Origin: an uncultured Dehalococcoidia bacterium
GTDB lineage: Bacteria > Chloroflexota > Dehalococcoidia > Lucifugimonadales > UBA3495
Length of the DNA stretch: 14,461 nucleotides
Reading direction: 5' to 3'
Assembly (NCBI GenBank): GCA_950072105.1
Contig: CATMOE010000075.1
Location: 1 to 14,461, forward strand
The position numbers and the translations under genes are program-made. Numbering within the stretch: position 1 is the first letter of the stretch; each line of letters begins with the position of its first letter. Shown in pieces: positions 1 through 14,461 of the stretch. Under the pieces are notes generated by a model that saw only the letters and a program-made list of their open reading frames with translations, did not search any database and was not told the DNA's origin.

Positions 1-474
1 GGGTTCTCCAAGAGCTATGCCATGACCGGCTGGCGGCTGGGCTACGGCATCATGCCACCGGAACTGGTGCCTCACATAGTCAAGCTAGCGGTGAACAGCG
101 TTTCCTGTGCCGCTACTTTCTCCCAACGGGCAGCTATCGCCGCCCTAGACGGTCCCCAGGACGGCGTGCAGGCGATGTTGGCGGAGTTCACTCTTCGGCG
201 CCGTCTGGTCACCGATGGCTTGCGGGGGATTCCAGGGATCACGTGCCCCGAGCCCGAGGGGGCCTTCTATGCCTTCCCCAACATCAGCGGCACCGGCCTG
301 AGCAGCGCGGAATTTGAAGACCGGGCGATGAACGAAGCGGGCGTTGCCCTGCTGGCTGGGAATGCCTTCGGCGAATTCGGCGAAGGATACGTTCGTTTGT
401 CCTACGCCAACTCCCAGGAGAACATTTCCAAGGCCCTGGAGCGGCTGGACGCCATGGTCAGAAGTTTGGGCTAA
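1..474 (+). CDS. PLP-dependent aminotransferase class I/II, 5'-truncated by the window edge
   Basis: Frame 1 is open from base 1 and reads GFSKSYAMTGWRLG (PLP-lysine motif). It also contains PEGAFYAFP and GYVRLSYA. Stop TAA at 472-474. Confidence 0.93.
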   Translation, partial: GFSKSYAMTGWRLGYGIMPPELVPHIVKLAVNSVSCAATFSQRAAIAALDGPQDGVQAMLAEFTLRRRLVTDGLRGIPGITCPEPEGAFYAFPNISGTGLSSAEFEDRAMNEAGVALLAGNAFGEFGEGYVRLSYANSQENISKALERLDAMVRSLG

Positions 475-506
475 GCGTTACCAGGGATTGAGGCGGCAAC
501 CCCATT

Positions 507-535
507 CAGATATACTAGCGGCTCTCAGAATGACA
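507..535. repeat. Degenerate REP-like extragenic repeat arm (CAGAT...CTCAGAATGACA)
   Basis: Resembles, from recall, the widespread GATTCTTCG...CTCAGAATGACA intergenic repeat. Only one copy is in the window. Confidence 0.3.
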
Positions 536-590
536 CGATCGAGGCTATTCTACTGACATCTAATTTGAAAATCGATTCGGAGGTCCCACG

Positions 591-1229
591 ATGATTTCGC
601 AGCTTCGCAGCTACACCGTTAACAAAGGAATGATTGACCAATGGGTCAAGCACTTCACCGAGGTGCTGGTGCCCATGCAAGAGAAGCATGGCATCAAGAT
701 CGGCGGCATGTGGGTCAACGAAGACAAAAATCAGTTCATCTGGACTCGCAGTTTTGCCGATGCTGAAGACGTGACGGCCAAAGAGGCCGCATTCTATGGG
801 TCAGCCGAGTGGAGCGGGACGGTGGACCACACTCGTAGTCACATCGCCAGGACCGTAGTTCAAGCCATGGCGCCGGCCACGAAGGTGGAAGGCGACGGCC
901 TCACCATAGGGCCCGAAAAGGTGTCCCAGCTTCGGATGTACACGGTGAACGGGGGCATGATGGACCAGTGGGTAAAGTTGTTCTCGGAAACCCTGGTGCC
1001 CCTTCAGGAAAACCTGGGGATGAAGATTGACGCCATGTGGGTCAACGAAGATAAGAACCAGTTCATATGGATCCGGAGCTTTGCCGACGCCGAAGACTTA
1101 AAGGCCAAAGAGGCCGCGTTCGGCGCGTCGCCAGATTGGCAAGCGATCAGAGAAAATGCAGGTAGTCATCTTGCCCGGCTGGACGTCACTACCATGAACG
1201 CCGTGGCGAAGGTGGCGGTAAGCGCATAA
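591..1229 (+). CDS. Tandem two-domain NIPSNAP family protein
   Basis: GGAGG RBS. Two near-identical halves, each with QLRxYTVN and MWVNEDKNQFIWxRSFADAED, offset by 109 aa. Confidence 0.85.
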   Translation: MISQLRSYTVNKGMIDQWVKHFTEVLVPMQEKHGIKIGGMWVNEDKNQFIWTRSFADAEDVTAKEAAFYGSAEWSGTVDHTRSHIARTVVQAMAPATKVEGDGLTIGPEKVSQLRMYTVNGGMMDQWVKLFSETLVPLQENLGMKIDAMWVNEDKNQFIWIRSFADAEDLKAKEAAFGASPDWQAIRENAGSHLARLDVTTMNAVAKVAVSA

Positions 1230-1274
1230 ATCCTGACGGCTGGTACGTTTTTGGATTAATTAGGAGGAAAGAGT

Positions 1275-2417
1275 ATGGACCTGGGTCTCAGTGAGGTCCA
1301 GCAAATGCTGAAGAGCAGCGCCCAGGAGTTTCTTTCTCAGGAGTGTCCGCTGACCTTGGTTCGGGCCATGGAGGAAGACCCTATGGGTAATAACGACCAA
1401 CTATGGCGGCAGATAGCCGGCTTGGGTTGGACCGGCGTGGCCTTCCCCGAATCCTACGGCGGTACCGGCGGACACTTTCTGGATCTGGCGGTTCTCTTGG
1501 AAGAGATGGGCCGGGCGCTGTGTCCAAGCCCCTTCTTTTCCACGGTCGTCTTGGGCGGTTTGACCGTCTTGGACGCGGGAAGCGATGCCCAGAAACAGGA
1601 CATCGTAACTAAGATTTGCGACGGTCAGTTGCTGATGACTCTGGCGTTGACCGAGCAAACCGCTACCTACGAGCCGTGGGGAATCGAAACCGTGGCCACT
1701 CGTCAAGGGGACAACTTCGTCATTGACGGTACCAAGTTGTTTGTGCCCGACGCCCACGTGGCCGACCTGTTGCTGGTCGCGGCCCGTACGTCGGACGAAG
1801 CGGACCCGTCTCAGGGAATAACCCTGTTCCTCGTGCCTTCAGGAACCTCCGGGCTTACGGTTACTCAGCTAAGCACCATCTCGGCCGACAGGCAGTGCGA
1901 GGTGATATTGAACCAGGTGTCGGTTCCCGCATCGTCGGTGCTGGGTGAAGTAGACCAAGGATGGCCGGTTTTGCAACGCGCTCTGGAACGAGCCACCGCT
2001 GGCAAGTGCATAGAGATGTTAGGCGGGGCCTCGGCTGTCCTGGATATGACCGTCGAATATGTGAAAGGACGGACCCAATTCGGGCGTCCCATCGGCAGCT
2101 TCCAGGCAGTGCAACATCACTGCGCGAATATGGCCACCGACGTTGAAGGCAGCCGGGTCGTAGCTTACCAGGCGGCCTGGAAGGTGTCGGAAGGAGATCC
2201 CGCCCAGCGTGAGGTTTCAGTGGCGAAAGCATGGGTAAGCGCGGCGTATCAACGAGTTTGCTCCTTGGCCCACCAAACCCACGGAGCTATCGGGTTCACC
2301 AAGGAGCACGATCTGCAGCTATTTACCCGGCGGGCAAAGGTGCAGGAACTGAACTACGGCGATGTTAATTTTCACAAGGACGTGGCTCTGCAGCATATGG
2401 AGCGCCAACTGATCTAG
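1275..2417 (+). CDS. Acyl-CoA dehydrogenase (FadE27/28-like, probable subunit of a heteromeric ACAD)
   Basis: AGGAGG RBS. Motifs GTKLFVPDA, RTQFGRPIGSFQAVQH and HGAIGFTKEHDLQLFTRRAK. Confidence 0.92.
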   Translation: MDLGLSEVQQMLKSSAQEFLSQECPLTLVRAMEEDPMGNNDQLWRQIAGLGWTGVAFPESYGGTGGHFLDLAVLLEEMGRALCPSPFFSTVVLGGLTVLDAGSDAQKQDIVTKICDGQLLMTLALTEQTATYEPWGIETVATRQGDNFVIDGTKLFVPDAHVADLLLVAARTSDEADPSQGITLFLVPSGTSGLTVTQLSTISADRQCEVILNQVSVPASSVLGEVDQGWPVLQRALERATAGKCIEMLGGASAVLDMTVEYVKGRTQFGRPIGSFQAVQHHCANMATDVEGSRVVAYQAAWKVSEGDPAQREVSVAKAWVSAAYQRVCSLAHQTHGAIGFTKEHDLQLFTRRAKVQELNYGDVNFHKDVALQHMERQLI

Positions 2418-2475
2418 CACCGCGCCGGCGCTAACCCGAATCTCCTGCAGCGGCCGATATCGGAGATCAGCCTTA

Positions 2476-2823
2476 ATGAGCACCAGCGAATGTATTTTCT
2501 GCGGTATGGCGCGGGACTCCGGCCATAAAGCTCCCATCTACCGCGACGAGCGGGTTTTTGTTCTTAGGGACATCAACCCAAAGGCCCCGACCCACCTGCT
2601 CATAATCCCCAATATGCACCTGCCGTCACTGGCTTACATCGGCCCCGGTCAGGTCCCAATAATGGGCCACTTATTCGTGGTGGCCGAGGAGATGGCCCGC
2701 CGAGAGGGGGTAACCTTGAGCGGATACCGGCTGGTGTTGAACCAGGGCCCGGATTCGGGGCAGGAGATTGAACACCTTCACTTGCACCTCCTGGGAGGGC
2801 AATCGTTGGGGAATATGGGCTGA
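2476..2823 (+). CDS. Histidine triad (HIT/HinT-like) nucleotide-binding protein
   Basis: N-terminal CIFC, DINPKAPTHLLIIP and the HLHLHLLGG triad. GGAG RBS. Confidence 0.95.
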   Translation: MSTSECIFCGMARDSGHKAPIYRDERVFVLRDINPKAPTHLLIIPNMHLPSLAYIGPGQVPIMGHLFVVAEEMARREGVTLSGYRLVLNQGPDSGQEIEHLHLHLLGGQSLGNMG

Positions 2824-3422
2824 TGGATCCCGCCGCGGTTCAGCGGCGGGTCGATCGATTGCCCGCCGGACTTCAGTCCCACATCTACCGGGTTGTTGAG
2901 ATTGCCCGGGAATTGGCGGTCTGCCACGGTATCGACCAAGAACAGGCAGCCCTGGCGGCATTGGCCCATGATGTGGCCAGAGCCATGACGGATGGTGAAT
3001 TGTTGCGCCGGGCCGCGGGCATGGGACTACCCATCGGGGTGGTTGACCGGCGGGTGCCCATACTTCTTCACGGACCGGTGGGCGCCGAGATCCTCCAACA
3101 AGAAGCCGGACTAACCGACATTTCTATTTATAAGGCCGTGTACTGGCACACCACAGCCAACCCGGACTTGGATGAGTTGGGCAAAGTGGTGTTCATAGCC
3201 GACAAACTGGACCCGGCGAAGATTGACTCCTATCCCTATTTGCCACAGATCCGCCAGATGGCATTCCAGGACATGGACCGGGCGATATTGCATTTTCTAA
3301 CGCGGCAGGCGATGGACCGGCTCAATCGGGGTGAGTTGGTCCACCCGGTGATGGTGGAGACTCGAAACGCCTTGCTGGCAGCTTCTGGGGTGCCCGAGAA
3401 TCCAGCCGGAGCCGTCGAATGA
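2823..3422 (+). CDS. yqeK: HD-domain hydrolase, YqeK-like (symmetrical Ap4A hydrolase family)
   Basis: H...V, AHDVAR, LLHGPVGA, HTT and IADKLDP motifs. TGATG stop/start overlap with the HIT gene. Confidence 0.8.
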   Translation: MDPAAVQRRVDRLPAGLQSHIYRVVEIARELAVCHGIDQEQAALAALAHDVARAMTDGELLRRAAGMGLPIGVVDRRVPILLHGPVGAEILQQEAGLTDISIYKAVYWHTTANPDLDELGKVVFIADKLDPAKIDSYPYLPQIRQMAFQDMDRAILHFLTRQAMDRLNRGELVHPVMVETRNALLAASGVPENPAGAVE

Positions 3423-3520
3423 AATCCAAGAGGCGCACCTGATCGCCAAGAATCGCATCTAAGGATATAGACGCAGCCGTATCCGAGTTGGGCCGGTAGA
3501 AAACAAGAAGAGGTTAACCG

Positions 3521-3835
3521 ATGCGTGTAACCCTGGGCGAAGAAGCAGTGATCCACATCCAAAAGAAGGGGGGACGGGCTGTCGTTGATCTGATCAGCAT
3601 GTCATCTTGAGCCGGTTCCACTGTGGAGGTGTCGGTCGACACCAACGTTGCACGGCGAAACATCTTGAATTACCGGACGGTTAAGCAGGACGGTGTAGAG
3701 TTGCTGGTCTCACCCGACCTGGCTCGCCATTCCGAAAATCTTCACATCAAGCTGAACCAGTTCCTCTTTTTCCGGCACCTTAAAGCCGTGGTGGAGCTAA
3801 CCAACGGTGTGGTGTTGGGAGCGCGGGCGATGTAA
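3521..3835 (+). CDS. Probable 104-aa selenoprotein, CC/Se-motif (HesB-like) family, Sec at TGA 3608-3610
   Basis: GAGG RBS before ATG 3521. MRVTLGEEAVIHIQKKGGRAVVDLISMSS-TGA-AGST continues in frame into the listed 3623-3835 ORF. SECIS-like hairpin at 3628-3643. Confidence 0.75.
3628..3643 (+). promoter_or_regulatory. Candidate bacterial SECIS hairpin
   Basis: GGTGTC-GGTC-GACACC: a 6-bp stem with a G-starting loop beginning 23 nt after the TGA. Confidence 0.6.
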
Positions 3836-3875
3836 CCATCCCGCCGGACGGACTTTATACATAACCCAGATTTAA

Positions 3876-3911
3876 GAAAAGACCCCGGCGCGACCCCGCC
3901 GGGGTCTTTTC
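3876..3911. terminator. Rho-independent terminator, potentially bidirectional
   Basis: Perfect 15-bp inverted repeat GAAAAGACCCCGGCG / CGCCGGGGTCTTTTC with a 6-nt loop. Confidence 0.9.
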
Positions 3912-4094
3912 ATTGTGGCGTCTGTCACTGGGCTTGGATAGGCCGTTAATTCAGCATGCGCATCCGGTAAAGCAGCTTCGCCTCGCACGTCTTCAGGCGT
4001 CGCCTCTGCTATACCGCACCGGCCAACGGCGGCCCTTGATTCTCCAGGTATTTGGTTTTTCGTCTTGGGAGTTTCGGAATGGAGTAGAGGTGGA

Positions 4095-5081
4095 ATGATG
4101 CGCTTCGGAATTAATCTGGGTGGCGGAAATCTGCTTGAGGAACCCAGGGAAGAGGCCTTGGCAGGCCGGCTGGAGAAGGCTCGACTAGCCGGCGCCTTGG
4201 GGTACCATTCCCAGTGGACCGGGGCGGGCTATCTGAACAACGACTTTCACTCCATGTTGCTGCTTGCCCGAGCCGCCGCCGAAGCTCCGGACCTGGAACT
4301 CGGCATGGTTTCTTTGCTTCCGCTATACCATCCGGTTGAGGTCGCCGAGCAGGTTGCCACGTTGGACGTGATATGCGGCGGCAGATTCGTTTTGGTCCCG
4401 GCATTGGGTTGGCGGGACTTCCAGTTCAACGCCTTCGGCGTGCCCAAAGAGGAGCGATTGTCCCGGTTCCGTGAGGTTATGGTGGTGATGAAGAAGCTTT
4501 GGTCCCAAGAGCAGGTCACTCACCACGGCAAGCACTTTTACATGGATGATGTTCCAGGGGCCGGTGGTTTGCTGCAAGGACCCCAGCCTAAGATGTACAT
4601 CGCAGCCAACCTGGATGTTGGGGTTGCTAGAGCGGCCCGGGAAGGTGACGGTTGGCCGGTAAGCTCCCGGGCCACTTTGCCGACCATCGAAAGACAGGTA
4701 AAGCTTTACCGGGAGGCTGCCGGGAAGGCTGGCAAAGTAGGCTACATCTCCGCGTGGCGGGAGATGTTCGTGGCCGAGACCCGCCAGCAGGCCGTGGACA
4801 TCGTTCGGCCACACGTGGAATGGCTTTATCGGGATCGGGCCGCCTTGGGGCATAATCAGGAATTGCCTGAGGCTGATCGCATCGACGTTTCCTTCGAGCA
4901 GGTGCTGGATGGGAGGTTCATCATCGGCAGCCCCTCTGAATGCATGAAAGAGATCAAGAGACACCAGGAGTTGGGCGTTGAGGAGCTGGTGCTGCGTTGC
5001 CAGTGGCCGGGGATGCCTAATGAAGACTCGCTAAAGGCCGTAGAGCTTTTCGGACGGGAAGTGCTTCACCACTTTGGGTAA
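4095..5081 (+). CDS. LLM class (luciferase-like) flavin-dependent oxidoreductase
   Basis: GAGGT RBS before ATGATG (start 4095 or 4098). Motifs LPLYHPVEVAEQVATLDVICGGR and IIGSPSEC. Confidence 0.92.
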   Translation: MMRFGINLGGGNLLEEPREEALAGRLEKARLAGALGYHSQWTGAGYLNNDFHSMLLLARAAAEAPDLELGMVSLLPLYHPVEVAEQVATLDVICGGRFVLVPALGWRDFQFNAFGVPKEERLSRFREVMVVMKKLWSQEQVTHHGKHFYMDDVPGAGGLLQGPQPKMYIAANLDVGVARAAREGDGWPVSSRATLPTIERQVKLYREAAGKAGKVGYISAWREMFVAETRQQAVDIVRPHVEWLYRDRAALGHNQELPEADRIDVSFEQVLDGRFIIGSPSECMKEIKRHQELGVEELVLRCQWPGMPNEDSLKAVELFGREVLHHFG

Positions 5082-5133
5082 AGGCCAGGCGGGTCCGCCG
5101 GCGCGTCTATACGAAGATATGACGGTGTGCTCC

Positions 5134-5973
5134 CTAACCGCCGGTGAAGCGCTGGATGAAGGCGCTGGCTAGCTCCTGATCGCCCGTATAGGACATCCGC
5201 CCGTTTGTGATCGCCACTTCCGAATGGATACGTCCGTACATCAGGAATACGAAGGTCTCTCCATCACATCGAAAAGTGACATGAGCATCATCGCTGCTTG
5301 CCACTTCCATGTAGCACCGTTCCTCCGTTACGACTAGGTCCACCCGGTTCTGGGTGGGAGGCTTAACCTCGAACCGATAACGAAGAGGCAATGAAGCAAA
5401 ACCCGCTTCGGTCCTAAATGACCACCACGTAGCTCGTTGCGGGATGCGTTCCACCATCACAGCCACGGATCCAGGAGACAAGCCCGCTTGCGAATCGAAG
5501 CGGGAACGAACGTCCCATCCGTGAACGGCCAGTTCGGAGATTAAGATGTCCACGAGACTTCGGATCGGTTCGGCTCGTGAAGGGCGGAACACACGCTTAT
5601 CCCAGTCCTGGGGACCGATGTTCGCCAAGGCGTCGACGATCCTTTCACTGGTTTTAATAAATTCCGCCAGGAGGTCTCCGCCCAGCGCCCTTCTTAAGGC
5701 GATGGCCTCTTCCGCGTCGGCCACCGGAATGACGTCGCCAAGGCCTAGGCCGGGACTCAGTCCATCGGGAGAAGAGTCGCATTGAAGAGCCCTAAGGACC
5801 CTGGAGGGATTAAATCCTCTGGTAAGGGTCAAGTGGGCCACCACGTCGGCGATACACCACCCATCACACGCGCTGGGTAGGTCCCAGGCTTCTTTGGGTA
5901 AATCTCTTAGGTATTTCTCTAATGCCTCGGTTTCGGCCCGGAGGATTTCGAGCCGCTCTTCCGGTAACGACAG
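5134..5973 (-). CDS. Maleylpyruvate isomerase (MDMPI/DinB superfamily) protein with SCP2-like C-terminal domain; probable CTG start
   Basis: The frame extends upstream of 5844 through WDLPSACDGWCIADVVAHL. It also has ELAVHGWDV. AAGGAG RBS lies 7 nt before CTG at 5973. Confidence 0.82.
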   Translation of the reverse strand: MSLPEERLEILRAETEALEKYLRDLPKEAWDLPSACDGWCIADVVAHLTLTRGFNPSRVLRALQCDSSPDGLSPGLGLGDVIPVADAEEAIALRRALGGDLLAEFIKTSERIVDALANIGPQDWDKRVFRPSRAEPIRSLVDILISELAVHGWDVRSRFDSQAGLSPGSVAVMVERIPQRATWWSFRTEAGFASLPLRYRFEVKPPTQNRVDLVVTEERCYMEVASSDDAHVTFRCDGETFVFLMYGRIHSEVAITNGRMSYTGDQELASAFIQRFTGG

Positions 5974-6094
5974 GCTTCTGCTCCTTTCATCTTCTTCTGT
6001 AGGCCGGCCGGCTCAAATCCAGGTGTCCATCGGAATGGATCCCTTTACGCCCTTTCGAGTATCACGGCGGGAGACATCGGGTTACCGTCGGATT

Positions 6095-6108
6095 CGAACA
6101 ACTGTTCG
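6095..6108. promoter_or_regulatory. LexA (SOS/Cheo) box 1
   Basis: CGAAC-AACT-GTTCG; the palindromic arms extend to TTCGAAC/GTTCGAA. Confidence 0.8.
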
Positions 6109-6138
6109 AAATTGCCCCTAAATTGCTCGAAAAACCTA

Positions 6139-6168
6139 TTGACGTCTTGAGAACAGGCGTTCTATAAT
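6139..6168 (+). promoter_or_regulatory. Sigma70-type promoter with LexA box 2 in the spacer
   Basis: TTGACG (6139-6144), 18-nt spacer, TATAAT (6163-6168). AGAAC-AGGC-GTTCT at 6150-6163. Confidence 0.85.
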
Positions 6169-6183
6169 CTGTTTCAGAAATTA

Positions 6184-6195
6184 GAACACATGTTT
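6184..6195. promoter_or_regulatory. LexA box 3 (one mismatch) in the 5' leader
   Basis: GAAC-ACAT-GTTT immediately before the GGGAGG RBS. Confidence 0.7.
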
Positions 6196-6207
6196 GGGAG
6201 GCGGGAA

Positions 6208-6537
6208 ATGTCCAACGCAACAGCGGTCAAAACTATGACGGACCAAGGCCCGGAATACTACCATTACGAAGACACCGGATGCGAAGTTTCGCCGTCCTGC
6301 CTCACCTGCCCATTGCCGCAGTGCAAGTATGACGACCCCGTGTGGTTTCAACGGCACCGCCGGTTGGCCCGGGACTTGAAGGTCTGGAGCACCATGCAAT
6401 CCGAGAGGTTGACGGCGGATGAAGCGGCGCAACGCTTTTCGGTAACGGTGCGGACCATCTTCCGGATCACACGCCGCTGCCGGGACGCCATCATGGAGGC
6501 TGACGGTGAGGAATTACTAGCCCTGGCCGCGGACTAG
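6208..6537 (+). CDS. Uncharacterised Cys4 metal-binding + helix-turn-helix protein, putatively SOS-regulated
   Basis: GGAGG RBS favours ATG 6208 over 6190. Contains CEVSPSCLTCPLPQC and the HTH-like LTADEAAQRFSVTVRTIFRI. Confidence 0.8.
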   Translation: MSNATAVKTMTDQGPEYYHYEDTGCEVSPSCLTCPLPQCKYDDPVWFQRHRRLARDLKVWSTMQSERLTADEAAQRFSVTVRTIFRITRRCRDAIMEADGEELLALAAD

Positions 6538-6558
6538 TTAGTGGTTGCTGCCAGGTGG

Positions 6559-6619
6559 TTCGACAAGCTCACCACGAACGACGCCAGGTGTTCCTACCGT
6601 TCGTCCTGAGCCTGTCGAA
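6559..6619. repeat. REP/REPIN-like inverted repeat between convergent genes
   Basis: TTCGACAAGCTCACCACGAACG (6559-6580) and CGTTCGTCCTGAGCCTGTCGAA (6598-6619) are complementary at 19 of 22 positions, with a 17-nt spacer. Confidence 0.8.
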
Positions 6620-6650
6620 GGGCCGGGTGAGACTGTCTTAGATCGGGGAT

Positions 6651-7826
6651 CTAGCCTCTGGGCAGATCGAGTCCGCGGGAAGCGATGATATTCCGTTGGA
6701 TCTCCGATGTTCCGGCGGCGATGGTGCCAGAAAAGGCGCTCATCCAGTTTTCCTGTATCCGCCCCTTCAACGGCGCCCACTTGTCGTTGCGGTCCAGGGC
6801 CCCGTACATTCCCAGGATGTCCATGCTGGTCTTGGTTACCCGCTGCACGGTTTCGCTGCCGAAGACCTTGCTCATAGACGCTTCTTTGTTGGGCACCAAG
6901 CCCTGGCCCTGCATGTAGGCTACGTTGAAGGCCATAAGCCTGGCTACTTCACATTCGATAAAGCGGTCGGCCAGAGCATCCCGAACCCATCCAGTCTCCG
7001 CCAGAGGTTTCCCGTTGCGCTTGGTTTCCGTCGCGTATTGCAGCGTTTCCTCCAGCAAGCGGCGGGCATTGGCCGAATAGTCGATTCCCGAGCGTTCGAA
7101 GTCCAGCAGTGTAACCGCCACGTACCAACCGCGGTTTTCCTCCCCGACGACGTTGCGGCGTGGCACCCGCACGTTGTCGAAGATCACTTCGTTGAACTCG
7201 TGCCGGTTGGCCATATTGATTATGGGCCGCACTTGCACTCCCGGACTCTTCATATCCACCAGGATGAAGCTTATTCCCCGGTGTTTGGGAGCATCAACGT
7301 CGGTGCGGGTCAGCAGCATTATCCACTCGGCCCGATGGGCCATGCTGGTCCATATCTTGCTGCCGCTGATCACGAAGTCGTCACCGTCGACCACGGCGCG
7401 GGTGGAGAGGGAGGCCAAGTCCGACCCGGACTGGGGCTCGCTATAGCCCTGGCACCATTGAATCTCGCCACGGGCCACCGGCGGAAGATGGGTCTGCTTC
7501 TGTTCTTCGGAACCGTGAATCATCAAGGTGGGACCCAGCATGCGGACGCCGAAGATGTCCCGGCCGGGCGTGCGGTTGTAGGTCAGTTCCTCGCTGAAAA
7601 TGGCCGAGCGTACCTGGGAGGCCGCCTGCCCGCCGTACTCTTCCGGCCAGTGCATGGTAAGCCAACCCTTGTCGGCCATCTTCTTGCGGATCTGTACGGT
7701 GAAATCCCAGTCGTCCTCTTCGGGATAGCGGCCACCGCCCTCCCAATCGGGGGGCAATTCCTGCTTGATGAACTCACGCACTTGCTGACGAAATTCTTCG
7801 TCCTCAGGGGTAAACCTGAAATCCAC
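6651..7826 (-). CDS. Acyl-CoA dehydrogenase (FadE26/29-like)
   Basis: GTG start with AAGGAG RBS. Motifs WCQGYSEPQSGSDLASL, GSKIWTS, LDFER and IAAGTSEIQRNII. Confidence 0.94.
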   Translation of the reverse strand: MDFRFTPEDEEFRQQVREFIKQELPPDWEGGGRYPEEDDWDFTVQIRKKMADKGWLTMHWPEEYGGQAASQVRSAIFSEELTYNRTPGRDIFGVRMLGPTLMIHGSEEQKQTHLPPVARGEIQWCQGYSEPQSGSDLASLSTRAVVDGDDFVISGSKIWTSMAHRAEWIMLLTRTDVDAPKHRGISFILVDMKSPGVQVRPIINMANRHEFNEVIFDNVRVPRRNVVGEENRGWYVAVTLLDFERSGIDYSANARRLLEETLQYATETKRNGKPLAETGWVRDALADRFIECEVARLMAFNVAYMQGQGLVPNKEASMSKVFGSETVQRVTKTSMDILGMYGALDRNDKWAPLKGRIQENWMSAFSGTIAAGTSEIQRNIIASRGLDLPRG

Positions 7827-7907
7827 GGCGATACTCCTTCTTCAACGTTGAGGAGGGACTACGAAAAATGTGACCTGGAGCCGGGAAAACATAGATCGGC
7901 TTCAGGG

Positions 7908-8144
7908 TCAACTGCCTACGGCCACGCAGGTAACCGTCCGGACCACACCGTCGACGGTGTGGATGTTGTCGGTTACCACGTTGCCAACCACCGTCATGTC
8001 CGCGCCGGTGACCACGGTAATGATGTCGTAGGGGCCGGTCACCACGTCGACGGATTCGATGTGTTCCAGACTCCGCAGGGTGTTGGCCACATCCCTGGTC
8101 TTGCCTACGGCGGTTTCCACTAGGAGATACGCTCTGGTCGTCAT
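7908..8144 (-). CDS. Stand-alone Lrp/AsnC ligand-binding (RAM) domain protein
   Basis: 78 aa with AYLLVET, VTGPYDII and GVVRTVT. No HTH domain. Confidence 0.9.
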   Translation of the reverse strand: MTTRAYLLVETAVGKTRDVANTLRSLEHIESVDVVTGPYDIITVVTGADMTVVGNVVTDNIHTVDGVVRTVTCVAVGS

Positions 8145-8215
8145 TTTTACTTCTCCCCCCTGTCTCCTTTGGAGACCGACATACAGATTTTTAGTACGGT
8201 TACTGGGCTGGAATC

Positions 8216-8244
8216 ATTTTACGGGTGGCTCCTGTAGCTGTCAA
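8216..8244 (-). promoter_or_regulatory. Sigma70-type promoter for the Lrp/AsnC gene
   Basis: Minus strand reads TTGACA, 17-nt spacer, TAAAAT. Confidence 0.7.
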
Positions 8245-8273
8245 TTGAGTCTCGTTCCGTGAATGATTCGCGT

Positions 8274-8282
8274 TGGTATAAT
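8274..8282 (+). promoter_or_regulatory. Extended -10 promoter for rsmG
   Basis: TGgTATAAT ends 8 nt before ATG 8291. Confidence 0.6.
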
Positions 8283-8290
8283 CTTGAGCG

Positions 8291-9016
8291 ATGTCACAGC
8301 GAATGGAAATCTTGAGCGAAGGCGCCAAGGAACTGGGTATACGGCTGACTTCGCTCCAACTCGACCAATTTGAGACCTATTTTGGGGAGTTGGCCGATTG
8401 GAACCAGCGGATGAACCTGACGTCGGTGGTGGGGTATGTGGAGGTTCAAGTAAAGCACTTTCTAGACTCCTTAACGGTGGTCCTAGCGTTCCCCGGGGGA
8501 CTAGGGGGCTTGGAAAGTGTCATCGATGTTGGCGCCGGCCCGGGGTTCCCCGGATTGCCCCTGAAATTAGTCTACCCAGATTTGAGGCTTGCTCTGGTGG
8601 AGTCGGTAGGCAAGAAAACGGACTTTTTGAAGCACCTGGTGTCTACGCTGGGATTATCTGGAGTGGAGGTACATACCGGGCGAGCCGAGCGCTTGGCCCA
8701 CCAACCTGAGCTACGAGAGGCTTTCGACCTGGTGGTGACCAGAGCGTTGGCCAGGCTTCCGGTGCTGGCGGAATACACACTCCCCTTCTGTGTTACAGGC
8801 GGAGTGATGGTGGCCTTGAAACACGGCGGAATCGACGCGGAGCTGGCCGGCGCGGCCCATGCCCTGGAGGCGCTGGGAGGACGAATGAGGAAGGTGACAC
8901 CAGTGGAGGTCACCGGTTTGACCGACAACCGGATCTTGGTGGTAGTGGATAAGATCGGCAGCACGCCCGAGCGATTCCCTAGGCGTCCCGGAATCCCGGC
9001 CAAGCGGCCTTTGTAG
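8291..9016 (+). CDS. rsmG: 16S rRNA (guanine527-N7)-methyltransferase
   Basis: WNQRMNLTS, KHFLDSL, IDVGAGPGFPGLPL, RAE and FPRRPGIP motifs. Confidence 0.97.
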   Translation: MSQRMEILSEGAKELGIRLTSLQLDQFETYFGELADWNQRMNLTSVVGYVEVQVKHFLDSLTVVLAFPGGLGGLESVIDVGAGPGFPGLPLKLVYPDLRLALVESVGKKTDFLKHLVSTLGLSGVEVHTGRAERLAHQPELREAFDLVVTRALARLPVLAEYTLPFCVTGGVMVALKHGGIDAELAGAAHALEALGGRMRKVTPVEVTGLTDNRILVVVDKIGSTPERFPRRPGIPAKRPL

Positions 9017-9030
9017 TTGGTATGCGGGAG

Positions 9031-9420
9031 CTAACCGGGGTCTAACTTGCGGAATTCGCCGGTTTCCTGAACATCAACCGGGTACCCCTCGATCATGGGA
9101 GGTATCTGACCCATCAGTTCATCGGACTTCTTTATAACGAACACCCTGATGCAGGGTTCGCCGTCGCATAAGCCCTGGGCTGTCCCCACCACGCCGGACA
9201 TGGTCATAAGGCTATCGGTGTACTCTTGGAGTATCTCTTCAAGGCTTTTGTTCGGCATCGACGGATCTTCCTGTCCAATTTCGGCCTGTTCGCGGCTACA
9301 GGACACCATTGTAGCGGCGAACCAAAGGAAAAGGAGCAAACCCAAGATGGCCGGAACACGGGACTTTTCCGCGAAACTTCTTTTATGCCTGGGTGGAGAG
9401 CCTTCCTGGGTCGCCGCCAT
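9031..9420 (-). CDS. Putative lipoprotein homologous to the prodomain of the adjacent protease (start uncertain: 9420 or 9453)
   Basis: Basic N-region, hydrophobic stretch, then MVS|C lipobox-like site. The domain reads GVVGTAQGL..CIRVFV..IP..IEGYPVDVQETGEF. Confidence 0.75.
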   Translation of the reverse strand: MAATQEGSPPRHKRSFAEKSRVPAILGLLLFLWFAATMVSCSREQAEIGQEDPSMPNKSLEEILQEYTDSLMTMSGVVGTAQGLCDGEPCIRVFVIKKSDELMGQIPPMIEGYPVDVQETGEFRKLDPG

Positions 9421-9464
9421 GTCAGATGAGGACCTTCTTATGCAAGCTGTCACGGCGTCCGCTC

Positions 9465-9500
9465 AGAAAAGAGAGGGGGCCACCCATCGGCGGCCCCCTC
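9465..9500 (-). terminator. Rho-independent terminator downstream of the protease gene
   Basis: Minus strand reads GAGGGGGCCGCC-GATG-GGTGGCCCCCTC-TCTTTTCT. Confidence 0.8.
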
Positions 9501-9521
9501 ATACCAACCTAGATCAACCGC

Positions 9522-11060
9522 CTATCTGGCAAAGGTGTCGGGATTGTCCGCATCCAAGGCCGTATTCCAGACGAGGGTGGCGTGAGTCAGGCCGGTGACC
9601 TGCGCCTCGTAAAGGCCCATGGGTGCCCCGCCGACCAGAGAGAACTTGATACTACCGTTGCTGCCGGTATCCCCACCGAAGTTGGAATAGCAGGTGTCGA
9701 TACTACAGTCGTCGATCTGATTGTTGCCGCTGGAATCGTGGGTGAGCGTGGCATTGACGTGGGCTGCCGCTACCGGGCTATCGGCGCCTGTCAGAGCGCC
9801 ATCACCGTCGGAGTCTTGCCGGATTTTGATAATAAACTGCAAGTTCTTCTTTTTGGAACTCCAGGAGATGTCGTACACTCCCATATCCCCTGTGCTTGGC
9901 GGGGGAGTAGAGGTCGGCGTCGGCGTAGCCGTGGGATCTGGTGTCGGCGTAGGTGTCGCGTCGGGGTCCGGCGTAGCCGTCGGGACCGGTGTAGCCGTCG
10001 GGTCTAGTGTAGGGGTCGGAGAGGGAGCGGATCCTTCGCCATCGATCATGACGCCGAACTCTTCGAGCACCAGGTCGATGCGATTAGCGATCGCCATCTT
10101 GCCGGTCGATGTCCCAGCAAATAGGAGGCCGACCGGTTTCCGGTCGTCGGCCCCACCTTCGACCACTAGCAGCGAGCCGGAGTCGCCTCCTTGAAGGTAC
10201 CTGGGCTTTCGAGACTCAACGATGATTTGATCTACGAACCTTGCCGTGTCGGAATCATAGCCGATATTAAGCGTGGCGTTGATGCCGGTGATTATTCCAT
10301 TGGTGGTCAATCCGGTGGTGCGTCCGTATTTCTGGACTTTCTGGTTTAAGGTTGCCGATACGATTTCCGACTTGGGAGTCCCATAGCCGTCGGACGGTGT
10401 GGCGTTACCCAAATCGCCGAGAGACGAAAGAGCGATCGCCGCGTCTATCTTGTTGTTGGCCAAGATGGGAAAAACGATGTCTTTGAAAGCGAAGAGCGTT
10501 CCGATGGTGTCTGCCGGAACACTGGCACCGTCGTAGGTTCCCGGTTGAATCACCTCGTCTCCGATATACGCCAGGTTCTCGTTGGCATATACGTGGTTAT
10601 TAGTCAGGGCGTAGATCGTCCCGTTGCTATCTTTAACTCTGCTTCCGAAAGTGCCGGCAGTGATGGCAGGGTGGCCGGTTGAAACTCCAATGGGTACCGG
10701 CCTGTCCCACCGGTCCGTGGTGCTCTGGGTGCTTGGAATCAGAACGGGAGCCGAGACGCGGCCAAGAGCATTGATCGGACCGGTAACTTGCGCCACTATC
10801 TTGACGCCATCCTGCTCCTTGGGAATCCCCCCTACCCCTGACTTGGCGGTGAACACCCTTACTATCGCATTGCCCTCAGAGTCGAGCCCAACGGCGGTTC
10901 CAACAACATCCTTGTTGGAAAGTACCTTTTGGTTGACCTTTTCCTGAGCTCGCTTGGCGTTCTCTACGCCGTTCCCGTTGCCGCCTAACGCCGGAGACGC
11001 TGCCAGCGCCAGGAGCATTACCGCGACGACGATGGAAACCAACGACAATTTTTTCTTCAA
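9522..11060 (-). CDS. Secreted trypsin-like (S1, Nal1-like) serine protease: signal peptide, prodomain, catalytic domain, Pro/Thr linker, C-terminal beta-rich domain
   Basis: GGGAG RBS 8 nt before TTG 11060 gives the signal peptide MKKKLSLVSIVVAVMLLALAASPALG. Catalytic triad motifs are TNNHV, IDAAIA and GGDSGS. Confidence 0.87.
   Translation of the reverse strand: MKKKLSLVSIVVAVMLLALAASPALGGNGNGVENAKRAQEKVNQKVLSNKDVVGTAVGLDSEGNAIVRVFTAKSGVGGIPKEQDGVKIVAQVTGPINALGRVSAPVLIPSTQSTTDRWDRPVPIGVSTGHPAITAGTFGSRVKDSNGTIYALTNNHVYANENLAYIGDEVIQPGTYDGASVPADTIGTLFAFKDIVFPILANNKIDAAIALSSLGDLGNATPSDGYGTPKSEIVSATLNQKVQKYGRTTGLTTNGIITGINATLNIGYDSDTARFVDQIIVESRKPRYLQGGDSGSLLVVEGGADDRKPVGLLFAGTSTGKMAIANRIDLVLEEFGVMIDGEGSAPSPTPTLDPTATPVPTATPDPDATPTPTPDPTATPTPTSTPPPSTGDMGVYDISWSSKKKNLQFIIKIRQDSDGDGALTGADSPVAAAHVNATLTHDSSGNNQIDDCSIDTCYSNFGGDTGSNGSIKFSLVGGAPMGLYEAQVTGLTHATLVWNTALDADNPDTFAR
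9898..10030 (-). repeat. Low-complexity Pro/Thr/Asp linker coding repeat
   Basis: Encodes APSPTPTLDPTATPVPTATPDPDATPTPTPDPTATPTPTSTPPP. Confidence 0.9.
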
Positions 11061-11259
11061 CTGCTCAACTCCCGAATGCCAGGTAAGGAGATAGCCACTC
11101 ATCCAGACTAACAAGAAGGGTGTATTTGAAGTCAATTACTCTGAACGCCCGGCTGGGTCCATTTTAGCGGTCAAACCGGACCGCGGTTGTGGACTAGATG
11201 GACCCTTACGGTTCCCCGGCCTTCGCCTTTGGTCCCGTTAGTTCCAACCCCACTTGGAA

Positions 11260-11288
11260 ATGCTAGCAACGGCTCTGGGCCGAGTCAA
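11260..11288 (-). promoter_or_regulatory. Sigma70-type promoter for the protease, implying a ~190-nt leader
   Basis: Minus strand reads TTGACT, 17-nt spacer, TAGCAT, with a TG extension. Confidence 0.55.
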
Positions 11289-11462
11289 TAGTATTAACCC
11301 TCGTTCGTCTGCGAGAGTGCACTAGATCGACCGGAACCGAAGGACCGCAGTGCCAGGGATTGCGCCGCCCGGCCAGCGTTTGTATGATGGACCGGCCTCC
11401 CAAGGTGGCCACCGGGCGGATTGCAGCTTCCGTGGCGTATTCCGCGATCTGGAGACGTGTCA

Positions 11463-12404
11463 ATGTCAATAATGGTTACCGGCGGTACCGGATTCATCGG
11501 CCAACGTATCGTGCGAAAATTGGTGGAGCGAGGCGAAGAAGTGGTTTGCTTCGACTTAGCTCCGCCCAGAGCCAACATGGAACCATTGCTTGACCGGATA
11601 AAGGTGTACCGGGGGGACATGTTGCAGGTGCCTCACCTGCTGGAAGCGATAAATACCCACCAGGTGCACAAGATAATCCACATGGCCGCTCTGCTGCCGC
11701 CGGACACTGAAGACCGCCCTCATTTTGGTATGCAGGTCAATATCCAGGGCACCAACAATGTGTTCGAAGTGGCTCGCTGGACGGGAATACAACGGGTTGT
11801 CTACGCCAGTTCCATCGCGGTATATGGGGTGCAAGAAACCTTTGGGGACCGGCCGGTAAACGAGGACGATCTGGCGGCTCCGGTAAACGTGTACGGAATG
11901 ACCAAGGCGGCCAACGACTTTGCGGCGGGGAAGTACATCGACCGGTACGGTTCCGATCTGGTGGGAGTGCGCATCTGCACCGTGTTCGGCCATGGCCGGG
12001 TGACGGGAATGACCGGCGTCATCGGGGGTCTCATGATGTCCCTGCCCGCCGTGGGCCAGCCTGTTAGCATGCCCTATCACCAAGACGAACCGTCTCCCAT
12101 GATTCACGCCGAGGACGCCGCCGAGATATTCGTGAGAGCCGCGCTCAGCGAAGGGCTGAACCACCGGATCTATATCAGCGGCGGACATCTGGCCACCATC
12201 CGTGACATGGCGGACACGGTGCGTAGTTTCATACCCGATGCCCAGATAACCACCGGCGATCAGGCCGTGCCCCACATCTACATGGTGGACAATAGCCGCA
12301 TGCTGGCGGACATAGGCTACGAGATGGCGCCGCTACGGGTGAGGGTGCTGGAGCACATAAACGACGCTCGACGCGAGGCCGGTATGGACTTGCTCAGCGG
12401 GTGA
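11463..12404 (+). CDS. NAD-dependent epimerase/dehydratase (extended SDR)
   Basis: GGAG RBS before ATG 11463. Motifs TGGTGFIG, ASSIAVYG and YGMTK. Confidence 0.93.
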   Translation: MSIMVTGGTGFIGQRIVRKLVERGEEVVCFDLAPPRANMEPLLDRIKVYRGDMLQVPHLLEAINTHQVHKIIHMAALLPPDTEDRPHFGMQVNIQGTNNVFEVARWTGIQRVVYASSIAVYGVQETFGDRPVNEDDLAAPVNVYGMTKAANDFAAGKYIDRYGSDLVGVRICTVFGHGRVTGMTGVIGGLMMSLPAVGQPVSMPYHQDEPSPMIHAEDAAEIFVRAALSEGLNHRIYISGGHLATIRDMADTVRSFIPDAQITTGDQAVPHIYMVDNSRMLADIGYEMAPLRVRVLEHINDARREAGMDLLSG

Positions 12405-12492
12405 CGTGGTGGCATTGGCGGCGGAACCCAGGTAGTGCCTGGTACTGAATGCCTATATAATGCAGAGAGCAACGGTCCTATAGGGGGTAACT

Positions 12493-13434
12493 ATGAGTGT
12501 TGCCATCGGGTACGTCCCCGGCGCCTTCGGTCAAGGCGGCGACGACCCTGGATATCTACGCCATCTGGTGGAGTTGGGAGACAGCTTCGGCTACGACTCC
12601 ATCTGGTTGAGTGATCGAATCGTCAGCGACCGGTTCAGTCTGGAGCCCATGGTGGCTCTGTCGATGATTGCCGGCTACTCCGACCGGCTGAAATTCGGCA
12701 CCAGCGTGCTGGCCCTCCCGCTGCGCAACCCGGTGGTATTGGCCAAACAGATCGCCACGTTGGATTACCTGTCCCAAGGGCGTTTTTTCCCAGCCGTGGG
12801 CTTGGGTCAGGAGGAGCCGGAGGAGTACGAAGCTTGTGGCGTTGGGAAGGAAGACCGGGGGCCGCGCACTGATGAAGCCATAATGCTGATGCGCCGCCTG
12901 TGGGAGGAAGATAACGTCACCCACGAAGGGACTTTCTTTTCCTGCCATAACGTAAGCATCACTCCGAAACCCTTCCTGAAACCGTCAACACCCGTCTGGA
13001 TCGGGGGCCGCAGCCATGCAGCCGCCCGCCGCGTAGGCCGGGTTGGAGATGGCTGGCTGGTTTCCAGCGCCACGCCCAAGGAGATACAGGAAGGCCGGGA
13101 TATCCTTTTCAGCACCGCCGCGGAATTTGGGCGGGAGATTGAGGACGACCACGTTGGCGTGCTTCTGGGCTACTACATCGCCCCGGACGCTGAAGTGGCG
13201 GCGGCTACAGCCCACGATTACATCACCCGCCACCGGCCCGATGCTCATTTCACCGAGTACAGCGCCCTGGGTCCGGCGGAACAGATCGTTCAAACGATCC
13301 AGGAGTACATCGACGCCGGGGCCCAGAAATTCGTGGTGCGGCCTTTATGTCCGGCTGAAGAAACTATCGAGCAGCTAGAGATTATGGGCCGGGAGATTCT
13401 GCCCCGGTTTCTCAAGAAACCGGTTGCGCATTAG
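12493..13434 (+). CDS. LLM class flavin/F420-dependent oxidoreductase
   Basis: DSIWLSD, LPLRNPVVLAKQIATLDYLSQGR, PVWIGG and GDGW motifs. TATAAT at 12456-12461. Confidence 0.93.
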   Translation: MSVAIGYVPGAFGQGGDDPGYLRHLVELGDSFGYDSIWLSDRIVSDRFSLEPMVALSMIAGYSDRLKFGTSVLALPLRNPVVLAKQIATLDYLSQGRFFPAVGLGQEEPEEYEACGVGKEDRGPRTDEAIMLMRRLWEEDNVTHEGTFFSCHNVSITPKPFLKPSTPVWIGGRSHAAARRVGRVGDGWLVSSATPKEIQEGRDILFSTAAEFGREIEDDHVGVLLGYYIAPDAEVAAATAHDYITRHRPDAHFTEYSALGPAEQIVQTIQEYIDAGAQKFVVRPLCPAEETIEQLEIMGREILPRFLKKPVAH

Positions 13435-13913
13435 ATAGCAGCTAACGAGAGCCGAATCACGTTCAGGATGACGGCTCCGAAAATGCCCGCAAGCAGATCG
13501 TCGGCCATGATTCCAAGTCCGCCGTGGAGCCGCTCCAGCCGCCGGATCGGCCAAGGTTTCCAGATGTCCAGGATCCGGAAGCAGATGAATGCCGCAGCCA
13601 GCCACGGCAGGGTCTTGGGGAGCAGTACGCAGGTGGCCCACATTCCGATGAATTCATCCCAGACGGCCTGCTTTGGGTCCGGGTTGTCGGCGGTGGACAT
13701 TTTCCCCGTGGCCCAGATCCCCAGCAGGAATCCGGCGGCGATGAGAACAAACAGCGCTGGGTCATCGCCGGTCAGGGGCGACCACCAGTAGATCGCCAAT
13801 GCCAGCAAACTGCCTGCCGTCGCCGGCGCCACCGGAAACAAGCCCGAGCCTAAACCGGCGCCTATAACCCAGGCCAAGCGAGCCGCCGGGGCCTCTATGA
13901 AGCGATTAATCAT
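13431..13913 (-). CDS. pgpA: Phosphatidylglycerophosphatase A
   Basis: APATAGS, DPKQAVWDEFIG, FRILDIWKPWPI and GGLGIMADD motifs. 4-nt tail-to-tail overlap with the LLM gene. Confidence 0.95.
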   Translation of the reverse strand: MINRFIEAPAARLAWVIGAGLGSGLFPVAPATAGSLLALAIYWWSPLTGDDPALFVLIAAGFLLGIWATGKMSTADNPDPKQAVWDEFIGMWATCVLLPKTLPWLAAAFICFRILDIWKPWPIRRLERLHGGLGIMADDLLAGIFGAVILNVIRLSLAAI

Positions 13914-14041
13914 TCATGTCAAAGAGATACACTCATAAATTTTCTTGTTTGGTATGCAACGGAGCCATTGCTAGCGCATCGCGGATATCCTAAGAGGCTA
14001 GCAGCGGCAGAACTACCGGTCAATCCGATTTGGTGAGCCGC

Positions 14042-14070
14042 TTGCGTGGACCGGCGTTGGTAACTATGCT
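14042..14070 (+). promoter_or_regulatory. Possible promoter for rpiB
   Basis: TTGCGT, 17-nt spacer, TATGCT. Confidence 0.4.
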
Positions 14071-14114
14071 GGGAAAGGTTTAGCATCAACAATTTCCCTA
14101 GAGAGGAGCGGGCA

Positions 14115-14351
14115 ATGCGAATCGCCGTCGCCGGGGACCACGCCGGATTCGAGCTGAAAGCAATACTAATACCTTGGCTCTGGTCGGCGGGACACGAAGT
14201 AGAGGATTTGGGCGCCCACAGCCTTGATCCGGAAGACGACTATCCCGACTTCGCTTTCATGGTGGCTGATAGCGTTCGGTCTAAAAGGGCCGAACGAGGT
14301 GTTGTTGTATGCGGTAGCGGGGTCGGTGCTTCGGTTGCCGCCAACAAAGTG
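14115..14351 (+). CDS. rpiB: Ribose-5-phosphate isomerase B (RpiB/LacAB family), N-terminal 79 codons only; missing from the ORF track
   Basis: AGGAG RBS. MRIAVAGDHAGFELK...DDYPDFA...CGSGVGASVAANKV; family resemblance stops after codon 79. Confidence 0.9.
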
Positions 14352-14461
14352 GCTTGGCGCTCTTTGAGAGCCTCAATTTCTGACTCACGAACGGATGGGT
14401 TCCCGTCCTTTAATGCTTCCAGACGCTTGAGCTCGCGTTGCAGTGTCTCACTGCTTTTTTT
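14352..14461 (-). other. rapA: Fragment resembling the C-terminus of RNA polymerase-associated protein RapA (HepA)
   Basis: Minus strand reads KKSSETLQRELKRLEALKDGNPSVRESEIEALKERQ, similar to the recalled RapA C-terminal pattern ELxRLEALxxVNPxxRxxE. Confidence 0.6.

Follow-up and report, generated by a model that had tools for sequence, protein, structure and literature searches.

Does the TGA at codon 30 of the reading frame at positions 3521..3835 (+ strand) end a short gene, or does it specify selenocysteine (Sec) in a longer one? A preliminary description of this stretch of 14,461 nt (the window, meaning the whole of the DNA that was analysed) had read the frame as the gene of a 104-aa selenoprotein, and that reading is now supported by the conservation of the TGA, the occurrence of Cys in distant homologues, the sel genes of the genome and a covarying hairpin. 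We predict with near certainty that the UGA at codon 30 is recoded to selenocysteine. The best explanation as a whole, to which we give a probability of roughly 60%, combines this recoding with a Cys-free protein of the NF041239 (CC/Se) family that has a predicted IscA/SufA fold and would act through one exposed selenol.

Reading frame and the in-frame TGA

The layout of the frame is as originally described: it opens with ATG at 3521, runs for 29 codons to the TGA at 3608..3610 (+ strand), the predicted selenocysteine codon, and continues through 74 sense codons to TAA at 3833..3835. The Shine–Dalgarno-like run AAGAGGT (3508..3514, + strand) precedes the ATG with a spacing of 6 nt. Under translation table 11 the ORF after the TGA begins at GTG 3623 and has 70 aa; as had been claimed, no Shine–Dalgarno-like run lies directly upstream of this GTG, judged by eye. 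Beyond the TAA, a perfectly paired 15-bp hairpin flanked by A and T tails (3876..3911, no strand assigned; fold z −4.89), picked up in a terminator scan, is probably the intrinsic terminator that closes the selenoprotein gene. A search of positions 2300–4200 gave no match to a sigma-70 promoter, and Rfam gave none in the 14,461-nt window. Parts of the locus are present as contigs in RNA runs X14 and X15, and one RNA-run contig extends from the end of the upstream yqeK gene past the TGA, which by itself proves neither a single transcript nor expression.

Both sides of the TGA are under purifying selection, as the changes relative to locus L053 (94% identical) indicate: before the TGA, codons 2–29 carry 14 synonymous changes against 3 non-synonymous ones (pN/pS 0.07); after it, codons 42–99 carry about 15 against about 6 (pN/pS 0.13). 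The TGA itself was kept in frame in all 69 matches found among 401 genomes of the order, one of which carries an additional TAG, and in 28 of 28 matches from 201 genomes of the order, a sample that overlaps the larger set. At the level of the class, matches came from 17 of 401 genomes; the TGA was present in 17 of the 18, and the one without it is the latter half of a copy broken by a frameshift. Among translated loci, TGA occupies the column in 121 of 121, many of them close kin; five repeated loci, and four family members of the CC type that have no TGA, are not counted here. These relatives are assigned to Dehalococcoidia/Chloroflexota, one of them to SAR202, and there is one actinobacterial copy. 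Distribution is patchy, with the gene in 69 of the 401 order genomes and tRNA-Sec in 134 of 151.

Two copies are broken, one by an extra in-frame TAG (L046, genome G007) and one by a frameshift (L144, genome G514). G007 gave no tRNA-Sec match, yet its selA and selB are intact, so we rejected this genome as a demonstration of gene loss following the loss of selenocysteine.

Could the TGA be a sequencing error, a lesion in a pseudogene or a Trp codon, or could the product be just the 70-aa ORF? The broken copies in G007 and G514 would fit such a view, as would the databases, whose records are mostly the 70-aa fragment and which contain 11 full-length entries with Trp at the column. However, positions 3608–3610 are bridged without change by contigs from three studies, those of DNA runs X2 and X4 (either of which may have yielded the assembly) and of RNA run X14, codons 2–29 are under purifying selection, and the fragment alone scored only 19.7 bits against NF041239. 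The Trp entries were traced, where this could be tested, to gene calls made with an alternative code: genomic copies 98–99% identical to entry P0171 carry TGA, the frame of entry P0159 does not end at its own stop and extends into the following gene, and in P0040 each of the two TGA columns that mark the two-Sec type is filled by Trp. We therefore consider this whole group of readings largely refuted and very improbable. Because gene callers cut the gene to a 70-residue fragment, a widespread marine Dehalococcoidia selenoprotein is mis-annotated in most records.

As had been anticipated, homologues align across the TGA with TGA or Cys at the column (TGA in 121 of 121 loci, Cys in 7 proteins). 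Altogether, the residues in 24 full-length database homologues were 11 Trp, 7 Cys, 5 Arg and 1 Gly. Arg and Gly, the residues in entries P0039, P0041, P0168, P0169, P0172 and P0048, are one base away from TGA; these entries may be errors of a kind that gene callers favour, or may represent a lineage that lost selenocysteine. When one of them was searched against 401 genomes, TGA stood in every one of the 12 top genomic matches. None of the outcomes that the preliminary description had named as fatal, namely a residue other than Cys in homologues, TGG or TGC in the reads, or a genome devoid of selenocysteine machinery, held at the DNA level.

A SECIS-type hairpin and the selenocysteine machinery

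Downstream of the TGA lies a bacterial SECIS-type hairpin, GGTGTC-GGTC-GACACC (3628..3643, + strand), which overlaps the codons for V-S-V-D-T. Its 6-bp stem (3628–3633 and 3638–3643) encloses the loop GGTC (3634–3637), so that the G-starting loop and the distance of 23 nt from the TGA are both as first reported; in isolation the hairpin has a folding energy of −8.1 kcal/mol. It appeared in three of three folds of the region, and folding z-scores against shuffled sequence were not significant (0.42, −0.46 and −0.64). An equally strict hairpin follows 1.05% of the genome's TGA triplets (1,187 of 113,224), which sets the chance level.

That the hairpin exceeds chance is argued by its conservation at 116 of 121 homologue loci (a clean stem is absent in 5) and by covariation. 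Among the loci listed, its distance to the UGA is 20 or 23 nt. Over 54 of 75 distinct sequences, pairing holds in 97.8% of cells; one pair in the stem alternates between G-C (38) and A-U (14), and the pair flanking the loop between G-C (41), C-G (9) and A-U (2). The covariation score was reached by none of 500 shuffles, and controls slid along the sequence paired at 24–59%. These counts are taken over related sequences, and kinship inflates them so that the number of independent events is overstated. Both switches fall at synonymous third positions and leave V-S-V-D intact, so they are not driven by the protein. Most Cys forms depart from V-S-V-D-T, with AIDT, ALDT, ATDT or VSVST in its place.

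According to a 2026 review, bacterial SECIS elements have a loop of 3–9 nt with G in one of its first two positions, a stem of 4–16 bp, a distance of 16–37 nt from the UGA and an energy of at most −7.5 kcal/mol (PMC13188914). The hairpin at 3628..3643 lies within all of these limits, as evaluated with our own script and not with bSECISearch. It shares with the consensus of that review the short loop (4 nt) with an early G, the stem (6 bp here) and the spacing (23 nt here), whereas its loop has the form N-GU-N', with complementary and covarying outer bases, and is shorter than the usual pattern (PMC13188914). Unlike the consensus, the hairpin here also fixes the peptide V-S-V-D-T.

The genome contains selA, selB, selC and selD, all of which the preliminary description had asked for. 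SelA matched with an E value of 2e-134 and SelB with 351.6 bits; the SelD gene has its own TGA and a hairpin with a GGT loop; and a tRNA-Sec with a TCA anticodon is present. By analogy with established bacterial selenocysteine biology, SelB–tRNA(Sec) would bind the hairpin 23 nt downstream and Sec would be inserted at codon 30.

A scan of the same genome returned many more candidates in which an in-frame TGA and a hairpin lie within a long frame (C27:25828, C21:9968, C25:38051, C13:61227, C10:63487, C1:158042, C16:54418, C22:32919 and C30:41618 among them), with motif types that include CUxxC, YTUPPF, CRFU and several DUGSC types. This suggests a large candidate selenoproteome. Selenoprotein-rich Dehalococcoidia have been published before, with 46–49 selenoprotein genes in BSepDB (PMC13326102, Table 2), and since BSepDB covers GTDB genomes, orthologues of the present gene may be catalogued there.

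Gene neighbourhood

Upstream of the selenoprotein gene lie a HIT-family gene (2476..2823, + strand) and a gene for a YqeK-type HD Ap4A hydrolase (2823..3422, + strand), which ends in an ordinary TGA stop. They precede homologues at 58 and 61 of 125 loci, respectively, nearly all from one close lineage. We rejected a functional operon with the HIT gene and yqeK: the synteny is lineage-bound, genes are frequently inserted, and other lineages share no neighbours. No Fe–S assembly gene is found among the flanking genes in the window, and as far as the annotated neighbours go, gene context is without a functional clue.

At L055, L060 and their kin, variable pairs of small genes (about 95 aa each, with no Pfam match) separate yqeK from the selenoprotein gene, and in this related lineage the interval looks like an insertion hotspot. 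Further along the window, a 115-aa ORF at 6190–6537 (+ strand) carries a cluster of four Cys (C-x5-C-x2-C-x4-C), after which comes a weak match to a helix-turn-helix; it is possibly a metal-binding regulator, and homologues of it occur near the selenoprotein gene at 5 of 125 loci. A 78-aa stand-alone Lrp/AsnC ligand-binding domain protein is encoded at 7908–8144 (− strand). The region 9031–11135 (− strand) encodes a secreted-looking protein of 537 aa with a match to the Nal1 C-terminal domain and a Thr/Pro linker, and then a 140-aa ORF with no Pfam match that by eye resembles the N-terminal part of the 537-aa protein. At the contig end, an rpiB-like ORF (14115–14461) matches positions 1–77 of 138 of the LacAB_rpiB profile and then passes into unrelated sequence, which would fit a truncated gene or an assembly join.

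Family, partner residues and predicted fold

The protein had been described as 'CC/Se (HesB-like)'. The first half of this label stands: NF041239, the CC/Se family (named Moor_selen_rel), is the only family match of the read-through protein, which scores a marginal 41.7 bits (cut-off 40) when Cys is put for Sec, and 34.9 bits with the stop left in. The match covers model positions 1–87 of 91, all 21 aligned relatives also match NF041239, and precomputed Pfam annotation places PF28096 on homologues. The second half does not stand in the classical sense: TIGR01911 (cut-off 66.35 bits) gave no match to the 104-aa protein at E values up to 1, its UxGP motif (PMC13188914) is absent, and only 1 of the 21 relatives matched NF038090, weakly. 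What the TIGR01911/NF038090 proteins share with the 104-aa protein is small size, a relationship to IscA and a Sec about 30 residues in. What the HesB-like selenoprotein does is described as unclear (PMC11097638).

With the NF041239 family the protein shares its length and the Sec/Cys column. In the 2026 review the family is entered with one Sec and the motif CxxU (PMC13188914), and the canonical members that we found carry CC or CU, whereas the 104-aa protein reads S-M-S-S-U, with neither CC/CU nor CxxU. As claimed, the 104-residue read-through product contains no Cys, and residue 30 is its sole Sec. By sequence, then, it is a divergent variant of the family and not a typical member.

The 'Ser-Ser-Sec' that had been singled out is not a distinctive motif, because the two residues before Sec vary among relatives (KG, ST, SN, IG, LG, VG). 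In the alignment, the notable change is instead Ser26 (codon AGC, 3596..3598, + strand), which stands in place of a partner Cys: in 78 of 120 loci a Cys lies three or four residues ahead of the Sec (−3 or −4). CU occurs in 2 loci, Cys elsewhere in 4, and 10, this gene included, have no Cys. Another 26 carry a His-rich C-terminal U/C-x-H tail (20 with Sec, 6 with Cys), and the upstream partner Cys is found in none of these 26, so the two types of partner are mutually exclusive. In 19 of the 20 two-Sec loci (L038, L039, L041, L043–L048, L050, L051, L132–L135 and L138–L142), the second TGA is followed after 17–22 nt by its own G-loop hairpin; in having two Sec they differ from the published family table, which gives one (PMC13188914). 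One further locus, L028 (genome G111), reads H-S-T-U-A-G-C, a UxxC type whose partner Cys lies downstream of the Sec. Literature searches, which for PMC12013277, PMC2398784 and PMC5029168 went by term through the main text, gave no account of Cys-free forms or of forms with two Sec.

On a 56-row tree (105 columns; many forks weak), the Cys-free label needs at least four changes; Cys-free forms occur in several other lineages and arose several times. Cys-free relatives at 50–55% identity (P0046, P0047 and P0049) argue that the state is probably long-lived and not recent decay. Repeated loss of the partner Cys is also what might be expected if the Sec had little catalytic role and the protein were a selenium sink, a read-through sensor or a protein-targeting adaptor with a replaceable residue 30. 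The Arg or Gly in six database proteins, the patchy distribution and an M. maripaludis hesB-like mutant unimpaired in nitrogen fixation (an unpublished observation cited in PMC11097638) would agree with this. However, across Chloroflexota and in the copy from an actinobacterium the column is otherwise invariably TGA or Cys, and this, together with the conserved hairpin, speaks for a residue whose chemistry matters; we consider a dispensable Sec improbable.

An AlphaFold model built with 21 sequences (pLDDT 88) predicts that the protein has the IscA/SufA fold. The best fold match was SufA (2d2a; Z 10.2, rmsd 2.3, 85 aligned residues), followed by IscA (1r94, Z 9.2; 1x0g, Z 8.9) and DsrR (2k4z, Z 8.2), and unrelated folds in the same comparison reached Z values of 3.4 or less. 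Sequence searches of Pfam and the PDB, including a PDB search with the alignment, gave no match. By DSSP assignment of the model, residue 30 falls in the predicted turn that joins strands E19–29 and E32–40. The selenol of Sec30 would be exposed at the tip of a β-hairpin, at roughly the place of the first Cys ligand in IscA, a register for which profile alignment to the genome's own IscA was non-significant (probability 3%) and fold searches gave ranges.

From this position, the selenol could form a transient selenyl-sulfide, diselenide or metal/Fe–S bond. Its second ligand would come from a further subunit, from a client protein or from some small thiol, whereas in relatives it would lie within the chain, as the Cys at −4/−3 or the His-rich Cys/Sec tail. 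We hold this part of our reading, action through a single exposed selenol with a second ligand from outside the chain, at about even odds.

A competing proposal keeps the selenoprotein and makes it a carrier of Fe–S or metal, either as an oligomer in which two to four subunits each contribute Sec30 or by donating one ligand in a heterocomplex with the canonical IscA/ErpA. The predicted fold is compatible with it, the His-rich U/C-x-H tail of relatives lies near the position of the IscA C-terminal Cys pair, and NfuA offers a precedent in its 'degenerated' A-type domain, a copy with fewer Cys ligands that acts in Fe–S delivery (PMC8593673). Against it, each chain offers one ligand where A-type carriers have three, the genome has a separate canonical IscA/ErpA gene with all three Cys present, and the flanking genes in the window lack Fe–S assembly functions. 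We regard such a carrier as unlikely, though less so than a dispensable Sec.

Returning to the single-selenol reading, the relatives form a natural series on the IscA fold: Sec with an upstream Cys, Sec with a His-rich tail that bears a second Sec or Cys and has its own SECIS, and Sec alone. We offer, as a speculative idea, that the Dehalococcoidia branch amounts to a natural mutagenesis series whose Sec-alone form might be a one-ligand, selenium-only protein for metal or Fe–S binding or for selenium hand-off, with its site between subunits or shared with a client. If this were true, the Sec-alone form would be a minimal system for learning what IscA-fold selenoproteins do. The NF041239 family is already known, and the Cys-free variant is useful rather than a new system: set beside the CxxxU, CxxU and two-Sec forms, it provides a comparison set for separating redox roles from metal/Fe–S binding.

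The closest structural counterparts are carriers of the A-type, namely IscA, SufA and ErpA (PF01521), with fold matches of Z 8.9–10.2 over 85–93 residues at an identity of 10–16%. In the model, their reactive residue occupies about the same turn as Sec30, whereas their C-terminal Cys pair is replaced in the 104-aa protein by a Cys-free β-hairpin. A-type carriers use three Cys ligands (PMC8593673), and the 104-aa protein has one Sec and no Cys; with one ligand per chain, it is unlikely to be a self-sufficient Fe–S carrier. The NfuA domain likewise has an IscA fold with fewer Cys ligands (PMC8593673), and DsrR is a fold match; the 104-aa protein differs from both in standing alone and in its predicted Sec.

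Follow-up and report, generated by a model that had tools for sequence, protein, structure and literature searches.

Which function can be assigned to a gene that stands behind three LexA-type boxes, and where did it come from? The question is raised by a locus in a 14,461-nucleotide stretch of DNA (hereafter the window) from an uncultured Dehalococcoidia bacterium (assembly GCA_950072105.1, contig CATMOE010000075.1). An earlier note on this DNA had described a promoter with three LexA-type boxes and, behind it, a gene encoding a four-cysteine, helix-turn-helix (Cys4-HTH) protein, and had proposed a second-tier SOS regulator or a damage sensor with a shortened iron-sulphur loop. The boxes, the promoter and the gene were confirmed at their positions (Table 1).

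Table 1. Features of the window around the Cys4-HTH gene
Feature	Position	Strand	Remark
Acyl-CoA dehydrogenase-like, HIT and HD genes	1275..3422	+	In other Dehalococcoidia, landmarks 5' of the intact head cluster; HIT and HD genes at 2476..3422
LexA-type box 1 (perfect GAAC-N4-GTTY)	6096..6107	.	55 bp ahead of box 2
Sigma-70-type promoter TTGACG-18-TATAAT	6139..6168	+	-35 at 6139..6144, spacer 18 bp, -10 at 6163..6168; layout as in the ancestral head-packaging operon promoter
LexA-type box 2 (perfect)	6151..6162	.	Within the -35/-10 spacer, abuts the -10
LexA-type box 3 (GTTT)	6184..6195	.	Immediately 5' of the ribosome site
Open reading frame containing the Cys4-HTH gene	6190..6537	+
Ribosome-binding site GGAGGCG	6197..6203	+
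Cys4-HTH gene, proposed activator	6208..6537	+	109 aa (115 aa if ATG 6190)
C-x5-C-x2-C-x4-C metal-binding module	6280..6324	+	Cys codons at 6280, 6298, 6307 and 6322; four Cys invariant in 135/135 aligned rows
Long helix and HTH, residues 44-97	6337..6498	+	R82 and R86 nearly invariant
Palindromic repeat, REP-like	6555..6625		Directly after the Cys4-HTH stop

The promoter hexamers match the consensus at 11 of 12 positions. ATG 6208 is the likelier start codon, since GGAGG at 6197 precedes it and most homologues are 109 amino acids long. GAAC-N4-GTTC is the LexA box of Gram-positives and Dehalococcoides. The pattern GAAC-N4-GTTY gave five strand-matches in the window versus 0.69 expected, a count reached in 2 of 200 shuffles, and no match was found in the window beyond the three boxes. 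No second cluster of three boxes exists in the genome (4.08 Mb). Counted over all contigs, perfect boxes are no more frequent than versions with other spacer lengths (56 versus 49–94), so the case for LexA-type boxes rests on position and conservation. The palindromic repeat that follows the gene has 83 matches on 41 contigs of the genome.

Conservation was examined in the taxonomic family of the source genome (the host family, 35 genomes) and in relatives. The Cys4-HTH gene is present in 35/35 host-family genomes and 43/60 relatives, with pN/pS values of 0.04–0.21 (six pairs). Among the best 30 host-family loci, GAAC-N4-GTTY occurs in 28, a perfect box in 27 and two or more sites in 27, compared with 0/93 downstream control regions and 0.3% of shuffles. 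The perfect box abuts the -10 in nearly all host-family loci that have one. The upstream box lies at 44 bp (six loci), 55 bp (three loci), 54 or 33 bp, and in 25 loci the downstream box follows box 2 at a distance of 30–36 bp. The values of 33, 44 and 55 bp, seen in the window (6096–6195) and in host-family loci, are close to whole helical turns, and LexA dimers would thus share one DNA face. The two loci without boxes form genus g5, which still has lexA. LexA-type control of the orthologues, an expectation of the earlier note, is thus borne out by their promoters.

The repressor was also searched for. lexA was found in 57/60 genomes, and 27 of 30 lexA promoters of relatives have the same box at up to one mismatch (two of them perfect); the source genome's own lexA is without it, and its recA carries a LexA-type box. 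Two further LexA-type boxes were noted, one ahead of a zinc-ribbon gene and a RuvC-like gene (G000:C49 near 14252; L161:1343-2169), the other in the gap between two divergently oriented genes, ∼600 bp ahead of a DNA polymerase IV-like gene (G000:C94 near 3293; L362). In four marine RNA runs, contigs cover the Cys4-HTH gene and little just upstream. These runs do not demonstrate expression, because they were retrieved with the same stretch, give no strand and cover the convergent neighbour to a similar degree.

The encoded protein falls outside characterised families, as the earlier note had supposed: no family in Pfam, NCBIfam or PHROG scored above cut-off. A profile of the protein matches 2,491 clusters, 736 of them at E up to 1e-10, and these 736 define a large unnamed metal-HTH family. 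One cluster in the Atlas has 50% viral taxa; a search of viral contigs with a close alignment detected no relative. Besides the four cysteines, residues D22, G24, P35, D42, R82 and R86 are nearly invariant in the 135 aligned rows, and the 5-2-4 cysteine spacing is kept in 132/135 homologues. Homologues at loci L103–L105 (family f33) have their four cysteines in a shifted spacing, C-x3-C-x5-C-x4-C. Whether the module holds [4Fe-4S] or Zn is about an even call.

The predicted model (pLDDT 87) combines an irregular Cys module with a long helix and an HTH. Fold searches agree with the model on the HTH: sigma region 4 was the best match (Z up to 7.1), a WhiA chain reached Z 6.3 and none reached Z 8. 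Repressors such as SorC and DeoR were also matched. These HTH resemblances are generic. The whole predicted protein gave no fold match at E 0.001 or Z 8. A separate prediction of the Cys module (pLDDT 73, pTM 0.27) gave none either, a result that does not show a new fold. A complex prediction of the protein with sigma-70 region 4 of the source genome scored 0.00, which is no evidence either way.

The comparison with the iron-sulphur loop (FCL) of EndoIII/MutY did not survive this analysis. In those enzymes the FCL has a basic first loop and accompanies an HhH glycosylase domain. The Cys4-HTH protein likewise has four invariant cysteines with CxxCPL, and LexA-type control would suit a lesion sensor carrying a shortened version of this loop. 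However, 0/135 homologues have the C-x6-C-x2-C-x5-C spacing, their first loop is not basic (mean 0.27 K/R) and Pfam detected no glycosylase domain. We consider such a sensor highly improbable.

The origin of the gene became apparent from its neighbourhood in other genomes. A profile search found it in 137 of 201 Dehalococcoidia genomes, nine of these being weak, HTH-level matches. Across 96 loci of the class (three were left out for altered Cys spacing), a terminase-like gene lies upstream in 37 and a portal gene downstream in 23, in no case among the 30 host-family loci. The full order is small-terminase-like gene, small open reading frame, large terminase, Cys4-HTH gene, SPP1-type portal, scaffold, SU10-type capsid and adaptor, the terminase labels being weak (E 3e-7 and 5e-4). 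Cluster capsid, terminase and portal genes were found in 113, 140 and 126 of the 201 genomes, respectively. The head genes of this parent cluster show vertical, fixed-site inheritance and are mostly single-copy and chromosomal. In a tree of the Cys4-HTH protein, sequences cluster by the taxonomic family of the genome that carries them; 37 of its 77 forks are unresolved.

In several genomes the intact head cluster comes after HIT and HD genes. The same landmarks precede the Cys4-HTH gene in the window, and their order is kept in 4/6 host-family regions and in G039. The cluster capsid and terminase are absent from all 35 host-family genomes, and the portal, looked for in the source genome alone, is absent there. 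At loci L145 and L146 the terminase is decayed and a three-box promoter like that of the window is retained. Intact clusters have a LexA-type box near the operon start in 20/20 further loci, while the gene has its own box inside the head operon in 1 of the 28 top class loci. Because decayed intermediates keep the three-box promoter and intact clusters have a box at the operon start, the promoter in the window is of the cluster type. Of the inherited phage-head cluster, which is deleted here, the Cys4-HTH gene is all that remains, and it has kept a cluster-type promoter. The protein is very probably a LexA-repressed DNA-binding protein of cluster origin. The earlier note stands in part: LexA-type control was supported and the FCL damage sensor was not, and both the phage-head origin and the candidate target element described below had been missed.

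Departures from the single-copy arrangement were also recorded. Extra divergent copies of the Cys4-HTH gene occur at L116–L126 (family f57) and L132–L135 (host family); three f57 copies stand alone, each behind its own perfect box, and the second copies in the host family resemble parts of mobile elements. Six f48 genomes (G079, G179, G161, G196, G118 and G230) and G039 have 3–9 terminase matches each versus one capsid and portal. Clusters without the Cys4-HTH gene, at L244–L248 (f32) and L242–L253 (f31), have promoters in which the LexA box is surrounded by conserved patterns peculiar to them.

A second head module, of HK97 type, lies in two pieces on another contig (G000:C3:15186-18080 and 41500-49423; L159, L160). 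In the host family its capsid was found in 24/35 genomes and its terminase in 27/35. The HK97 protease gene of the source genome has an in-frame stop. A conserved GC-rich hairpin, possibly an attenuator, follows the HK97 terminase promoter in many relatives. This module bears on a different reading, in which the Cys4-HTH protein is a DNA-packaging accessory with small-terminase-like DNA recognition that now serves the HK97 module. The gene does sit between terminase and portal in the parent cluster, the small terminase of G20C was a fold match (Z 5.9), and in G026 and G022 an HK97 head operon lies 4–6 kb downstream of the gene. Yet the cluster already has a small-terminase-like gene, the Cys4-HTH gene is more constant in the host family (35/35) than the HK97 capsid, and HK97 modules occur without the gene, the capsid being present in five genomes that lack it. 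A packaging role is improbable on these grounds. A simple co-occurrence of gene and HK97 module, which was also considered, was rejected on the same counts.

A second element came to light in the promoters of the head genes. Its sequence is TG(A/T/C)CA, it lies 8–9 bp 5' of the -35, and it is characteristic of head operons in genomes with the Cys4-HTH gene. When the criterion was relaxed and tied to the position of the LexA box (one window with the gene and six without had no box), the element was found at 42/48 cluster promoters (33/35 genomes) with the gene versus 5/18 (4/13 genomes) without it, the chance level being 0.11. Both HK97 promoters have TG(A/T)C 13–14 bp before TTGACA; their -10 is weak, and a LexA box is mostly missing. 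With a strict pattern, 26 of 30 loci could be scored for the HK97 protease operon, and the element was found in 20/22 of the host family, 2/2 others and 0/2 that lack the gene; at the HK97 terminase promoter it was found in 21/27 loci of the host family and 1/2 others (29 of 30 loci scored).

Two SOS genes were scored with the same strict pattern, whose frequency in shuffles is 0.003. At lexA the element occurs in 20/22 host-family genomes, 1/4 other genomes with a lone gene, 0/2 of g5, 0/2 with the gene in the cluster and 1/16 with the gene absent; at recA, after one short locus was dropped, the respective figures are 8/8, 2/4, 0/2, 0/2 and 1/16. In the host family, most recA promoters carry the element but lack a LexA-type box even when one mismatch is allowed. 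Absence of the gene was verified by profile search. All these counts come from rules set after the promoters had been viewed, from hand-picked windows and from genomes that are kin and not independent.

Gene and element were also lost together. G161, a single contig, has lost both, while its congeners G079, G179 and G230 keep both; in families f31 and f32 both are gone (element at 0/14 promoters); and in g5, where the gene has no boxes, lexA and recA have no element. There are exceptions in both directions. The element occurs without the gene clearly in G053 and G080, as weak variants in G060 and G131, and at lexA in G044; the head cluster of G053 is decaying, and in the G080 assembly the terminase, like the Cys4-HTH gene, was not found. 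Conversely, G029, G012 and G054 have the gene and a lexA promoter without the element, as do G047 and G048 (one mismatch).

A matrix of the element, trained on relatives, was scanned over the source genome. The top ranks were lexA, both HK97 promoters, an Rv2578c-like radical SAM gene (fourth), two sites without a clear gene and recQ (seventh), with recA 13th; of these, the radical SAM gene and recQ alone had no part in the training. Seven sites scored 23 or more, versus 0–3 in ten shuffles, and 13 reached the score of recA, versus 5–12.

Who reads the element? The Cys4-HTH protein might be a LexA-controlled DNA-binding protein with other targets, and the element might be read by another host regulator or by RNA polymerase itself. 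Three genomes with the element and without the gene (G053, G080 and G044) speak for this, the co-occurrence of gene and element is confounded by kinship, and the element resembles a -35 hexamer; as it overlaps the -35 consensus, a second sigma factor or a polymerase contact could explain it. Against this stand the joint losses within the genus of G161 and in f31 and f32. Candidate binders were not found either: WhiA was missing from the source genome (92% complete) and a WYL-domain protein from five genomes, and both were set aside. We regard another reader as rather unlikely.

If the Cys4-HTH protein does bind the element, the direction of its effect has to be considered. As a repressor it would bring about a delayed shut-off of SOS and head genes, which would fit a site near the -35 and the HTH matches to SorC and DeoR. 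However, the promoters with the element have weak -10 hexamers (most commonly TAGCCT, TAGCGT and TAACCT), while the gene's own strong promoter has the element in just 1 or 2 of 30 loci, and 83/135 members weakly match the phage late-activator profile phrog_836 (E up to 0.01). We give little credence to repression.

Activation is the direction that we favour. On balance, the Cys4-HTH protein is probably a LexA-repressed activator that acts through TG(A/T/C)CA at the head-operon, lexA and recA promoters, and so a predicted second SOS tier. The second-tier regulator of the earlier note has thereby become the best reading, predicted from the conserved boxes and from the element that co-occurs with the gene. 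DNA damage would remove LexA, and the strong promoter of the Cys4-HTH gene would fire. The sigma-region-4-like HTH would then read the GACA-like element, as the HTH of WhiA reads GACAC, and the protein would recruit RNA polymerase at promoters with a weak -10, where the metal module would act as a scaffold or as a contact surface. An activator gene inside its own operon, as in the ancestral cluster, would give positive feedback under LexA. In the host family the arrangement would be a cascade from LexA to activator to target: here the gene is on its own, and the element is found without an accompanying LexA-type box at the HK97 operons and at most recA promoters.

A wider history can be sketched tentatively, and we hold it to be somewhat less probable than not. 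A prophage late-gene activator may have been domesticated with the head cluster early in Dehalococcoidia and have outlived it. In the host family it might now form the activating side of the SOS response. It would be a metal-HTH protein that resembles WhiB/WhiA in one chain and drives recA, lexA and recQ, together with a replacement HK97 capsid system, in a cascade gated by LexA. The usual SOS response is a one-step release from LexA; if true, a LexA-gated, phage-derived activator would be a different SOS wiring in an abundant, uncultured marine lineage. The protein is also a candidate master switch, with a five-base element, for two head systems of Dehalococcoidia that resemble gene transfer agents. 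With a candidate switch and element named, particles might be induced deliberately in cultured members. A literature search, which most subscription papers lay beyond, returned nothing on the Cys4-HTH gene, the element or the cluster.

The proposed system shares features with several known ones. As in the LexA regulon of Gram-positives and Dehalococcoides, the box sequence, its overlap with the promoter and the same box at relatives' lexA and the source genome's recA are found, whereas here the target of the box is itself a predicted regulator. Gene transfer agents with dedicated activators are known, such as RcGTA with GafA. The head genes of the parent cluster resemble them in being chromosomal, mostly single-copy and clustered by family, and differ from RcGTA in having an SPP1-type portal and a SU10-type capsid and adaptor.

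The Mor/C late activators of phage Mu (PF08765; phrog_836, phrog_532) are likewise small HTH proteins tied to virion genes. The best PDB sequence match of the Cys4-HTH protein is 1RR7 (E 0.046), and the fold alignment to it covers 43 columns alone (E 1.6), with just the HTH aligned. PF08765 scores 15.9 bits, under its cut-off of 24.9, with 31/135 members at E up to 0.01, and the Cys4 module replaces the N-terminal domain of Mor. The Mor binding site is a longer dyad, in contrast to the short pentamer of the candidate element.

The WhiB-like (Wbl) family is recognised by C-x(14-30)-C-x2-C-x5-C and G[VI]WGG, each of which was found in 0/135 homologues. According to PMC10243135 (PDB 8DY9), the sigma-4-like HTH of actinobacterial WhiA reads GACAC and acts with a [4Fe-4S] WhiB protein that contacts sigma region 4. 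The likeness to the WhiA/WhiB system extends to the sigma-4-like HTH, a GACA(C) motif 5' of the -35 and a four-cysteine metal module; the differences are a single chain of 109 amino acids, the lack of a homing-endonuclease domain, LexA-type control and a phage-head origin. By analogy, the Cys4-HTH protein, a member of neither family, could combine the roles of WhiA and WhiB in one chain.
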